DNA from: Dehalococcoidia bacterium
GTDB taxonomy: Bacteria; Chloroflexota; Dehalococcoidia; UBA2979
Assembly: GCA_965219085.1 (NCBI GenBank)
Contig: OZ244720.1
Location: 2,208,001-2,272,000 of the forward strand
Length of the DNA: 64,000 bases
Direction: 5' to 3'
Shown: piece after piece, positions 1-64,000 of the stretch
Layout of the letters: each line of letters begins with the position of its first letter
Position numbering within the stretch: the first letter of the stretch is position 1
Position numbers and translations under genes: made by a program
The notes under the pieces: model-generated
Database searches by the model: none
What the model was told of the DNA's origin: nothing
The model's input: only the letters and a program-made list of their open reading frames with translations

Positions 1-562
1 CGGTGGTCCGGAGGCGTTCGAGGAGGCCGCGCAGCTCCCGGCGTAACTCGCGCTTGCGTGCCTCGTCGAGCGCGCCGAGCGGCTCGTCGAGCAGCAGCAC
101 CGCAGGCTCCGGCGCGAGCGCGCGCGCGAGCCCCACGCGCTGACGCTCGCCCCCCGAGAGCGCGTCGACGCGACGCTGGCCGAGGGCCTCGATGCCCACG
201 AGCGCGAGCAGCTCGTCCACGCGCCGTTCGCGGCGGTCGCGCGGCCACCTCGCCATGCGCAGCCCGAAGGCGACGTTGGCGCGCACGTCGAGGTGCGGGA
301 ACAGCGCCAGTTCCTGGAACATCAACCCCACGCCGCGCCGATGCGGCGCGCGGCCCAGCACGGAGGCGCCGTCGAGCAGCACGTCGCCGCCCTCGGGGCG
401 GTCGAGGCCGGCGATGAGCCGCAGGACGGTGGTCTTGCCGCTGCCCGAGGGGCCGAGGAGCGCCGCCACGCGCCCGTCGGCGACCTCGAAGCTCACGCCG
501 TCGACGACGCGGCGGTCGGCTTCGTAGGCGTGGGTGAGGTCGCGGACGGTGAGGGTCGCCAC
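1..562 (-). CDS. thiQ: ABC transporter ATP-binding protein, ThiQ-like (runs off left edge)
   Basis: Manual translation from GTG at 562: MATLTVRDL...GPSGSGKTT (Walker A), LSGGERQR (signature), LLLDEP (Walker B); last gene of the TPP-regulated operon. Confidence 0.8.
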   Translation of the reverse strand, partial: MATLTVRDLTHAYEADRRVVDGVSFEVADGRVAALLGPSGSGKTTVLRLIAGLDRPEGGDVLLDGASVLGRAPHRRGVGLMFQELALFPHLDVRANVAFGLRMARWPRDRRERRVDELLALVGIEALGQRRVDALSGGERQRVGLARALAPEPAVLLLDEPLGALDEARKRELRRELRGLLERLRTT

Positions 563-569
563 GGGTGCC

Positions 570-2312
570 TCAAAACTCGCCGATGTCGCGGTAGCGCACG
601 CGCTCGATGAGCAGCAGGGCGGCCGCCGTGACGGTCATGAGGATCGTGGCCATCGCCAGCGCCTGCCCGAGGTTCGCCGGGCCCGGGCGGCCGAGGGACG
701 TGTAGATGGCGACGGGCAATGTGGCGAACTCGCGGCGCTGCAGCACCGCCGTCGCGCCGAACTCGCCGAGCGAGATGACGAACGCGAACCCCGCGCCGAC
801 GAGGAGCGCGCGCCACGCCAGCGGCAACTCGACGTAACGCCACGCGGCGAGCGGCGACGCGCCGAGCACGCGGGCTGCCTCGGGCAGCCGCGGGTCGAGC
901 GTGCGCAGCACGGCGAGCACGGCGCGCAGCACGAACGGGTAGGCGATGAGCGCGTGGGCGATCACGATCAGCCACGGGGAGCCTCGGAGGTCCGTGACGC
1001 CGCGGTTGAACGTGATCAGGAACCCGAACCCCAGCACCACCGCCGGCGCCGCGAGCGGCGCCATCAGCAGCCCGTCGGCGAGTGCCGCGAGGCGCCCTCG
1101 CGAGCGCGCGATCGCCGTCGCCGCGAGCGTGCCGAGCACGACCGCGAGTAGCGCCGCGCCGCCGGCGAAGGTCACGCTCCAGCGCATCGCGTTCACGGGC
1201 TCGACGAACGACAGCCGGCCCGAGTCCTCGAACGCGCGGGCGAAGTTGGCGGCAGTGACGCCGCCCAGTGTGTCTCCCGATGCGCCGACGGTGAACGCGC
1301 CGTGCACGAGCGCCGCGAGCGGCGCGACGATGAGCAACCCGAGCACCACGGCCACCCCCAGCGCGAGCGCGCGCTCGGCCCACGAGGTCTCGCGCAGCGG
1401 TCGCGAGCGCTCGCTGCGCTGGGTCAGCGGCCGGGCGGTGCGGCGCTGCAGCAGCGAGTAGGCGCCGAGCACGGCGACCGTAGCCGCGATCTGCACGGTC
1501 GACAGCACCGCCGCCGCCGGCAGCTCGACCAGGCGGATCGCGAGGCGGTAGATGACCACCTCGAGCGTGTCGAGCCCTGGCCCGCCCAGCACGAGTACGA
1601 CGCCGAACGAGGTGAACGAGAACACGAAGACGAGCGCCGCCGCCGAGGCGATCGCGGGCGCGAGCGCGGGCAACGTGACCTCGCGCAGCGTCGCCCAGCG
1701 CCCCGCGCCGAGCAGGCGCGCGGCCTCCTCGGTGCGCGGGTCGAGGTTCGCCCAGACGCCGGCGACGAGGCGGATCACGATCGAGACGTTGTAGAAGACG
1801 TGTGCCGCGAGGATCGCCCAGATCGTGCCCACCACCTCGACCGGCCCGAGGCCGAACCACGCGAGCGCGTCGTTGAGCAGCCCCTCGGGCCCCGCGAGCT
1901 GCTGGAATGCGAGCGCGACGACGAGTGTCGGGAGCACGAAGGGCACCGTGACGAGCGCCCTCGTCACCGCGCGGCCGGGAAAGCGGATGTGCGCGAACAC
2001 GTACGCGGCGGGCAGCCCGACAACAAGCGCAACGGCCGTCGAGGCGACGGCCTGGGCGGTCGTGAAGACGAGCCGCTCCCAGTAGTAGCCGTCGCCGAGC
2101 ACGTCGCCGATGGCGGCGGCGTCCGGGACCCCCTCCGGGGCGAGGCCGCGCCAGAGGATCGTGGCGAGCGGCCAGAGCAGCAGCGGGACGAGCAGCACGA
2201 GCACCGGCAGCGCCCACGGCCAGGCCCTCGGCCCGCCCGCGGGCGCGTCGGCGCCGCTCGCCCGTCGCGCCAGCACTCGCAAACGCGGGGATACCCCGCG
2301 GGGCTCGATCAT
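570..2312 (-). CDS. thiP: Thiamine/iron-type ABC transporter permease (two EAA domains)
   Basis: Highly hydrophobic; two EAA loops (EEAARLLGA, PEAARVLGA); ATG overlaps the stop of the binding-protein gene (ATGA). Confidence 0.85.
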   Translation of the reverse strand: MIEPRGVSPRLRVLARRASGADAPAGGPRAWPWALPVLVLLVPLLLWPLATILWRGLAPEGVPDAAAIGDVLGDGYYWERLVFTTAQAVASTAVALVVGLPAAYVFAHIRFPGRAVTRALVTVPFVLPTLVVALAFQQLAGPEGLLNDALAWFGLGPVEVVGTIWAILAAHVFYNVSIVIRLVAGVWANLDPRTEEAARLLGAGRWATLREVTLPALAPAIASAAALVFVFSFTSFGVVLVLGGPGLDTLEVVIYRLAIRLVELPAAAVLSTVQIAATVAVLGAYSLLQRRTARPLTQRSERSRPLRETSWAERALALGVAVVLGLLIVAPLAALVHGAFTVGASGDTLGGVTAANFARAFEDSGRLSFVEPVNAMRWSVTFAGGAALLAVVLGTLAATAIARSRGRLAALADGLLMAPLAAPAVVLGFGFLITFNRGVTDLRGSPWLIVIAHALIAYPFVLRAVLAVLRTLDPRLPEAARVLGASPLAAWRYVELPLAWRALLVGAGFAFVISLGEFGATAVLQRREFATLPVAIYTSLGRPGPANLGQALAMATILMTVTAAALLLIERVRYRDIGEF

Positions 2313-3400
2313 CGGAGCATGATCTCCGTCCACTCGCGGATCCAGCGGTCGATGTCCTCGGCCGTGAACTCGATCGAGGCGGTCTCGACCTCGACGTCCG
2401 CCCAGCTCCACCACTCGGGCAGTTCGAGTCCGCCGATCACCGGGTAGACGAACATCGTCTCCGGGATCTGCTGCTGGAACGCGTCGCTCAGCATGAAGTC
2501 GATGAACTTGCCTGCGAGGTCGGCGTTCTCGGCGCCGTCGAGGACGGCGGCGGCCTCGACCTGGCGGAACAGCGGGCTGGGGATGACGTTGCGCGTCGGC
2601 GGCTCCGTCAGTGGCTCCTCGGAGAAGAAGAACTCCGCCGCCGGGCTCGAGGTGTACGAGACGACGAGCGGCCGGTCGCCGCCGTAGATGCTGAAGTGCG
2701 TGTAGTAGGCGTCGCTCCAGCCCTGCTCGACGCGCACCTCGTTCGCGCGCAGGTCACGCCAGAACTGCTGCCACCGGCCCTCGCCGAAGTAGGCGATGGT
2801 GGTGGCGAGGAACTGCAGCCCGGGCGACGAGGTCGCCGGGTCCTCGACCACGAGCTTGCCGCGCCACCGCCGCTCGGTCAGTTCCTCGAGCGTCGAGGGT
2901 GGCTCGCCGGCCTCCGGGTCGAAGTTGAGGTCGACCCATCCGTAGTCGATGGGCGTCAGCAGCAGCGAGTCGCCGAACGGTGCGCGCAGGTCGGCGGGGA
3001 TGTCGCCGCGGCGCGCCGACTCGTACGCGCGGAACACGCCCGCGGCGACCGCGCGCTGGTAGCTGAGGTTGTCGACGCCGTAGAGCACGTCGCCCTCGGG
3101 GTTACCGGCGTTGAGGATGGCGCGGTTCACCACCTCGTTGGCGTCTCCGCCAGCGATCAGCTCGACCGTGGCGTTGTGCTCCTGCTCGAACTGCTCGATG
3201 AGCCCATCGCTCACGTCGAACGAATCGTGCGTGATCACGACGAGCGTCGTGGGTCCTGCGGGCGTGGGCGTCGCCGTCGGCGCCGGTGGCTCGGCGGGCT
3301 CGTCAGGTTCGTCGCCGGTACATGCCACGGCGAACGCGGCGAGCAGCGCGGCGACGAGCAGTGCGAGGCTGCGGGCTAGCGGCAGGCGTCTTGCAGGCAT
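2309..3400 (-). CDS. thiB: Thiamine ABC transporter substrate-binding lipoprotein
   Basis: Lipobox FAVAC; motifs THDSF, GVDN, DPATSSPG, GWSDAY, VVSYTSSP typical of ThiB/TbpA; downstream of a TPP riboswitch. Confidence 0.9.
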   Translation of the reverse strand: MPARRLPLARSLALLVAALLAAFAVACTGDEPDEPAEPPAPTATPTPAGPTTLVVITHDSFDVSDGLIEQFEQEHNATVELIAGGDANEVVNRAILNAGNPEGDVLYGVDNLSYQRAVAAGVFRAYESARRGDIPADLRAPFGDSLLLTPIDYGWVDLNFDPEAGEPPSTLEELTERRWRGKLVVEDPATSSPGLQFLATTIAYFGEGRWQQFWRDLRANEVRVEQGWSDAYYTHFSIYGGDRPLVVSYTSSPAAEFFFSEEPLTEPPTRNVIPSPLFRQVEAAAVLDGAENADLAGKFIDFMLSDAFQQQIPETMFVYPVIGGLELPEWWSWADVEVETASIEFTAEDIDRWIREWTEIMLR

Positions 3401-3464
3401 CGGGCTCCTCCCATGCTGGGGAGACCGCTGCCTGAGTCCGTGAAGGTAGGTACTGGCAACTGAA

Positions 3465-3551
3465 CCGCATCCCTACGCACGAATGAACGTGATCAGGTTC
3501 CAGGGGTTGGCGCGCTCGACGCCTCTCAGCCCGTATGGGCACCCCCAGCGG
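3465..3551 (-). ncRNA. TPP riboswitch
   Basis: Minus strand reads GGGGTGC...GCTGAGA...ACCCCTGGAACCTGATC..GTTCAT..GCGTAGGGA, the THI-box consensus, upstream of thiB. Confidence 0.93.
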
Positions 3552-3748
3552 CCTCGGTGGGTTGCGTGGAGGCTCGCACCGCTGCGCCGATCGGTCAAGC
3601 GCGCTTGCGTTCAGTGGGACGGCGTTACAGGCGTTCGTAGAGCCCGGTGGGCCCGGCGGCGACGTCGACGAGGTGCGGATCTATCGACGGCTCGATGAGA
3701 CGCGCTGAACTGAGCGTACTCCCTTTGAAGTGGGCTAATACCGGTACG

Positions 3749-4174
3749 CTAGTGAAGTGCAGGCATGGGCGGAGGCTCGCGACCCTCATCCCTGGCCAGC
3801 CGGCTCTCGCGCTCCCAGGCCTCCCAGCGCTCCTGCTGCTCCTGCCGACCCCTCGCAAGACCCTCGGCGCGAGCCTCTTCCTGTAACAACCGACGGTACC
3901 TGGCTGCCAGCACGATGATCTCTACCCCTTCCAGCGCAACGTAGACGACCGCAGCGCTGACGACGACCCACGCCTCCAGCCCGATCACTGTGCTGTTCAG
4001 CCCCGAGCCTGGATGCTCAAGGACAGTGAACAGCCCTGCTACCAGCAGCGCAACAAACAGCATCAGCGCAAGAACAGGTCGCTGTGTTGGGAAGCTGATG
4101 GGCTGGATGTCCTTCCGCTCCCGCGTGCCCCAGTGTACCGGAACGGGACAGTTATCGTAACGTGTCTGTGTCAC
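3749..4174 (-). CDS. Hypothetical small membrane protein (start uncertain)
   Basis: Two hydrophobic segments followed by a charged tail (EEARAEGLARGRQEQQERWEAW...PPPMP); lower GC than flanks. Confidence 0.5.
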   Translation of the reverse strand: MTQTRYDNCPVPVHWGTRERKDIQPISFPTQRPVLALMLFVALLVAGLFTVLEHPGSGLNSTVIGLEAWVVVSAAVVYVALEGVEIIVLAARYRRLLQEEARAEGLARGRQEQQERWEAWERESRLARDEGREPPPMPALH

Positions 4175-4195
4175 TATGAGCGTGTTGCGAACGAA

Positions 4196-5827
4196 TCAAT
4201 GCGAACGTACCAGCGCCTCCGCGATCTCCCGCGCCAGCGCCCCCGGCGACCGCGACGCATCGAGGGTGACCGACGCGCCCTCGCCGTCTTCGACCGGCTC
4301 GAAGCGCTCGCGCTGCGACGCGTACACGTTCTCCGTCGCGTCCGAGGTGCGTAGCGGGTCGTCATCGCGCCCCGCGATGCGCGCGCGGGCGTCAGCCTCG
4401 TCGAGCCGTAGCTCGACGATGAGGCACGGCGCGCCGTGCTCGGCGGCGAGTGCGCGCGCCTCGTCGCGCTCCGATGCGCGCCCGTGCATCGCGTCGATCA
4501 CGACCGCTCGCCCGGCTTCGAGGTGCTCGCCGGTGCGGCGGCGCAGCTCCTCGTATGTGCGCTCGGTCATCTGCGGCGCGTAGAGGCCGGCGCCGAACGC
4601 GTCGCCGGCCCGCTCGCGCGGGTCGATGCCCGCGATCTGCTTGCGCACGATGTCCGAGGAGACGTAGGCCGCGCCGATGCGGCCCGCGAGCGTCCCCGCC
4701 ACGGTCGACTTGCCCGTCGCCGGCAGGCCGCACATCACTACCACCGCCGGTTCGGCGTGCCGCTGCCCGTAGCTCACGGCCAGGCGGAAGAACCGCGCCG
4801 CCGAATCGGCGAGGGCGCGGCGCTGCTCCTCGTCCACCTCGGGCGCGTGCGCGCCGATCGACTCAACCTTGCCACGCACGAACGCGCGGAAGGTGCGGTG
4901 CAGCGGCTGCAGCACGCCCATCGTCTCATCGCCCGCGGCGGCGATGTAGCGCCCGGCGATCTCGTCGCCGAGTTCGGGGTAGCCCACCGCCGCAAGGTCC
5001 ATCGCGAGGAAGGCGATGTCGTACCCGGCGTCGAGGTAGCGGAAGTGGTACCACTCGCTGAACTCGATGCAGTCCACGATCGCGAGCTCCTCGGCGTCGT
5101 CGTCGAGGACGTAGACGTGGTCGGCCCGAAGATCGCCGTGGCCCTCGATCACGCGCCCGGCAGCGAGTCGCGCGTCGAAGAGCGCCGCCTCGCGCTCGAG
5201 CTGCGATGCGACGAAGGCGCGCGTGGCGGCGGCGTCCTCGGGTGTCCACGTGTCGCCGATGAAGCCCTCGGTCTCGGCGTACTCGCGCGACCACCACGCG
5301 GCCTCGCCCGCCGCGCCCGCGAAGTCCGGGTCGTTCGCGACCACCTCGGCGCGTTCGTGGTAGGAGATGAGCCGACGCACGACGTGCTCGGCGATGCGAG
5401 GCGGCGCTCCGCCGGCCGGCAGCAGTTCACGCAGCGTGCGGTCGTCCGGCAGCCGCCGCATCTGCACGCACCACTCGACGACCTCGCTGCCCGCGGGCAC
5501 GGGCGAGCCGGCGGGGAGCACGGCGATGCGGCCGCCGGGGTAGCGCACGATGGGGCCGACGCCGAGGTAGACGTCGGGCGCGAGACGGCGATTCAGTCGC
5601 ACCTCCGCGTGGCAGAACGCCTCGCGGCGCTCGGGCGCGACCTGGTCGATGAAGCCGAAGTCGACGGGCTTCTTCGTCTTGTAAACCACGTCGCCCGCGA
5701 GGAAGACGTACGAGACGTGCGTCTGCCGCAGCTCGACGTCAGGTGGCGGCGAGGGGTAGGCGTCGGGCCGCAGCAGGGCGCGGACGTACTCCGGGAGCAC
5801 CTCGGCGGCGGGGGCGTCCCCGGGCAT
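4196..5827 (-). CDS. Bifunctional aminoglycoside-phosphotransferase-like / AAA_33 kinase protein
   Basis: THVSYVFL, HGDL and DCIEF kinase-fold motifs plus C-terminal P-loop GLPATGKST; start taken at ATG 5827. Confidence 0.85.
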   Translation of the reverse strand: MPGDAPAAEVLPEYVRALLRPDAYPSPPPDVELRQTHVSYVFLAGDVVYKTKKPVDFGFIDQVAPERREAFCHAEVRLNRRLAPDVYLGVGPIVRYPGGRIAVLPAGSPVPAGSEVVEWCVQMRRLPDDRTLRELLPAGGAPPRIAEHVVRRLISYHERAEVVANDPDFAGAAGEAAWWSREYAETEGFIGDTWTPEDAAATRAFVASQLEREAALFDARLAAGRVIEGHGDLRADHVYVLDDDAEELAIVDCIEFSEWYHFRYLDAGYDIAFLAMDLAAVGYPELGDEIAGRYIAAAGDETMGVLQPLHRTFRAFVRGKVESIGAHAPEVDEEQRRALADSAARFFRLAVSYGQRHAEPAVVVMCGLPATGKSTVAGTLAGRIGAAYVSSDIVRKQIAGIDPRERAGDAFGAGLYAPQMTERTYEELRRRTGEHLEAGRAVVIDAMHGRASERDEARALAAEHGAPCLIVELRLDEADARARIAGRDDDPLRTSDATENVYASQRERFEPVEDGEGASVTLDASRSPGALAREIAEALVRSH

Positions 5828-5831
5828 GGGC

Positions 5832-7760
5832 TCAGGCGTAGATGTCGAGGCGGTCGCGCGTGAGCCGTTCGCCGAAGGTCTCGCGCAGCACGTCGAAGCG
5901 GTCGATGTCGACCTCGCTGACGAAGGAGATCGCCTTGCCATCGCGGCCGGCGCGACCCGTGCGGCCGGTGCGGTGCACGTACTCCTCGGCGTTGTCCGCG
6001 GCGTCGAAGTTCACGACGTGCGTGATCTCGGGGATGTCGAGCCCGCGCGCGGCGACGTTGGTGGCGATCAGCAGGTCGAGCTCGCCGGAGCGGAAGCTCT
6101 GCACGACGCGGTCGCGCTTGCGCTGATCCATGTCGCCGTGCAGTGCGCCGACCTTTACGCCGAGCCCGTACAGTCGCTCGGCGAGGCGGTCCACACCGCG
6201 CTTGGTGCGGGAGAACACCAGGGTGCGTCCACGCAACTCGCGGTCGATGAGCTCGCGCAGGCCGCGCACCTTGTCGCGCTCCGCGACCTCGAAGTAGACG
6301 TGGTCGATGGACTCGACGGTCTCGAGTTCGGAGGCAACGGCGATGGTCTCGGGCTGGTCCATGTACCGCCGCACGAGGCGCATCACGTTGTGGGGCATGG
6401 TGGCGGAGAAGAGCGCGGTCTGCCGGCTGCGCGGCGTGCGGCCGAGGATATGCGTGATGTCGGGCAGGAACCCGATGTCGAGCATCTGGTCCGCCTCGTC
6501 CAGTACCGCGTAGCGGATGCCGCTCAGCGAGAGCGTGCGACGCCGCAGGTGGTCCTTGATGCGCCCCGGTGTGCCGACGATGACGTGCGGGTTGGCGTCG
6601 AGTGCGCGGAAGTCGCCCTGCAGGGCGTGCCCGCCGAGCAGCCCGACGGTGCGCAGCCCGAACGGCCGCCCGATGTCGGTGAGCACCGCGAGCACCTGCT
6701 GCGCGAGCTCCCGCGTGGGCACGAGCACGAGCGCCTGCGCCTCGGCGCGCGAGGGGTCGAGCCGTTCGGCCATGGGGAGCCCGAAGGCGAGCGTCTTGCC
6801 GGTGCCGGTCTGAGCGATACCAACGACATCAAGACCCTCGAGCAGCACGGGAATGGAGCGCGCCTGTACCGGCGTCGGCTCGGTGAAGCCCATCTCCATC
6901 ACCGCGGCGAGCGAGCGGTCGGAGAGGCCGAGCGCCCGGAACGCCTCTGGCGCTACCGCGGGGTCGACGTGGAGTTCGGGCGGGCTGTCCTCGATGGGAT
7001 CGTCGGCGACGTCGGCATCCGTCTCGTCTGGCGCCGGGTCGGGCGCGGCGCCGTTGTCGTCGCCGTTCGAAGAGCGGTTGCGGCCGCGTCCGCCGCGGCG
7101 TCCGCGCCGCCGCCGACTCGCCGGTGTGGGCTCCGATGTCGGGTCGGCGACGGCTTCATCCGTGGCGGCCGTAGCCGTGGGAGATTCGTCGGCCCGATCG
7201 GGCGGCTCCTCCGGAGCGCTGGGGGCGGGGGGCGCATCGCCGTTGCCGAGTACGGGCAGGTTGCGCTGGCCGCCGACCCACACGCGGGGCGTGGTACGCG
7301 GGCCGGGAGGCCGCCGGCGGCGGCCGGGCAGGATCGTGTCGTCGCCGCCCTCTGCGGCCGGGCGGAACGCCACGTCCTCCGGCAATGGCTCATCGAGGTT
7401 GCGTCGCTGCGGGCGGCCGCGTCTACGGTCATCGCGACCACGGCGGTCGTCGCGGCCACGGCGGTTGTCGCGACCACGGCCGTCGTCCCGGCCACGGCCG
7501 TCGTCGCGGCCACGGCGGCGGTCCTGGCTGGTCGAGCGGGTCGAGGTCTGGTCGTTGGTTCGAGGTCGTGAGTCGGTCAGGGTTTGCGTGGTCGTGGTTC
7601 CTTCGTGTTGCTGGGCGTCGTTGCGCCGTCCGCGGCCGCGTCCGCCGCGTTTGCCGCGCCGGCGCTTGCGGCCGGGCTCGGGGGGCGCCGAAGCGCGCTC
7701 AGCCGTGATGCGGGGTGGTGCGAGCAGATCACGGATGCGGCCGAACAGGCTCACCGGCAT
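5832..7760 (-). CDS. DEAD-box RNA helicase with long disordered N-terminal extension
   Basis: Q motif, AQTGTGKT, PTRELA, DEAD, SAT, ARGLD, HRTGRTGR. Confidence 0.93.
   Translation of the reverse strand: MPVSLFGRIRDLLAPPRITAERASAPPEPGRKRRRGKRGGRGRGRRNDAQQHEGTTTTQTLTDSRPRTNDQTSTRSTSQDRRRGRDDGRGRDDGRGRDNRRGRDDRRGRDDRRRGRPQRRNLDEPLPEDVAFRPAAEGGDDTILPGRRRRPPGPRTTPRVWVGGQRNLPVLGNGDAPPAPSAPEEPPDRADESPTATAATDEAVADPTSEPTPASRRRRGRRGGRGRNRSSNGDDNGAAPDPAPDETDADVADDPIEDSPPELHVDPAVAPEAFRALGLSDRSLAAVMEMGFTEPTPVQARSIPVLLEGLDVVGIAQTGTGKTLAFGLPMAERLDPSRAEAQALVLVPTRELAQQVLAVLTDIGRPFGLRTVGLLGGHALQGDFRALDANPHVIVGTPGRIKDHLRRRTLSLSGIRYAVLDEADQMLDIGFLPDITHILGRTPRSRQTALFSATMPHNVMRLVRRYMDQPETIAVASELETVESIDHVYFEVAERDKVRGLRELIDRELRGRTLVFSRTKRGVDRLAERLYGLGVKVGALHGDMDQRKRDRVVQSFRSGELDLLIATNVAARGLDIPEITHVVNFDAADNAEEYVHRTGRTGRAGRDGKAISFVSEVDIDRFDVLRETFGERLTRDRLDIYA
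7426..7515 (-). repeat. Five 18-bp tandem repeats encoding (RGRDD[G/R])n
   Basis: Units such as cggtcgtcgcggccacgg repeated five times in the helicase N-terminus. Confidence 0.85.
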
Positions 7761-7954
7761 TCCTCAAAGTCACGGGCATGCGAGGGGGCACAAGTGCTCG
7801 CCGGAGTGGAGCCCGGCCGTCGAACCCGTAGCGGTGTGCGAACAGTGCGGAACCCGACGCTCTGGGGGCCGGGCGACGCCGTGTGCTGCGTCATCGAGCC
7901 TGAGTATAACAAGTCTTGCGCTGCGCGATAGAGAGCCATTCGCTCCGGGCCCGC

Positions 7955-8827
<873 letters not shown>

Positions 8828-8874
8828 GGCGCGATGATAGGGCGGCGCACGGCGTGCGCCCAGCCGCCCCGGAG

Positions 8875-9867
8875 CTAGTCGCGCTCCGGCCGCAGGTGCC
8901 CGCCGAGGGGTGCATCGAGGGTGAGGCGCTCCTCCACCGGGAGGAAGCACACCAGCTCGTCACACGCCTGGTAACGCACCTCGATGCCGATCGGGACGCT
9001 GTCGTCGCCGTCGGGCGCTTCGCCGTTGCGGTAGGAAAGCGGCACGCGGATGTGGATGTCACCCTCGAAGACCTGCAGCTCCTCGCCGACACCCTCCACG
9101 AACAGCGGGCGCGTCGCCGGCATGATGGGCGTGTCTGCCCGTAGCCCCTCGGGGCCCGTCACGGTCACGCTCGTCGCGACGAGGCCGTCGGGCACGGGTT
9201 CGCCGTACGCATGCTGCCCCGCGGGCAGGTCGATGCGCACGAGCAGGTCGACGCGGCGGAACGGCTTGAGTTCGCGGCTGCCGAGCGAGGCGCTGACCGC
9301 GCCGCCGCCGTCGGCCGACGGGTAGCCCTCGAGGTCGTACCACTCACCGAGGTCGCCGCGGATGATCATCTCGGCGCTCTCGCGCACCCGGTAGTTGGTG
9401 TTGAAGTGCTTCTGCGCGATGCGGCCTTCGGCGTCGGTGAGGTAGGCCCCGGGGAACGGCATGCCGTAGAGGCGATGGTCCTCGGGCACATCGGTGTTGA
9501 GGATGCCGTACTGGTTGATCACCGCGGCGCCGGCGTCCGACAGCACCGGGAAGGTGACGCCGTAGCGCTCGGTGAAGCGCGCGATCACCTCGGTCGGCTC
9601 GGGCGAGACGGCGATCACGCGCACGCCCGCCTCGGCGAACGCATCGACGTGGTCCTGCAGCTCCACGAGCTGCGTGCGGCAGTACGGTCACCAACTGGTG
9701 CCGCGCACGAAGACGAGGAAGGCTCGACCGCCCCCGCGCGCCTCGTGCACGTCGACCTCGTTGCCGTGCTGGTCGGTCAGGGTGAAGCCGGGCAGCGGCT
9801 CGCCGATGTCCGGCCCGCTCGCGAAGGGCCTCACCGGATCGGGCGAGGCAGCCTGGGATGTCGTCAT
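8875..9867 (-). CDS. Probable selenoprotein: AhpC/TSA peroxiredoxin-like (UxxC) domain fused to a DsbD N-terminal-like domain
   Basis: Reading through TGA at 9688-9690 gives FVRGTSW-U-PYCRTQLVEL and joins two ORF-track fragments in frame; downstream hairpin GCAGCTC-GTG-GAGCTGC; C-terminal YQACDELVCFLP. Confidence 0.82.
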
Positions 9868-9981
9868 GGGTGTGGGTCCTTCACGCGCGGATGAACGCTT
9901 CGCACATATGATCCTAGATGATCCTGGCAGCGCCCGTTCTCGTTGCGGCGGATACTGGCAAGCGGAACGGATCGGACACCG

Positions 9982-10413
9982 ATGGACGAGATCCCGCTGG
10001 AGAGGCCCGGGCGCCCGGCGACGCCGTTCGAACGCCTCGGCGGCCGTGACGCCCTCCACCGCATCATCGACGACTTCTACGGGCGGATCGGCGCCGACCC
10101 CGAGCTGCGCCCGATCTTCCCGGCGGACCTCGTGCCGGGGCGCGAGAAGCAGAAGCTGTTCCTGGAGCAGTGGCTGGGCGGCGAGCCGCTGTACGAGCGA
10201 GCGCACGGCCCCCCGATGATGCGACGCCGCCACCTGCCCTTCGCCATCACCGTGCCCGCCGCAGAGCGCTGGCTCGTCCACTTCGGCGCCGCCCTCGGCG
10301 CGGACGGGACGGACGCGAACCTGGCGGGGGAGATCATGACCGCGCTGCGCCCGGTGGCGATGCGGATGGTGAACACGCAGGAGGTGGAGGGACCGCCTGC
10401 GGCGGGCGGGTAG
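9982..10413 (+). CDS. Truncated hemoglobin (group II globin)
   Basis: FERLGG..LHRIIDDFY..I..DPELRPIFP, FLEQWLGGEPLY..HGPPMMRRRHLPF, ERWL. Confidence 0.9.
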   Translation: MDEIPLERPGRPATPFERLGGRDALHRIIDDFYGRIGADPELRPIFPADLVPGREKQKLFLEQWLGGEPLYERAHGPPMMRRRHLPFAITVPAAERWLVHFGAALGADGTDANLAGEIMTALRPVAMRMVNTQEVEGPPAAGG

Positions 10414-10417
10414 GGCT

Positions 10418-10436
10418 TTCTATCAAGTTGATAGAA
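10418..10436. promoter_or_regulatory. AT-rich palindromic operator upstream of fic
   Basis: TTCTATCAA-G-TTGATAGAA perfect inverted repeat, with further TGATAG half-sites up to about 10562. Confidence 0.55.
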
Positions 10437-10567
10437 GTTGAGAGGTGATTGATACTTGTGCGGCCCTGGCCGTGCTGGCCCGCGGCAGGCGTGGCGGGGC
10501 ATGGCGAAAGGCACTGTGATAGACTGGTATCAACCCGATAGATGCTGATAGGTGATTGATAGTCGCC

Positions 10568-11911
10568 ATGAAGTTCCCGCGGACGCCTCCATCGATCCCG
10601 GGCCTGCTGGCCCGGTTCGCCGACAGTACGGACGATCTACTCACGCTGTTCGGCCCAGGCCAGCCCGTCGACAGCCGAGGCCGCTACCTGCACTGGGACG
10701 AGCTACGCCGGCGCACCCCGCCGGCGGGCCTGACGCACGAGATGTGGTGGCTCCGCACCGCTGTTGCGCGGCGGACGATGGCGCGCGTCCTCCCGTTCTC
10801 GGACGTCGACGCCCGGCCGTTCACGTTCTGCAACATCGACCGGATCCAGGAGCTTGTGCACGGCATCGACCAGCAGGCGAGCGGTCAGATCGTCACTGAC
10901 GAGGTGGTCATGAACCTGCAGTCGAGCGACCGCTACCTCGTGAGCTCGCTCCACGAGGAGGCCATCACGTCGAGCCAGCTCGAGGGCGCGAGCACGACGC
11001 GGAGCGTCGCTAAGGAGATGCTGCAGAGCGGACGCCAACCGCGCGACCGCAGCGAGCAGATGATCCTGAACAACTTCCACGCCATGCAGGCCGCAGCCGC
11101 CCTTGCGGCGCGCGGTGGTCCGCTCACGCCCGGCGACGTCCTCGACCTCCATCGCACCGTCACGCACGACACGCTCGACCACGAGCCCGACGCGGGACGG
11201 CTGCAGGGACCGGACGACGAGCGCATCGCCGTCGTGTGGCAGGACGGCACGGTGCTCCACTGGCCGCCGCCGGCCGAGGAGCTGCCCGGCCGCCTCGAGC
11301 TGCTGTGCGAGTTCGCCAACGGGCTGAGCGGCGAGGGGTTCATCCACCCCGTGGTGCGCGCGATCCTGCTGCACTTCGCGCTCGCGTATGACCACCCGTT
11401 CGCCGACGGCAACGGGCGGACTGCGCGCGCGCTCTTCTACTGGTCGATGCTGCGCTCGGGCTACTGGCTCACGCAGTACCTCACGATCTCGAGCATCCTG
11501 CGCGGCGCGCCTACCCAGTACGCGCGGTCCTACCTGCACGTCGAGACCGACAGCGGCGACGTCACGTACTTCGTGCTGCACCAGCTCCACGTCATCGAGC
11601 GGGCGATCGCGAGCCTCGGCGAATACCTCGCGCGGAAGATGGACGAGCAGCAACGGGCCGAGCGGCTGCTGCGCGACCGCCACGACCTGAACCACCGCCA
11701 GCACGTGCTGATCAGCGACGCGCTGCGCAACCCCGATGCGTGGTTCACGATCCAGGCGCACGAGCGGCGGCACCGCGTCGCCTACGCGACGGCGCGCGCG
11801 GACCTGCTCGGCCTTGAGACGGCCGGGCTCTTCGCACGGCAGCTCGTCGGCAAACAGTTCGTGTTCCGGCCCTCCGGGGACCTCGCGGCGCAGCTCGACG
11901 GCGACGATTGA
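10568..11911 (+). CDS. Fic family protein with C-terminal winged-helix-like region
   Basis: Fic motif HPFADGNGRTAR; inhibitory-type motif SSQLEG; C-terminal YATARADLLGL. Confidence 0.92.
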   Translation: MKFPRTPPSIPGLLARFADSTDDLLTLFGPGQPVDSRGRYLHWDELRRRTPPAGLTHEMWWLRTAVARRTMARVLPFSDVDARPFTFCNIDRIQELVHGIDQQASGQIVTDEVVMNLQSSDRYLVSSLHEEAITSSQLEGASTTRSVAKEMLQSGRQPRDRSEQMILNNFHAMQAAAALAARGGPLTPGDVLDLHRTVTHDTLDHEPDAGRLQGPDDERIAVVWQDGTVLHWPPPAEELPGRLELLCEFANGLSGEGFIHPVVRAILLHFALAYDHPFADGNGRTARALFYWSMLRSGYWLTQYLTISSILRGAPTQYARSYLHVETDSGDVTYFVLHQLHVIERAIASLGEYLARKMDEQQRAERLLRDRHDLNHRQHVLISDALRNPDAWFTIQAHERRHRVAYATARADLLGLETAGLFARQLVGKQFVFRPSGDLAAQLDGDD

Positions 11912-12014
11912 CGGCCCGCCGGGCACGGGCGGGACGCCGGGCCGTGCAAGGCGGGCGCGAGGCTTCTATCGTTACGGCGCGCGACCGGGCGGGCCGCGCA
12001 AGGGGGGCCTCGAT

Positions 12015-14528
12015 ATGACCGGGCTGATGCCGCTTGACGACGTGCGTGTGATCGACCTCACCCACACCAGCGCGGGACCGTACTGCACCCGCATCCTCGG
12101 CGACTACGGCGCCGACGTGATCAAGGTCGAACGGCCCGGCGGTGATCCGGCGCGCGGGCTCCCGCCCTTCCCGGACGACGAGCCCCATCCGGAGCGGTCG
12201 GGCACGTTCCTGTTCCTCAACACCAACAAGCGCAGCGTCGTGCTCGACCTCAAGACCGACGAGGGGCGCGACACGCTGCTACGCCTCGTCGCCGGCGCCG
12301 ACGTGGTCGTCGAGAACTTCAAGCCGGGCACGATGGACCGCCTCGGCATCGGCTACGACGTGCTGCGCGGGGTGAACCCGAAGATCGTGCTGACCTCGAT
12401 CTCCAACTTCGGGCAGGACGGGCCGTACCGCGACTACGAGGCCATCGACCTCACGCTGTTCGCAATGGGCGGGGCGATGTTCGCGCAGGGCGACGTCGAC
12501 CATGAGCCGCTGAAGACGGCGGGCCGCATCACGAGCTACCACGGCGGCTACGTCGGCGCCCTCGCGACGGCCGTCGCGCTGCGCGCCGCCGCCGACCGCG
12601 GCGAGGGTGAACACCTCGACATCAGCATCTTCGAGACGGCGACGCACTCGATCGACATCCGGCTCGGGCGCTTGCTGGGGTTCCAGTACTCGGGACGCGT
12701 CGCTCCGCGGGCAGGGCGCACCTCCGGCGTCGGCACGGGCGTCTTCCCGTGCGCCGACGGCTTCTTCCTGTTGACGGGCGGACCAGCCTACATGCCGCGC
12801 ATGCTGCGCATGGTCGGCCGCGAGGACCTCCTCGAACACCCCGATTGGTCGACGCCCGCGGCGCTGGCCGCGCCCGAGCGCATCGAGGAGTTCATCCCGA
12901 TCCTGCTGCCGTGGGTGATCGAGCGCACGCGCGCCGAGGTCCGCGATGCCTGCCAGGAGGCGGGCGTCCTCGGCGGGCCGCTCAACACCATCGCCGACAC
13001 CTTCGAGGACCCCAACTTCACGCACCGCCAGTTCTTCCAGAGCATCGACCACCCGGAGACCGGCCCGCTCACCTACCCCGGCTTCCACGCCCGTCTCCAC
13101 CGCGAGGACGAGCCGATGCCGGAGCGTCGGCGCGCCCCGCTGCTCGGCGAGCACACCGAGGAGGTGCTGGCGGAACTCGAGACGTCGGCGCCCGCCGCGG
13201 CTTCGACGCCGCGCGTGTCGTCGTCCCAGAAGCGGCTGCCGCTCGAGGGGATGCGCATCCTCGACTTCACGGTGGTGTGGGCCGGGCCGTACTCGACGAT
13301 GCAGCTCGCCGACTGGGGCGCCGAGGTGATCCGCGTCGAGTCGATCATGCACCTCGCGCCCGCGACCCGAGGGCAGCTGGCGCGGCCGCCGCGCGACGCG
13401 GTGATCGCGCAGGGCAACGGCGGCATGGGCTTCCCCGACAACGACGCGGGCCCGCGCCCGTGGAACATGGCAGCCGCCTTCAACTGCCACGCCCGCAACA
13501 AGCTCTCGATGACCGTCGACATCACGCGGCCCGAGGGGCAGGAGGTGCTCGACCGCCTGCTCGCGATCTCGGACGGCGTGATCGAGAACAACCTGCCGCC
13601 CAACATCGAGAAGCAGGGCGTCACCTGGGAGCGGCTGTCGAGCGTGAACCCGAACCTCGTGATGCTGCGCATCCCCGGCTTCGGCATCGACGGCCCTTAC
13701 CGTGGCTACCGCACGATGGGCCACCACATGGAGGCGCTGTCCGGACACCCGGCGATCCGCAGCTACCCCGGCCTGAGCCTGGAGTACGCACCGACCGCCG
13801 TGCCGTCCGACGCCGCCTCGGGCATCGGCTCCGCGCTCGCCTTCCTCATGGGCATCCGCTACCGCGAACGCACCGGGCGAGGGCTCATGGTCGAGCTCGC
13901 CACGGCCGAGAACTTCATGCCGATGCTCGGCGAGTTCGTGCTCGACTACTCGATGAACGGCCGCCTCTGGGACCGCATGGGCAACGACCACTGGTGGCTG
14001 GCCCCGCACAACGTCTACCGCACGTACGGCGAAGACGCGTGGGTGACCATCGCCGTCCGCAACGAGGACGAGTGGCGGCGGCTCTGCGACGTGATGCGCC
14101 GCGACGACCTGGTCGCCGACCCGCGCTTCGCCGACATGGCGAGCCGTCACGCCAACCGCCGCGAGCTCGACGCCGAGATCTCCGCGTGGACCTCGAACAT
14201 CGACGCGCACTGGGTGATGCAGCGGCTGCAGCAGGTGGGGGTCCCCGCGGGCGTGGTGATGGACGAGGCTATTGCGTTCGAGGACCGCCAGCACGCTGCG
14301 CGCGGCTTCTTCCAGCAGATCGCGCACCCCGACGCGGGGACGCACATGAACGTCGGCCGCGCGTGGCGCGCGAGCGGCGCGCCGATGACGCCCGCCCGGC
14401 ACGCGCCGTTGCTCGGCCAGGACAACGAATACGTCTACCGTGAGCTGCTCGGCTTCACGGACGAGGAGTACGCGCGGTTCGAGGAGCTGAACCACATCGG
14501 GACGGAGTACCACCCCTCGATCCCGTGA
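12015..14528 (+). CDS. Fused two-domain class III (CaiB/BaiF) CoA transferase
   Basis: Two repeats of PL.G/D.R..D...AGP..T..L.D.GA.VI.VE, NK.S and APLLG; start ATG 12015. Confidence 0.9.
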   Translation: MTGLMPLDDVRVIDLTHTSAGPYCTRILGDYGADVIKVERPGGDPARGLPPFPDDEPHPERSGTFLFLNTNKRSVVLDLKTDEGRDTLLRLVAGADVVVENFKPGTMDRLGIGYDVLRGVNPKIVLTSISNFGQDGPYRDYEAIDLTLFAMGGAMFAQGDVDHEPLKTAGRITSYHGGYVGALATAVALRAAADRGEGEHLDISIFETATHSIDIRLGRLLGFQYSGRVAPRAGRTSGVGTGVFPCADGFFLLTGGPAYMPRMLRMVGREDLLEHPDWSTPAALAAPERIEEFIPILLPWVIERTRAEVRDACQEAGVLGGPLNTIADTFEDPNFTHRQFFQSIDHPETGPLTYPGFHARLHREDEPMPERRRAPLLGEHTEEVLAELETSAPAAASTPRVSSSQKRLPLEGMRILDFTVVWAGPYSTMQLADWGAEVIRVESIMHLAPATRGQLARPPRDAVIAQGNGGMGFPDNDAGPRPWNMAAAFNCHARNKLSMTVDITRPEGQEVLDRLLAISDGVIENNLPPNIEKQGVTWERLSSVNPNLVMLRIPGFGIDGPYRGYRTMGHHMEALSGHPAIRSYPGLSLEYAPTAVPSDAASGIGSALAFLMGIRYRERTGRGLMVELATAENFMPMLGEFVLDYSMNGRLWDRMGNDHWWLAPHNVYRTYGEDAWVTIAVRNEDEWRRLCDVMRRDDLVADPRFADMASRHANRRELDAEISAWTSNIDAHWVMQRLQQVGVPAGVVMDEAIAFEDRQHAARGFFQQIAHPDAGTHMNVGRAWRASGAPMTPARHAPLLGQDNEYVYRELLGFTDEEYARFEELNHIGTEYHPSIP

Positions 14529-14603
14529 CCGGCCGGCGCCCCAACGGGTGCGGCGAATCGCTCGTTCGTGCCGTAGAGTGGCGGCGCGCGCGAGAGGAGC
14601 GAG

Positions 14604-15296
14604 ATGGCCCAGCAGTCGCAGCCACGGCTGTTCATCGAGTCGTGTTACGCGCCCGATCAGCTCCAGACCGCGACGCAGGGACGGCGGCTCGCGGGCTATG
14701 TCGTGGACTCGATCATCGTATTGCTTACGTTCGGCTTCGGGTGGTTGGTGTGGCTCTTGCTCGTCGCGCCAAGGGGACAGTCGCCCGGCAAGCAGCTGCT
14801 CGGCATGTACATCGTGCGCGCGGACGGCACCCGCGCTGGCGGCGCGTACACGTGGGTCCGCGAACTGATCGTCAAGGTCCTGCTCTTCGGCGGCGTCTTC
14901 GCCGTCCTCGGCGCCGCCACGGGCGGCTTCGGGCAACTGCTGTGGGTGGTGCCGGCGCTGTGGTGCGTCTGGGACGCCCAGCGGCAGTGTCTCTGGGACA
15001 AGGTGGCCTCGACGTACATCGCGCACTCGCCACAGGGTTTCCGCCCGTTCACCGCCAATGAGATGCGCGTGCGAGGTGAGCAACCACCGGCGGCGGACGG
15101 GATCCCGACGGGCCGCGTCGAGCCCTCGGCGCCGCCTCCGCCGTCGGGACTGATGGACTACCCGCGCGACGCCGCGTCGATCCGGGAGCAGTCGACCGCG
15201 GACCGCTTGCGCGAGCTACAGCGTCTCCACAGCGAAGGCTCAATCACCGACGAGCAGTATGAGGAGCAGCGCGCGCAGATCATGGACCAGTTGTAG
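14604..15296 (+). CDS. RDD family membrane protein with C-terminal SHOCT domain
   Basis: RRLAGYVVD, GQSPGKQLLG, QCLWDKVAST; tail LRELQRLHSEGSITDEQYEEQRAQI. Confidence 0.85.
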   Translation: MAQQSQPRLFIESCYAPDQLQTATQGRRLAGYVVDSIIVLLTFGFGWLVWLLLVAPRGQSPGKQLLGMYIVRADGTRAGGAYTWVRELIVKVLLFGGVFAVLGAATGGFGQLLWVVPALWCVWDAQRQCLWDKVASTYIAHSPQGFRPFTANEMRVRGEQPPAADGIPTGRVEPSAPPPPSGLMDYPRDAASIREQSTADRLRELQRLHSEGSITDEQYEEQRAQIMDQL

Positions 15297-15328
15297 CGGC
15301 AGCTACCGCGCCTCCGTTCACCCCAGCA

Positions 15329-15357
15329 TTGACGCATTCACCCCTAGACTGTACGCT
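15329..15357 (+). promoter_or_regulatory. Sigma70-type promoter of higBA (leaderless)
   Basis: TTGACG-17 nt-TACGCT, ending 6 nt before the GTG start at 15364. Confidence 0.65.
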
Positions 15358-15363
15358 ACCTGA

Positions 15364-15657
15364 GTGGAGATTCGCTTCCGTACCCGGCGGTTGCAGCGAG
15401 CCTTCGAGCAGCCGAATCGCGCAGTCCGCGAGTGGGGCGCGGTCACTGGGCAGCGATACATCGACCGGGTGGAGACGCTGGAGACCACCGAGCGCGTGCA
15501 GGACCTGTTCGCGATCCGGCCGCTGGACTTTCACCCACTGACCGGCGATCGGCGCGGTCAGTATGCGCTACGGTTGACTGGACAGATGCGCATGATCGTC
15601 ACGATCGAGGACGGGCGGACGGTCATCGTCGAGGAAGTGGTGGACTACCATGGCTGA
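15364..15657 (+). CDS. higB: HigB-like RelE/ParE toxin
   Basis: MEIRFRTRRL, FHPLTGDRRGQYALRLTGQMRMI, EEVVDYH; precedes the HTH antitoxin. Confidence 0.88.
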   Translation: MEIRFRTRRLQRAFEQPNRAVREWGAVTGQRYIDRVETLETTERVQDLFAIRPLDFHPLTGDRRGQYALRLTGQMRMIVTIEDGRTVIVEEVVDYHG

Positions 15658-15949
15658 CGAGACATTCCCCTACGTCGAATCGAGCGTCGCCGTCTCCCAT
15701 CCGGGCTCGCTGCTCGCCGAGGAACTCGAGGTGCGCGGCATGTCACAGCGTGAGCTCGCGCGGCGCATCGGTCGCCCGTTCCAGGTGGTCAACGAGATCG
15801 TACGGGGGCGCAAGGCCATCACCGCCGAGACCGCACTGCAACTCGAAGGCGAGTTCGGGACAAGGGCGTACATCTGGCTCGGCTTGCAGGCCAAGTACGA
15901 CCTCGCGGTCGCTCGCCGCAAGCGTGAGGCGTCCGCACGCGCGTCGTAG
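15650..15949 (+). CDS. higA: HigA antitoxin (XRE HTH)
   Basis: HPGSLLAEEL, MSQRELARRIG, NEIVRGRKAITAETALQL, WLGLQAKYDL. Confidence 0.9.
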   Translation: MADETFPYVESSVAVSHPGSLLAEELEVRGMSQRELARRIGRPFQVVNEIVRGRKAITAETALQLEGEFGTRAYIWLGLQAKYDLAVARRKREASARAS

Positions 15950-16043
15950 CTCTCGTCGCGCCCCCTCGCGCACCTCCCCATCCGCCCTCCGCGTGCCGTA
16001 GCCTGCGCACGGGCGCCGCGGCGCCGCGCGAGGGGAGACCATC

Positions 16044-16781
16044 ATGGGCAGGCTCGAAGGCAAGGTCGCGCTGATCACCGGTGGCGCGCGCGGACAGGGC
16101 GCCGAGGAGGCCCGGCTGTTCGCCAGGGAAGGCGCGGAGGTCGTGCTCACCGACGTGCTCGACGAGGACGGCGAGCGGGTCGCGGCCGAGGTCGGCGGGA
16201 CGTACATCCACCACGATGTCACGAGCGAGGACCAGTGGGCGGCGGTCGTCGCGCGCACGGTCGAGCTGCACGGCGGCCTCGACGTGCTCATCAACAACGC
16301 CGGCATCTACGTCGCCACGCCGCTCATCGGCGGCAATCTCGACGACTACCGGCGCGTGATCGAGGTCAACCAGGTCGGCGTGTTCCTCGGGATGCGCGAC
16401 GCCGCGCCGGCGATGATCCCGCGCGGCGGCGGCTCGATCGTGAACATCTCCTCCGTCGCCGGGCTGCGCGGCGGCGGCGGCGCGTTCGGCTACACGGCGA
16501 GCAAGTGGGCCGTGCGAGGGATGACGAAGGCCGCCGCGGTCGCGCTCGGCCCGCACAACATCCGCGTCAACTCGATCCACCCCGGCCTCATCGACACGGC
16601 GATGCTGCAGCAGCTCCCGAACGTCGAGGCGGGCAACCTGGACCAGATGGTGCAGCGCATCCCGCTCGGCCGCATCGCCGAGGCCGAGGAGGTCGCGAAG
16701 CTCGCGCTGTACCTCGCCTCGGATGACAGCGAGTACAGCACCGGCTCCGAGTTCATCATCGACGGCGGCCTGACGGCCTGA
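16044..16781 (+). CDS. SDR oxidoreductase (3alpha,20beta-HSD-like)
   Basis: TGGARGQG, NNAG, YTASK, IRVNSIHPG, DGG. Confidence 0.92.
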   Translation: MGRLEGKVALITGGARGQGAEEARLFAREGAEVVLTDVLDEDGERVAAEVGGTYIHHDVTSEDQWAAVVARTVELHGGLDVLINNAGIYVATPLIGGNLDDYRRVIEVNQVGVFLGMRDAAPAMIPRGGGSIVNISSVAGLRGGGGAFGYTASKWAVRGMTKAAAVALGPHNIRVNSIHPGLIDTAMLQQLPNVEAGNLDQMVQRIPLGRIAEAEEVAKLALYLASDDSEYSTGSEFIIDGGLTA

Positions 16782-16800
16782 CGCGCGAGGAGGTCGAACA

Positions 16801-17652
16801 ATGGCCGACTACCAGTCCACCGTGCTGCTTGGCGGCCTGCGGTTCAGCGAGGGGCCGCGCTGGCGCGACGGCAAGCTGTGGTTCTCCGACATGTGGGGCT
16901 ACCAGGTGATGACCGTCGACCCCGACGGCAACGCCGAGACCATCGTCGAGGTGCCCGGGCGCCCCTCGGGCCTCGGCTGGCGGCCTGATGGGACGCTGCT
17001 CATCGTCTCGATGCAGGATCGCAAGCTGCTGCGCCACGTCCCGCCGGCTGGCCTCGAGGAGGTCGCGGACCTGTCCTCGGTGGCGACGTGGCACACCAAC
17101 GACATGGTCGTCGACGCGAGGGGGCGCGCCTACGTCGGGAACTTCGGCTCGGACATCCTCGCCGACGGCGCGGTGAGCACCGCCACGATCGCGCTCGTCA
17201 CCGAGGACAACGACGTGCGCATGGCCGCCGACGGCCTCGAGTTCCCCAACGGCACGGTCATCACGCCCGACGGCCGCACGCTGATCGTGGCGGAGAGCCG
17301 CGGGCGTCGCCTCACGGCGTTCGACGTCCACGACGACGGTGGGCTCTCAGGCCGGCGCGTCTTCGCGGACCTCGGCGAGGTGGTGCCGGACGGGATCTGC
17401 CTCGATACCGAGGGCGGGGTGTGGGTCAGCAACCCGCGCGCGCCCGAGTGCGTGCGCGTGCTCGACGGCGGCGAGGTCACAGACCGCGTGACGACCGAGC
17501 ACAACACGTACGCGTGCATGCTCGGCGGCGAGGACGGACGGACGCTCTATATCTGCTCCGCGGACGGCGAGGAGGTGGACCGCGTCGCGGGCCGCTCCTC
17601 GGCCTACATCGAGGTCGTGGAGGTGGCGGCGCCGCACGCCGGGCTGCCGTAG
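16801..17652 (+). CDS. SMP-30/gluconolactonase family protein
   Basis: EGPRW, NDMVVD..GRAY, FPNG, PDGICLD.EGGVWV. Confidence 0.9.
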   Translation: MADYQSTVLLGGLRFSEGPRWRDGKLWFSDMWGYQVMTVDPDGNAETIVEVPGRPSGLGWRPDGTLLIVSMQDRKLLRHVPPAGLEEVADLSSVATWHTNDMVVDARGRAYVGNFGSDILADGAVSTATIALVTEDNDVRMAADGLEFPNGTVITPDGRTLIVAESRGRRLTAFDVHDDGGLSGRRVFADLGEVVPDGICLDTEGGVWVSNPRAPECVRVLDGGEVTDRVTTEHNTYACMLGGEDGRTLYICSADGEEVDRVAGRSSAYIEVVEVAAPHAGLP

Positions 17653-17716
17653 GGGTGACGCGCCGGAGGGCGGCCCCGGCCGCCCTCCAGTACCCGGTGC
17701 GCTGCTGCGCGCGCCG

Positions 17717-19489
17717 CTACTCGTACCAGCCCGAGGCGAAGAGCAAGCCGTCGTAGCGGATGGCCCACGTGTGCTTCGTCTGTACCTGCCCGATGGCGGG
17801 GTTGAGGAAGCGGTAGGTCACCCACCGTCCCAGCTCCGAGGCGTCCGCCAGCACCGGCCCGTAGAAGAACCCGGTGATGTCCGTCCGTGTCGCAGGATCG
17901 CGGAGGTAACCACCGCGACGCCCGGGCACGGTGGGATGCGCGATGACGATGTCGTTCTCGTCGGCGATGAAGACGTACCACTCCCCGTCCACGCTCGCGC
18001 GCGAGTTGTAGTACGCAATCGCCGCTTCGCGTCCGTTCGAGTTGTAGAGGTCGATTGCCTGCTGGACGGCGTGCTTGGTGTAGATGTCCGGCTGGGACGT
18101 CGAGGGCACCAGCGCGGTCACATCCGTGACCTCGTACCAGCCGGAGCCGAACAGCAGGCCGTCGCGGCGGAGCACCCACGAGTGCTTCGTCTCCTCCTGC
18201 CCGCTCGCGGGGTTCAGGTAGACGTAGCTGACCCAGCGGCCGTTCTCGCCCGCCGCCGCCATGACCGGCCCCCACGCGAAGCCGGTCTTGTCGATGCCGA
18301 GGTCGTTGACCAGCGACAGCCCAATGTTCTCCGGGATGGTGGCGTGCGAGACGAAGAGGTTCTCCTCGTCGACGATGAAGACGTACCACTCGCCGTCGAC
18401 GCTCTCCTCGGTGTTGTAGAACGCGATAGTCGCGTCGCGCCCGGTTACGTCGTGGAGGTTGATCGCCTGCTGGACCACGTACTTCGTGTAGGCGTCGACG
18501 TCCTCGCGCGGCGGCTCCACGATCTCTGCCACCTCGGGCGTCTCGTACCAGCCGGAGGTGAAGATCAGGCCGTCGCGTCGCACGGCCCAGATGTGCTTCG
18601 TCTGCTCCAGGCCCGTCGCCGGGTTGAGCAACGTGGCGGTGACCCACCGCCCCTGCGTCGAGGCGGCCGCGAGGATCTCGCCGAAGAAGTACCCGGTCGA
18701 GTCCGAGGCCTCTTCGGGATTGAGCAGGTTGTCTCCGACGAGCTCCGGGCGTGTCGGGTGCGAGATCAGGTTGTGCATCTCGTCCGAGATCACGACGTAC
18801 CACTCCCCGTCGGTGCTCTCGGCGCGGTTGTAGTAGCCGACCGTGGGCTGACGCCCCTCCTCGTCGTAGAAGGCGAGGGCCTGGCGGACCACGTACTTGG
18901 TGTAGGCGTCGGGCTCATCCCTCGCGGGGGCGGCGCCCTCGGCGGCGGCCCCTTCCTCGTCGGCCATCGCGGTGGGCACCGGGAGGACCGGGTTGGAATC
19001 GGCGTCGTCGTCGTACCAGCCGGAGCCGAAGATCTGCCCCTTGTAGCGGATGACCCACACGTTCTTGGTCTGTGCCCGTCCGCTCCGCGCGGGGTTCTTG
19101 TCCTTGTACGTCACCCAGCGTCCGGTCTCGGAGGCCGAGGCGATCACGGGGCCGTAGGGGTAGCCGTTGCTGTCGACCAGCTCCCGGACGTCCTGGCCGA
19201 TGAGGTCCTTCTGGTCCGGGTGCGTCGCCCGGATCGTGTTGTCCTCGCCGATGATGAAGACGAACCACTGGCCATCGACGCCTTCTTCGGTGTTGTAGTA
19301 CCGCAGCGCGCGCGCCTGGCCGTCCGTGTCGTAGCGTTCGATGGCTTGCTGGACGAAGTCCTTCGTGAAGGCGTCCGGGTCGTCCTGCGAGGCCCCGCCC
19401 AGCCCTCCGCAAGCGACGGAGGTGGCCAGCACCAGCGCCGCCACGACCAGCGCAAGGGCCCTGACGATCGGCCTGGCTGGCGCACGCAT
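17717..19489 (-). CDS. Lipoprotein with four tandem single-Cache-like domains
   Basis: Signal peptide ending LATSVAC; four repeats of TK..VQQAI..Y...G.......YN...S.DG.WYVFI...HP...G.WV.Y...NP......K..W....DG..F.SGWY; alternative GTG start at 19513. Confidence 0.8.
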   Translation of the reverse strand: MRAPARPIVRALALVVAALVLATSVACGGLGGASQDDPDAFTKDFVQQAIERYDTDGQARALRYYNTEEGVDGQWFVFIIGEDNTIRATHPDQKDLIGQDVRELVDSNGYPYGPVIASASETGRWVTYKDKNPARSGRAQTKNVWVIRYKGQIFGSGWYDDDADSNPVLPVPTAMADEEGAAAEGAAPARDEPDAYTKYVVRQALAFYDEEGRQPTVGYYNRAESTDGEWYVVISDEMHNLISHPTRPELVGDNLLNPEEASDSTGYFFGEILAAASTQGRWVTATLLNPATGLEQTKHIWAVRRDGLIFTSGWYETPEVAEIVEPPREDVDAYTKYVVQQAINLHDVTGRDATIAFYNTEESVDGEWYVFIVDEENLFVSHATIPENIGLSLVNDLGIDKTGFAWGPVMAAAGENGRWVSYVYLNPASGQEETKHSWVLRRDGLLFGSGWYEVTDVTALVPSTSQPDIYTKHAVQQAIDLYNSNGREAAIAYYNSRASVDGEWYVFIADENDIVIAHPTVPGRRGGYLRDPATRTDITGFFYGPVLADASELGRWVTYRFLNPAIGQVQTKHTWAIRYDGLLFASGWYE

Positions 19490-19682
19490 ACTCTTCACGG
19501 TACTCAAGGTCACCCTGCTCCCCCACTTCCGGCTGTCCCCGCGCACAACCACAGGCTGTTTCCGGCGCCCGCCGCGACGCAGCGCGTACCGAAAGCGAAG
19601 CGCGACCGTCGGGCGAGTATACTCCCGCCGGAGTAGCGCGCCCTCGTGCCACTCAGGGCGTACATGGAACGGGTCAGGTGGA

Positions 19683-20501
19683 ATGGCTGCAACAATCAAT
19701 GCAGACGGGCTGCTGGCGGGCAAGACCGCCATCGTGACCGGCGCCTCGCGCGGCATCGGTGAGGCGATCGCGATTCGCTACGCCATGGAGGGCGCGCGGG
19801 TGGCCGTCGCCGCGAGGACCGTCAACGAGGGCGACCACCGTCTGCTCGCCGGCAGCATCACCGGTGTCGCGGGCCGCATCCGCGACGCAGGCGGCGAGGC
19901 ACTCGCCATCCAGTGCAACCTTGGCGACGCCGAGGACCGCGCCAACCTTGTGGCCACGACCGAGCGCGAGCTCGGCCCCGTCGACATCCTCGTGAACAAC
20001 GGGGCGGTCACGTACTACATCTCCGTCGACGAGTTCCCGGAGAGTCGCTTCAAGATCATGATGGAGGTGCAGGTCTATGCCGCCATGCACCTCGCCCAGC
20101 TCGTGCTGCCCGACATGCGCGAACGCAAGTCCGGTTGGATCGTGAACATGTCGTCCGGGTCGGCCATCCTTCCCGACCTCGACGCCCGCATCAACAACGG
20201 CACGATCTACGGGATGTGCAAGGCGGCGCTGGAGCGCTTCAGCACGGGCCTCGCCACCGAGGCGCGCGACGACGGTATCGCCGTCAACGCGATCCGGCCC
20301 GGCCTGGTCGCCACCCCGGGGGTCGAGTATTTCGGCATGATCACCGACGAGAACAGGGAGATGGTCACCCCGGTCGAGGACGTCGCCGAAGCTTCGCTCC
20401 GGCTCGCCCTCGGCGACCCGTCGACGCTCTCGGGCCGCGTGGTCACCGCCGCCGGGATGCTCGAGGAGTTCGGCCTGACGTCCGCGGACCTCGACCTCTA
20501 G
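19683..20501 (+). CDS. SDR oxidoreductase
   Basis: TGASRGIG, LVNNG, YGMCK, IAVNAIRPG. Confidence 0.88.
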   Translation: MAATINADGLLAGKTAIVTGASRGIGEAIAIRYAMEGARVAVAARTVNEGDHRLLAGSITGVAGRIRDAGGEALAIQCNLGDAEDRANLVATTERELGPVDILVNNGAVTYYISVDEFPESRFKIMMEVQVYAAMHLAQLVLPDMRERKSGWIVNMSSGSAILPDLDARINNGTIYGMCKAALERFSTGLATEARDDGIAVNAIRPGLVATPGVEYFGMITDENREMVTPVEDVAEASLRLALGDPSTLSGRVVTAAGMLEEFGLTSADLDL

Positions 20502-20544
20502 CCACGGCTAGCACAGCCGGGGCTTCGCTCCGAAGAATGGCGCT

Positions 20545-21828
20545 CTACACGATCGCGCCCGCTGCGCGCAGATCGGCGATTTCCTCGTCGCCCACGCCGA
20601 CCTCATGCAGCACCTCGTCGGTGTGCTGCCCGAGTGGAGGTGAGGCGAGGGTGTTGTCGGCGGGCGTCCCGGCCATCGTCACCGCCGGCCCGACCATCAA
20701 CTCCGGCCCCGTGGTCGCGTGCTCGACCTCCATCATGTAGCCCATGGCCTGCACCTGCGGATCCTCGGACATCATGTCGGGGATGTTCACCTTCGAGACC
20801 GGGGCGCCCTCGGCGTCGAACCGCTCGATCCACTCGTCCATCGTTCGGGTGAGCATGATGGCGCGGATCCGCTCGTACACCTCGTCGACCTGCGCGTTGG
20901 CGTCCGGGGCGAACGCGTCGAAGTTCTCGTCGGCGGTGGGATCCTCGTCGATGCCGATGGCGCGCCGCATCTGGTCGCGGTTCGCGGGGGTGAGCGCGCC
21001 GAGGACGATGCCGCCGTCCTCGACGACGTACCCGCCGTAGTACAGGCGGCCTGCGCTGTAGCCGAGCGCCGAGAACAGGTCGCCGCGTGCCTGCAGCACG
21101 TCCTGGTACGAGCCGCCAGCCTCCTGCACGTCGCGGATCCGTTGGCGCACCTGGTCACCGACCATCGCCTCGTAGACCGGCACGCGGCTCACGACGTAGT
21201 TCTGCACGGCGAGGGCGACCTGCAGCAGCGAGCTCTCGAGGTACTGGCCCTCGCCGGTGCGCTCACGGTGGAACAGCGCCGCGCAGATCCCCATCGCCCC
21301 GGCCATGCCCGCCGTGAAGTCGCCCGGCGCGGTCGCCGAGATCGCGTCTGGCGCGCCGAATTCGTTGACCTTCGCATCGCCGGCCATTAGCCCGGAGTAC
21401 GCTTGCGCGACGATATCGGAGCCCGAGCGCTGCGCGCTGGGCCCGGAGCGTCCGAAGCCGCTGTTCTCGAAGTAGACGAGGTCCGGCCGGTACTGCCGCA
21501 GCGTGTCGTAGTCCACGCCGAGCCGCTCGGGGACGCCGGGCCGCGAGTTGATGACGAATACGTCGAATGACGGGATGATGCGATGCACCAGTTCCCGCCC
21601 GCGCTCGTGCGCGAGGTCGATCACCAGGCTGCGCTTGCCGCGGTTGAGCGTGTGGAAGAACTTGCTCTCGCCCGGGGCGAACGCGGCCGAGAGGCGCGTG
21701 CCGTCGCCCGAGGGCGGTTCGACCTTGATCACGTCGGCCCCGAGGTCGGCGAGATTGAGGCCGCAGAAGGGCCCGGCGAGAATTTGCGTGACCTCGAATA
21801 CCCTGATGCCGTCGAGCGCTCCGCCCAT
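20545..21828 (-). CDS. Class III (CaiB/BaiF) CoA transferase
   Basis: LDGIRV, AGPFCG..LADLGADVIKVEPP, NRGKRS, APGDFTAG, PPLGQHTDEVL. Confidence 0.92.
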   Translation of the reverse strand: MGGALDGIRVFEVTQILAGPFCGLNLADLGADVIKVEPPSGDGTRLSAAFAPGESKFFHTLNRGKRSLVIDLAHERGRELVHRIIPSFDVFVINSRPGVPERLGVDYDTLRQYRPDLVYFENSGFGRSGPSAQRSGSDIVAQAYSGLMAGDAKVNEFGAPDAISATAPGDFTAGMAGAMGICAALFHRERTGEGQYLESSLLQVALAVQNYVVSRVPVYEAMVGDQVRQRIRDVQEAGGSYQDVLQARGDLFSALGYSAGRLYYGGYVVEDGGIVLGALTPANRDQMRRAIGIDEDPTADENFDAFAPDANAQVDEVYERIRAIMLTRTMDEWIERFDAEGAPVSKVNIPDMMSEDPQVQAMGYMMEVEHATTGPELMVGPAVTMAGTPADNTLASPPLGQHTDEVLHEVGVGDEEIADLRAAGAIV

Positions 21829-21930
21829 GATCCCTCTCTCCCGGCGACTGGCGCGCCGCTTCCATCGATGTGGGGCAGCGTGTCTGACGCTGGCCCCGCC
21901 TCCGGTTCAGCGCGAGCCTAACGGAGACCG

Positions 21931-23187
21931 ATGAGCGTGCGCATCCACCAGGGCGTCGTCATTGCGTTCGTCGTCTTCCTGGCGTTCACGCTCACCGTCG
22001 GGATCACGCAGTACTCGTTCGGCGTGTTCGTCACCGAGATCGAGGCCGACCTGGGGTGGAGCCGCGCGGAGATCACGGCCGCCGTCTCGTTCTTCGCGCT
22101 GGCGGGCATTGCCGCACTGCCGGCGGGTTGGCTCCTCGATCGCTACGGCGCGCGGCCGGTGATGGCGGTCTCGATCGCCGCGCTCGCCGTCAGCCAGATC
22201 CTGCGGCCCTGGATGACCGAGGTGTGGCAGTTCTACGCGCTCAGCGCGCTCCAGTTCGCGGCCATGCCCGGCGCCGTCATCATCACCGCGGGCCGCGTCG
22301 TCGGTGAGTGGTTCGAGGAGAACCGCGGGCGGGCAATGGGGCTGACCGCGATGGGCGCGAACTTCGGCGGCATCATCTTCGCCTCGCTCACGGCCACGCT
22401 CATCACCACCATCGGCTGGCGCGCCTCCTACTTCGTGTACGGCCTGCTCTTCGCCGCGCTCGTCCCGGTCGTGCTCATCGTCGTGCGCGACCGGCCGCGC
22501 GCAGCACCCGCGGCAGGCGAACCGGCCGGTGACCGCAACGCCATGATCGCGGGCGCGACGGTCCGCGAGGCGCTGCGCAGCCGCACGTTCTGGCTGGTGA
22601 CGCTGGCGCTGGTGCTGGTCACCATGACCTACGGCGCCGTGCTGCCGCAGGTCGTCCCGCACCTCGAGAACGAGGGCGTGCCCAAGGCCGAGGCGGCCGC
22701 GGCGCTGAGCCTGTTCGCGCTGTTCGGGATGTGCGGCAAGGTCTCGTTCGGCTGGATGACCGAGCGCCTGCCGTCACGCTACGTGATGACCGCTTGCATC
22801 GGCTGCCAGGTGACGGGCCTGTGGGTGCTGCTCGCGGCGGGTTCGGCGTCGTGGTTCTGGGCGGCCGTGCCGGTGTTCGGACTCGGTTTCGGCGCGCTCG
22901 GCGCGGTGATGCCGCTGCTGGTGCAGGAGACGTTCGGGCTGCGCGCCTTCGGGACGATCTTCGGGCTCATCAACTTCGCGACGCTCGGCTCCGCGCTCGC
23001 GGGCCCGTTGTTCGTCGGCGCCTCGTTCGAGGCGACGGGGTCGTACCGGTTCGCCTTCATGACGCTCTCGGTGATCTTCGTCTTCGCGGCCGTGACCGTC
23101 GCCTTCGCGGGGCCGTACACCGGCGCCTCGATGCGCCCCTCGGCCGCGTCGGCCGCCGCCGAGCGCGCCGCCGCCGACGCGTCGTAG
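21931..23187 (+). CDS. MFS transporter
   Basis: About 12 TM segments; motif A GWLLDRYGARP; WFEENRGRAMG. Confidence 0.9.
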   Translation: MSVRIHQGVVIAFVVFLAFTLTVGITQYSFGVFVTEIEADLGWSRAEITAAVSFFALAGIAALPAGWLLDRYGARPVMAVSIAALAVSQILRPWMTEVWQFYALSALQFAAMPGAVIITAGRVVGEWFEENRGRAMGLTAMGANFGGIIFASLTATLITTIGWRASYFVYGLLFAALVPVVLIVVRDRPRAAPAAGEPAGDRNAMIAGATVREALRSRTFWLVTLALVLVTMTYGAVLPQVVPHLENEGVPKAEAAAALSLFALFGMCGKVSFGWMTERLPSRYVMTACIGCQVTGLWVLLAAGSASWFWAAVPVFGLGFGALGAVMPLLVQETFGLRAFGTIFGLINFATLGSALAGPLFVGASFEATGSYRFAFMTLSVIFVFAAVTVAFAGPYTGASMRPSAASAAAERAAADAS

Positions 23188-23203
23188 CCCGGCGTCCACG
23201 CGA

Positions 23204-23231
23204 AGGGGCGGCGCCTCACGACGCCGCCCCT
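23204..23231. terminator. GC-rich hairpin after each binding-protein gene (copies near 25390, 27527, 29675, 31841)
   Basis: AGGGGCGGCG-CCTC(A/G)CGA-CGCCGCCCCT about 25 nt downstream of each stop; no clear U-tract, so it may stabilise mRNA rather than terminate. Confidence 0.55.
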
Positions 23232-23256
23232 CGTGGTGTCTGCCGTGGTTCGCTCC

Positions 23257-25152
23257 CTACTTGTCGATCCAGGTGTTGTACGCCTCGTACCCGGTGTCGA
23301 GGTACATGTGTCCGCTGCCGGGCGAACGCGCGTAGCGGAGGCCGCGCACCCACGGCTGTTGCAGCTGCGCGCTGTATCCGCTGGCCTTCGTGATGCGGTA
23401 GACCTGATCGAGCACGCGGTGCCAGACGTTGCGGGCGAGCTCCGTCCGCGTCTCGGGGTCGTTCTCGACCTGGTGCTGCTCGGCCCACGCGTCGATCTGC
23501 GGGTCGTTGATGCGGTTTCGGTTGCCCGACGACTCCGAGTGATTGATCCCGTAGACGTAGTGGTCGGGATACGCCAGCTGGGCGACCCAGCCGTCGTACG
23601 TGTCTGTGGTGCCCGACCGCGTGGTCCACTGCGAGTTGTACTCGTTGTAGTCGCGGCTGCTCAGGTTGAGCTTGATGCCGACCCTGCTGAACTGGTCGAG
23701 CCAGACCTCGTTGGGGAGGCTGTTCGAGGTGTTGCTGTAGTTGTAGTACATCATCTCGAACTCGAGGTCGCTGGCGCCCGCGGCGTCGAGCAACTTCTTG
23801 GCCTCGGCGGGGTCGTAGCGCCACCAGTTGCCGAGCACCCCGGACTCCGGCGTCGGCTCATCCTCCCAGAAGAACCGCCAGTCCATCTGCGGCAGGATGA
23901 CGCCCGCGCCCGAGTAGATGATGTCCAGCATCTCATCGCGGTCGTAGGCGAGCGAGAGCGCACGCCGGATCCGCACGTCCTCCCAGCGCGGCAGGTCCAT
24001 GTTGAACGTCAGCGCGAGCGTCGACGAGAACAGCGGGTTCCCGAAGTACTGCGTGTCGGGATTGGTGTCGAGGATCTTCTCAAGGTCGTCGGAGGTCGCG
24101 GCGGAGAGCCCGAAGTCGTGCCTCCCGACGCGGAACTGCGCCTCCGCGGCGGCGAGATCGAGTACGAAGGGCAGCTCAAAGCGGTCGATCTTGACGGGGC
24201 CCCGGAAGTAGTCGGGGTTCTTGTTGAAGGCCCCGCCGACGCCTCCGGTCCAGTCCTCGACGATCATCGGGCCGGTGCCGATCCCCTTCGTCAGAATCTC
24301 CCCGCTATCGACGAGCTCCGGTCCGTGGACCGTGCTGAACGGGGTGGAGAGCGGGAAGATGAAGTCCGGGGTCGGCTGCCTCAGCTTGATCACGATCGTC
24401 GCATTGTCTGGAGCTTCGATCGACGTGACGTGCGCGAAGTTCGAGCGGTGCGGGCTTCCCGTTTCCGAGTAGCGATCAAACGAGTACTTCACGTCCTGCG
24501 CTGTCAGCTCACGCCCGTTCACCGGCGCGACGTTCTGGAACTTGACGCCCGGCTGCATGTGGAAGGTGTATGTGAGCCCGTCCTCGGAGATCTCCCAGGC
24601 CTCCGCCAGCTCCGGTACGAGGTCGTTGCGGGCGTACGGATCGGAGTCCCAGCCGCTGTAGACGCCGATCAGGCGGTTGTAGATGAGGTTGACGCCCGTC
24701 ATCGTCCCACCGGCCGCGGCAATCGCAGGATCGAGTGGGCCGGGGTCGAAAGTGAAGCGCTGCACGAGCGTGCCGCCGAACTTCACGGGCTTGTCGGGCT
24801 CCTCGATCTGCCACGGCACGAAGCGCCCTGCGGCAGTCGTGAAGCCGGTGGCTCGCTTGATCGTCGCGACCGTGTCCTCGGCTTCTACGTCCTCTTCGGT
24901 CTCGGCCACCTTCGCGACGCCTTCTTCCGCATCGTCGGCATCGTCGCTGTCCGTCGTCGTGTCCTGGGTGGTGGTGGTGGTCGTCGTCGTCGTGGCGCCG
25001 GTGTCGTCATCGTCGTCGTCGTCACCGCCGCAGCCGATGAGGGCGGCGGCGGCAAGGCCGAGGCCGCCGAGGAGCCCTCCCCGTAGCAGTACTCGCCGGT
25101 CGACGGTGATGCCGAATGGATCGTGACGCGTCGCGTCGTGGTCGTCTGACAC
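23257..25152 (-). CDS. Family 5 ABC substrate-binding protein, Tat lipoprotein (array copy A)
   Basis: RRVLLRGG...AAALIGC; PELAEAWEISEDGLTYTF, GTGP, DVRIRRALSLA; GTG start with GGAGG RBS. Confidence 0.9.
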   Translation of the reverse strand: MSDDHDATRHDPFGITVDRRVLLRGGLLGGLGLAAAALIGCGGDDDDDDDTGATTTTTTTTTQDTTTDSDDADDAEEGVAKVAETEEDVEAEDTVATIKRATGFTTAAGRFVPWQIEEPDKPVKFGGTLVQRFTFDPGPLDPAIAAAGGTMTGVNLIYNRLIGVYSGWDSDPYARNDLVPELAEAWEISEDGLTYTFHMQPGVKFQNVAPVNGRELTAQDVKYSFDRYSETGSPHRSNFAHVTSIEAPDNATIVIKLRQPTPDFIFPLSTPFSTVHGPELVDSGEILTKGIGTGPMIVEDWTGGVGGAFNKNPDYFRGPVKIDRFELPFVLDLAAAEAQFRVGRHDFGLSAATSDDLEKILDTNPDTQYFGNPLFSSTLALTFNMDLPRWEDVRIRRALSLAYDRDEMLDIIYSGAGVILPQMDWRFFWEDEPTPESGVLGNWWRYDPAEAKKLLDAAGASDLEFEMMYYNYSNTSNSLPNEVWLDQFSRVGIKLNLSSRDYNEYNSQWTTRSGTTDTYDGWVAQLAYPDHYVYGINHSESSGNRNRINDPQIDAWAEQHQVENDPETRTELARNVWHRVLDQVYRITKASGYSAQLQQPWVRGLRYARSPGSGHMYLDTGYEAYNTWIDK

Positions 25153-25443
25153 TGCCTGTCCTCCCTGGCGGGAGTCATCGAAGCTGACCCCGCCGGTTGT
25201 GTGCGAGCGATACCGGCTACCGATCCTCAGCCAACACGGCATCGGAATGGCCGGATCGCAGCGGCATCATAACAGGCGCGCACAGACGGAACGCCGGACA
25301 CGGGCCGGGAGCATGCGTGCAAGCCCGTGGCGAGCCCACCGCAGCGCCCACGGGACGAGCGAAAGGAACGTTCGAGGGTCAACGGGCGGGGGGCGGCGCC
25401 TCGCGACGCCGCCCCTCGTCGTGGTGTCTGCGCTACTCCCTCA

Positions 25444-27291
25444 CTACTTGTCGATCCAGCTGTTGTACGCCTCGTATCCGGTGTCGAGGTAGTGGTGTCC
25501 GCTGCCGGCCCCGCGAGAATAGCGAAGGCCGCGTACCCAGGGCTGCATCAGGTTCGCCCTGTACCCGATCGACTTTGTGATGCGGTAGACCTGGTCCAGC
25601 ACGCGGTCCCAGACGTTGCGGGCGAGTTCCAACCGCACATCCGGGTCGAGTTCGACCTGGTGTTGCGCGGCCCAGGTGTCGATCTGCGGGTCGTTGATGC
25701 GGTTGCGGTTGCCCGACGACGCCGAGTGGTTCAGGCCGTAGACGAAGTGGTCGGCGAACGCGGCGTTGGAAGCCCAGCCGTCGTACGTGTCGACGGTGCC
25801 CGAGCGCGTGGTCCACTGCGAGTTGTACTCGTTGTAGTCTCGGCTGCTCAGGTTGAGCTTGACCCCGATCCTGCTGAACTGGTCGAGCCAGACCTCGTTC
25901 GGGAGGCTGTTCAAGACGTTGCTGTAGTTGTAGTACATCATCTCGAACTCGAGGTCGGAGGCGCCGGCCGCGTCGAGCAGCTTCTTGGCCTCGTCGGGGT
26001 CGTAGCGCCACCAGTTGCCGAGCACCCCGGATTCCGCCGTGGGCTCCTCCTCCCAGAAGAACCGCCAGTCCATCTGCGGCAGGACCACGCCAGCGCCCGA
26101 GTAGATGATGTCGAGCATCTCCTCGCGGTCGTAGGCCAGCGAGAGCGCACGCCGGATGCGCACGTCCTCCCAGCGCGGCAGGTCCATGTTGAACGTCAGC
26201 GCGAGCCCCCCGACGAACAAGGGGTTCGCGAAGTACTGCGTGTCCGGGTTCGTGTCCAGGATCTTCTCGAGGTCGTCGGACGTTTCCGCTGTGAGCCCGT
26301 AGTCGTGCCTCCCGACGCGGAACTGCGCCTGCGCGGCCGCCAGGTCGAGCGCGAAGGGCACGTCCCAGCGGTCGATCTTGACCGGGCCCCGGAAGTAGTC
26401 GGGGTTCTTGTCGAAAGCCCCGCCGTCGCCGCCCCTCCAGAAGTCGAGGATCATCGGGCCGGTGCCCACCGCCTTTGTCAGGATCTCCCCGCTGTCGACG
26501 AGTTCCGGCCCGTGGACCGTGCTGTAGGCGGTCGCGAGCGGGAAGATGAAGTCCGGCGTCGGCTGCTGGAGCGTGACTACCACCGTCGCAGCGTCTACCG
26601 CCTCGATCGAGCTGACCAGCAGGAAGTTCGAGCGGTGCGGGCTCCCCGTCTCCGAGTAGCGATCGAACGAGAACTTCGCGTCGTGCGCGGTCAACTCGCG
26701 ACCGTTCATCGGCTCGACGTTCTGGAACTTGACTCCCGGCTGCACGTGGAAGGTGTAGGTGAGCCCGTCTTCTGAGATCTCCCAGCTCTCCGCCAGCTCG
26801 GGCACGAGTTCGTTGCGGGCGTACGGGTCAGAATCCGCTCCGCTGTAGACGCCGAGCAGGCGGTTGTAGACCGCGTTCACCCCCGTCATCGTTCCCCCCG
26901 CGGCAGCGATGGCTGGGTCCAGCGGGCCGGGATCAAACGTGAAGCGCTGGGTGAGCGTGCCTCCGAACTTCGGTGGCGTGGCGGGCTCCTCGATCTGGAA
27001 CGGCACGAAGCGCCCGGCTGCGGTGGTGAAGCCGCTCGCCCGCTCGATCGTGGCGACGGTGTCCTCGGCCTCGACGGTCTCCGCCGGCGCGGCCGCCTCG
27101 TCGTCGGCGACTTGCGTGGCCGGGGCGACGGCTGCCGCCTCGTCGTCGTCATCGTCGTCGTCGCCGCCGCAGCCGATGAGGGCCGCGGCAGCAAGGCCGA
27201 GGCCGCCGAGGAGCCCTCCCCGTAGCAGTACTCGCCGGTGGACGGTGATGCCGAATGGATCGTGACGCGTCGCGTCGTGGTCGTCTGTCAC
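25444..27291 (-). CDS. Family 5 ABC substrate-binding protein, Tat lipoprotein (array copy B)
   Basis: Paralogue of copy A with the same motifs. Confidence 0.9.
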   Translation of the reverse strand: MTDDHDATRHDPFGITVHRRVLLRGGLLGGLGLAAAALIGCGGDDDDDDDEAAAVAPATQVADDEAAAPAETVEAEDTVATIERASGFTTAAGRFVPFQIEEPATPPKFGGTLTQRFTFDPGPLDPAIAAAGGTMTGVNAVYNRLLGVYSGADSDPYARNELVPELAESWEISEDGLTYTFHVQPGVKFQNVEPMNGRELTAHDAKFSFDRYSETGSPHRSNFLLVSSIEAVDAATVVVTLQQPTPDFIFPLATAYSTVHGPELVDSGEILTKAVGTGPMILDFWRGGDGGAFDKNPDYFRGPVKIDRWDVPFALDLAAAQAQFRVGRHDYGLTAETSDDLEKILDTNPDTQYFANPLFVGGLALTFNMDLPRWEDVRIRRALSLAYDREEMLDIIYSGAGVVLPQMDWRFFWEEEPTAESGVLGNWWRYDPDEAKKLLDAAGASDLEFEMMYYNYSNVLNSLPNEVWLDQFSRIGVKLNLSSRDYNEYNSQWTTRSGTVDTYDGWASNAAFADHFVYGLNHSASSGNRNRINDPQIDTWAAQHQVELDPDVRLELARNVWDRVLDQVYRITKSIGYRANLMQPWVRGLRYSRGAGSGHHYLDTGYEAYNSWIDK

Positions 27292-27580
27292 TGCGTGTCC
27301 TCCCTGGCGGGAGTCCTCGCTGTCTGCCCCCGCCGGTGTGTAGCGATGCCGGCCACCGATCCTCAGCCAACACGGCATCGGGATGGCCAGATCGCAGCCG
27401 CATCATAACAGTCGCGTATAGACAGAACGCTGAATCCCACTGCCCGGGAGCATGCGTGCAAGCCCGTGGCGAGCCCACCGGAGCACCCACGGGACGAGCG
27501 CGAGGAACGTTCGGGGGTCAACGAGCGGGGGGCGGCGCCTCGCGACGCCGCCCCCTCGTGATGCCTGCCCTGACCCCTCG
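27292..27580. repeat. Near-identical intergenic repeat (also about 29441-29727; diverged copies at 25153-25443 and 31615-31893)
   Basis: Long identical stretches such as cataacagtcgcgtatagacagaacgctgaatcccactgcccgggagcatgcgtgcaagcccgtggcgagccc. Confidence 0.85.
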
Positions 27581-29440
27581 CTACTTGTCGAGCCAGGTGT
27601 TGTAGGCCTCGTACCCCGTGTCGAGGTACGAGTGTCCGCTGCCGGGCCCGCGAGAGTAGCGGAGGGCGCGCACCCACGGCTGCTGCAGCTGCGCGGTGTA
27701 CCCGCTCCCCTTCGTGATGCGCCACACCTGGTCCAGCACCCGGTGCCAGACGTTGCGGGCGAGCTCCAAACGCACCTCGGGGTCGAGCTCGACCTGATGC
27801 TTCGCGGCCCACGCGTCGATCTCGGGGTCGTTGATGCGGTTGCGGTTGCCCGATGACTCGGAGTGGTTCAGGCCGTACACGAAGTGATCGGCGAACGCCG
27901 CCTGTGAGGCCCATCCGTCGTACGTATCGACGGTGCCCGAGCGCGTGGTCCACTGCGAGTTGTACTCGTTGTAGTCGCGGCTGCTCAGCTTGAGCTTGAT
28001 CCCGATCCTGCTGAACTGGTCGAGCCAGACCTCGTTGGGGAGGCTGTTCGAGACGTTGCTGTAGTTGTAGTACATCATCTCGAACTCGAGGTCGGATGCG
28101 CCCGCCGCGTCGAGCAGCTTCTTGGCCTCGGCGGGGTCGTGGCGCCACCAGTTGCCGAGCACCCCGGACTCCGCCGTCGGCTCCTCCTCCCAGAAGAACC
28201 GCCAGTCCATCTGCGGCAGGACGACGCCCGCGCCTGAGTAGATGATGTCGATCATCTCTTCGCGGTCATAGGCGAGCGAGAGCGCGCGCCGGATGCGCAC
28301 GTCGTCCCAGCGCGGCAGGTCCATGTTGAACGTCAACGCGAGGCCCCCGACGAACAGCGGGTTCGCGAAGTACTGCGTGTCCGGGTTGGTCTCCACGATC
28401 TTCTCGATGTCGTCGGACGTCTGCGCGTAGATCCCGTAGTCGTGCCTGCCGACCCTGAACTGCGCCTCCGCGGCGGCCAGGTCGAGCACGAAGGGCAGCT
28501 CCCAGCGGTCGATCTTGACCGGGCCCCGGAAGTAGTCGGGGTTCTTGTCGAAGGCCCCACCGTCCCCACCCCTCCAGAAGTCGAGGATCATGGGGCCGGT
28601 GCCGATCGCCTTCGTCAGAATCTCTCCGCTATCAACGAGCTCCGGCCCGTGGACGGTGCTGTATGCGGCCGCGAGCGGGAAGATGAAGTCCGGCGTCGGC
28701 TGCTTGAGCCTGGTCACCAGCGTCGCGTCGTCTGGTGCCTCGATCGAGGTCACGTGCAGGAAGTTCGAGCGGTGCGGGCTCCCCGTCTTCGCGTAGCGAT
28801 CGAACGAGAACTTCGCGTCGCGTGCGGTCAGCTCACGCCCGTTCACCGGCGCGACGTTCTGGAACTTGACCCCCGGACGGAAGTGGAAGGTGTACGCCAG
28901 CCCGTCCTCGGAGGTCTCCCAGGACTCCGCCAGCTCGGGCACGAGCTCGTTGCGGGCGTACGGGTCAGAGTCCCATCCGCTGTAGACGCCGAGCACGCGG
29001 TTGTAGACCGCGTTCACCCCCGTCATCGTCCCGCCCGCCGCGGCGATGGCCGGGTCGAGCGGACCGGGGTCGAACGTGAAGCGCTGGACCAGGGTGCCGC
29101 CGAACTTCGGCGGCGTGTCGGGCTCCTCGATCTGCCATGGCACGAAGCGCCCTGCTGTCGTGGTGAAGCCCGTTGCCCGTTTGATCGTCGCGACCGTGTC
29201 CTCGGCCTCGACCGTCGCCTCCGTCTCGGCCACCTTCGCGGCGCCGTCGCTGTCCGTCGTCGCGGCCTGGGTGGTGGTGGTCGTCGTGCTGGTGTCGTCA
29301 TCGTCGTCGTCGCCGCCGCAGCCGATGAGGGCCGCGGCGGCAAGGCCGAGGCCGCCGAGGAGCCCTCCCCGTAGCAGTACTCGCCGGTCGATGGTGATGC
29401 CGAATGGATCGTGACGCGTCGCGTCGTGGTCGTCTGTCAC
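27581..29440 (-). CDS. Family 5 ABC substrate-binding protein, Tat lipoprotein (array copy C)
   Basis: Paralogue of copies A and B. Confidence 0.9.
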   Translation of the reverse strand: MTDDHDATRHDPFGITIDRRVLLRGGLLGGLGLAAAALIGCGGDDDDDDTSTTTTTTQAATTDSDGAAKVAETEATVEAEDTVATIKRATGFTTTAGRFVPWQIEEPDTPPKFGGTLVQRFTFDPGPLDPAIAAAGGTMTGVNAVYNRVLGVYSGWDSDPYARNELVPELAESWETSEDGLAYTFHFRPGVKFQNVAPVNGRELTARDAKFSFDRYAKTGSPHRSNFLHVTSIEAPDDATLVTRLKQPTPDFIFPLAAAYSTVHGPELVDSGEILTKAIGTGPMILDFWRGGDGGAFDKNPDYFRGPVKIDRWELPFVLDLAAAEAQFRVGRHDYGIYAQTSDDIEKIVETNPDTQYFANPLFVGGLALTFNMDLPRWDDVRIRRALSLAYDREEMIDIIYSGAGVVLPQMDWRFFWEEEPTAESGVLGNWWRHDPAEAKKLLDAAGASDLEFEMMYYNYSNVSNSLPNEVWLDQFSRIGIKLKLSSRDYNEYNSQWTTRSGTVDTYDGWASQAAFADHFVYGLNHSESSGNRNRINDPEIDAWAAKHQVELDPEVRLELARNVWHRVLDQVWRITKGSGYTAQLQQPWVRALRYSRGPGSGHSYLDTGYEAYNTWLDK

Positions 29441-29727
29441 TGCGTGTCCTCCCCCGGCGCGAGTCCACGTAACTGCCCCCGCCGGTGTACCGCGATGCCA
29501 GCCCCGATCCTCAGCCAACACGGCATCGGGATGGCCGGATCGCAGTCGCATCATAACAGTCGCGTATAGACAGAACGCTGAATCCCACTGCCCGGGAGCA
29601 TGCGTGCAAGCCCGTGGCGAGCCCGCCGGAGCACCCACGGGACGAGCGCGAGGAACGTTTGGGGGTCAACGAGCGGGGGGCGGCGCCTCGCGACGCCGCC
29701 CCTCGTGATGCCTGCCCTGACCCCTCG

Positions 29728-31614
29728 CTACTTGTCGAGCCAGACGTTGAACGCCTCGTACCCCGTGTCGAGGTAGAAGTGTCCGCTGGCGGGCCCGCGG
29801 ATGTAGCGGAGGGCGCGCACCCACGGCTGCTGCAGTATCGCGCTGTACCCGCTGGCCTTCTCGATGCGGTACATCTGGTCCAGCACCTTGTTCCAGACGT
29901 TACGGGCGAGCTCCGTCCGCGCCTCGGGGTCGAGTTCGACCTGGTGCTGCGAGGCCCAGACGTCGATCTCCGGGTCGTTGATGCGGTTGCGGTTGCCGCT
30001 CGACTCCGAGTGGTTCAGGCCGTACACGAAATGATCGGCGAACGCGGCCTGACTGGCCCAGCCGTCGTACGCGTCGGTGGTGCCCGAACGCGTGGTCCAC
30101 TGCGAGTTGTACTCGTTGTAGTCGCGGCTGAGCAGGTTGAGCGTGACACCGATCCTGCTGAACTGGTCCAGCAGCACCTCGTCCGGAAGGGTGTTCCCGA
30201 CATTGCTGTAGTTGTAGTACATCATGTCGAACTCGAGGTCGGAGGCGCCGGCCGCGTCGAGCAGCTTCTTCGCCTCGTCGGGGTCGTAGCGCCACCACTT
30301 GCCGAGCACCCCGGACTCGGGTGTCGGCTCGTCCTCCCAGAAGAACCGCCAGTCCATCTGCGGCAGGATCACGCCCCCGCCCGAGTAGATGATGTCGAGC
30401 ATCTCCTCGCGGTCGTAGGCGAGCGAGAGCGCACGCCGGATGCGCACGTCCTCCCAGCGCGACAGGTCCATGTTGAAGTTGATCGCGAACGTCGACGCGA
30501 ACAGCGGGTACGAGAAGTACTGCGTGTCCGGGTTCGTCTCCAGGATCTTCTCGAGGTCGTCGGAGGTAGCTGCCGAGAGCCCATAGTCGTGCCGCCCGAC
30601 CCGGAACTGCGCCTCGGCGGCGGCCAGGTCGAGCACGAACGGCAGCTCCCAGCGGTCGATCTTGACCGGGCCCCGGAAGTAGTCCGGGTTCTTGTCGAAG
30701 GCGCCGCCGACGCCTCCCGTCCAGTCGTCGAGGATCATCGGGCCGGTGCCGATCGCCCTCGTTATGATCTCCCCGCTATCGACCAGTTCCGGCCCGTGGA
30801 CCGTGCTGAACGCGGTCGCGAGCGGGAAGATGAAGTCCGGCGTTGGCTGCTTGAGCGTGATCACCAGCGTCGCGGCGTCGGGCGCTTCGATCGAGGTGAC
30901 GTGCAGGAAGTTCGAGCGGTGCGGGCTTCCCTTCTCGGAGTAGCGGTCGAACGAGAACTTCGCGTCCTGTGCGGTCAGTTCACGCCCGTTCACCGGGGGG
31001 ATGTTCTGGAACTTGACGCCCGGCTGTATGTGGAAGGTGTACGTGAGCCCGTCCTCGGAGACCTCCCAGGACTCGGCGAGTTCCGGCACGAGGTCGTTGC
31101 GGGCGTATGGATCGGAGTCCCATCCGCTGTAGACGCCGATCACGCGGTTGTAGACCGCGTTGACTCCCGTCATCGTCCCGCCGGCCGCGGCAATGGCCGG
31201 GTCGAGCGGGCCGGGGTCGAAGGTGAAGCGCTGCACGAGCGTGCCGCCGAACTTCGGTTCCTTGTCGGGCTCCTCGATCTGCCACGGCACGAAGCGCCCG
31301 GCTGCGGTGGTGAAGCCCGTCGCCCGCTCGATCGTGGCGACGGTGTCCTCGGCCGCCACCGTCGCGGCCGGCTCCGCCGTGTCGTCCGTGGCGTCATCGT
31401 CGGCGTCCGAAGCCGCCTCGCTCGTGGTAGTCGTGGTCGTAGTGGTCGTCGTCGTGGTGCTGCTGCCCGCGTCGTCATCATCGTCGCCACGGCAGCCGAC
31501 GAGCGCCGCGGCGGCCAGGCCAAGGCCGCCGAGGATCCCGCCGCGCAGCAGCGCCCGCCGATGGAGTGTGAACGCGAACGGTTCCCGGAGTGTTGGGTCT
31601 GAGTGGTCTGTCAC
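29728..31614 (-). CDS. Family 5 ABC substrate-binding protein, Tat lipoprotein (array copy D)
   Basis: RRALLRGG...AAALVGC; same core motifs. Confidence 0.9.
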   Translation of the reverse strand: MTDHSDPTLREPFAFTLHRRALLRGGILGGLGLAAAALVGCRGDDDDDAGSSTTTTTTTTTTTTSEAASDADDDATDDTAEPAATVAAEDTVATIERATGFTTAAGRFVPWQIEEPDKEPKFGGTLVQRFTFDPGPLDPAIAAAGGTMTGVNAVYNRVIGVYSGWDSDPYARNDLVPELAESWEVSEDGLTYTFHIQPGVKFQNIPPVNGRELTAQDAKFSFDRYSEKGSPHRSNFLHVTSIEAPDAATLVITLKQPTPDFIFPLATAFSTVHGPELVDSGEIITRAIGTGPMILDDWTGGVGGAFDKNPDYFRGPVKIDRWELPFVLDLAAAEAQFRVGRHDYGLSAATSDDLEKILETNPDTQYFSYPLFASTFAINFNMDLSRWEDVRIRRALSLAYDREEMLDIIYSGGGVILPQMDWRFFWEDEPTPESGVLGKWWRYDPDEAKKLLDAAGASDLEFDMMYYNYSNVGNTLPDEVLLDQFSRIGVTLNLLSRDYNEYNSQWTTRSGTTDAYDGWASQAAFADHFVYGLNHSESSGNRNRINDPEIDVWASQHQVELDPEARTELARNVWNKVLDQMYRIEKASGYSAILQQPWVRALRYIRGPASGHFYLDTGYEAFNVWLDK

Positions 31615-31893
31615 TGCGCGTCCTCCCCTGGCGGGAGTCGTCGCACCGGCCCCCACCCGTGTGTGCAAGCGTCGCCAGCCACCACTGCTCTGCCAACGCA
31701 TCGGTCGCGACGGCCGGATCGCGGTCGGAGAATAACACAGGCCCATGGTGACAACGGCGGGACCGCGAAGGCGCGTGCGCACGCCGCGTGCGGCAGTGGA
31801 CCGCCGCCCCGCAGCCGAGGTGGGCGTCGAAGGCGAACGAAGGGGCGGCGCCTCGCGACGCCGCCCCTCGTGGTATCTGCCCTGGTTCGCTCG

Positions 31894-33783
31894 CTACTTG
31901 TCGATCCAGGCGTTGAACGCTTCGTAGCCGGTGTCGAGGTACTGGTGGCCGCTGCCGACCTGGCGGCTGGCGCGCACGGCGCGCACCCACGGCTGCTGCA
32001 GGTACGCGCTGTACCCGCTCGTCTTCTCGATGCGGTACATCTGGTCGAGCACCTTGTTCCAGACGTTGCGCGCCAACTCGGTGCGCGTTTCCGGATCGAG
32101 CTCGACCTGGTGCTGCGCCGCCCAGGCGTCGATCTCGGGGTCGTTGATGCGGTTGCGGTTGCCGCCCGACTCCGAGTGGTTGAGCCCGTACACGTAGTGG
32201 TCGGCCGTCGGGTTGAACGAGGCCCAGCCGTCGAAGGACTCGGACTCGCCGGAGCGGGTCGTCCACTGCGAGTTGTACTCGGTGTAGTCGACGGCCTTCG
32301 GGTGGAGGGTCACGCCGATCCGGCGGAACTGGTCGAGCAGCACCTCGTTCTGGAGGCTGTTCGCGACGTTGCTGTAGTTGAAGTAGACGAGGTCGAACTC
32401 GAGCTCCTCCTCGCCCGCCGCGGCGAGCAGCTTCTTCGCCTCGTCCGGGTCGTAGCGCCACCACTTGCCGAGCGTGCCGCTGTCCGGCGACGGCTCCTCC
32501 TCCCAGAAGAAGCGCCAGTCCATCTGCGGCAGCACGATGCCCGCGCCCGAGTAGATGATGTCGAGCAGTTCCTGGCGGTCGTACGCCAGGGAGAGCCCGC
32601 GCCGGATGCGCTCGTCCTGCCACCTCGGCAAGTCGAGGTTGAAGTTCAGCGCGAACGTCGAGGCGAAGATCGGGGTCGAGAAGAACTGCGCGTCCGGGTT
32701 CGTCTCGAGGATGTTCTCCAGCTCCTGGGACGTCTGGGCCGACAGTCCGTAGTCGTGGTTGCCGACGCGGAACTGAGCCTGGGCCGCAGCGGCGTCGAGC
32801 ACCAGCGGCAGGTCAAAGCGGTCGATCTTGACCGGGCCGCGGAAGTAGTCGGGGTTCTTGTCGAACGCGCCGCCCTCGCCGGAGGTCCAGTGGTCGAGGA
32901 TCATCGGCCCAGTGCCGATCGCCCTCGTCAGGATCTCCCCGCTATCGACCAGTTCCGGCCCGTGGACGGTGGTGTACGCCGTCGCGAGCGGGAAGATGAA
33001 GTCCGGCGTCGGCTGCTTCAACGTGATCACGACCGTCGCGTCGTCGACCGCCTCGGTCGAGGCCACCTGCAGGAAGTACGAGCGGTGCGGGCTGCCGGTC
33101 TCCGAGTAGCGATCGAACGAGAACTTGACGTCGCTGGCGACGAGGTTGCGGCCGTTCAGCGGCGGGATGTTCTGGAACTTCACGTCCGGGTGGAGGTGGA
33201 ACGTGTACGCCAGCCCGTCCTCGGATATCTCCCAGGACTCCGCCAGCTCGGGCACGAGGTCGTTGCGGGCGTACGGGTCGGAGTCCCATCCGCTGTAGAC
33301 GCCGAGCACGTGGTTGTAGACCGCGTTCACACCCGACAGCGTCCCGCCCGCCGAGGCGATCGCCGGGTCGAGCGGGCCGGGGTTGAGCGTGAACCGATGC
33401 GTCAGCGTGCCGCCGAACTTCGGCGGCTTGTCCGGCTCCGGGATCTGGAACGGGACGAAGCGCCCGGCCTCGGTGGTGAAGCCCTGCGCGCGCTCGATCG
33501 TGGCGACCGTGTCCTCGTCCTCGACCGTCGCGGCCGGCGCCGCCTCTTCATCGTCGTCTTCCGTCGTGTCAGCGGCTGCCGCCGCCTGTGTGGCCGTGGC
33601 CGCCGGAGTCGTGGCGGTGGTCTCCTCCCCGTCGTCGTCGTCGTCGTCATCGCCGCCGCGGCAGCCGATCAGTGCGGCAGCCGCCAGGCCGAGGCCGCCG
33701 ACGAGTCCGCCTCGCAGCAGCGTTCGGCGGGTGACGAGGTTCGCGAAGCGATCCTCCAGGTTCGCGTCTGAGTGTTCTGGCAT
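31894..33783 (-). CDS. Family 5 ABC substrate-binding protein, Tat lipoprotein (array copy E, most divergent)
   Basis: TRRTLLRGG...AAALIGC; same core motifs; ATG 33783 with AGGAAGGA RBS. Confidence 0.9.
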   Translation of the reverse strand: MPEHSDANLEDRFANLVTRRTLLRGGLVGGLGLAAAALIGCRGGDDDDDDDGEETTATTPAATATQAAAAADTTEDDDEEAAPAATVEDEDTVATIERAQGFTTEAGRFVPFQIPEPDKPPKFGGTLTHRFTLNPGPLDPAIASAGGTLSGVNAVYNHVLGVYSGWDSDPYARNDLVPELAESWEISEDGLAYTFHLHPDVKFQNIPPLNGRNLVASDVKFSFDRYSETGSPHRSYFLQVASTEAVDDATVVITLKQPTPDFIFPLATAYTTVHGPELVDSGEILTRAIGTGPMILDHWTSGEGGAFDKNPDYFRGPVKIDRFDLPLVLDAAAAQAQFRVGNHDYGLSAQTSQELENILETNPDAQFFSTPIFASTFALNFNLDLPRWQDERIRRGLSLAYDRQELLDIIYSGAGIVLPQMDWRFFWEEEPSPDSGTLGKWWRYDPDEAKKLLAAAGEEELEFDLVYFNYSNVANSLQNEVLLDQFRRIGVTLHPKAVDYTEYNSQWTTRSGESESFDGWASFNPTADHYVYGLNHSESGGNRNRINDPEIDAWAAQHQVELDPETRTELARNVWNKVLDQMYRIEKTSGYSAYLQQPWVRAVRASRQVGSGHQYLDTGYEAFNAWIDK

Positions 33784-33993
33784 GTTCGGTCCTTCCTGGC
33801 CGGGGCATGCGCGTGCCCCCGCCCGGTGTCTTACCAGCGATACGTGCAGGGTCGCCGTGAGGTTTGGTGACATGGCGGCCGCCAGGGTCGCATCGCCTTG
33901 GCGGCATCATAGCAGCGCATGTAAGGGTCAATCGGCGATCGTTGTGCCCAGCCCCTCCGCGGGACTGGGGGATCGACCCCCGGAGGGGAGGTA

Positions 33994-34785
33994 CTACGCG
34001 ACGAACGCGCGGACCAGTGCGGCCACCTCCGACGACCGCTCGACCTCGACCATGTGCCCGGCGCCCTCGACCACCTCGAGGCGGGCGTTGGGGAGGGCTT
34101 CGGCGTACTGGCGGCCGACGCTCGTCGGGACCACGCCGTCCTCGCCGCCCCACACAAGCAGCGTCGGCGTGTCCACCTCGGCGAGGAGGTATGGGAGGCG
34201 CCAGTCCCACATGTACGGCTTCCACGTCAGGCGCGCGGTCATCTCGCGGCTGAAGTCCCACAGCTCGCGCGTCGCGGCGTCCGGCTGCTCGCCGAACTCC
34301 GCCTCGAACGCCGCCTGGTCCGCGAAGCAGGCACGCACGTAGACCGCGTGGGCCAGCATCATCTGGTCGAGGATCTCACCCTCGTCGGGCTTGATCCCCG
34401 GCGCGCCGATGAGCACGAGCCGCTCGAAGCGCTGCTGTTGCAGCACGGCCAACTCGGCCGCAACCCACCCGCCGAACCCAAGCCCCACGACGGTGACACG
34501 GTCGAGGCCGAGCCGGTCGAGGGCGCGGTGCAGCAGGATCGCGAGGTCACGCGGCTCACGCGCCCACTCCGGGCGGTCGGACTGCCCGTAGCCCGGCAGG
34601 TCGGGGACGATCACGCGCCCACCGCCGCTCAGCGCCTCGTGGAAGGGTAGCCAGCCGGGGTTGCCCGTCGAGCGGTGCAGCACCAGCAGCGGGGTTGCCG
34701 CGCCGGCGCCGGCTTCCAGGTACTGCACGCGCAGCCCTGCCACCTCGACGGCGGCTTCCGTCCATGTTGTGTTCGAGGTCGTCAT
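33994..34785 (-). CDS. Alpha/beta fold hydrolase
   Basis: PDLPGYGQS, VGLGFGG elbow (canonical Ser absent), PTLLVWGGED, GAGH. Confidence 0.85.
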   Translation of the reverse strand: MTTSNTTWTEAAVEVAGLRVQYLEAGAGAATPLLVLHRSTGNPGWLPFHEALSGGGRVIVPDLPGYGQSDRPEWAREPRDLAILLHRALDRLGLDRVTVVGLGFGGWVAAELAVLQQQRFERLVLIGAPGIKPDEGEILDQMMLAHAVYVRACFADQAAFEAEFGEQPDAATRELWDFSREMTARLTWKPYMWDWRLPYLLAEVDTPTLLVWGGEDGVVPTSVGRQYAEALPNARLEVVEGAGHMVEVERSSEVAALVRAFVA

Positions 34786-34803
34786 TGGCGCGCCCCGCCC
34801 GTG

Positions 34804-36123
34804 CTAGTCGACGCTGCCGCGCGGCGGGTCGAAGTCGTACGGGCCGGGCAGGTTGAGGTCCTCGCCGATCTTGCGCATCGGCGGGAGCACGCGTTCGCCC
34901 ATGAGGGTGAGGCTGCTCATCGCGTCCTCGTGCGACATCGCGCCGTCGCCGTCCCACAGGAACACGGTGCCAAGCTGCAGCGTCTCGACCACGTGGCGCA
35001 GGCGCTCGATCACCGTCTCCGGGGAGCCGACGATGATGTTGTAGCGCTCGATCTGCTTGTCGTAGCTGCCGGAGAAGTCACGCTCGGCCTCGGGCACGCG
35101 TGGCTGGACCGGCTTCGGCTCGGCTTCGGCGACGCCGCGCGCCTTTGCCTGGGCGCGGTCGCGGCGCATCGGCAGCATGTCGCCCTTGCGGGGGCTGAGC
35201 CCGGGCAGGCTCTGGAGGTGCTGGCGAACTTCGCCCTGGTTGCCCTCGATGAACGGGTTCGACGGCCCCTGTAGGTACTTCCGCCCGATCTCGTAGGCCT
35301 GCTGGTCGGATTCCTCGACGTGGACCTTGAGGACGTAGCCGAAGTGCTCGGGGCCGGCCTCGTAGCCGACGTTCGAGGCGCACTCGCGGTAGTAGTCGAA
35401 GGATTCGCTGACGGCCTCGAGTTCGCCGCCGAGCATGATGTACGGGTAGCGGTGCTCGGCGGCCCAGCGCAGCGTGTTCTTGCTGAGCGTGCCGGGGATC
35501 CAGATCGGCGGGTGCGGCCGCTGCATCGGTCGCGACCATGGGTTTACGTAACGGTACTGGAAGTGCTTGCCCTCCCAGCGGAACGGGCCGTCGGTCGTCC
35601 AGGTCTTGATCACGAAGTCGTGCGCCTCCTGGAAGCGCTCCCAGTTGAACGGCGACTGCGCGTTGTGGGCCACGCTCTCGCGGCCCGTGCCTCGCACCCA
35701 GCCGGGCACGAGGCGGCCGCCGGAGATGAGGTCGATCTCCGCGAGCTCCTCGGCGAGCCACATCGGGTCCTCCCAGATCGGGAGGACGTTGCCGAGCAGC
35801 ACGATCTTCGCCTTCTTCGTGATGCGGGCGAGTATGGCGGCCTCGACGTTAATGGCGCCGCCCATGCAGAACAGGCTGGCGTGGTGCTCGTTGAGCATCA
35901 GCCCGTCGAAGCCCATCTCCTCGGCGTAGACCTTCTCGTCCAGGTAGCGGTTGTAGAGCTGGTGGGCGACGCGCGGGTTGTAGAGCCCGTTGCTCGTCCC
36001 GAGGTCGATCACGCCGGGCCCGCTGCCGGGTGCGAAGAGCTGACCGCCCTCGGTGAGGAACGCGCCGGAGATACCGGCGTCGGCATCCTGGTAGGGGCGT
36101 TCGGTGAAGTAGCCAAAGAACAC
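34804..36123 (-). CDS. LLM class flavin-dependent oxidoreductase
   Basis: AEEMGFDGLMLNEHH, LAEELAEIDLISGGRL, PMQRPHPPIW, GSPETV. Confidence 0.92.
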   Translation of the reverse strand: MFFGYFTERPYQDADAGISGAFLTEGGQLFAPGSGPGVIDLGTSNGLYNPRVAHQLYNRYLDEKVYAEEMGFDGLMLNEHHASLFCMGGAINVEAAILARITKKAKIVLLGNVLPIWEDPMWLAEELAEIDLISGGRLVPGWVRGTGRESVAHNAQSPFNWERFQEAHDFVIKTWTTDGPFRWEGKHFQYRYVNPWSRPMQRPHPPIWIPGTLSKNTLRWAAEHRYPYIMLGGELEAVSESFDYYRECASNVGYEAGPEHFGYVLKVHVEESDQQAYEIGRKYLQGPSNPFIEGNQGEVRQHLQSLPGLSPRKGDMLPMRRDRAQAKARGVAEAEPKPVQPRVPEAERDFSGSYDKQIERYNIIVGSPETVIERLRHVVETLQLGTVFLWDGDGAMSHEDAMSSLTLMGERVLPPMRKIGEDLNLPGPYDFDPPRGSVD

Positions 36124-36162
36124 GGTGGCCTCCTCGAGGGCTGCGTCCGGGATGCGCGGAGT

Positions 36163-36423
36163 CTACTCCAGCGGAGCTGTGGTGCGGATGCACTCGGCGC
36201 GTCTGGCGCGGCCCCACGCCGTCCGCAACTCCGCCCGGTGCAGCGAAGCCCACTCGATCACAAGTCCGCGTGCCCGGAGTGGAAGGCGCCCGGATAGCAG
36301 ATCCAGGCTCTCGATCTCAATGGTGGCCGGGTGCTCGCCATAGCGGGCATGGAAGTGTGGCGGGGCGTGGTCGTTGAAGTACATCCGGACGACAATCCCG
36401 TAGAAGTGGCAGAGTTCAGGCAT
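36163..36423 (-). CDS. DUF4160 domain protein (putative toxin)
   Basis: MPELCHFYGIVVRMYFNDHAPPHFHARYGE...VIEWASLHRAEL..AW. Confidence 0.85.
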   Translation of the reverse strand: MPELCHFYGIVVRMYFNDHAPPHFHARYGEHPATIEIESLDLLSGRLPLRARGLVIEWASLHRAELRTAWGRARRAECIRTTAPLE

Positions 36424-36706
36424 CGTCCACCGGGCCATGGACGCCCGGCATGATTTGCTCGACGGTCTTTCCGGTGAGCTGGAGGTAGAGCGCGTCGGGA
36501 CAGAGTTCGATGTCCTCGCCCCAGGCGATGGCATCGTGCGGGGCGATGCGCACTGCTTCGAAGAAGGCGCGGTCACTCCACGCCTGGAACACACCCCGAC
36601 CCGCGAGGTCGGACAGGTCGACTTCGCCGTTGGACCCGTCCTCGTACCGCATCCAGATGCGGTACCCCTGGCGGGGTTCCACCGTGGTAGGCCGGACTAC
36701 TGCCAT
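36416..36706 (-). CDS. DUF2442 domain protein (putative antitoxin)
   Basis: YRIWMRYEDGSNGEVDL, GVF, IAWGEDIELCPDALY. Confidence 0.85.
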   Translation of the reverse strand: MAVVRPTTVEPRQGYRIWMRYEDGSNGEVDLSDLAGRGVFQAWSDRAFFEAVRIAPHDAIAWGEDIELCPDALYLQLTGKTVEQIMPGVHGPVDDA

Positions 36707-37443
36707 GCTGCCCCCAGGATCCGTCGCCGCTGGCAATGAGTCTAGCTGGGTGCTGAAAAAGGCGCGGCCATCTGGCAGGATAGCGAAGGCGGCGGGGGCG
36801 TAGCCTGGGAGGCAGCCCCGTGCGAGGCGACGCTGAGCGTCAGACCAACATGTTGCTGGCGGTGACGCCGGACTCCTTCATCCCGGACGACCACCCGATC
36901 CGACGCATCAAACCGATCGTCGATGCCGCGCTGCAGCGGCTCTCGCCGCTGTTCGGCACGATGTACGCAACGAGCGGGCGGCCCTCGATCCCGCCCGAGC
37001 ACCTGCTCAAGGCGAGCCTGCTGATCGCGCTCTACTCGGTGCGCAGCGAGCGCCAGTTCTGCGAGCGGCTGCGCTACGACCTGCTCTTCAAGTGGTTCTT
37101 GGACCTCAACATCTCAGACGCGCCGTTCGACGCCTCGAGCTTCTCGAAGAACCGCGAGCGCCTGCTCGCAGCCGATGTCGCGCGCGCCTTCTTCGCCGAG
37201 GTGGTGGCCGAGGCAAAGCGCCGCCGGCTGCTCTCCGCCGAGCACTTCACGGTGGACGGGACGCTGCTCGAGGCCTGGGCCTCGCTCAAGAGCTACCGCC
37301 CGCGCGACGAGCAGGAGCCACCCCTGGGCGGACGCAACCCGGATGTCGACTTCCGCGGGCGGCGGCGCAGCCGCGATACGCATGTTTCTGCGACCGACCC
37401 GGAGGCGCGGCTGTACACGAAGACACCCCAGGACGCTAAGGGG

Positions 37444-38667
37444 TCAAGCAGCGAGGTCCTCGTGGGTGTAACGGTGTCCCCAGGCGGTCGTCTCGTCGTA
37501 GGGCAAGCGGCGCTTCAGGCAGCCATGTAGGTAGCCGACGAGACGGTTGCCGAGGGCGCGGAGCGCCTGGTGGTGGAGGTCGCCCGCGGCGCGCCGCCGA
37601 TCGTAGAACTCGCGGCAGCCGGGGCTGGCCTGCAGGGAGCACAGCGCCCACTGGTCGACTGCGTCGTAGAGGCGCCGGTTGCGGACGAAGCGGGCTTTCA
37701 CGGTGTGCTTGCGGCCGGATGCTACCGTCAGCGGCGACGTGCCGGCGTAGTTCCTGCGGGACTTCGCCGACTCGTAGCGTTCGGGGTCATCCCCGAACTC
37801 GCCAAGCACCCGGGCGCCGAGGACCACGCCGAGACCGGGCAGGGAACGGTAGATACCGGCGTCCGGGTGCTGCTCAAAATGGCTCGCGAGCTCGGCCTCG
37901 AGCTCCTTGATCTGACGGTTGATCTCGCCGATCACCCTCATTGCCGCACTGGTGCTCGCGGCGAATGCCTTGCTCACCGCGGGCGGAGCCTCGAGCTGCG
38001 GTGAGCGCAGCGCGTCGCGGACCTCGGCGGCGCGCCGCTCGATGTTGCGCCGGCGGCCGCCGCGGCGCAGCGCGGAGCGGATCTGGGTGATGCTCAGCCG
38101 CGCCGCCTCGCGCGGGCCAGGCGCTGTCGCCAGCACGCCCACCGCGTCGTCGTGCGCGAGGTCGGGGAAGGCCTCCAGCGCACCCGGAAAGTACTCCCTG
38201 AGCGCGTTGCGCAGCCGGTTGGTCTGGCGGACGCGGTCCCAGATCAACTGCTGGTGGGCGCGGGCGAGGATGCGCACCGCGGCGGCTTCGTCGCTGTCGC
38301 CGGCGACCTCCCGGTGGTTGTGCCGGTCGGTGCGGACGAGGTCGGCGAGCAGCTTCGCGTCGCCGGCGTCGGACTTGGCGCCGCCGACGTGGTGGCGGTC
38401 GCGGTAACGCGACGCCGAGCGCGGGTTGATGGCGTAGACGTGGTAGCCGGCCGCGAGCAGTGCCGCGACCCAGGGGCCGCGGTCCGTCTCGATGCCGACG
38501 ATCACCTCACCCGGCCCTGAGGCGTACCCGGCGACCAGTCCGTGCAGGGCAGTGATGCCCTCCACCCCTTCGGGCAGACGCCGGGCGGCGAGCCGCTCGC
38601 CCGCGTCGTTCATGAGATGGACGTCGTGGTGGTCTTCGGACCAGTCATCGCCCAGGTACAAGGCCAT
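37444..38667 (-). CDS. IS110 family recombinase (DEDD RuvC-like plus Tnp domain)
   Basis: LGDDWSEDHHD, GIE, KSDAGDA, LPGLG, YAGTSP...ASG. Confidence 0.93.
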   Translation of the reverse strand: MALYLGDDWSEDHHDVHLMNDAGERLAARRLPEGVEGITALHGLVAGYASGPGEVIVGIETDRGPWVAALLAAGYHVYAINPRSASRYRDRHHVGGAKSDAGDAKLLADLVRTDRHNHREVAGDSDEAAAVRILARAHQQLIWDRVRQTNRLRNALREYFPGALEAFPDLAHDDAVGVLATAPGPREAARLSITQIRSALRRGGRRRNIERRAAEVRDALRSPQLEAPPAVSKAFAASTSAAMRVIGEINRQIKELEAELASHFEQHPDAGIYRSLPGLGVVLGARVLGEFGDDPERYESAKSRRNYAGTSPLTVASGRKHTVKARFVRNRRLYDAVDQWALCSLQASPGCREFYDRRRAAGDLHHQALRALGNRLVGYLHGCLKRRLPYDETTAWGHRYTHEDLAA

Positions 38668-38679
38668 CGTGTTTCAGTT

Positions 38680-38910
38680 CCTCTCCCGCTTCGCGCTGCT
38701 CGGTGCGACCCGGCGGGTTGGTTCCTGCGACGGCCTAATGGATCAGTGCTCGATGGCACGACACCCCATGAGTGCTGCAGAACAACCCGGAATACCAGCA
38801 GGGGCTCGGTCTTCGTGAAGCGGTCCAGAAGCCGCAGGGATCAGCTGAGAGCTCACCGGCTGGCAGGGTCCAGAACCAGTCTGCCAGAGAACCTCTGGCC
38901 GCTGGTCGGG
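38680..38910 (-). ncRNA. Putative IS110 bridge RNA (ends approximate)
   Basis: Contains target guides GATCCCT (38836-38842) and CACGAAG (38811-38817) and donor guides TGGGGTGTC (38760-38768) and CCATTAG (38735-38741); each pair flanks a small stem. Confidence 0.8.
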
Positions 38911-39548
38911 CCCCATTAGGGGTCGGGGCAGACGGCGAAGCTCAGCTACATGGGCCATCTGCTCACCGAGAACCGTCACGGTCTGGTGCTGGACGTGGAG
39001 TTGGCCGAGGCGAACGGGTACGCCGAGCGCGAGGCGGCGGTCACGATGCTGGAGCGCAGCGTGAGCGGCTGCGGGACGCTGGGCGCCGACCGCGGCTACG
39101 ACACGCGCGGCTTCGTGGCGGCGCTGCGCGCTCGCGGCGTGACGCCGCACGTGGCGCAAAACGACCGCCGCCGCCGCAGCGCCGTGGATGGGCGCACCAC
39201 GCGGCATCGCGGCTACAGGCAGAGTCAGAAGCGGCGCAAGATCGTGGAGCAGGTCTTCGGCTGGATGAAGACCGTGGGCGGCGGGCGCAAGCTGCGCTTC
39301 GTGGGCCGCGAGCGCAACCGCTGTTGGCTGGAGCTCACCGCCGCCGCCTACAACCTCGTGCGCATGGCCACGCTCGAGACCGCCGCGGCGTAGGCGCAGT
39401 GCGCCCTCCGCCCCGCCAGGGAGCCCTCAGAGGCGCCCGGGGGCAGGTCAGGAGGCCACGATCACGAACCCGGAGGCGGCTTCAAGCCGCCTCTCGCCAC
39501 TCCGAGACCCCGGAAGGCGCTTCTTCAGCAGCCTGCTAGCATGGCTCC

Positions 39549-41234
39549 ATGGACCGCAACCGTGGTGGCCGGCCGCGCCATCCCGACGTGCTGACGCCGG
39601 CCGAGTGGCGCGTGCTCGAGGCGCTGCGCGACGGCGGGACGAACGCCGAGATCGGCGCTCGCCTCGGCCTCAGCCTCGACACGGTGAAGTACCACATCTC
39701 GAACATGCTCGCGAAGCTCGAGCTGCGCGACCGGCGCGCCCTCGCCGCCTGGCGTCCCGACGCACAGCGAGGCCGCCTCGGCGCGGTGCTCGCCGTCCCG
39801 GCTGTCTTGTGGGCGGTCGTAGGGCGGCCGCTCGTGTGGGTCGGGGTGGGAGTAGCGGCACTGGCCGGGGTGGCCGTCGTGGTGGCGGCGCTCGTGGCCC
39901 TCGAGGCAGTCGTGGAGCGGGACAGCGACGCGCCCGCTGCGGTCGCCCCGCCGCCCGCGACCGCCACGCCCACACCGGCCGTGGCGCCGACGGCGACGCC
40001 GAGCGTCTTTGCCGCCGGGCCGGCGCTGGCGCCTTCGGCGACTCCGCCAGCCGCGCCTTCGCCGACCCCGGCCGGGACACCCGAGCCGCGCGCCAGCCGG
40101 ACACCCGCAGCGCCGGCCCCCGCGCCCGGCTCTTGCGCGACACCGACCGACCCGACGTGCATCCACGCGGTATACCGGGGGGCGCCGGCCGACCACGCGC
40201 AGGTGCCCGACATCCCCGCCGACGCGCTGCTCACGCCGGCGAGTGATGGGCGCTACTACGTGGGGCGCGGGCAGCAGGTGACGGTGGTGACGGCTGCACC
40301 GCTGCCCGCCGGCTGGACGCGCTTCTGGCTGGACCGCAGCCCGCTCAAGGTCGGGGTGCCGTCGCCGACGTCGTTCGAGCAGCTGGTCCAGCCCGTTGGG
40401 ACGACCTACACGTTCACCGTCACCGACGACGAGGCTGGCGCCACGCTCATCACGTTCGACCTGACGGCGGCGCGGCCGCATCCGGTGCGGCCCACCCACA
40501 AGCCGGTGCTGGGCGACGTGGTGGTGACGACCGAGTTCGCGGTGCCAAAGTTGCGCTACAACCTCCTCGACACGGCCGGCGCAGCGGCGACCCCGGGGAG
40601 CTACGCCTTCCTGCAGGCGGCTGGCGATGTGTCGAGCGCAATCGAAAATTTCGGATTGCGCCCTGCAAAGGGCGTCGAGTTGCGCATCCATCCGACCGAC
40701 GCCTCTGGAGTGTCGCGCGCGGCCCTCTACGACACCTTGAAGGTCGGAGACGCATTCGAGTACCGCACAAATGGCCTCGACTGCTCCTTCCGCTTCAGAG
40801 TCACGAGTGTTTCTACACCCGCGTCCGTCCCGCGGAGCTACGGCCTTCACTTCGTTTCTGAGGATGGAGGGCGATGCGGAGACGCTATCGACGACCCAGC
40901 AGCAGCGAAGGATGTTGATTTCGCGTGGCTCGTTCCGCCCGGACGCGTTGGAGCGGATGGCATACGAGAGCTCATTCCCTGGGAGCCGGCAGGGAACGGT
41001 ACGTATCGGATTGGGTCCGGGGGTCGGTACGTTATCGATGTGCCTCTGGGAATGCGGATTGTGGCTAGTCCCGAGTTCTCCACTTACGGCTCTTCCATTA
41101 CGAGCGCCGTGACCCTCACAGACGAGGAAACAGGAGCCCGACTCCAGATCGATCCCGCGACAGGCGAGGTACTCGGACGTGACGCGAGTACACGGCTTGA
41201 TCCAATTGTGGATTCCATACGTCTAGCTGACTAA
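39549..41234 (+). CDS. LuxR-type HTH protein with TM segment, Pro/Thr linker and extracytoplasmic domain
   Basis: LTPAEWRVL...TNAEIGARLGLSLDTVKYHISNMLAKL; hydrophobic segment; PTATP linker. Confidence 0.8.
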   Translation: MDRNRGGRPRHPDVLTPAEWRVLEALRDGGTNAEIGARLGLSLDTVKYHISNMLAKLELRDRRALAAWRPDAQRGRLGAVLAVPAVLWAVVGRPLVWVGVGVAALAGVAVVVAALVALEAVVERDSDAPAAVAPPPATATPTPAVAPTATPSVFAAGPALAPSATPPAAPSPTPAGTPEPRASRTPAAPAPAPGSCATPTDPTCIHAVYRGAPADHAQVPDIPADALLTPASDGRYYVGRGQQVTVVTAAPLPAGWTRFWLDRSPLKVGVPSPTSFEQLVQPVGTTYTFTVTDDEAGATLITFDLTAARPHPVRPTHKPVLGDVVVTTEFAVPKLRYNLLDTAGAAATPGSYAFLQAAGDVSSAIENFGLRPAKGVELRIHPTDASGVSRAALYDTLKVGDAFEYRTNGLDCSFRFRVTSVSTPASVPRSYGLHFVSEDGGRCGDAIDDPAAAKDVDFAWLVPPGRVGADGIRELIPWEPAGNGTYRIGSGGRYVIDVPLGMRIVASPEFSTYGSSITSAVTLTDEETGARLQIDPATGEVLGRDASTRLDPIVDSIRLAD

Positions 41235-41317
41235 GAGCGAGGAGCAGATGCGGATGTATGGACGACCGCTCTTGCCGTCATTGGCATCGTGATGCCGTTC
41301 CCGCAGCCGCGAAAAGG

Positions 41318-42250
41318 CTAGCGGGCGATCGCGTCGACCTCGGCCATCTCCTCGGGCGTGAGCCGCCAGTCGCCGGCGGCGACGTTCGCCTCGACCTGCT
41401 CGGGCTTCGTCGCGCCGGCGATCACGCTGCCGACGAACGGCTTCGAGGAGAGCCACGCGAACGCGAGGTCGAGCAGCGTGTGGTCGTGCTCCACCGCCCA
41501 CGCGTCGAGGCGCTCGACGATGTCCCAGTTGCGGTCGCTCGCGATGCGCCCGCCCCTGGCCCTGCCGGCGAGGCGCGTGCCCTCGGGCGCCGCTTCGTTG
41601 CGGCTGTACTTGCCGGTGAGCAGGCCGCTCGCGAGGGGGAAGAACGGCAGCATGCCGAGGCCGAACGCCTCGCAGGCCGGGCCGATCTCCGCCTCGACGC
41701 CGCGCTCGAGCAGGCTGTAGTCGTTCTGCGCGGAGATGAACGGCGTGAGGTGGTCGCGCTGCGCGATGTAGTGCCCGCTCGCGATCTCCCACCCGTCGTA
41801 GTTCGAGTTGCCGAGGTAGCGCACCTTGCCGTCGCGCACGAGGTCGTCGAGGGCGCGCATGGTCTCCTCGAGCGGCGTGTCGTGGTCCGGCTGGTGGATC
41901 TGGTAGAGGTCGATGTAGTCCGTGCGGAGCCGCCGCAGGCTGTCCTCGACGGCCGTCATGATGTAGCGCCGCGAGCCGCCCGACGTGAACGGCCCCTCGC
42001 CCATCGACATGCCGAACTTGGTGGCGATGATGATGCCGTGGCGGTCCGCGCCGAGCGCGCGTCCGAGGTACTCCTCGGAGAGTGCGCCGCCGTAGATGTC
42101 GGCGGTGTCGAAGAGTGTGATGCCGAGGTCGATGGACCGGCGGACGACGGCCGTGGTCGCCTCCTGGTCCATCCGCCCGCCGAAGTTGTTGGTACCGAGT
42201 CCGACGACCGAGACCTCAAGCCCCGAGTTGCCCAGGTGGCGCGTGTCCAA
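41318..42250 (-). CDS. Aldo/keto reductase
   Basis: LGNSGLEVS, FDTADIYG, SLRRLRTDYIDLYQIH, GKVRYLG, PLASGLLTGKY; TTG start with GGAGG RBS. Confidence 0.93.
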   Translation of the reverse strand: MDTRHLGNSGLEVSVVGLGTNNFGGRMDQEATTAVVRRSIDLGITLFDTADIYGGALSEEYLGRALGADRHGIIIATKFGMSMGEGPFTSGGSRRYIMTAVEDSLRRLRTDYIDLYQIHQPDHDTPLEETMRALDDLVRDGKVRYLGNSNYDGWEIASGHYIAQRDHLTPFISAQNDYSLLERGVEAEIGPACEAFGLGMLPFFPLASGLLTGKYSRNEAAPEGTRLAGRARGGRIASDRNWDIVERLDAWAVEHDHTLLDLAFAWLSSKPFVGSVIAGATKPEQVEANVAAGDWRLTPEEMAEVDAIAR

Positions 42251-42360
42251 TGTGCCCTCCAGCCGCGCGCGGCGCAGCGTCGCTTGCCCGATCGCATGGC
42301 GAGTTGTGTGCCGCGCGGAGTATAGAGCAGGCGCTCCCAAACGAACCCGTTGCGGGCGGC

Positions 42361-43464
42361 TCAGGCGGGCAGCGTCACCGCCGCTCCCGTCTCCGAGGAG
42401 CGCTCGATCGCCGCGAGCAGGCGGTGGCGCGTGACGGCGAGGTCGAAGCCCGGCGTGTACGCTTCGCCCGCCCCGAGCGCGTCAGCCATCCGGGCGTAGC
42501 CGTGCGCGACGTTTCGCGGCGGGCCGGACGGCGTCCCCTCGGGAGCGAGCATGTAGGCATCGGGCGGCTGCAGCTCGTCCAGCGCCTCGCCGCCGCGCGC
42601 GCCGAGCAGCCGGTTCGGCCCGATGTTCGAGGAGGGCGCGGTGAGGAAGAGCGCGCCCTCGCGGCCGAAGATCTCGAGTCGCGTACCGGTCGCGTGCGCG
42701 GGCACGCTCGCCACCTGGATCGCCGCCTCGGCGCCGCTCGCGAAGCGGCCCGCGACGGCGATGCTGTCCGGTGCGTCGACGGGGACATCCAGCCCGGTCT
42801 CCTCGTCGCGCCACTCCGTGATGCGCGTGGTCACGCGCGCGGAGACCTCGGTCATCTCGCCGAGGATCGCGCAGAGCGCGTCGATCGCGTGCCCGCCCGC
42901 GATCGTGAGCGGGTTCGCTCCGTTCGCGCGCTCGGCCTGCCAGATCCGGCCCGCGCCACGCTCGAGCACCGCCTGCGTCATCACGCTCAGGTTCGCTGTC
43001 AGCACCTCGCCCACGTACCCCTGCGCGACGAGGTCGCGGGCGTAGCGGATGCTGGGGTCACTGCGTCCCTGGAGCCCGACGGCCGTGCGCAGCGACTGCT
43101 CGCGCGCGAGGTCCGCCATCTCCTCGGCCTCCGCGAGCGTGGCCCCCAGCGGCCACTCGCAGAACACGTCCTTGCCCGCGCGCAGCGCCGCCATCACGAG
43201 CTGGTGATGCAGCGGCACGCGCACCGACACGACGACGAGGTCGATGTCCGGGTGAGCCACTATCGCGTCGATGTCGTGGAACGCGAGGGGCGCACCGAAG
43301 CGCTCGGCGGAGGCCTTCGCCGTGTCCTCGTGCGCTGTGCAGATCGCCACGAGCTCGTAGTCGGGCAGCGCGTCGAGGGCGGGCACATGGGCGTTGGCGC
43401 CCCAGCCGCTGCCCCCGGTCGTCACGGTCGCGCCCACGATGCCAACGCGGATGGGGCCTGCCAT
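42361..43464 (-). CDS. Gfo/Idh/MocA oxidoreductase
   Basis: IRVGIVGA, AGKDVFCEWPL, GGHAID. Confidence 0.9.
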   Translation of the reverse strand: MAGPIRVGIVGATVTTGGSGWGANAHVPALDALPDYELVAICTAHEDTAKASAERFGAPLAFHDIDAIVAHPDIDLVVVSVRVPLHHQLVMAALRAGKDVFCEWPLGATLAEAEEMADLAREQSLRTAVGLQGRSDPSIRYARDLVAQGYVGEVLTANLSVMTQAVLERGAGRIWQAERANGANPLTIAGGHAIDALCAILGEMTEVSARVTTRITEWRDEETGLDVPVDAPDSIAVAGRFASGAEAAIQVASVPAHATGTRLEIFGREGALFLTAPSSNIGPNRLLGARGGEALDELQPPDAYMLAPEGTPSGPPRNVAHGYARMADALGAGEAYTPGFDLAVTRHRLLAAIERSSETGAAVTLPA

Positions 43465-43613
43465 CGCTCACTCCGTTCCCTGTCCTGATCACATCGTGCA
43501 ACTCTCAGCCGATCATCGCATAGCCGTGACGCGCGCTTACAGGCCGCTGGAAGCGGCGTCGCCGGTTGGCTGCGCTTCTATACTCGACCCGTACTCACCC
43601 ACGGAGGCATCTC

Positions 43614-45365
43614 ATGACGACCACCACTCCCCACACCGAGACCAGCGGCACGAGCGTCCACGTCGGGCCGCTCGCCGACCTCGAAGGCGGTGCGCCACGC
43701 GTGGTGTCGGCCGGCGGACACACCATCGTCGTCTTCGTCGTGGACGGCGAGGTCTACGCGCTCGACAACCGCTGCCCGCACATGGGCTTCCCGCTCAGCC
43801 AGGGCACCATCCGCGACGGCATCCTCACCTGCCACTGGCACCACGCCCGCTTCGACCTCGCGGGCGGCTCGACGTTCGACCCCTTCGCCGACGACGTAAC
43901 CTCGTTCGACGTCGAGGTGCGCGACGGCGAGGTGTGGGTCGACCCCGAGCCGCACGAGTCGGACCGCGAGACGCACTGGCTGCGCAAGCTCGACGAGGGC
44001 CTGGAGCAGAACATCCGGCTCGTACTCGCCAAGTCCGTGATCGGCCTCGACGAGCTCGACGCCACCGGCCCGCTGCTCGAACGCGCGGCGCTGTTCGGCA
44101 CGCGCAACCGCGCGAACGGCTGGAGCACCGGCCTCTCGATCCTGACAGCGATGGCGAACACGCTCCCCGTGCTCGACGAGGAGGACCGCACGCGCGGCCT
44201 CTACCAGGGGCTCATGCACGTCGCGCGCTCGACCGCCGGCGAGCCGCCCGACTTCGACCTCGATCCGCTCGACACCTCGGAGCAGCGGCCGGAGATGTAC
44301 CGCGCGTGGTTCCGGCGCTTCATGGAGACACGCTCGCAGGACCCGGCGGAGCGCACGCTGCGCACGGCCGTGGCGATCGGCCTCGCCCCGCAACAGGTCG
44401 CCGATATGGTGTTCGCGGCGAGCACGGACCACGTCTTCATGGACGTGGGCCACACGCTCGACTTCGCGAACAAGGCGTTCGAGCTCGTCGACCACGTCGG
44501 ATGGGAGCACGCCGAGGCGATCCTGCCGAGCATCATCCCGCTCATCGCGAGCGCCGAGCGCATGGAGGAGGCCGCGAGCTGGCAGCACCCGGTCGACCTG
44601 CCGGGGCTGATCGCCGAGTCCGACGCAGCGCTCGACGCAGCGCTCGCCGAGGGCGGCGAGCGCAACGCGGGCTGGGACGGCCACATCCCGCTCGCCGAGT
44701 CGATCCTGGACGACGAGCCACGCGTGTCGCTGCACGGGGTCGTCGAGGCGGCGCGCGCGGGAGCGCCGCTGGTCGAGCTGTCGGCGGCGATCGCGTACGC
44801 CGCAGCGAGGCGCGCCGTGCACTTCAACGTGGCCAACGAGTTCGGCGACTGGGACACGGTGCACCACACGTTCACGTACGCCCACGCGCTGTTCCAGGCG
44901 ATGCTGCGCGCGCCCTCGAGGGAGCTCGCGCGGGGCGTCCTGCACGGCGCGGCGGCGGTCTACCTCGACCGCTTCCTCAACGTGCCGAAGCAGCCGATCC
45001 CCCATCTGGCGTCGAACGGCAACGGCGGGGGCGACCTCGGCCCGCTGCTGGCGGAGTTCGACCGTCAGCAGCGCGTCGATGAGACCGCGGGCCATGCGGC
45101 CGACCTGCTGGCGGCGGGCCGCAGCGACGAGCTCGTCGCGGGCCTCGGGACGGCGCTGCTGCGGGAGGACTCGGGGTTCCACGAGTTCCAGATCTTCGAG
45201 GCGGCGGTGCGGCTCGCGGAGCACTTCGGGGAGCGGCCCGAGGGCGGGCACGTGCTGATCGGCGCCGCGCGGTTCCTGACGGCGCATTCGCCGACGGTGC
45301 GCTCGGCCGAGCAGACCTACGACACGGCGTACCGCCTGCACCGCGGGGACGTGATCTACGAGTAG
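43614..45365 (+). CDS. Rieske [2Fe-2S] domain protein with large helical C-terminal region
   Basis: CPHMGFPL and CHWHHARFD Rieske motifs. Confidence 0.88.
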   Translation: MTTTTPHTETSGTSVHVGPLADLEGGAPRVVSAGGHTIVVFVVDGEVYALDNRCPHMGFPLSQGTIRDGILTCHWHHARFDLAGGSTFDPFADDVTSFDVEVRDGEVWVDPEPHESDRETHWLRKLDEGLEQNIRLVLAKSVIGLDELDATGPLLERAALFGTRNRANGWSTGLSILTAMANTLPVLDEEDRTRGLYQGLMHVARSTAGEPPDFDLDPLDTSEQRPEMYRAWFRRFMETRSQDPAERTLRTAVAIGLAPQQVADMVFAASTDHVFMDVGHTLDFANKAFELVDHVGWEHAEAILPSIIPLIASAERMEEAASWQHPVDLPGLIAESDAALDAALAEGGERNAGWDGHIPLAESILDDEPRVSLHGVVEAARAGAPLVELSAAIAYAAARRAVHFNVANEFGDWDTVHHTFTYAHALFQAMLRAPSRELARGVLHGAAAVYLDRFLNVPKQPIPHLASNGNGGGDLGPLLAEFDRQQRVDETAGHAADLLAAGRSDELVAGLGTALLREDSGFHEFQIFEAAVRLAEHFGERPEGGHVLIGAARFLTAHSPTVRSAEQTYDTAYRLHRGDVIYE

Positions 45366-45449
45366 TTCGCGCGGTTGTCCGGGTGGTCTGCCCGGGATGC
45401 TACCCTCAGTACGCATTACCTTGTCGGAATTTCATACTGGACTCAGCCG

Positions 45450-45671
45450 ATGCGGATCTCCGAACGAGGCCAGATCACGATCCCGAAGGCGCTGCGCGAC
45501 CGGGTCGGGATGAACCACAACGTCGAGGTCGAGATAACCCCCACTGATGAGGGGCTGCTCATTCGCAAGCGGGTGGTTGCGGAGCACCCGGTCGATCGTG
45601 TCGCGGGGATCCTCGATGGCGTGTTCGACGCCGACATCGACGCGTACATCGAGGAGATTCGCGGCCGGTGA
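45450..45671 (+). CDS. AbrB/MazE/SpoVT antitoxin
   Basis: MRISERGQITIPKALRDRVG...VEVEI..GLLIRK. Confidence 0.88.
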   Translation: MRISERGQITIPKALRDRVGMNHNVEVEITPTDEGLLIRKRVVAEHPVDRVAGILDGVFDADIDAYIEEIRGR

Positions 45672-45752
45672 TCACGGCAGTTGACACCAGCGTGCTGTTT
45701 GACTTGTTCCGGTCAGACTCGCCCTTTCATGCCGAGTCAACGGAGCGGATCG
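45668..45752 (+). pseudogene. Truncated PIN/VapC toxin
   Basis: Overlapping start MITAVDTSVLFDLF..D..F is a PIN N-terminus; similarity is lost after about 28 codons. Confidence 0.65.
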
Positions 45753-45899
45753 CACCACAACCCCTGTTACCGAACATCGCGGCGCGCGCATCACGGGCCT
45801 GTTACCGAAATGACAGTGCCAGGAGACACCCTGCCGCGTGCGCGAGCAGCGACGGCGAAGAAGCACTGCTGGGTAACACGTTGCCGGAGTTCGCGCCCG

Positions 45900-46180
45900 A
45901 CCCCACGCCGCCCTGGCGCGTCGGCTTGCCGCCGTGCACCGAGGGCTCCTCGCACCACTGTAGTCGCAGCGCCGCCAGCGGCTCGAGGATCGACTCGGGA
46001 GGCCGAGTAGTCCGCACAGCACGGCGCGGTCGAGCGCATGGCGCGTCTCGTCACGGTAGTCCTCGTTGGCCGGCAGGAAGTCGCGCTCCGCGAACTCGGC
46101 GAACAGGCTCTCAGCCTGATCGAGCTGCCGCTCGTTGAGCGCCCGCACGTCAAGGGCGGTGAGGCGCGGAGCGCAGCAAC
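45900..46180 (-). pseudogene. Frameshifted C-terminal remnant of a large protein, possibly type IIG restriction-modification
   Basis: LDVRALNERQL..AESLFAEF..RDFLPANE.YRDETRHALDRAVL..LLGLP continues in another frame as ESILEPLAALRLQWCEEPSVHGGK; family call from recollection. Confidence 0.4.
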
Positions 46181-46368
46181 GAGGAACGTGAGCATTACCG
46201 CCGTCAGTAGGTTCGCGGCCGAGCACGCAGTGCCGCTTGCGGCGCGCGCCGGCACAGGTAGGGCGAAGGCAGATTAGCCGGGAGTGGTAGCGCACAGGAT
46301 CACAATCCGATTGTGCCTGCATCAACGACGCGTTGACTCCGTCTCATCTGCGGCTCCTCGCCTCGCGC

Positions 46369-47734
46369 GGTCACGTCCCTGCAAGTGGTGTAGCAGTGCA
46401 CCATCCTGATCATTTGCTAGCTGGCAGCTTGCAGCAGCACCTCCTCGCCTGAGGCGACCTCGGCCACGGCCGCCGGCAGCGACTGCAGCATCGTCATGTA
46501 GCGCCTCCCCTCCGCCCACTCGTCGTGCTGCTCGGCGAGCACGGCGCCGACCAGCCGCACGACCGCGGCGCGGTTGGGGAAGATGCCGACGACGTTGGTG
46601 CGCCGCCGGATCTCCTTGTTGAGGCGTTCCAGCGGGTTGTTCGACCAGACCTGCCGCCAGTGCTGGGACGGGAAGGCCGTGAACGCCAGGATCTCGGGTC
46701 CGGCGTCGGCGAGCAGCGCCGCGGCCTCGGGGAAGCGCTCGGCGAGCTGCTCCACCACACGGGCGTGCTGGGCCTGCACCTCGGCCGCAGAGGACTGCTC
46801 GTAGATCGTCCGCACCGTCGTCGCCACCAGCTTCTCGGCGCTCTTCGGCACCCGGGTGAGCAGGTTGCGCATGAAGTGCGTCCTGCAGCGCTGCCAGGAG
46901 GCGCCGGCGAAGACGGTCGCGATCGCGTCTCTGAGCCCCTGGTGGGCGTCCGAGGTCACCAGCTCGACCCCGGACAGACCGCGCGCCACGAGCCCGCGCA
47001 GGAAGCTCAGCCAGAACGCCCCGTCCTCGGAGGTACCGACGTCGATGCCCAGCAGCTCGCGCTTGCCTGTCGCGTTGACGGCGGTGGCGACGACCACGCT
47101 CACCTGGACGACGCGGCCCTCCTCGCGCACGAGCTGGGTGAGCGCGTCGAGCCAGAGGTAGCGGTAGGGGCCCGAGTCGAGCGGCCGCTCGAGGAAGCTC
47201 TCCACGACCTCGTCGAGCTCGGCGCAGATGCGCGAGACCTGGCTCTTCGAGATGCCATCACAGCCGAGCGAGCGCACGAGGTCGTCGACGCGGCGCGTCG
47301 AGACGCCCTCGACGTAGGCCTGCGTGACCACGGAGAGGAGGGCGCGCTCCGAGCGCCGCCGCGGCTCGAGCAGCGAGGGGAAGTAGCTGCCCTCGCGCAG
47401 CTTCGGGATGCCCAGTTCGATCGTGCCCACGCGCGTGTCCCAGCGCCTGGGCCGGTAGCCGTTACGCCGGGTGAGGCGCGTCTCGCTGCGCTCGCCGTGG
47501 GCGGCGCCGATCTGCGCCGAGACCTCGGCGTCCATCACCGCCTGGGCGAGCACCGCGACCGCCTCGCGCAGGAAGTCAATGTCAGCTCCGTCCGCCTGCT
47601 TGCGAAGCAACTCCAACAAGTCCACGCTCTCCTTGACCACCGTAGTCCTCCTTCACGTGACTGTTTCCTGTGTGAAGGATGGCGCGGTGGTCTCCTACGT
47701 CCACCTCTGTGACACCACTTCCTGGGACGCTACC
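46369..47734 (-). mobile_element. IS256-family element with 8-bp target site duplication
   Basis: IRs GGTCACGTCCCTGCAAGTGGTGT and GGTAGCGTCCCAGGAAGTGGTGT; CCTCGCGC at 46361-46368 and 47735-47742. Confidence 0.92.
46417..47640 (-). CDS. IS256 family transposase
   Basis: RNGYR, IPKLREGSYFPS, GVSTRRV, SDAHQGL, WQRCRTHFMRN, NNPLERLNKEIRRRT. Confidence 0.95.
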   Translation of the reverse strand: MVKESVDLLELLRKQADGADIDFLREAVAVLAQAVMDAEVSAQIGAAHGERSETRLTRRNGYRPRRWDTRVGTIELGIPKLREGSYFPSLLEPRRRSERALLSVVTQAYVEGVSTRRVDDLVRSLGCDGISKSQVSRICAELDEVVESFLERPLDSGPYRYLWLDALTQLVREEGRVVQVSVVVATAVNATGKRELLGIDVGTSEDGAFWLSFLRGLVARGLSGVELVTSDAHQGLRDAIATVFAGASWQRCRTHFMRNLLTRVPKSAEKLVATTVRTIYEQSSAAEVQAQHARVVEQLAERFPEAAALLADAGPEILAFTAFPSQHWRQVWSNNPLERLNKEIRRRTNVVGIFPNRAAVVRLVGAVLAEQHDEWAEGRRYMTMLQSLPAAVAEVASGEEVLLQAAS

Positions 47735-47980
47735 CCTCGCGCGCGTCGTGGTCGAGATGTGTCCTCGCCCCAAGCACTCTATCTTCGGCCAGTCAATGGC
47801 CACGGCTAGCCCCAGCCTCGCCTCACGGAATCCATCGACGGCCTGGCTGCGGTCCCGTCTTGGTCGGGAGGATATGACAATCGCAGTCTGCGGATAGCTC
47901 CTGTAGTCTGTGCCCACATTGCACTGCTAGCGGAGAGGCCGATGGGATGGTGGGACGGGGTTTTGCCTTGACTCCCTGCC

Positions 47981-48322
47981 TTATCCCATCCGGATGCGGT
48001 CGCGGATCCAGCGCGCGGCGGTGAGCGTGCGCCACTCCTCCTCGGCGATCTGGCCGGGCAGCAGCTCCGCCTCCACCTCGATCCCCGGATCGCTGGTGGT
48101 AACGCGGAAGACGAAGCGTTCGACGCGAACGCCGTCGGCGCCGAGGGCGGGCGTGGGCCCAAAGATCAGCTCGAGCGCCGTTGCGTGGGGGTCGAGGCCC
48201 TGATCGCGCATCGCGGCCATCGCCGGCGAGAAGTCGAAGCGCCGCGAGGGCCGCACGCCGCTGCGCTGCGTGCGTCGCTGCTCGGCCTCCAGCCGCATCA
48301 GCGTCATCACGGCGGTCGCCAC
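47981..48322 (-). CDS. Hypothetical protein
   Basis: Globular-looking ORF with host-like codon use; no family recognised. Confidence 0.45.
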   Translation of the reverse strand: MATAVMTLMRLEAEQRRTQRSGVRPSRRFDFSPAMAAMRDQGLDPHATALELIFGPTPALGADGVRVERFVFRVTTSDPGIEVEAELLPGQIAEEEWRTLTAARWIRDRIRMG

Positions 48323-48423
48323 CCTTCGCGTCGCCCCCAATGTTACGCGCCTCGGGAGGCGTGGACGGGTACTCGCCGCGGCCGTGCGGCGGTACGCTCA
48401 CGGAGCAGGCGAGGAGGAGAGCG

Positions 48424-48714
48424 ATGCCGCGCTACGTCGTGCTCTACCGGTTCACCGACGAGGGTCGGAAGCGACTGAAGGAGACGGTGCACCGCGCCGA
48501 GGAGATCCGCGAGCTCAACGAGGCCGCGGGCTTCGAGGTGCTCGGCCACTACTGGACGCAGGGCCACTACGACCTTGTCACGGTCGTCAACGCGCCGAGC
48601 GAGGAGGCGATGATGAACGGCGCGTTCAACATCGCCGCCACCGGCAACGTGACCAGCGAGACGCTGCGCGCGTTCACGGACGACGAGATGCAGCGCATCA
48701 TCGGCCCCGCGTAG
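48424..48714 (+). CDS. GYD domain protein
   Basis: MPRYVVLYRFTDEG...YWTQGHYDLV...GNVTSETLRAF; GGAGGAG RBS. Confidence 0.9.
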   Translation: MPRYVVLYRFTDEGRKRLKETVHRAEEIRELNEAAGFEVLGHYWTQGHYDLVTVVNAPSEEAMMNGAFNIAATGNVTSETLRAFTDDEMQRIIGPA

Positions 48715-48721
48715 GTCGTCC

Positions 48722-49801
48722 CTACCGCCGGGCGACCACCATCGCACGGCCGGGCCGGCGGCCGGCCGCGGCGCCGATCGCCGTCGTCAGCGCCTCGAAG
48801 TGCGGGGCCACGGCGTCCATGTCGCCGCGCGCGATGAGTTCGCGCGCGACGTGGCGGGCGATGTCGCCGGGGTGGGCCGTGGGGCGCACCTCGCGGAAGC
48901 CGGCTGCCTCCAGCGACGCGACGAGCCATTCCGTCGTCCACCGTCCCATCTCGACGACCGTGCATCGACGCGCCAGCGGCGCGAGGCGCTCCAGCAGCGG
49001 CACCCCAAGGTCTCGCGCAAGCGTGGGCGTGAGCAGGGTCTCGCCGTAGGCGCGGCGGCCCGTAGCTGAAGCCTCCAGCGCGCGCTGGTGCAGCGCGGCC
49101 GCATCGCCCTCGTCGGGGAGTTCGAGGGTCCAGCGCCGCTCCATGGCGGGGTGCTGGAGGCGGCGGACGTAGGTGTAGAGCCGCACGGGAGTCGCGTCGG
49201 ACCCGCCCTGGCGGGCGACGCCATCCCACAGCAGCACGCTCTCGATCTCGGGCGCGGGCAGCCGCCAGTCCTGGTACGAGGCACGCAGCACGCCGCCCTC
49301 GCGCAGCACGCGGCGCAGTTCGGCGAACACGGCCTCCGGCTCGGCCGCCTCCTCGAGCGCGGACGCCGCGGTGATGAGATCGAGCGAAGCGTCGGCGAAC
49401 GGCAGCGCCGCGGCGTCGCCGGTCACGAACGAGGCGTTCGCGAGGCCGAGCCGCGCTGCGTTCGCCGCGCACACGCGCGTCCGCCGAGCTGCAGGGTCGA
49501 CTCCGACGACCTCGACGTCCGGCAGCGCCGCGGCGACGGGCAGCGCCGGCCAGCCGTCGCCCGGCCCAACGTCGAGGACGCGACGCGTGCCCTGCGGAGC
49601 GTGCGCGACGTAGTCGGCGACGCGCGCGGCGTCGGCCCAGTGCTCCTCGCGTCGAGCGTCGTAGGGCACGTCGACGAACGGGAGCTGGCCGCCGCGCTGG
49701 CGTGGCATGAGCTCATAGAGCGCGCGGGCGGAGTCGAGGGGCTCGGGCGAGGCGTGGTCGAGCAGCCAGCGCTCGATGGCAGAGGGGTGCGCCAGGTCCA
49801 T
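48722..49801 (-). CDS. Class I SAM-dependent methyltransferase
   Basis: VLDVGPGDG, VVGVD, GDAAALPFADASLD, RVLREGG. Confidence 0.85.
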   Translation of the reverse strand: MDLAHPSAIERWLLDHASPEPLDSARALYELMPRQRGGQLPFVDVPYDARREEHWADAARVADYVAHAPQGTRRVLDVGPGDGWPALPVAAALPDVEVVGVDPAARRTRVCAANAARLGLANASFVTGDAAALPFADASLDLITAASALEEAAEPEAVFAELRRVLREGGVLRASYQDWRLPAPEIESVLLWDGVARQGGSDATPVRLYTYVRRLQHPAMERRWTLELPDEGDAAALHQRALEASATGRRAYGETLLTPTLARDLGVPLLERLAPLARRCTVVEMGRWTTEWLVASLEAAGFREVRPTAHPGDIARHVARELIARGDMDAVAPHFEALTTAIGAAAGRRPGRAMVVARR

Positions 49802-49833
49802 GTGAGGGGTCGCGCCTGGGAGCTGCGGGCGGG

Positions 49834-49947
49834 CTAGAACAGCACGCCGGTGCGGACGGACCGCTCAATGGCGTAGACGACGAGCAGGCCGACGGCGATG
49901 ACGATCCACTTCCAGTGGAAGCGGCCGGGGTCTTCGAGGAGGTTCAT
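49834..49947 (-). CDS. Small (37 aa) single-TM protein
   Basis: MNLLEDPGRFHWKWIVIAVGLLVVYAIERSVRTGVLF; TACGCT box 6 nt before ATG. Confidence 0.5.
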   Translation of the reverse strand: MNLLEDPGRFHWKWIVIAVGLLVVYAIERSVRTGVLF

Positions 49948-49996
49948 CGGGGTAGCGTACGGAGTCCGCGCCGTGGCGTCATGCACTGCACGGCTG

Positions 49997-50416
49997 TCAG
50001 GCGGGCTCCCACGGGTTGACCACCTCGATGTCGAGGGCTTCGAAGTCCTGGACGTTGCGGGTGGCGACCGCAAGGTCGTTCGCCTTCGCAGTGCCGGCGA
50101 TGAGTGCGTCACCGAGGTCGATCACACGGCCGGACATGCGGGCATCGGCACGGAATCGGGCAGCCCACTCCGCACCTGCCCGGTCGAGTGAGAGGATTCG
50201 CTCACCGTACTGGGCAAGGATGCGCTCGTGAGCCTCAATGAGCCGATCGCGCCTCTGGCCGGGAGGGAGCAGCCGGAGTCCGAATTCAAGCTCATGTATG
50301 ACCACCGACGGTAGCCACGCGTCGTCGGATTGAGTGAGGAACGCTACAACCCGAGCGTCCGGGAGTTCACGTGTCGTCTCTGAGACAACGTTGGTGTCGA
50401 GGACGTAGCCGCTCAT
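49997..50416 (-). CDS. vapC: VapC PIN-domain toxin
   Basis: YVLDTNVVSE, ELEFG, DALIAGTA, ATRNVQDF. Confidence 0.92.
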   Translation of the reverse strand: MSGYVLDTNVVSETTRELPDARVVAFLTQSDDAWLPSVVIHELEFGLRLLPPGQRRDRLIEAHERILAQYGERILSLDRAGAEWAARFRADARMSGRVIDLGDALIAGTAKANDLAVATRNVQDFEALDIEVVNPWEPA

Positions 50417-50700
50417 TCGTCATCATCGTCGACGAACGGGATGGGCCTATTGGAGTGGCGCTCCCGCGGGATTTCGAGGTTCGTGCCCCGAGGCATGTTC
50501 TCGACGAGCCACCGCCCCAATGGGATCTTTGGTTCCTCTTCGCGATCCAGCCACACTCGTTCCGGTACGACGACGAACGAGTTGCGGACGCCGATACGTT
50601 GCGGTCCCTCCTCCTCGGCGAGCCGCAGGATCTCGGACAGTCGCGCCTTGGCCTCGGCGACTGTCCAGGCGGGGCGCGGTTCCGTGCGTTCAGTCGTCAT
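50413..50700 (-). CDS. Phd/YefM-type antitoxin
   Basis: WTVAEAKARLSEILRLAEEEGPQRI; overlaps vapC start. Confidence 0.88.
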   Translation of the reverse strand: MTTERTEPRPAWTVAEAKARLSEILRLAEEEGPQRIGVRNSFVVVPERVWLDREEEPKIPLGRWLVENMPRGTNLEIPRERHSNRPIPFVDDDDE

Positions 50701-50711
50701 CGTCTCTCCAC

Positions 50712-50741
50712 CTAGACTAGTGCGCACTAGTCTAGACTAGT
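50712..50741. promoter_or_regulatory. Overlapping palindromic operators of the phd-vapC operon
   Basis: Perfect 24-bp CTAGACTAGTGCGCACTAGTCTAG plus 16-bp ACTAGTCTAGACTAGT just upstream of the antitoxin. Confidence 0.7.
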
Positions 50742-50842
50742 CCATGTTCGGAGACCAGCCGCCGACATGTGAAGGCGCGATGCCGATCCATCGGGTTCGC
50801 CACGGCCCTCCCGCCGACCGCGTAGAATCCGGCGGGCCACCA

Positions 50843-53350
50843 ATGACCACACTCATGCCGCTGGACGACGTGCGCGTGATCGACCTGACGCAACACGCGG
50901 CGGGCCCGTTCTGCACGCGCGTCCTCGCCGACTCCGGCGCCGAGGTGATCAAGGTCGAGCGGCCCGGCGGCGACCCCGCGCGGGCGCTGCCCCCGTTCTT
51001 CGGCGACGTGCCCGGGCTCGACCGCTCCGGCATGTTCCTGTTCCTCAACACCAACAAGCACAGCGTCATCCTCGACCTCCGCACGGACGAGGGCCGCGAG
51101 CGCCTGCTCGACCTCGTCGCGACGGCCGACGTGCTCGTCGAGAACTACCGGCCCGGCGTCATGGAGCGGCTCGGGCTCGGCTACGAGGTGCTGCGCGAGG
51201 TGCAGCCGAAGCTCGTCATGACCTCGATCACCAACTTCGGGCAGACCGGCCCGTACCGCGACTTCGAGGGCACCGACCTGACGCTCTACGCCATGGGCGG
51301 GCCGATGGCGAGCTCCGGCAACGCCGACCACTACCCGCTCAAGACCGCCGGACGCGTGACCCTCTACCACGCCGGATACTCCGGCGCGCTCGCCACGGCC
51401 GTCGCGCTGCGCGCCGCCGAGGCGACCGGCCACGGCGAACACCTCGACGTGAGCGTCTATGAGACGGCGGCGCACTCCATCGACATGCGGCTCTCCAGGC
51501 TGATCGGGTACCAGTACGCGGGACGCGTCCTCGGCCGTATGCCGCTCGGATGGTCCGTCGGCGCCGGAACGCTCCCCTCCAGGGACGGCTTCTACATGAT
51601 GGGCGGCAGCGCCGACCGGCTGGATCGCACACTGCGCATGATCGGCCGCGAAGACCTCCTCGACACCGAGGAGTGGGGCACACTCGCGGAGCGCTCGAAA
51701 CCGGGGCGCTACGAGCAGTTCATGGACTACCTGCTGCCGTGGATGGCCGAGCGCACGAAGCGCGAGATCCGCGACATCTCGCAGGAGTTCGGCGTGATGG
51801 GCGGACCGATCAACACCATCGCAGACCTGCTCGAAGACGAGAACTTCACGTACCGGCGCTTCTTCCAGACCATCGACCACCCCGAAACCGGGCCGATCCA
51901 GTACCCCGGCTACCACCACACGCTCTACCGCGAGGACGAACCGATGCCGAAGCGGCGTCGCGCACCACGCCTCGGCGAGCACACTCGCGAGGTCCTCGAC
52001 GGGCTGCCCGGACGGCAGGCACGGACGGGCTCGCCACCACCGGCGCGGCGCGAGCGGCTGCCGCTGGAGGGCGTGCGCATCATCGATTTCACGGTGGTGT
52101 TCGCCGGCCCGTACTCGACGATGCACCTCGCCGAGTGGGGCGCCGAGGTGATCCGCGTCGAGTCACTCCAGCACTTCGCCTCGAACACGCGCGGCACAGT
52201 CGCCCGCCCGCCCGCCTCGCTGGTCGAGGCGCAGTCGAACATTGCGGCGCCGTACCCGGACAACGAGCCGGGAGAGCGGCCGTGGAACCGCGCCGGCACC
52301 TTCAACCACCACGCCCGCAACAAGCTCTCGATGACCCTCGACCTCACCCGCCCCGAAGGGCAGGAGGTCCTGCACCGGCTCGTCGAGGTCTCGGACGGGC
52401 TGATGGAGAACAACCTGCCGCCCAACATCGAGAAGCACGGCGTCAGCTGGGAGCAGCTCGGGCGGGTGAACCCGCGCCTCGTAATGGTGCGCATCCCGGC
52501 ATTCGGCGTCGAGGGTCCGTACCGCGGCTACCGCACGTTCGGGAACCACATGGAGGCGCTCACCGGCCACCCGGCGATCCGCTCGTACCCGGAGCTGAGC
52601 TACGAGTACGCCCCGACGGGTGTGCCCTCGGACGCTGCGTCCGGGGTGGGCTCCGCCTACGCGTTCCTGATGGGGCTGCGCTACCGCGAGCGCACCGGCA
52701 AGGGGCTGTTCGTCGAGCTCGCGACAGCGGAGAACTTCGTGCCGCTGCTCGGCGAGTTCGTCATGGACTACACGATGAACGGGCGGCTCTGGGAGAAGAT
52801 GGGCAACGACCACTTCTGGCTGGCCCCGCACAACGTCTACCCCGCGCATGGCCTCGACTGCTGGGTCACCATCGCCGTGCGTAACGAGGAGGCCTGGCGA
52901 CGACTCTGCGATGCGATGCGCCGCGAGGACCTCGTCGACGACCCGCGCTTCCGCGACATGGCGAGCCGGCACGCGAACCGCGGCGAACTCGACGCGATCA
53001 TCGCCGAGTGGACGTCGATCCGCGATGCGCGATGGGTGATGCATCGCCTCCAGTACCAGGGCGTCCCGGCGGGTGCCGTGATGAACGACGCCGACGCCTA
53101 CGAGGACCGACACCACGAGGCGCGAGGCTTCTTCCAGACCATATCCACGCCGGAGGCCGGGACGCATCGGTACGTTGGGCGGGCCTGGAAGGCGAGCGCT
53201 ACGCCGGAGCCACCCGCGCGTCACGCGCCGCTCCTCGGCGAGCACAACGAGTACGTCTACCGCGAGGTGCTGGGCTTCAGCGAGGCGGAGTACCGGCGCT
53301 TCGAGGAGCTCGGCCACATCGGCACGGAGTACGACCCGAGCGTGCGCTGA
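50843..53350 (+). CDS. Fused two-domain class III CoA transferase (paralogue of 12015-14528)
   Basis: Same two-domain architecture with extensive identity to the first copy. Confidence 0.9.
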   Translation: MTTLMPLDDVRVIDLTQHAAGPFCTRVLADSGAEVIKVERPGGDPARALPPFFGDVPGLDRSGMFLFLNTNKHSVILDLRTDEGRERLLDLVATADVLVENYRPGVMERLGLGYEVLREVQPKLVMTSITNFGQTGPYRDFEGTDLTLYAMGGPMASSGNADHYPLKTAGRVTLYHAGYSGALATAVALRAAEATGHGEHLDVSVYETAAHSIDMRLSRLIGYQYAGRVLGRMPLGWSVGAGTLPSRDGFYMMGGSADRLDRTLRMIGREDLLDTEEWGTLAERSKPGRYEQFMDYLLPWMAERTKREIRDISQEFGVMGGPINTIADLLEDENFTYRRFFQTIDHPETGPIQYPGYHHTLYREDEPMPKRRRAPRLGEHTREVLDGLPGRQARTGSPPPARRERLPLEGVRIIDFTVVFAGPYSTMHLAEWGAEVIRVESLQHFASNTRGTVARPPASLVEAQSNIAAPYPDNEPGERPWNRAGTFNHHARNKLSMTLDLTRPEGQEVLHRLVEVSDGLMENNLPPNIEKHGVSWEQLGRVNPRLVMVRIPAFGVEGPYRGYRTFGNHMEALTGHPAIRSYPELSYEYAPTGVPSDAASGVGSAYAFLMGLRYRERTGKGLFVELATAENFVPLLGEFVMDYTMNGRLWEKMGNDHFWLAPHNVYPAHGLDCWVTIAVRNEEAWRRLCDAMRREDLVDDPRFRDMASRHANRGELDAIIAEWTSIRDARWVMHRLQYQGVPAGAVMNDADAYEDRHHEARGFFQTISTPEAGTHRYVGRAWKASATPEPPARHAPLLGEHNEYVYREVLGFSEAEYRRFEELGHIGTEYDPSVR

Positions 53351-53496
53351 GCCCACGTCGAGGGGTCGGCAAGGACGCCAGATTCCAGCGCGAGCGGCCT
53401 CGAAATACATCCCGTTACGAACGTAACGGATAGAGAATTCAGGTACCCTGCGCATGCGGTGGGCACGGTTCCGCTCCCACGGTGCCCATAGACAGG

Positions 53497-53805
53497 ATGC
53501 ACACGCACGTGGCTCGGATCATTCCACAGGAAGAGCTCGAAGAACTTCTCGAGCCCTTCGGGGGCATCGAGAGCGCGATGGAGGGCTTGCGCGAGTCCGA
53601 GGCCAACCGGCGGCACCTTGAAGCGCACCGTGAAGAGTTGGAGCAGCAGTATCCGGACGAGTGGATCGGAATGCTGCATCAGCGTGTCGTTGCGCACGGG
53701 GATAACGCCCAGGAGGTTCGGCAGGCCGTCGTCGACGCTGGGGGAGACCCGCACAGTGTGTTCCTGGAACACTTGACGACCGAAGAACAGACCTGGTTGC
53801 TGTAG
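53497..53805 (+). CDS. DUF5678-like small protein
   Basis: HREELEQQYPDEWIG.....VVAHG motif; start uncertain. Confidence 0.65.
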   Translation: MHTHVARIIPQEELEELLEPFGGIESAMEGLRESEANRRHLEAHREELEQQYPDEWIGMLHQRVVAHGDNAQEVRQAVVDAGGDPHSVFLEHLTTEEQTWLL

Positions 53806-53864
53806 GCTTCCGTGCCACACGTTATTTCCAGGGGACCCGGAGGCGGCCCTACATTCGCGCGAGG

Positions 53865-54248
53865 GTGATACTGCCCGGTCTCGGTGTCGCCGGCGAGGTT
53901 CAGCTTCTCGTGGACACAGGTGCAGACACGACGACGATCCACTGGGGCGACCGGCACTTTCTGACCACTCGGGAGGGCGCTCCGTTGGCTCCCGACACGG
54001 TGCTCCTCGAACGCGCTCATGCTCTCGGGATCGCCAGCACGCCAGTCGAATACGGGCGCGAGGATGCGGTGCTCATGTTCACGACCGAGGACGGCACGCC
54101 GTGGGTCTGCGACGCGCGCGTGCACATCGAGCTCACTCCATCGGCTACCGACGTGCCCTCGCTGCTCGGGCGCGACGTACTGAGTGAGGCGCGGTTGGAC
54201 TTCAACATGCCCGCCGACGGCCTCGTCCTCGACTGGGCCCTCGCGTAG
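53865..54248 (+). CDS. Retropepsin-like aspartyl protease (true start may be upstream)
   Basis: LLVDTGADTT and SLLGRDVL; in-frame upstream codons YFQGTRRRPYIRAR look like part of the protein. Confidence 0.7.
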   Translation: MILPGLGVAGEVQLLVDTGADTTTIHWGDRHFLTTREGAPLAPDTVLLERAHALGIASTPVEYGREDAVLMFTTEDGTPWVCDARVHIELTPSATDVPSLLGRDVLSEARLDFNMPADGLVLDWALA

Positions 54249-54282
54249 CGGCCGGTCGCACTCAGTTCAGGGCGGTGGGCCC

Positions 54283-55422
54283 TCAGCCCAGCAGGTCCGC
54301 GACGAGGTTCGCGAGCGGAATGGCGCAGGTCAGACCGGGCGACTCGATGCCGCCGAGGTGGACGTAACCAGCGTCGTGCCAGACGAGGAAGTCGGCCTGC
54401 GGCTCGCCCGCGTCGTGGAGCTTCGGGCGGTAGCCGACCTGGCCGGGGGCCAGGTCCTCGTCGGTCAGCGCCGGCAGGAGGCGTTGGCCGGCCGCGAGGA
54501 ACGCGGCGCGCGCCGCGTCGTCGTTGCGGTAGTCGAGCGCCGTGTCATCGTCGAGCCACGTCGCGTCGGGGCCGAGGTGCAGTGCGCCATCGGTGTCGAT
54601 GGTGAGGTGCACGCCGAGCGCCGCGCCCGCGTGGTCGGGCAGCGGGTAGATGAGCCGCGTCACGGCTTGCGCGAAGCCGGGGCCGACGACGTCGTAGTAG
54701 CGGCCGCGGCTCGCCGTCTGGCGCAGCCGGGGCGCCTCGCCCTCGCCGTCGAGGGGGTAGCCGAGCGCGTCCGCGATGTGCGGCGCGCCGTGGCCCGCGG
54801 CGTTGACGAGCGCCGCGGTGCGCAACTCGGAACGCTGCCCGTCGGCGTCACGCAGTTCGAGGCGGAAGGCCGCGCCGTCGCGCGACGCGGCCAGTACCTC
54901 GTGCTGGTAGGCGAAGAGCGCGCCGCCCTCGATCGCTGCCCCCTCGAACGAGCGCACGAGCCCGGCCTGATCGACGACGCCCGTGCTTGCGGAGAGCAGC
55001 GCGCCGGCAGCCGGGACGGCCGGTTCCAACGCGCGTGCCTCGGCGCCCGTGAGCCGCGAGATGCCCGGCACCCCGTTCGCGCCGGCCTGCTCCACGACGG
55101 CGTCGAGGCCGTCGAGATCGTCTCCGGCGAGCGCGACGATGAGCTTGCCGCAGCGGCGATGCACGACGTTGCGCTGCTCGCACCACTCGTACAGCAGCGC
55201 GTTGCCCTCGATGCATGCGCGGTGCTTGAGCGAGCCGGTCGGGTAGTAGATCCCGGCGTGGATCACGCCGCTGTTGTGGGAGCTCGTCTCGCGCCCGCTG
55301 CCCTCGTGGCGCTCGACGACGAGGACCGAGTGGTCGGGGGCGAGCGTGGCGGCGACGGCCGTGCCGAGGGCGCCCGCGCCGATGACGGCGACTTCGACGT
55401 CGTAGCCGGGCTGCCTGGTCAT
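54283..55422 (-). CDS. FAD-dependent oxidoreductase, L-2-hydroxyglutarate oxidase family
   Basis: IGAGALG, ETSSHNSGVIHAGIYY, LGVHLT, GIESPGLT. Confidence 0.88.
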   Translation of the reverse strand: MTRQPGYDVEVAVIGAGALGTAVAATLAPDHSVLVVERHEGSGRETSSHNSGVIHAGIYYPTGSLKHRACIEGNALLYEWCEQRNVVHRRCGKLIVALAGDDLDGLDAVVEQAGANGVPGISRLTGAEARALEPAVPAAGALLSASTGVVDQAGLVRSFEGAAIEGGALFAYQHEVLAASRDGAAFRLELRDADGQRSELRTAALVNAAGHGAPHIADALGYPLDGEGEAPRLRQTASRGRYYDVVGPGFAQAVTRLIYPLPDHAGAALGVHLTIDTDGALHLGPDATWLDDDTALDYRNDDAARAAFLAAGQRLLPALTDEDLAPGQVGYRPKLHDAGEPQADFLVWHDAGYVHLGGIESPGLTCAIPLANLVADLLG

Positions 55423-55602
55423 CGCGCACCTCGCGGCACGAGTGTACGGCCCGGCGGGGCCCGTCGGCGCGGCCCGGATCTGCGATGCGTCGCGCGCACA
55501 TCGCGGGAGCGACGGTGCAAGCGTCGATTGGTGCGCAGCTTTGGCAAGAAATCGACGTACGGCGGGGGCGCGTTGCCCGGAATGCTGTTACGATACGACA
55601 CC

Positions 55603-55618
55603 GTTAGCCGAGGCTAAC
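55603..55618. promoter_or_regulatory. Putative DtxR/SirR-family metal-responsive operator
   Basis: GTTAGCC-GA-GGCTAAC (TTAG-N6-CTAA) just downstream of extended -10 TGTTACGAT (55586-55594), ahead of the iron permease. Confidence 0.55.
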
Positions 55619-55665
55619 ATCCCACGTATGCTGCCACGCGCCCCGGGACCCTACGAGGAGCGTCG

Positions 55666-57294
55666 ATGACTGTTCGTGAAGCCGCGCTGCCGCTGCGGCG
55701 CGCCATGCGCGCGCGGCTGCCCGGTGAACGAGGCCCCTCCGCCGCCCTGTGGATACCCGCCATCCTGGTGGGGATCGCGTGCGTCATCCCGCCCGCCTAC
55801 CTGCTCGTGCGGGCCGGACAGTCGCCCGAGGCGGCGTGGGACGCGCTGCTGGCCGGCTCGACGCTGCGGCTGGTGTGGAACACCGCTGCGCTCGCCTTCG
55901 CCGCCACGGCCCTCGCCGCCGCGCTCGCACTCCCGATCGCATGGCTCACGGTGCGCACGGACTTGCCGGCGAGGCGGCTGATGGCCGTGCTCGCCGCGCT
56001 GCCGCTCGCGATCCCCTCGTACATCGCGGCGTGGCTCGCGGTGTCCGCGTTCGGGCCGCGCGGGCTGTTGCAGGACGCGCTGGCGCCCCTCGGCGTCGAG
56101 CGACTGCCGTCGATCTACGGCTTCTGGGGCGCGACGGCCGTGATCGCGCTGTGCACGTACCCGTACCTGCTGCTCACCCTGCGCCCGGCCATCGCCGGGC
56201 TCGACCCGCGGCTCGAGGAGCTCTCGCGCGGGTTCGGTCATGGGCGCATCCACACGTTCCGCTACGTGGTGCTGCCGCAGCTGCGGCCCGCCCTCGCCGC
56301 GGGCGGGCTGCTTGTCGCGCTGTACGCGATCTCCGACTTCGGCGCGGTCGCGCTGCTGCGCTACGACTCGCTCACGCGTGCGCTCTTCGTGCGCTACGAG
56401 GCCGGCTTCGACCTCAGTGGCGCCGCGGCGCTCGCGCTCGTGCTCGTGAGTCTCGCGCTCACGCTCGTCGTGTTCGAGATGTGGACGCGTGGGCGCACGC
56501 GCTACCACGCGGCCCACGGCGCCGGGCGGGCCGCCCGCACGGCGAGGCCCCACGGGCTGGGGCGCTGGCGCTGGCCGGCATTCGCGTTTGTCGCCGGGGT
56601 GCTGACGCTCGCGCTGGCGATGCCCGTCGCGCTGCTCGGCTACTGGCTCGTACGAGGGCTCTCAGCCGGTGAGGCAGTGCGAGGCGTCGTGATCGCGGCG
56701 ATGGACTCGCTGCTCGCCTCGGGGCTGGCAGCGGCGGCAGCGGCGCTCGCCGCCTTCCCGATCGCGATGCTCGCGTCGCGCCACCGCGGCTTTGCGCTCA
56801 CGCGGCCGCTGGAGGCGCTGAGCTACACCGGCTTCGCGCTGCCGGGGCTCGTCGTGGCGCTCGCGCTGGTGTTCGCCGCACTGGGTACGGGGCTGCTCTA
56901 CCAGTCGCTGACGCTGCTCGTGCTCGCGTACGCGCTGCTGTTCCTCCCGCAGGCAGTGGGCGCGACGCGCGTCTCGATGCTGCAGTTGCGCCCCTCGATG
57001 GAGGAGGCAGCGCGCGGGCTCGGGCGACGGCCGTGGGAGGTGCTGCACTCGATCACGCTGCCGCTGACGGCTCGCGGCATCCTCGCGGGGTCCGTGCTCG
57101 TCTTCCTCACGGCGATGAAGGAGCTGCCCGCCACGCTGCTGCTGAGCCCGATCGGGTTCGAAACGCTCGCGGCCCGTGTGTGGACGGCGTCGAGCGAGGC
57201 GTTCTTCGCGCAGGCGGCGCTGCCCGCGCTCGCGCTGATCGCGCTCTCCGCGCTCCCGCTCGCCGTGCTCGCCGTGACGAGACGCGATGCCTGA
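55666..57294 (+). CDS. Iron(III) ABC transporter permease (FbpB-like)
   Basis: RTDLP, LPLAIPSYI, LYAISDFG, EEAARGLG, MKELPATLLL.P.GFETLA. Confidence 0.88.
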   Translation: MTVREAALPLRRAMRARLPGERGPSAALWIPAILVGIACVIPPAYLLVRAGQSPEAAWDALLAGSTLRLVWNTAALAFAATALAAALALPIAWLTVRTDLPARRLMAVLAALPLAIPSYIAAWLAVSAFGPRGLLQDALAPLGVERLPSIYGFWGATAVIALCTYPYLLLTLRPAIAGLDPRLEELSRGFGHGRIHTFRYVVLPQLRPALAAGGLLVALYAISDFGAVALLRYDSLTRALFVRYEAGFDLSGAAALALVLVSLALTLVVFEMWTRGRTRYHAAHGAGRAARTARPHGLGRWRWPAFAFVAGVLTLALAMPVALLGYWLVRGLSAGEAVRGVVIAAMDSLLASGLAAAAAALAAFPIAMLASRHRGFALTRPLEALSYTGFALPGLVVALALVFAALGTGLLYQSLTLLVLAYALLFLPQAVGATRVSMLQLRPSMEEAARGLGRRPWEVLHSITLPLTARGILAGSVLVFLTAMKELPATLLLSPIGFETLAARVWTASSEAFFAQAALPALALIALSALPLAVLAVTRRDA

Positions 57295-58345
57295 CGGCCC
57301 GCCCGCGCTGCGCGCCGCCGGGCTCTCGCGTCACTACGGCAGTGTCACGGCCGTCGACGACTTCAGCCTCGAGGTCGAGGCCGGCGAGTTCTGCGCCATC
57401 CTCGGGCCAAGCGGATCGGGGAAGACCACCGCGCTGCGGCTGATCGCGGGCTTCGAGCGGCCCGACGGCGGCACGCTCGAGCTGTTCGGGGAGCCCGCCG
57501 CGGGCGGCTCGACGTTTGTGCCGCCCGACCGCCGCGACGTCGGGATGGTGTTCCAGGACTACGCGCTGTTCCCGCACATGAACGTCGCGGAGAACGTCGC
57601 GTACGGCCTGCGCGGCGGCGTCCGCAGCGGCCGCGAGCGTCGCGAGCGCGTGAGCGAGGTCCTCGACCTCACGGGCCTCACCGGCCTCGCGGAGCGCAGC
57701 GTGCACGAGCTGTCGGGCGGCGAACAGCAGCGCGCCGCGCTCGCGCGCGCGCTCGCGCCCGGCCCACGCATGTTGCTGCTCGACGAGCCGTTCTCGAACC
57801 TCGACGCGAGCCTGCGCGAGCGGCTGCGCCTCGAGGTGCGCGAGATCGTGCGGCGCGCGGGTGCGACGGCGATCCTCGTCACGCACGAGCAGGAGGAGGC
57901 GCTGTCGCTGGCCGACCGCGTCGCGTTCATGTGGCAGGGGCGCATCGAGCAGAGCGGGACGCCCGAGGCGATCTACCGCGAGCCGCGCACCCTGCACATC
58001 GCGACGAGCATCGGCGACGCGATCGTGCTGTCGGCGCCCGTTCGCGACGGGCGCGTGCGGAGTCCGTTCGGCGAGCATCCGGCGCCCGCGGACGCCGCCG
58101 AATGCGCCGTCGTGATCCGGCCCGAGGACGTGGTGATCAGCCCGGCGGGCGAGCCGGGCGTGCCCGGCGAGGTGCTGGGCCGCACCTTCTACGGCCACGA
58201 CCAGATGCTGCGCGTGCGCACCGATGCCGGAGACGAGCTACAGGTGCGCGTCGGCTCCGACGAGGCGTACGAGCGCCTCGGCAGCGTCGCGCTGAGCCTG
58301 CGGCGGGAGCCGCGAGTCTTCGCGCGGGACCTCGACGCCGGGTAG
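57287..58345 (+). CDS. ABC transporter ATP-binding protein (FbpC-like, TOBE tail)
   Basis: GPSGSGKTT, FQDYALFPH, LSGGEQQR, LLLDEPFSNLD. Confidence 0.92.
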   Translation: MPDGPPALRAAGLSRHYGSVTAVDDFSLEVEAGEFCAILGPSGSGKTTALRLIAGFERPDGGTLELFGEPAAGGSTFVPPDRRDVGMVFQDYALFPHMNVAENVAYGLRGGVRSGRERRERVSEVLDLTGLTGLAERSVHELSGGEQQRAALARALAPGPRMLLLDEPFSNLDASLRERLRLEVREIVRRAGATAILVTHEQEEALSLADRVAFMWQGRIEQSGTPEAIYREPRTLHIATSIGDAIVLSAPVRDGRVRSPFGEHPAPADAAECAVVIRPEDVVISPAGEPGVPGEVLGRTFYGHDQMLRVRTDAGDELQVRVGSDEAYERLGSVALSLRREPRVFARDLDAG

Positions 58346-58394
58346 CTCCGCCCTCCCCGTTTGACGCGCAGCGTGGAGCGCCGACAATACCGCC

Positions 58395-58745
58395 GTGACT
58401 ACCGTCGGACCCGGATCCGTTCCCGCGCCCGTCGAGGCGCCTCGTGAGGCCGGAGAGCCCGAGTCGGCGCTCGAGCCGCTCTACCACCTCGTGCTGCTCG
58501 ACGACGACCACCACACGTACGCATACGTGATCGAGATGCTGGGCAAGATCTTCGGCTACGGCCGCGAGAAGTCGTACGCCCTCGCGAGCATCGTCGACAG
58601 CGCCGGCCGCGTCGTGGTCGAGACCGCCGACCACGACCGGGTGACGCTCGACCAGGGCAAGGTCCACGGCCATGGCGCCGACCCGCGCATCCCCGACTGC
58701 AAGGGCTCGATGTCGGCGATCGTCGAAGCGGCGGAGCGGTCGTGA
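58395..58745 (+). CDS. clpS: ClpS-like adaptor protein
   Basis: YHLVLLDDDHHTYAYVIEML, GRVVV, GADP..GSMSAIVE. Confidence 0.85.
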   Translation: MTTVGPGSVPAPVEAPREAGEPESALEPLYHLVLLDDDHHTYAYVIEMLGKIFGYGREKSYALASIVDSAGRVVVETADHDRVTLDQGKVHGHGADPRIPDCKGSMSAIVEAAERS

Positions 58746-60313
58746 GCGGCGCCGGGCCGGCCATCGCGCCCGGAACGGTGGCGCGCGCACCCGTCGACGG
58801 CTCGCTGAACCTCGCACGTGCGTGCATCGAGGGCTGGGCGAGCGACCCCGACCACGCGGACCGGCCGGCGTTCACGTTCCTGTCTGGCCCGGGGCCCGGC
58901 GACGCCGAGTCGTGGACGTACGCCGAGGTGTGGGAGCGCGTGCAGCGCGTCGCGCGAGGACTCCTCGCGCGCGGGTTGGAGCCGGGCGACCGTGTGCTCG
59001 TGCGGCTGCCGCACTCGCCGGCCTACGCGTTCGCGTTCTTCGGCGCGAACGCGGCCGGGCTCGTGCCGATCCCGGCGTCGCCGCAGCTCACGGAGGGCGA
59101 GGCGACGTTCCTGGTCGACGACGCGGAGCCGCGCGCCGCCTTCACCACCCGCGAGCTCGCCGTGCCGGGCTTCGACGGCCTCGAGCTCCACGCCGAGGAC
59201 CTCGACACGCTCGACGGCGGCGGCGCGCTGCCGGAGACGGCGGCCGAGGATCCTGCGTTCCTCATCTACACCTCGGGCACGCAGGCGCGACCGAAGGGCG
59301 TCCTGCACGCGCAGCGCACGCTGTACGGGCGCGCGCTGATGTGGGGAGCGTGGCAGGGCTTCGGCCCCACCGATGTGGCCCTCCACGCGGGCACGCTGAA
59401 CTGGTCGTACACCCTCGGCGTCGGTCTGATGGACGTGTGGGCCTCGGGTGGGCACGCGATGCTCTACGGCGGGCCGCCCGACCCGGCCGTCTGGGCGTCG
59501 CTCATCGCGCACCATCGCATCACCGTCTTCACCGCCGTGCCGACGGTGCACCGGCAGCTCCTCAAGTACGGCGCGCCCGAGGAGCACGACTTCTCGTCGC
59601 TGCGGCACTGCCTGTGCGCCGGCGAGCCGCTGCTCCCCGCGCTGCGGGGCGAGTGGCTCGAGCGCATCGGCGTGGAGATGTACGAGGCGCTCGGCATGAC
59701 CGAGGTGAGCACGTACGTCTCCTCGGGGCCGGCCGCGCCGGTGCGGGCCGGCTCGCCGGGGCAGCCGCAGCCCGGCCGCCGGGTCGCGATCCTGCCGGAG
59801 GACGGCGGCGCGGAGCCGCTGCCGCCGGGCGAGGTCGGCCTGCTGGCGGTGCATCGCTCCGACCCCGGCCTGATGCTCGGCTACTGGCGGCGGCCCGACG
59901 AGGCGGCGTCGGTGTACCGCGGCGAGTGGTTCGCCGGAGGCGACCTTGCCGCGCTCGACGAGGACGGCTACGTCTGGTTCCAGGGCCGCGCCGACGACGT
60001 GATCAAGTCGTTCGGCTACCGCCTCTCGCCGGTCGAGATAGAGGCGGCGCTGGAGTCGGCGCCCGGCGTCGCCGAGGTGGCGGTCGTGGGATTGGAGATC
60101 GACGCCGCGAAGACACTGGTCACCGCGTGCGTGGTGCCCGAGGAGGGCGTGGCCCTCGAGGAGCAGGCGCTGCGCGCCCACGCCGAGGCGCGCCTCGCGG
60201 GCTACAAACAGCCGCACCAGTACGTGCCGGTCGCGGAGTTGCCGCGCACCCGCAACGGCAAGCTGCAGCGCAGCGCCCTCGTCGAGCGGCTCACCGCGGA
60301 CCTCGCCGGGTAG
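58742..60313 (+). CDS. Acyl-CoA synthetase (AMP-binding enzyme)
   Basis: YTSGTQARPKG, GMTE, GD, GRADD, LPRTRNGKL. Confidence 0.92.
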   Translation: MSGAGPAIAPGTVARAPVDGSLNLARACIEGWASDPDHADRPAFTFLSGPGPGDAESWTYAEVWERVQRVARGLLARGLEPGDRVLVRLPHSPAYAFAFFGANAAGLVPIPASPQLTEGEATFLVDDAEPRAAFTTRELAVPGFDGLELHAEDLDTLDGGGALPETAAEDPAFLIYTSGTQARPKGVLHAQRTLYGRALMWGAWQGFGPTDVALHAGTLNWSYTLGVGLMDVWASGGHAMLYGGPPDPAVWASLIAHHRITVFTAVPTVHRQLLKYGAPEEHDFSSLRHCLCAGEPLLPALRGEWLERIGVEMYEALGMTEVSTYVSSGPAAPVRAGSPGQPQPGRRVAILPEDGGAEPLPPGEVGLLAVHRSDPGLMLGYWRRPDEAASVYRGEWFAGGDLAALDEDGYVWFQGRADDVIKSFGYRLSPVEIEAALESAPGVAEVAVVGLEIDAAKTLVTACVVPEEGVALEEQALRAHAEARLAGYKQPHQYVPVAELPRTRNGKLQRSALVERLTADLAG

Positions 60314-60337
60314 CGGCGGCCGCGCGGCCCACGTCGC

Positions 60338-60979
60338 TCAGTCCGTTCGCGTCACGAACGCCTCGCCGTACTGACGGGCGTGCTCCGCGCGCCGCACGTC
60401 GAGGGCGGCGCGCCCCTCTGGTGTATCGAGGCCGTCGAGGAGCATCACGAGCGCATCCTCGTCGTTGTCTTTGTAGTAGCGGCGCAGCCGGCCGTGGCTG
60501 CGGAACCCGTAGCGCGCGTAGAGGTTGACCGCGCGCGCGTTCGTCGTGCGCACCTCGAGCGCGACGCTGTCGAGGTCGGCCGCGACGGCGAGGTCGCACA
60601 CGGCCAGCAGCAGCGCCTGGCCGATGCCGAGCCCGTGGTACTGCGGCGCAACGGCGATGGTCACGAGGTGCAGTTGGTCGTGGGTGAACCATGCGCCGGC
60701 GTAGCCGCCGATCGGCGCGCCGGCCGGGCCGAACGGCAGGCGGTCGGGGAGGAACTGCACCATCCGCGCCCACCAGCCGCGCACCTGCGGCGGCGCCGCG
60801 GCCGACTCCCCGACATCGGCCACGAGGAACTGCGCGAGCCCGTTCAGCAGCTCGCGCCGGAATCCCGAGCGAGGACTCTGCGATCCGTAGGCGTCGCGCT
60901 CGACGCGCACCGCGGCGCGCACGTCGCCGGGACGCATCGGGCGAATGGTGACGGTGCTCGGGCGAGCGAGGGCGCACAT
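60338..60979 (-). CDS. rimI: RimI-like GNAT N-acetyltransferase
   Basis: TIAVAPQYHGLGIG, LEVRTTNARAVNLY.RYGF...G..RRYY.DNDEDALVM; ATG 60979. Confidence 0.85.
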   Translation of the reverse strand: MCALARPSTVTIRPMRPGDVRAAVRVERDAYGSQSPRSGFRRELLNGLAQFLVADVGESAAAPPQVRGWWARMVQFLPDRLPFGPAGAPIGGYAGAWFTHDQLHLVTIAVAPQYHGLGIGQALLLAVCDLAVAADLDSVALEVRTTNARAVNLYARYGFRSHGRLRRYYKDNDEDALVMLLDGLDTPEGRAALDVRRAEHARQYGEAFVTRTD

Positions 60980-61093
60980 GTGGCGATCGTATCGCGTATG
61001 CGACGAACGTACCGCGCCATCACCACCTCGGCCCTCCCGCGCGCAGCGTCTACCGTCCGCCGCACGCAGACCCGAGTACCGAGGAGGACCACG

Positions 61094-61552
61094 ATGGAAG
61101 ACCACAACGAACTGACGCTGAGCGACGCCGAAGGCGAAGACCTGCCCGACGAGGCGCTCGCCGAACTTGCCGCGATCGGGGACGACGAGCCCAACGCCGA
61201 GGCCACCGCCGAGCACACCTCGGAGGAGATCGCGAGCCTGCGCGCGGACCTCGACGCCGAGCGCGCCGCCCGGCGGACCGCCGTCGCGCGTTACCGCGAT
61301 GCGGTGCTGGCGGCGGAGCCGGCGCTGCCGCCGGAGCTCATCGCCGGCGACAGCCTCGCCGAGGTCGACGCCTCGGTGGAGGCGGCGCGGCGCGCCGTGG
61401 CGCAGATCCGCGAGCGCCTCGCGACCGAGGCGGACGAGGCCGCCGCGCGCGGCTTCCCCGTCGGCGCACCCGGCCGCCGGGAGCCGAGCGCCGAGGGGAT
61501 GTCGGCGACCGAGAAGATCGCGTTCGGACTGGAGCGACGCGCCGCAAGCTGA
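61094..61552 (+). CDS. Putative capsid scaffolding protein
   Basis: Acidic coiled coil, PPELIAG.S..EVDASVE, PVGAPGR, MSATEKIAFG; directly upstream of the capsid gene; GGAGG RBS. Confidence 0.65.
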   Translation: MEDHNELTLSDAEGEDLPDEALAELAAIGDDEPNAEATAEHTSEEIASLRADLDAERAARRTAVARYRDAVLAAEPALPPELIAGDSLAEVDASVEAARRAVAQIRERLATEADEAAARGFPVGAPGRREPSAEGMSATEKIAFGLERRAAS

Positions 61553-61600
61553 GCCCTCGTGCCCTGGCGCCCTGGCGCCCTGGTGCCTTCGCGCCCTCGC
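61553..61600. repeat. Six imperfect 8-bp tandem repeats GCCCT(G/C)G(C/T)
   Basis: GCCCTCGT GCCCTGGC GCCCTGGC GCCCTGGT GCCTTCGC GCCCTCGC. Confidence 0.75.
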
Positions 61601-61674
61601 CCGGCCGCAGGTGGCCGGGCGGGGGCCGTCCGGAGCATCCGATTCGTCGATGCGTGCCACTTTGACCTTCGGAC

Positions 61675-61688
61675 AGAACACACGTTCC
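61675..61688. promoter_or_regulatory. Putative LexA (SOS) box
   Basis: AGAAC-ACAC-GTTCC matches the GAAC-N4-GTTC motif of Firmicutes, Actinobacteria and Chloroflexi; adjacent to a TAGGCT -10-like hexamer (61691-61696). Confidence 0.65.
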
Positions 61689-61756
61689 CATAGGCTCCCT
61701 CCCACAACGCATCGAAGCAGGCGCGCGGCACGAAACCGCGCGCGGGGAGGGACGCA

Positions 61757-62647
61757 ATGGCGCTGACACTGACCGAGGGGGCCAAGCTCTCCAACGACGT
61801 ACTCCAGCAGGGCGTGATCGAGACCGTGATCAAGGACAGCCCCATCCTGCAACGGCTCCCGTTCATCGAGATCGTCGGGAACGGGCTCACCTACAACCGC
61901 GAGAACGCCGCGGCCACCGCTGCCTTCTACGCCGTCGGGGACACGTGGGCGGAGAGCACGCCGACGTTCACGCAGGTGACCGCCTCGCTCACCATCCTCG
62001 GCGGCGACGCGGACATCGATAACTACATCGCGCGCACCCGCAACAACGTCCAGGACATCGAGGCGGCCGTCGTCGAGCTCAAGGCGAAGGCCGTCCAGCA
62101 GCAGTTCGACGAGACCTTCATCGACGGCGACGCCGACACCAACTCGAAGGCCTTCAACGGCATCGACGAGCTGTGCGCCGCCGGCCAGACCACCTCGATG
62201 GGCAACAACGGCGCGAAGCTCACCCTCGACAAGCTCGACGAGCTGGTGGACCTCGTGCGTGGCGGGAAGCCGGAGATGCTGCTCATGTCGCGTCGCTCGC
62301 GGCGCACGCTGAACAGCCTCGCGCGCGCCGCGGGCTCGGGCGTGGTGGAGCACGACCGCGACGAGTTCGGCCGCATGGTCGCGTACTACGACGGCATCCC
62401 GATCGGGGTGAGCGACTACATCAAGGACACCCAGAGCCGGGGCACGGCGCGCAACACTTCGGTGATCTACGCGCTGCAGTTCGGCGAGGGCGCCGTCGCG
62501 GGGCTCACCGCGCCCGGCGGCGTGACCATCGAGCGCGTCGGCGCGCTGGAGACGAAGGACGCCACGCGCGTGCGCGTGAAGTGGTACGTCTCCGTCGCGC
62601 TCTTCAACGAACTCAAGCTCGCGAAGCTCACCGGCGTGCAGGCCTAA
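61757..62647 (+). CDS. Phage-like major capsid protein (HK97 fold)
   Basis: MALTLTEGAKLSND, SPILQRLPF, LTYNRE, ILGGDADID, FIDGD....KAFNGI, RVKWY; followed by virion-type genes. Confidence 0.85.
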   Translation: MALTLTEGAKLSNDVLQQGVIETVIKDSPILQRLPFIEIVGNGLTYNRENAAATAAFYAVGDTWAESTPTFTQVTASLTILGGDADIDNYIARTRNNVQDIEAAVVELKAKAVQQQFDETFIDGDADTNSKAFNGIDELCAAGQTTSMGNNGAKLTLDKLDELVDLVRGGKPEMLLMSRRSRRTLNSLARAAGSGVVEHDRDEFGRMVAYYDGIPIGVSDYIKDTQSRGTARNTSVIYALQFGEGAVAGLTAPGGVTIERVGALETKDATRVRVKWYVSVALFNELKLAKLTGVQA

Positions 62648-62686
62648 GCGGTCCGCACGCCCCATCGACACGCCCGGGAGGCGACC

Positions 62687-63319
62687 ATGCACCTGACCGA
62701 GATGCGGACCCGCGTCCGCCGCGACCTTCGAGACACGGACCCCGCGGACGAGCGCTGGTCCGACGACGAGCTCGACCGGCACATCGAGCGCGCCGTGCGC
62801 GAGCTCTCGCTCGGCGCGCCCGTCGAGGCGGTCGCGACGCTCACGACGGCTGCCGGCAGCCGCGACCTCGACGTGTCGGCGCTCGCCAGCCGCGTCTCGA
62901 TCGACGCGGTCGAGTATCCGGCGGGGCAATACCCGCCGGCGTTCGCGGTGTTCTCGTCATGGGGCGACACGCTCACGCTGGTCGTCGACCGGGCGCCGCA
63001 CGCGGGCGAGCGCGCGACCGTCTCCTACTCGAAGCTCCACACCCTGACCGACGACGCCTCGACGCTGCCTGCGGCCCTCGAGGAGATCGTCGCGACGGGC
63101 GCGGGTGGGTACGCCGCGCTGGAGTGGGCCTCGTTCGCCACGAACCGCGTCAACGCGGGCGGGACGGACACCTGGCGGCACTATCACATCTGGGCGCAGG
63201 AGCGCCTCGCCGCCTTCGCACGCGCGCTCGCCAAGCACGGGCGCGAGCGGCGGGTGCGGTCGCGCCAGCTCTACCGGCCCGCGGGCGACGCCGTTGGCGC
63301 GCCCGCCCCGGGCGGGTAG
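62687..63319 (+). CDS. Putative head-tail adaptor protein
   Basis: LTEMRTRVRRDLRD....RWSDDELDRHI..A N-terminus resembles head-completion proteins; follows the capsid gene. Confidence 0.6.
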   Translation: MHLTEMRTRVRRDLRDTDPADERWSDDELDRHIERAVRELSLGAPVEAVATLTTAAGSRDLDVSALASRVSIDAVEYPAGQYPPAFAVFSSWGDTLTLVVDRAPHAGERATVSYSKLHTLTDDASTLPAALEEIVATGAGGYAALEWASFATNRVNAGGTDTWRHYHIWAQERLAAFARALAKHGRERRVRSRQLYRPAGDAVGAPAPGG

Positions 63320-63325
63320 CCCGCG

Positions 63326-64000
63326 ATGCGCGGGCTCACACCCACGCTCGACGCGGCTCGGCGCTCGCCGAGCGTGCAGCCGTACCTGCGCGTGCAGCTC
63401 CACGACCGCGACGTCGGCTCGCTGCGGCTGCGCTGGCGACGCGTCTACTCGGGCCCCGAGCCCGACGGCCCGTGCGCCGCGGCGGTCGCCGCTGACGGCG
63501 CGCTGCTGCGGGTGCGCATCGACCCCTCGACGGGCGCGCTCACGCGCCAGCGCGTCGCGTCGCCGGGCGCGGTGAGCGACTACGGGGCGTGGACGCCCGT
63601 GGCGACCGTCGCCGTCGGCCCGCGCGTCGGCCTCGCCGCGCGCGGCACGCGCGGCATGATCGCCTCGGTGCGGGCCGATGGCGTGACCGTCGACGTGCGC
63701 GAGAGCACCGACGGCGGCGCGACATTCGGGGCGGCCAGCGTGCTCGCGGTCGCGTCGGGAGTGGTCACCGCGGTTGCATGCTCGATGGCCCCGGACGGGA
63801 CTGCCGCGGTGATCTACGCCGTTGGCGGCGTCGTCTACGCGGTCCGCCGCTTCGGCACCGGGCGCTGGCTCGCGCCGGCTGCGTGGTCGCGCTCGCTCGC
63901 GACGGTGAACGCGCTCGCCGCGTCATTCGAGGTGGACCACAACGTGCTGATCTCCGGCACGAATGCCGCCGGCGACACCGGCGTGTGGTCGACGATCTAC
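63326..64000 (+). CDS. Phage-like structural protein, beta-rich (runs off right edge)
   Basis: Manual translation MRGLTPTLDAARRSPSVQPYLRVQLHDRDVGSLRLRWRRVYSGPEPDG..., with an Asp-box-like ESTDGGATFG; open to the window end. Confidence 0.65.
   Translation, partial: MRGLTPTLDAARRSPSVQPYLRVQLHDRDVGSLRLRWRRVYSGPEPDGPCAAAVAADGALLRVRIDPSTGALTRQRVASPGAVSDYGAWTPVATVAVGPRVGLAARGTRGMIASVRADGVTVDVRESTDGGATFGAASVLAVASGVVTAVACSMAPDGTAAVIYAVGGVVYAVRRFGTGRWLAPAAWSRSLATVNALAASFEVDHNVLISGTNAAGDTGVWSTIY

What the first reader, a model, noticed from the sequence alone, without database searches (positions are those of the whole stretch)
37411..38935. IS110 with a fully readable bridge RNA whose guides match its actual target and donor
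Restoring the IS5 frame gives the target (element orientation) CCGACCC-CT-TCGTG and the circle junction CTGGGGTGT-CT-AATGG. The non-coding end upstream of the recombinase holds GATCCCT (6/7 to GACCCCT, wobble-compatible) and CACGAAG (exact reverse complement of CTTCGTG) around a GCGG/CCGC stem. It then holds TGGGGTGTC (exact donor left) and CCATTAG (exact reverse complement of CTAATGG) around a GTGC/GCAC stem. This is the two-loop bridge-RNA architecture with CT core described for IS621, here with a longer 407-aa recombinase, so it is a candidate new programmable recombinase.
Basis: partly seen in the sequence, partly recalled or inferred. Interest (0 to 1): 0.82.

Follow-up and report, generated by a model that had tools for sequence, protein, structure and literature searches.

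The report
IS110 insertion sequence with bridge RNA
A 1.5-kb IS110-type mobile element carries, upstream of its recombinase gene, a two-loop guide RNA whose loops match the element's own ends and the site where it landed; it is a clear new example of the known bridge-RNA system, not a new kind of system.

Summary
Window 37423..38919 (minus strand) is a 1497-bp IS110-group element. It has a 252-nt left end, a 407-aa DEDD+Ser recombinase and a 21-nt right end, and it sits inside an IS5-like transposase gene.

The genome holds six near-identical copies. Five are at CCGACCC-CT-TCGTG in diverged IS5 copies and one is at GGGATCT-CT-TCGTG elsewhere. Eight IS5 copies that differ at three guide-covered positions are empty.

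Across 80 related loci the first loop changes together with the insertion site: 144 of 180 guide positions match, against a permuted mean of 69.9, and 0 of 100,000 permutations reach the observed value. The loop-flanking stems show compensatory changes. One donor-guide change is mirrored in the right end.

The recombinase passes NCBIfam's "IS110 family RNA-guided transposase" cutoff, and its catalytic residues align with IS621.

Caveats:
- The left target guide matches only 7/9 and 6/9, which is not above chance on its own.
- Transcription and activity are inferred, not shown.
- 407 aa lies inside the published 300-460 aa range.

Verdict: a real, probably active, new member of a known kind.

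The parts
36742..39539 (+). Host IS5-like element (DUF772 + DDE_Tnp_1 transposase), split by the IS110 insertion between 37422 and 38920
   Evidence: Pfam hits on both halves. BLAST of the flanks joined in a script against the genome gives about 1301-bp copies.
38920..38926 (-). Left target (LT) CCGACCC, directly upstream of the element
37423..38919 (-). IS110-group element, 1497 bp, counting one copy of the CT core (38918..38919)
   Evidence: Six copies with 0-3 differences over about 1500 nt, ending at these bases. None of the 25 longest inverted-repeat pairs joins the two termini.
38913..38919 (-). Core CT plus right donor (RD) AATGG at the left-end terminus
   Evidence: Columns 1-8 (CTAATGGG) are invariant in 24 of 24 aligned left ends.
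38875..38906 (-). 5' stem-loop of the predicted bridge RNA (ACCAG..CTGGT, GCCAGAG..CTCTGGC)
   Evidence: helix 1 is 96.5% paired across 24 sequences. Helix 2 is only 66%, where the alignment is uncertain.
38794..38864 (-). Target-binding loop (TBL) with its outer stem (38849..38864 paired with 38794..38808)
   Evidence: RNAalifold and pair counts: the 14-bp outer helix is 98.2% paired and 4 pairs change on both sides.
38836..38844 (-). Left target guide CUGAUCCCU, same sense as the top strand, directly 5' of the inner hairpin
   Evidence: The register is fixed by the family. Over the whole 9-nt guide it matches 7/9 to the IS5 site and 6/9 to the second site; one search scores the 7 non-core positions at 5/7 and 4/7.
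38820..38835 (-). TBL inner hairpin GCGG-CUUCUGGA-CCGC
   Evidence: The 4-bp helix is 99% paired and 3 of 4 pairs change on both sides.
38811..38817 (-). Right target guide CACGAAG, the reverse complement of CT+TCGTG
   Evidence: 5/5 non-core matches at all six copies.
38809..38810 (-). Candidate TBL handshake guide AC, complementary to donor positions 6-7 (GT)
   Evidence: Position and rule taken from Hiraizumi et al. passages. Sequence. This is an inference.
38715..38788 (-). Donor-binding loop (DBL) with its outer stem (38774..38788 paired with 38715..38734)
   Evidence: Constrained folds of 24 relatives show an outer stem in most of them, with different sequences in different clades. In about 6 the fold pairs the invariant GCAC/GUGC differently, and L088 shows no such stem.
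38760..38768 (-). Left donor guide UGGGGUGUC, equal to the last 8 nt of the right end plus core C
   Evidence: Actinobacterial relatives have UGGGAUGUC together with a right end CTGGGATGT-CT.
38746..38759 (-). DBL inner hairpin GUGC-CAUCGA-GCAC
   Evidence: Invariant in 24 of 24 sequences.
38735..38741 (-). Right donor guide CCAUUAG, the reverse complement of CT+AATGG
   Evidence: RNAalifold even pairs it with the left-end terminus.
38733..38734 (-). Candidate DBL handshake guide GC. The G is complementary to target position 7 (C).
   Evidence: L085 and L086 carry C here and have G at target position 7. This is an inference.
37444..38667 (-). Recombinase gene, 407 aa. D8, E60, D100, D103 and S317-G318 align with IS621 D11, E60, D102, D105 and S241-G242.
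   Evidence: Pfam PF01548 at 2.7e-37 and PF02371 at 4.1e-11. NF033542 at 191.6 bits against a cutoff of 140. Alignment to 8wt6.
37423..37443 (-). Right end, 21 nt after the stop codon, ending in the left donor CTGGGGTGT (37423..37431)
37442..37447 (-). TTGACC, a -35-like hexamer. It would lie 18 nt upstream of TCTAAT only in the circular right-end/left-end junction.
   Evidence: TTGACN at 17-19 nt in 77 of 80 elements with both ends. This is an inference: the -10 lacks the A at position 2.
37416..37422 (-). Second core copy CT (37421..37422) plus right target TCGTG

Best explanation
This is an intact and probably recently active IS110-group insertion sequence that uses a bridge RNA encoded in its left end.

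**Proposed mechanism, by analogy with IS621 (inferred).** The element excises as a circle. The joined right end and left end place a conserved TTGAC -35-like box 18 nt upstream of TCTAAT, and an RNA of about 200 nt is transcribed from the left end. This RNA folds into a 5' stem-loop and two internal loops.
- The second loop (UGGGGUGUC / CCAUUAG) pairs in the same way with the element's own joined ends.
- All four guides include the CT core.
- A tetramer of the 407-aa DEDD+Ser recombinase then exchanges strands at CT and inserts the element.

In this genome the guides direct it to one site in an IS5-family transposase gene.

**Shown here.** Element boundaries, copy identity, guide complementarity, guide-site covariation across relatives, stem covariation and catalytic-residue conservation.

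**Inferred.** Transcription, the promoter, RNA-protein binding and the chemistry.
For: 1. **Anatomy matches the published rules.** The left end is long (252 nt) and the right end short (21 nt). The variable loop comes first and the conserved loop second. [quoted passage not shown] The core is included in every guide (Durrant et al. passages).
2. **Site use within the genome.** There are six copies with 0-3 differences over about 1500 nt. Five lie at CCGACCC-CT-TCGTG in IS5 copies and one at GGGATCT-CT-TCGTG outside IS5. All eight IS5 copies without the insertion differ at three guide-covered positions: CCGCTCC-CT-TTGTG in seven and CCGAACC-CT-TCTTG in one.
3. **Insertions are independent.** The window copy and the copy at C1:3089035 have 0 of 1499 differences in the IS110, but 32 of 368 in the adjoining IS5.
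4. **Family covariation.** I examined 86 elements and 74 had both ends under the strict pattern. These give 21 distinct first loops and 15 distinct guide pairs. 144 of 180 non-core positions match their own site, against a permuted mean of 69.9 and a maximum of 113; 0 of 100,000 permutations reach the observed value. 58 of 74 insertions have LT >=5/7 and RT >=4/5. Among guide-site pairs with a different RTG, 0 of 844 do. Three actinobacterial types added later also fit (L083 6/7 and 5/5; L084 7/7 and 4/5; L078 type 6/7 at L078 and 5/5 at L079), though other copies of the L078 type fit less well: L081 3/7 LT, L080 3/5 RT.
5. **RNA structure.** The TBL outer helix is 98.2% paired and the inner helix 99%, both with compensatory changes. 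For the whole structure, 0 of 500 shuffles reach the observed value on four of the five measures (1 of 500 on pair types), and it beats slid partners. A DBL outer stem appears in most of the 24 relatives with clade-specific sequences.
6. **Donor covariation.** LDG UGGGAUGUC occurs together with the right end CTGGGATGT-CT in the actinobacterial relatives.
7. **Protein.** PF01548 plus PF02371. NF033542 'IS110 family RNA-guided transposase' is above its cutoff. The DEDD residues and Ser-Gly align with IS621.
8. **No terminal inverted repeat** appears among the 25 longest pairs.
Against: - The LTG matches its two natural sites only 7/9 and 6/9. A 6/7 match occurs in 10,156 of 20,000 shuffles.
- Five further sites in the genome fit GA[CT]C[CT]CTTCGTG and are empty. 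One is the exact 12-mer of the IS5 site, inside a tetrapyrrole-methylase/HemD gene. The match is therefore not sufficient, or insertion there is selected against.
- Some relatives misfit: L086 (LT 4/7, RT 2/5), L053 (LTG out of register by one), L035 (LT 1/7), and L010/L034 (RT 3/5).
- Three of the five IS5-borne copies have near-identical flanks and may be copies of one composite.
- The -10-like TCTAAT lacks the A at position 2, which the promoter scanner requires. The scanner finds 0 promoter-like sites in the integrated locus.
- No Rfam family matched the left end.
- Donor covariation rests on one substitution in one clade.
- No RNA, circle or activity data exist for this element.
Confidence: 0.9

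Rival explanations
1. The recombinase recognises its site through protein-DNA contacts alone. On this view the left-end matches are chance, or leftovers of past recombination events.
For: The LTG match alone is at chance level. Empty sites exist that match the 12-mer.
Against: All four guides together occur in 0 of 20,000 shuffles. Guides and sites change together in 15 guide pairs, with 0 of 100,000 permutations reaching the observed value. The guides sit in internal loops held by covarying stems. The protein family is the one shown experimentally to be RNA-guided.
Confidence: 0.03
2. The element is a bridge-RNA IS, but the five IS5-borne copies arose by spread of one IS5::IS110 composite or by duplication. 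The in-genome pattern would then say little about targeting.
For: Three copies (C1:1202645, 1801611, 3276658) have flanks with 0-1 differences in 365 nt. They share an extra G in the right end and a second insertion at IS5 position 692/693.
Against: The window copy and C1:3089035 have 0 of 1499 differences in the IS110 but 32 of 368 in the flanks. The window copy against the trio has 1-2 differences against 8-9. A sixth copy lies outside IS5 at a site with the same right half. This leaves at least three independent IS5 hits plus one other.
Confidence: 0.05
3. The element is a recent fossil. Its copies are young, but the RNA or the recombinase no longer works, for example because the LTG has drifted away from its site.
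For: The LTG is imperfect against both natural sites. No circle junction was seen (see Tried and rejected).
Against: The ORF is intact and all catalytic residues are present. The six copies differ by at most 3 positions, and every matching IS5 site is filled. Durrant et al. report zero to two mismatches between natural guides and sites in most cases.
Confidence: 0.05

Closest known systems
IS621 (E. coli) bridge recombinase and bridge RNA (Durrant et al. 2024, PMC11208160; Hiraizumi et al. 2024, PMC11208158; PDB 8wt6)
   Same: Bridge RNA encoded in the left end, with a 5' stem-loop, a variable target loop and then a conserved donor loop. The 5' guides pair with the bottom strand and the 3' guides with the top strand. 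CT core. Handshake-type dinucleotides follow the RTG and RDG. DEDD plus Ser-Gly catalytic residues. Long left end and short right end. A promoter-like pair of hexamers forms only at the circle junction.
   Different: Distant in sequence: phmmer E 5.6e-08, with only two aligned stretches. It is about 80 aa longer, with the extra residues between the RuvC and Tnp domains (query 158-251 against chain 160-174). High G+C. The 5' side of the first loop is 13 nt here against 11 nt in the other 20 loop types of its own clade. The natural site is a transposase gene of another IS. Nothing has been tested experimentally.
Relatives in Dehalococcoidia and Actinomycetota genomes (loci L009-L088, 66-86% aa identity)
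   Same: Same element plan, the same donor ends (CT-AATGG ... GGGGTGT-CT or GGGATGT-CT), and the same donor loop.
   Different: Their first loops differ. Most target a repeated palindrome-like sequence (CCCTCACCCCCGCC-CT-CTCCCGCGAGGG). The window element is retargeted to an IS5 gene. Its nearest left-end relative, L009, differs in the RTG (AAUGAAG against CACGAAG), with the matching site change TCATG against TCGTG.
IS1111 group of the IS110 family
   Same: Same recombinase family and the same RNA-guided principle.
   Different: IS1111 elements have a long right end carrying the RNA and subterminal inverted repeats of 7-17 bp. Here the right end is 21 nt and no such repeats are seen. A different element with those features sits elsewhere in the same IS5 family.
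Classical actinobacterial IS110-family elements such as IS110 of Streptomyces and IS900 of Mycobacterium (recalled from memory, from no call)
   Same: Recombinases of about 400 aa, high G+C hosts, and site-specific insertion without inverted repeats.
   Different: They were not compared here.

Membership tests
IS110 family, IS110 group (bridge-RNA elements) | N-terminal RuvC-like DEDD domain with the four acidic residues | tested here: met
   PF01548 at 2.7e-37. D8, E60, D100 and D103 align with IS621 D11, E60, D102 and D105.
IS110 family, IS110 group (bridge-RNA elements) | C-terminal Tnp domain with the conserved Ser-Gly | tested here: met
   PF02371 at 4.1e-11. S317-G318 in VASGRK aligns with ESG of IS621.
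IS110 family, IS110 group (bridge-RNA elements) | Curated family model for the whole protein | tested here: met
   NF033542 'IS110 family RNA-guided transposase', 191.6 bits against a cutoff of 140.
IS110 family, IS110 group (bridge-RNA elements) | No terminal inverted repeats; only the core dinucleotide is present at both junctions | tested here: met
   CT is at both junctions in six of six copies. None of the 25 longest inverted-repeat pairs joins the termini.
IS110 family, IS110 group (bridge-RNA elements) | Left non-coding end much longer than the right end | tested here: met
   252 nt against 21 nt. The rule comes from Durrant et al..
IS110 family, IS110 group (bridge-RNA elements) | Left-end RNA with a 5' stem-loop and two stem-loops with internal loops, the first variable and the second conserved | tested here: met
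   The description comes from Durrant et al..
IS110 family, IS110 group (bridge-RNA elements) | First-loop guides complementary to the insertion site and covarying with it | tested here: met
   144 of 180 positions, with 0 of 100,000 permutations reaching that value. 58 of 74 insertions pass, against 0 of 844 controls with a different RTG. In the window element itself the LTG matches only 7/9.
IS110 family, IS110 group (bridge-RNA elements) | Second-loop guides complementary to the joined element ends | tested here: met
   LDG 9/9 and RDG 7/7. One covarying change is seen in relatives.
IS110 family, IS110 group (bridge-RNA elements) | [quoted passage not shown] | tested here: inconclusive
   TTGACN lies 17-19 nt upstream of TCTAAT in 77 of 80 elements. 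However, the -10 lacks A at position 2 and TTGAC overlaps the stop codon. There are no transcript data.
IS110 family, IS110 group (bridge-RNA elements) | RNA bound by the recombinase; RNA-dependent and reprogrammable recombination | not testable with these tools
   This needs biochemistry or a plasmid assay.
IS1111 group | Long right end carrying the RNA, and subterminal inverted repeats of 7-17 bp | tested here: not met
   The right end is 21 nt and no subterminal repeats are seen.

The most novel reading that the evidence does not exclude
The element may be a parasite of another mobile element.
- Its target guides have been retuned from the repeat-type sites used by most relatives to a coding site in an IS5 transposase.
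- A second, unrelated IS110-family element hits another site in the same IS5 family.
- The only IS5 copies that remain intact at the site differ at three guide-covered bases, two of them synonymous.

On this reading, there is an RNA-guided arms race between insertion sequences within one genome, with target-site escape by the IS5. The same pattern is also expected from plain survivorship, since matching sites are simply filled. It is therefore not shown.
Probability: 0.15. Interest if true: 0.5.

Novelty: new member of a known kind. Interest (0 to 1): 0.3.

Why it matters
It adds a well-documented, high-G+C, distant orthologue from an uncultured lineage to the bridge-recombinase family. Its nearest relatives are Dehalococcoidia metagenome-assembled genomes.

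The genome also provides a natural specificity experiment. Every IS5 copy with the matching site is occupied (five of five), and every copy with three changes at the site is empty (eight of eight).

The clade supplies at least 15 natural guide pairs on an almost constant donor loop. That makes it a useful comparative set for mismatch tolerance, for example insertions where only one half of the site matches. For genome annotation, it explains why this IS5 gene is split. It does not change what is known about the mechanism.

Tried and rejected
- **Rfam.** No bridge-RNA family reached E<=10 on 37000..39400. The only hit above its gathering score is Ms_AS-4, antisense to the recombinase gene.
- **Single-sequence fold of the left end.** z = -0.24. 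The minimum-free-energy fold does not recover the first loop and is uninformative on its own.
- **RNAalifold.** It recovered the first-loop stems and the second-loop inner stem. It paired the left-end terminus with the RDG, which is the guide-donor complementarity itself, and missed the 5' stem-loop and the second-loop outer stem. My hand-drawn outer stem of the second loop scored only 59-80% paired on the MAFFT alignment. Per-sequence constrained folds show that this is a register problem in the alignment.
- **83% relative in the same genome (C1:893433-894622, L007).** It lacks the donor loop and a start codon and abuts an IS5 end, so it gave no guide test.
- **Sequencing runs.** Only assembled contigs were available. 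No joint of the 'goes back' kind, which would indicate a circle junction, was listed. One contig of X1 skips 37383 to 38924 (side 28, letters between not known). This fits an uninterrupted IS5 relative and is not evidence of excision. Contigs from two metatranscriptome runs (X21, X22), mostly 90-99% alike, cover parts of the recombinase gene and of the left end (about 38727..38920). Their loose ends run into other flanks, so they come from relatives, and DNA carry-over cannot be excluded. This is not counted as evidence of transcription.
- **Promoter scan of the integrated locus.** 0 sites.
- **The search of earlier findings.** No earlier notes were seen.
- **Supplementary files.** They are closed, so I could not check whether this orthologue is already in the Durrant et al. 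database of IS110 elements.
- **Literature.** 'IS110' with 'Dehalococcoidia' returned 0 papers.
- **Not used.** No structure prediction, complex prediction or large protein-database search was run, because none would change the verdict.

**Papers.**
- PMC11208160: passages only.
- PMC11208158: passages only.
- 10.64898/2026.08.31.748434: abstract and outline.
- 10.1101/2025.05.14.653916: passages.
- All other titles: search listing only.
Full report
**What is there.** Window 37423..38919 (minus strand) interrupts an IS5-like transposase gene, with DUF772 upstream and DDE_Tnp_1 downstream. Removing it restores the frame ...LYTK|GSGQTAKLSYMGH....

In element orientation the insert has these parts:
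- It starts with CT-AATGG.
- A 252-nt non-coding left end.
- A 407-aa ORF (37444..38667).
- A 21-nt right end finishing in CTGGGGTGT, followed by CT-TCGTG of the host.

CT is present at both junctions. None of the 25 longest inverted-repeat pairs joins the termini.

The protein has the DEDD_Tnp_IS110 and Transposase_20 domains. It passes NCBIfam NF033542, 'IS110 family RNA-guided transposase', at 191.6 bits against a cutoff of 140. It aligns with IS621 (PDB 8wt6, E 5.6e-08) so that D8, E60, D100, D103 and S317-G318 fall on IS621 D11, E60, D102, D105 and S241-G242. The extra length of about 80 aa lies between the two domains.

All are present where stated:

| String | Window position (minus strand) |
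|---|---|
| GATCCCT | 38836..38842 |
| GCGG...CCGC hairpin | 38820..38835 |
| CACGAAG | 38811..38817 |
| TGGGGTGTC | 38760..38768 |
| GTGC...GCAC hairpin | 38746..38759 |
| CCATTAG | 38735..38741 |

Their arrangement is the one published for IS621. The first internal loop is for the target and the second for the donor. [quoted passage not shown] The 3' side is the reverse complement (4-7 nt). The core is included in all four guides (Durrant et al., passages).

In 20,000 dinucleotide shuffles of the left end, the exact RTG, LDG and RDG occur in 432, 24 and 50 shuffles, and all four strings together in 0. A 6/7 LTG match occurs in 10,156, so that match taken alone means nothing.

**Copies in the same genome.** The 3.3-Mb genome has six copies that differ from one another by at most 3 positions in about 1500. 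Five lie at the same position of IS5 copies (CCGACCC-CT-TCGTG). The sixth lies elsewhere at GGGATCT-CT-TCGTG.

The mismatch is a U:G wobble for the IS5 site and a C:A mismatch for the other. The RTG is perfect for both.

Eight IS5 copies lack the insertion. Seven read CCGCTCC-CT-TTGTG and one reads CCGAACC-CT-TCTTG, which is three changes within the guide-covered bases.

The insertions are not one amplified composite. The window copy and the copy at C1:3089035 are identical over 1499 nt, while their IS5 flanks differ at 32 of 368 positions. The window copy differs from a trio of copies at 1-2 positions in the IS110 and at 8-9 of 365 in the flanks. The trio itself (0-1 flank differences, a shared extra G in the right end, a shared second insertion) may be one event. 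I therefore count at least three independent hits on the IS5 site plus one elsewhere.

Against strict sufficiency, five other sites fit GA[CT]C[CT]CTTCGTG and are empty. One is the exact 12-mer, inside a tetrapyrrole-methylase/HemD gene, where an insertion would probably be lost.

**Relatives.** A scan of species-representative genomes returned 80 loci (the best of 251 confirmed) at 66-86% identity. Most are Dehalococcoidia metagenome-assembled genomes and some are Actinomycetota.
- Of 86 elements (80 loci plus the six own copies), 74 had both ends under a strict pattern. With a relaxed pattern, 80 did.
- The donor ends and the second loop are almost constant. The first loop is not: there are 21 distinct first loops.
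- I fixed the register from the conserved hairpin. The LTG is the 9 nt before the inner stem and the RTG is the 7 nt before A[CT]CG. On that register the 15 distinct guide pairs match their own consensus sites at 144 of 180 non-core positions (LT 77 of 105, RT 67 of 75). Permuted pairings average 69.9 with a maximum of 113, and 0 of 100,000 reach the observed value.
- Per insertion, 58 of 74 have LT >=5/7 and RT >=4/5. Among non-cognate pairs, 73 of 1036 pass, all between types that share an RTG, and 0 of 844 pass when the RTG differs.
- Misfits: L086 (4/7, 2/5), L053 (guide one base out of register), L035 (1/7), and L010 and L034 (RT 3/5 with a good left half). The last pattern recalls the 'half-match' insertions described for IS621 (abstract read).
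- The three actinobacterial types that the strict pattern had dropped also fit: L083 6/7 and 5/5; L084 7/7 and 4/5; the L078 type 6/7 at L078 and 5/5 at L079. Other copies of the L078 type fit less well (L081 3/7 LT, L080 3/5 RT). These types have LDG UGGGAUGUC with a right end CTGGGATGT-CT, against UGGGGUGUC with CTGGGGTGT-CT in the rest. This is the one donor-side covariation found.

**RNA structure.** Results below are from an alignment of 24 distinct left ends (A1).
- The outer helix of the first loop (14 bp) is 98.2% paired, with 4 pairs changed on both sides.
- The inner helix of the first loop (4 bp) is 99% paired, with 3 such pairs.
- The inner helix of the second loop is invariant.
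- For the whole structure, 0 of 500 column shuffles reach the observed value on four of the five measures, and 1 of 500 does on pair types. It also exceeds partners slid by 1-3 columns.
- Per-sequence constrained folds show a long outer stem around the second loop in most of the 24 sequences, with clade-specific sequences.

**Finer points (inference).**
- *First-loop handshake.* The two bases after the RTG (AC) are complementary to donor positions 6-7 (GT). Hiraizumi et al. call this the handshake guide of the target loop.
- *Second-loop handshake.* The base after the RDG is G in 22 of 24 aligned left ends and C in L085 and L086. By my reading of the table, target position 7 is C in 69 of 74 insertions and G in exactly those two.
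- *Junction promoter.* In the circular junction, a TTGACN hexamer of the right end would lie 17-19 nt upstream of TCTAAT, which is formed by the last right-end base, the core and the first left-end bases. This holds in 77 of 80 elements. It parallels the junction promoter of IS621. However, the -10 lacks the A at position 2, TTGAC overlaps the stop codon, and the scanner sees nothing in the integrated locus.

**What it is and how new.** The element is a member of the IS110 group of the IS110 family and has a bridge RNA. Every defining feature that sequence alone can test is met. RNA expression, RNA-protein binding and reprogrammability cannot be tested here.

It is not of the IS1111 type, because the right end is short and there are no subterminal repeats.

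The size of 407 aa is within the published range of 300-460 aa. Bridge RNAs were already predicted in thousands of orthologues, and 72 orthologues have been screened in human cells. This is therefore a new member of a known kind.

I could not check whether it is already in the published element tables, because supplements are closed. A search for IS110 together with Dehalococcoidia found no paper.

**Most novel reading not excluded.** The element, together with a second IS110-family element that hits another site of the same IS5 family, may act as an RNA-guided parasite of IS5. On that view the surviving IS5 copies are target-site escapes. The same pattern follows from simple filling of all matching sites, so I give this reading about 15%.

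Noticed in passing
G000:C1:1799941-1801478, 1204275-1205812, 3274984-3276521, 340399-341911, 1971386-1973834 (parts lie in L004, L005, L006); not in the window's IS5 copy: A second, distantly related IS110-family element sits in five IS5 copies at IS5 position 692/693 (CTCAAGAG|...|AGCTACC). It is about 1.5 kb and about 30% identical over about 100 aa. It has subterminal inverted repeats CATGAGGGCCGGTC / GACCGTCCCTCATAG and a longer right end, which looks like the IS1111 group. Its own guides were not examined.
   Followed up: partly
window 37762..37843 (+): Rfam Ms_AS-4 (RF02464, 'Actinobacteria sRNA') matches at 63.9 bits, above its gathering score of 50, on the strand antisense to the most conserved part of the recombinase's Tnp domain. 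This is either a conserved antisense RNA of IS110-type genes or an Rfam family that mirrors protein-coding conservation.
   Followed up: no
L007 (G000:C1:891933-896122), about C1:893240-893400 and 893433-894622: A decayed relative (83% DNA identity). It has no start codon and no donor loop, carries a tandem duplication of about 80 nt upstream, and is cut at its 3' end by an IS5 copy. Its upstream region carries the end motif of the IS1111-like element.
   Followed up: partly
L014-L020, L031-L033, L037-L048, L063-L070 and others, about positions 1240-1256 and 2745-2760 of each locus: Most relatives in Dehalococcoidia genomes sit in one repeated, palindrome-like sequence (CCCTCACCCCCGCC-CT-CTCCCGCGAGGG and variants). 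This suggests a REP-like repeat family that serves as their landing site.
   Followed up: no
L050, about positions 76-1500: One relative has its left-end terminus and donor loop about 1.2 kb further from the start codon than usual. Something has inserted into its left end right after the RDG (CCATTAG).
   Followed up: no
G000:C1:3090781-3092145 and C1:1803545-1805176: Two further insertions occur in IS5 copies that also carry the IS110. One is 1365 bp with a 372-aa ORF and the other is 1632 bp with a 507-aa ORF. The IS5 family in this genome is a hotspot of nested insertions.
   Followed up: no
L089 (G000:C1:1836400-1837700), site at C1:1837018: The exact 12-mer of the occupied IS5 site (GACCCCTTCGTG) also occurs once, unoccupied, inside a tetrapyrrole-methylase/HemD fusion gene.
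   Followed up: partly

What the first reader, a model, noticed from the sequence alone, without database searches (positions are those of the whole stretch)
61094..64000. Host-like phage head cluster behind an SOS box: candidate domesticated phage / gene transfer agent of Dehalococcoidia
Seen: scaffold, major capsid, adaptor-like and a further structural gene start about 115 bp from the housekeeping gene rimI. There is no integrase, repressor, att-like repeat, terminase or portal at this border, and base composition looks like the host. The capsid gene has its own upstream region with a LexA-type box. From recollection, very similar capsid and downstream proteins recur across Dehalococcoidia genomes. 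Inference: a vertically inherited, split, host-regulated virion system (GTA-like) rather than a recent prophage.
Basis: partly seen in the sequence, partly recalled or inferred. Interest (0 to 1): 0.85.

Follow-up and report, generated by a model that had tools for sequence, protein, structure and literature searches.

The report
Host-inherited, SOS-linked phage capsid system
A small set of phage head, DNA-packaging and tail-tip genes, split between two distant places in this Dehalococcoidia chromosome, is inherited like ordinary host genes and sits behind DNA-damage (LexA) switches, so it looks like a domesticated virus particle of the gene-transfer-agent kind in a phylum where none is known.

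Summary
114 bp from rimI lie a scaffold-like gene, an HK97 major capsid gene (MCP), an SU10-type adaptor gene and a 658-aa gene that runs past the window. Its fold is a beta-propeller plus a baseplate hub. A conserved 68-aa gene follows, then ruvB. I found no integrase, tRNA or att repeat.

TerL, an HTH protein and the portal are 0.6 Mb away in a second operon. Both loci carry the core AGAACACACGTTC. This GAAC-N4-GTTC box also precedes recA, recQ, ruvB, dnaE2 and an imuB-like gene.

The MCP is single copy. It was found in 17 of 18 genomes of the genus and 216 of 401 of the class. Gene order and the rimI/ruvB flanks are conserved. MCP divergence tracks RuvB (r 0.95, slope 1.0), its GC3 tracks the host (r 0.93), and dN/dS is 0.07-0.36, like the neighbouring genes. 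The loci are adjacent in some families, 10-30 kb apart in this family, and 350-800 kb apart in this genus.

Best reading: a vertically inherited, LexA-controlled, DNA-packaging particle with a minimal tail, GTA-like by genomics. Particles, their cargo and any transfer are untested. Four of 18 genus genomes show lesions and whole families lack it. I found no published description.

The parts
60338..60979 (-). rimI, the host flank and not part of the system
   Evidence: TIGR01575 scores 90.2 bits against a cut-off of 86.4. GNAT Pfam families match. It is the conserved left neighbour of the cluster across the genus and in 15 of 80 named loci.
61094..61552 (+). Scaffold-like protein, 152 aa
   Evidence: No Pfam or PHROG family at a useful E-value. 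It sits directly before the MCP as in Xp15 and FA70. It is conserved in 41 of 80 loci. dN/dS 0.31-0.36.
61676..61687 (.). LexA-type (Cheo-like) box GAACACACGTTC, 70 bp before the MCP start
   Evidence: Perfect GAAC-N4-GTTC. The core AGAACACACGTTC is the same as at the packaging operon. In relatives, a box with at most 1 mismatch lies at the equivalent place in 32 of 79 loci, against a background of 0.056 per 150 bp.
61757..62647 (+). HK97-fold major capsid protein, 296 aa
   Evidence: PF05065 2.6e-12 and phrog_212 1.5e-72. Single copy in the genome. dN/dS 0.20-0.21. The closest phage MCPs are about 40% identical.
62687..63319 (+). Head-to-tail adaptor, 210 aa, SU10_adaptor family
   Evidence: PF24175 1.5e-8, over the cut-off. 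Found after the MCP in 67 of 80 loci. dN/dS 0.14-0.16.
63326..64000 (+). Start of the 658-aa tail-tip protein p658, which runs on to window-equivalent 65302. The N-terminal half is a beta-propeller and the C-terminal half a baseplate hub (gp27, Mu gp44, gpD fold).
   Evidence: AlphaFold model with pLDDT 91.8. Foldseek against PDB: eCIS hub 7b5h 2.3e-16, Mu gp44 1wru, 80alpha hub 6v8i, T4 gp27 1k28; the propeller matches pseudaminidase 2w38 and lectins. BFVD matches are named 'Tail protein', 'Phage protein D' and 'Mu gpP'. Found in 63 of 80 loci.

Outside the window lie the 68-aa p68 gene (65312-65518), ruvB (65528-66622, minus strand) with its own box at 66662, and the packaging operon at G000:C1:1664564-1668585 (minus strand) with its box at 1668635.

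Best explanation
This is a domesticated, vertically inherited phage-derived particle system of Dehalococcoidia. It is encoded at two separate chromosomal loci and appears to be switched on by the host SOS repressor LexA.

Locus B, the one in the finding, makes the shell and a minimal tail tip: a scaffold-like protein, an HK97 capsid protein, an adaptor, a hub protein with a beta-propeller, and a 68-aa protein. Locus A lies 0.6 Mb away and makes the packaging machine. It holds four small ORFs (two with predicted membrane helices; s3 is a candidate small terminase), a large terminase, an HTH protein and the portal.

Inferred mechanism: DNA damage activates RecA, LexA cleaves itself, and both operons are derepressed. 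Procapsids then assemble on the portal, the terminase fills them with DNA, and adaptor, hub and p68 close the portal vertex.

In this genus the two loci are 350-800 kb apart, and no replication or integration genes are present. The particle therefore cannot carry its own gene set, so what it packages must be mostly host DNA. That is the genomic signature of a gene transfer agent.

Shown here: gene identities, the split arrangement, vertical inheritance, purifying selection, and box conservation. Inferred: LexA binding, particle formation, cargo, release and delivery.
For: **Anatomy**
- MCP, adaptor and rimI are identified.
- The portal matches PF05133 at 4.1e-11 and phrog_64 at 7.5e-20.
- TerL matches phrog_7579 at 5.3e-9. 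Terminase_6C matches 6 of 11 family members. Walker-A-like, Walker-B-like and acidic columns are invariant in alignment A4; I read these motif names by eye.
- The small ORFs, TerL, HTH and portal have overlapping stops and starts.

**No mobility genes**
- The flanks are rimI, ruvB, fabF and similar genes, and at locus A a PDZ protein and ABC transporters.
- No tRNA and no exact flanking repeat were found.

**Vertical inheritance**
- The MCP is single copy in this genome.
- MCP was found in 17 of 18 genus genomes and 39 of 61 relatives. Portal and TerL were each found in 46 of 61.
- The order scaffold-MCP-adaptor-p658 held in all 20 fetched loci. The rimI and ruvB flanks held across the genus and in one other family.
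- Identity to G000 against RuvB identity over 24 genomes: MCP r 0.95 with slope 1.02, portal r 0.98, TerL r 0.96.
- The MCP and RuvB trees of 28 genomes share the family clade and both genus subclades, 11 of 25 splits in all. Mantel rho is 0.78 overall and 0.90 within the family.
- MCP GC3 tracks RuvB GC3 over the range 0.60-0.99, r 0.93, n 23.

**Selection**
- NG86 dN/dS against G018 and G014: MCP 0.20/0.21, adaptor 0.16/0.14, p658 0.24/0.29, p68 0.07/0.09, portal 0.08/0.13, TerL 0.17/0.24.
- Host genes in the same comparison: ruvB 0.14/0.10, rimI 0.22/0.26.
- Values are similar inside the sister subclade.

**Splitting**
- The genes are contiguous over about 10 kb in L156, L121, L123, L137 and G059.
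- They are 10-30 kb apart in other genera of the family and 350-800 kb apart in this genus.

**SOS control**
- lexA and recA are present.
- Perfect boxes lie 4-42 bp before the ORFs of recA, a RecQ-like helicase, dnaE2, an imuB-like polymerase and ruvB.
- A perfect box precedes the packaging operon in 11 of 20 fetched relatives. The arms are conserved while the N4 spacer varies.
- Before the MCP, 32 of 79 loci have a box with at most 1 mismatch. Perfect boxes also lie before the scaffold gene in 11 loci.
Against: - There are no data on expression, particles or cargo.
- I found no tail tube, tape measure or sheath near either locus and no recognisable lysin, so release and delivery are unexplained.
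- Lesions occur in 4 of 18 genus genomes. No portal match was found in G015 or G017. TerL is truncated in G009, has a TAG stop in G017, and is short in G015 and G012. The chromosomal MCP of G012 is in two pieces.
- Whole families lack the MCP: f23 0 of 25, f25 0 of 11, f30 0 of 8.
- A sister subclade of the genus has no perfect box at either locus. Two genomes whose MCP is closest to named Dehalogenimonas proteins show none upstream either.
- The scaffold gene of this genome has no box.
- Genome-wide, perfect boxes are only modestly above expectation, 39 against about 25.6. LexA binding is inferred from which genes the boxes precede.
- Deep congruence with RuvB is weak: rho 0.31, p 0.04, with one genome per lineage. 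Old transfers between families are not excluded.
- The TerL family assignment rests on weak profile hits. PF03237 and PF03354 gave no match in this genome.
- Solitary TerL paralogues exist in G056 and G037.
- NG86 dS is unreliable at GC3 near 0.95.
Confidence: 0.7

Rival explanations
1. A PBSX-like defective prophage kept for a purpose other than gene delivery. SOS-induced particles would package host DNA but act as killing or lysing agents, as public-good DNA release, or as a defence or decoy against phages, and would not inject DNA into recipients.
For: It shows the same signatures as the best explanation: vertical inheritance, SOS boxes and a conserved terminase. The tail is reduced to adaptor, hub and p68, with no tube or tape measure found near either locus, so DNA delivery is not assured. 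The propeller domain resembles glycosidases and lectins. p658 diverges fast, at 29-81% identity against 53-94% for the MCP, as surface-binding proteins do.
Against: Genome data cannot separate this from a gene transfer agent. No toxin or lysin gene was recognised near either locus. Strong conservation of portal, TerL and s3 (dN/dS 0.08-0.27) shows that DNA packaging itself matters.
Confidence: 0.17
2. A mobile capsid-forming satellite or small temperate phage (cf-PICI-like) that repeatedly inserts near ruvB and borrows tails from a helper phage.
For: The gene set is head, packaging and connector without a tail, which is what capsid-forming PICIs carry (recalled, not from a call). The genes are contiguous over about 10 kb in some lineages. 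ruvB lies nearby in 20 of 80 loci. Deep congruence with RuvB is weak.
Against: No integrase, replication gene, att repeat or tRNA lies at either locus. The two halves are 350-800 kb apart in the genus. Divergence and GC3 follow the host. The MCP is single copy. This genome has only one Phage_capsid match, and PF04860, PF03237 and PF03354 give none, so no helper head genes were seen. Tail gene families were not searched genome-wide.
Confidence: 0.05
3. A decaying prophage remnant with no present function, which looks conserved only because the relatives are close.
For: Lesions occur in 4 of 18 genus genomes, and the system was not found in many families. Most phage modules are missing.
Against: The MCP is 55-75% identical across families of a whole class, as conserved as RuvB. 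dN/dS is 0.07-0.36 for all nine core genes in two independent subclades. Catalytic-looking TerL columns are invariant. Operator-like boxes are conserved while their spacers vary.
Confidence: 0.03

Closest known systems
RcGTA-type gene transfer agents of Alphaproteobacteria (viriforms)
   Same: Phage-derived head and packaging genes sit in the host chromosome and are inherited vertically under purifying selection. The genes are scattered over several loci, there are no replication or integration genes, and control is by host regulators. An SOS link to RcGTA through LexA is something I recall, not something from a call.
   Different: The phylum is different and the derivation is independent. The nearest phage MCPs are Xp15, PaMx28 and FA70-like at about 40% identity. 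There is no long tail: adaptor, hub-propeller and p68 stand in for the RcGTA tube, tape measure and baseplate. Putative LexA operators lie directly at the structural operons rather than acting through a CtrA/GafA-type cascade. Activity is not demonstrated.
PBSX and related SOS-induced defective prophages of Bacillus
   Same: Chromosomal, species-wide, induced by DNA damage, and packaging host DNA fragments (recalled).
   Different: PBSX has a full contractile tail and its own Xre repressor. Here the tail is minimal and no element-encoded repressor was found beside either locus.
Capsid-forming PICIs (cf-PICI satellites)
   Same: Both encode terminase, portal, capsid and connector but no tail.
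   Different: cf-PICIs are mobile islands with integrase, regulation and replication modules and att sites. None of these is present here, and the genes are split by hundreds of kilobases.
Tailed phages whose MCP matched this one (phrog_212 is this MCP's best PHROG match), such as Xanthomonas phage Xp15 and Clostridium phage FA70
   Same: MCP about 40% identical over its full length. The gene order is TerL, portal, scaffold-position gene, MCP.
   Different: Those are complete phages of about 55 kb with long tails, replication and lysis genes. Here only about 9 core genes remain, with host-like composition.

Membership tests
Gene transfer agent / viriform (generic definition) | Phage-derived structural and packaging genes resident in the cellular chromosome | tested here: met
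   MCP, adaptor, hub, portal and TerL were identified. The flanks are host genes.
Gene transfer agent / viriform (generic definition) | Vertical co-inheritance with the host under purifying selection | tested here: met
   Synteny. RuvB correlation r 0.95-0.98. Trees and Mantel test. GC3 r 0.93. dN/dS 0.07-0.36. Deep-level congruence is weak (rho 0.31).
Gene transfer agent / viriform (generic definition) | Cannot package or transmit its own full gene set; no replication or integration module | tested here: inconclusive
   The loci are 0.60 Mb apart here and 350-800 kb apart in the genus. No integrase, att site or tRNA was found. Capsid capacity is unknown, and in lineages where the genes are contiguous (about 10 kb) self-packaging is physically possible.
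Gene transfer agent / viriform (generic definition) | Particles carry random host DNA and deliver it to recipient cells | not testable with these tools
   This needs induction, sequencing of DNase-protected DNA and a transfer assay.
Gene transfer agent / viriform (generic definition) | Production under host regulatory control | tested here: inconclusive
   LexA-type boxes lie at both operons and are conserved in relatives. The same motif precedes recA, recQ, ruvB, dnaE2 and an imuB-like gene. Binding and induction were not measured.
RcGTA family (Alphaproteobacteria) | Orthology and synteny with the RcGTA head-tail cluster of about 15 genes, including tail tube, tape measure and hub/megatron | tested here: not met
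   Only about 9 genes are present, and no tube or tape measure lies near either locus. The nearest MCPs in the phage collection are Xp15, PaMx28 and FA70-like. I made no direct comparison with RcGTA proteins.
Inducible temperate prophage | Integrase, att sites and immunity, replication and lysis modules contiguous with the structural genes | tested here: not met
   An IS transposase lies near locus A but is unrelated to it.
Capsid-forming PICI | Integrase, a regulatory and replication module, and att-bounded mobility | tested here: not met
   The loci are split.
Encapsulin nanocompartment | HK97-fold shell without portal or terminase, with a cargo enzyme | tested here: not met
   Portal, terminase, adaptor and hub co-occur and co-evolve with the MCP.
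SU10_adaptor (PF24175) | Score over Pfam's gathering cut-off | tested here: met
   35.8 bits against 27, covering residues 1-189 of 210.
Baseplate hub (gp27 / Mu gp44 / P2 gpD fold) | Structural match of the hub domains | tested here: met
   The model has pLDDT 91.8. Foldseek gives E 1e-12 to 2e-16 to hubs of eCIS, Mu, 80alpha, T4 and VgrG over about 340 columns, with named tail proteins in BFVD. By sequence there is only phrog_1887 at 0.0016.

The most novel reading that the evidence does not exclude
Dehalococcoidia, and some other Chloroflexota, carry an independently domesticated gene transfer agent. It would be a LexA-triggered particle of about nine genes whose tail is reduced to adaptor, hub-propeller and a 68-aa protein. 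It would package chromosomal fragments on DNA damage and deliver them to kin, coupling the SOS response to population-level DNA repair or exchange in a globally abundant, mostly uncultured class.
Probability: 0.4. Interest if true: 0.9.

Novelty: new variant of a known kind. Interest (0 to 1): 0.8.

Why it matters
As I recall them, the known gene transfer agents come from a handful of lineages: Alphaproteobacteria, Bartonella, Brachyspira, Desulfovibrio and Methanococcus. A further, independently derived one in Chloroflexota would show that domestication of phage heads recurs across deep bacterial lineages.

It would also be the smallest gene set I know of for a DNA-packaging particle, about nine genes with a tube-less tail. 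And it would tie particle production directly to LexA.

Dehalococcoidia are abundant in oceans, the subsurface and contaminated aquifers, and are known for horizontally acquired dehalogenase genes. A built-in transfer vehicle would bear on how these genomes exchange DNA.

Proteins that NCBI names Dehalogenimonas alkenigignens, D. etheniformans and Dehalogenimonas sp. THU2 are MCP homologues, so the idea can be tested in culture.

Four literature searches found no description of such a system in Dehalococcoidia or Chloroflexota. A fifth search on Dehalogenimonas and capsid found only an unrelated filamentous element.

Tried and rejected
- **Terminase and portal Pfam families in the own genome.** PF03237, PF03354 and PF04860 gave no match. 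Portal and TerL were found through PF05133 and PHROGs instead.
- **Complex prediction** of the hub domain (p658 residues 300-658) with p68 returned 'no answer'. I do not use it either way.
- **p68 as a gpV/gp5-type spike.** This was my recollection only. hhalign of alignment A3 against P2 gpV gave probability 1.4%. A PDB profile search gave nothing below E 0.3. Pfam and PHROGs gave nothing. The idea is dropped and p68 stays unassigned.
- **MCP profile against PDB sequences:** 0 hits at 0.001. The TerL profile against PDB gave only E 0.86-0.91 to terminase nuclease domains.
- **Small ORFs s1-s4 and the scaffold-like protein:** no family. The holin and TerS ideas rest on hydrophobic stretches seen by eye and on position and conservation.
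- **Sigma-70 consensus scan:** 0 promoter-like sites before the MCP or before s1. The -35/-10 reading around the boxes is by eye only.
- **RNA evidence:** no RNA holder listed.
- **att sites:** no tRNA and no exact direct repeats.
- **Other LexA-box genes**, searched for a third particle locus: RecQ-like, DUF5131, a TIR/ThsB-like protein, a LuxR-type regulator, an XRE-type repressor and metabolic genes, but no further phage structural or lysis gene.
- **Extra TerL copies in G056** are solitary, with no portal or MCP beside them.
- **Literature.** The Tepidiforma cryo-ET paper PMC10284905 has 0 occurrences of phage, capsid or virus by term search. The bioRxiv paper 10.64898/2026.09.15.751708 (passages read) describes filamentous IME1 elements without tailed-phage hallmarks and is unrelated. 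Supplements of papers were not opened.
- **Rows left out.** In one search, 24 genomes with full-length matches for all four proteins were used. G009, G015, G017, G012, G034, G042, G043, G047, G057 and others with truncated, split or missing matches were left out. In some searches, 28 genomes were used for which I held both MCP and RuvB DNA; the RuvB stretch of G055 has one internal stop.

Full report
**What is at the site**

The window is G000:C1:2208001-2272000 of a single-contig genome of 3.306 Mb with 69.8% GC.

- rimI lies at 60338-60979 on the minus strand. TIGR01575 scores 90.2 bits, over its cut-off.
- A 152-aa acidic ORF starts 114 bp from rimI, at 61094-61552. It has no family hit.
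- An HK97-fold major capsid gene (MCP) lies at 61757-62647: PF05065 2.6e-12, phrog_212 1.5e-72.
- An SU10-type adaptor gene lies at 62687-63319: PF24175, over its cut-off.
- An ORF starts at 63326 and leaves the window.

Reading on in the genome, that ORF is 658 aa and ends at window-equivalent 65302. A 68-aa ORF follows at 65312-65518. Then comes ruvB on the other strand, followed by ordinary metabolic genes. No integrase, repressor, replication or lysis gene lies on either side. No tRNA and no exact flanking repeat were found. GC and GC3 match the neighbouring genes.

**The fourth gene**

I built an alignment of 13 orthologues. It gave an AlphaFold model with mean pLDDT 91.8.

The C-terminal part, about 340 residues, matches baseplate hub proteins. 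These include the eCIS hubs 7b5h and 7aef, Mu gp44, the 43-kDa tail proteins, the phage 80alpha hub, T4 gp27 and VgrG, at Foldseek E 1e-9 to 2e-16. The N-terminal part, about 300 residues, is a beta-propeller that matches a pseudaminidase, NHL repeats and lectins. In BFVD the best matches are annotated tail protein, phage protein D or Mu gpP.

So the cluster encodes a shell, an adaptor and a tail-tip hub. No tube, tape measure or sheath lies near either locus.

The 68-aa protein is conserved in 47 of 80 loci, with dN/dS 0.07-0.09. It has no assignable family. My recollection that it looks like a gpV-type spike was not supported.

**The missing packaging genes**

PF05133 finds a portal at G000:C1:1664564-1665826 on the minus strand (phrog_64 7.5e-20). 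That is 0.60 Mb from the capsid gene.

Upstream on the same strand, with overlapping stops and starts, lie:

- a 127-aa HTH protein;
- a 474-aa TerL, supported by phrog_7579 at 5.3e-9, by Terminase_6C in 6 of 11 family members, and by invariant Walker-like and acidic columns, read by eye;
- four small ORFs, s1 to s4. s1 and s4 have hydrophobic stretches by eye. s3 is the best conserved.

The flanks are a PDZ protein and ABC transporters on one side. On the other side are a conserved 323-aa ORF of no family and an IS transposase.

This genome has a single Phage_capsid match. It has no match to PF03237, PF03354 or PF04860.

**Distribution**

| Sample | Result |
|---|---|
| Same genus, MCP | 17 of 18 genomes |
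| 61 relatives, MCP | 39 of 61 |
| 61 relatives, portal | 46 of 61 |
| 61 relatives, TerL | 46 of 61 |
| Class sample, MCP at E <= 1e-20 | 216 of 401 (171 of 299 high-quality genomes; the 216 include unpublished G271) |
| Phylum sample, MCP at E <= 1e-10 | 34 of 301, of which 15 are from other classes at 47-57% identity |

In the class sample the MCP is almost always single copy. Presence is strongly lineage-structured: f6 22 of 25, f16 22 of 25 and f21 11 of 12, against f23 0 of 25, f25 0 of 11 and f30 0 of 8.

A scan of one genome per species confirmed 596 stretches. Of the best 80, 79 are MAGs labelled with Chloroflexota-lineage names and 1 is labelled Aminicenantes. The protein databases hold more than 5,000 relatives, including proteins that NCBI names Dehalogenimonas alkenigignens, D. 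etheniformans and Dehalogenimonas sp. THU2. The nearest phage MCPs are only about 40% identical.

**Inheritance**

The order scaffold-MCP-adaptor-p658 held in all 20 fetched loci. The rimI and ruvB flanks held across the genus and in one other family. In the 80 named loci, at 50% query coverage or more, I found:

- adaptor in 67, p658 in 63 and p68 in 47, always downstream of the MCP in that order;
- ruvB within 10 kb in 20.

Over 24 genomes, identity to this genome's proteins tracks RuvB identity. For the MCP r is 0.95 with slope 1.02, so it diverges as slowly as RuvB. For the portal r is 0.98 with slope 1.36, and for TerL r is 0.96 with slope 1.34.

Quick IQ-TREE trees of MCP and RuvB for 28 genomes both recover the family, the genus and its two subclades, sharing 11 of 25 splits. 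Mantel rho of patristic distances is 0.78 overall and 0.90 within the family. It is only 0.31 (p 0.04) with one genome per deep lineage. Old transfers between families are therefore not excluded.

MCP GC3 follows host RuvB GC3 from 0.60 to 0.99 (r 0.93, 23 genomes).

**Selection**

NG86 dN/dS against two close relatives, G018 and G014:

| Gene | dN/dS |
|---|---|
| MCP | 0.20 / 0.21 |
| adaptor | 0.16 / 0.14 |
| p658 | 0.24 / 0.29 |
| p68 | 0.07 / 0.09 |
| scaffold-like | 0.36 / 0.31 |
| portal | 0.08 / 0.13 |
| TerL | 0.17 / 0.24 |
| ruvB (host) | 0.14 / 0.10 |
| acyl-CoA synthetase (host) | 0.11 / 0.15 |
| rimI (host) | 0.22 / 0.26 |

Inside the sister subclade the values are similar: MCP 0.07-0.20, portal 0.10-0.25, TerL 0.16-0.27 and s3 0.08-0.15. 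s4 looks relaxed at 0.4-1.7. dS is uncertain at this GC3.

**Splitting**

The genes s3-TerL-HTH-portal-scaffold-MCP-adaptor-p658-p68 are contiguous over about 10 kb in L156, and nearly so in L121, L123, L137 and G059. In other genera of this family the two halves are 10-30 kb apart (G020, G035, G034). In this genus they are 350-800 kb apart (G018, G004, G001, G009, G006) and 0.60 Mb apart here. TerL and the portal lie within 10 kb of the MCP in only 4 and 6 of the 80 loci.

Lineage-specific extras sit between the MCP and the adaptor. A 129-aa ORF occurs there in 21 of 80 loci, G050 has a jelly-roll-like ORF (by eye), and G006 has an IS. None of these is present in this genome.

**SOS link**

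The genome has lexA and recA. Perfect GAAC-N4-GTTC sites number 39 against about 25.6 expected. They lie 4-42 bp before the ORFs of recA, a RecQ-like helicase, dnaE2, an imuB-like Y-family polymerase and ruvB. lexA itself has a 1-mismatch site upstream. I take this to be the LexA operator of this organism. The motif equals the Gram-positive Cheo box, and I recall that it was reported for Dehalococcoides LexA.

The MCP gene (61676) and the packaging operon (1668635) carry the same core, AGAACACACGTTC.

In relatives, a perfect box precedes the packaging operon in 11 of 20 fetched loci. It lies within about 70 bp of s1 in 9 of them. The arms are kept and all four spacer positions vary. The three further loci examined (L038, L040, L041) have none.

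Before the MCP, 4 of 79 loci have a perfect box and 32 of 79 have a box with at most 1 mismatch, at -48 to -108 from the start codon. The background rates per 150 bp are 0.007 and 0.056. The usual variant is G[C/T/G]AC-N4-GTTC. Perfect boxes also precede the scaffold gene in 11 loci, and ruvB in many.

Exceptions:

- the sister subclade of this genus has a GC-rich palindrome at that position instead;
- two genomes whose MCP is closest to the named Dehalogenimonas proteins show no upstream box;
- this genome's scaffold gene has none.

**Interpretation**

The data fit a phage head-and-packaging module that entered an early member of the class. It lost everything but about nine genes, came under LexA control, was pulled apart by rearrangements, and has been kept by selection in most but not all lineages.

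With the two halves hundreds of kilobases apart and no replication or integration genes, any DNA it packages in this genus must be chiefly host DNA. That is the genomic definition of a gene transfer agent.

I cannot tell whether it delivers DNA or serves another end, such as PBSX-like killing or lysis, DNA release, or defence. The minimal tail and the absence of a recognisable lysin leave both release and delivery open.

Evidence against a universal function is the decay in 4 of 18 genus genomes (G009, G012, G015, G017) and the absence from whole families.

**Novelty**

Searches for gene transfer agents or domesticated phages in Dehalococcoidia or Chloroflexota found nothing on this system. 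Two papers were checked by term search or by reading passages and do not describe it.

Noticed in passing
G056:C1:434151-435503, 2248152-2249513, 2896757-2898109 (L184-L186); also G037 (3 TerL matches): Solitary TerL paralogues, 45-49% identical to this genome's TerL, stand alone with no portal, HTH or MCP beside them. One lies about 2.5 kb from ruvB. Their role is unknown.
   Followed up: partly
G000:C1:2468337 and 2468840 (outside the window): Two perfect LexA-type boxes flank a 133-aa TIR/ThsB-like gene (PF08937 4.4e-14) and a 360-aa hydrolase-like ORF. This may be an SOS-linked defence gene.
   Followed up: partly
G000:C1:1242998 (outside the window): A perfect box lies between a DUF5131 (phage Gp37/Gp68-like) gene, 9.3e-107, and a CorC/PaeA-like transporter gene, about 4 kb upstream of lexA.
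   Followed up: no
G000:C1:2638273 (outside the window): A perfect box lies 50 bp before an XRE/RstR-like repressor ORF, next to a 211-aa ORF with a LexA-like N-terminal domain (TIGR00498 3e-8, below the cut-off). This may be a separate SOS-linked regulatory pair.
   Followed up: no
G012: contig C4:3591-4478 versus C1:2061070-2061894: G012 holds a 97%-identical MCP and a 95%-identical RuvB on a small contig. It also holds a syntenic chromosomal MCP split in two pieces (80-81% identity). This looks like a mixed bin plus a real pseudogene, not a duplication.
   Followed up: partly
L025:10482-11492 (G006); L023:8790-9830 (G018): An IS-type transposase ORF is inserted between the MCP and the adaptor in G006. 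About 1 kb without a convincing ORF is inserted between the scaffold gene and the MCP in G018, G008 and G003.
   Followed up: no
L033:10497-10886 and 21 of 80 named loci: A conserved 129-aa ORF lies directly after the MCP in many lineages and may be a decoration or accessory protein. It has no match in this genome (tblastn, E <= 0.01).
   Followed up: partly
window 61553-61580: Just after the stop of the scaffold-like gene lies a short run of near-repeats, GCCCTGGCGCCCTGGCGCCCTGGTGCC, seen by eye.
   Followed up: no
window 31249-31260: The window's second perfect GAAC-N4-GTTC site (GAACTTCGGTTC) lies inside a long ORF (G000:C1:2237728-2239893, minus strand) and is probably a chance match.
   Followed up: no
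L191:12003-13721 (G131): In one of the genomes closest to the named Dehalogenimonas proteins, the p658 homologue matches in two pieces (residues 1-538 and 617-669). This could be a deletion or a frameshift.
   Followed up: no
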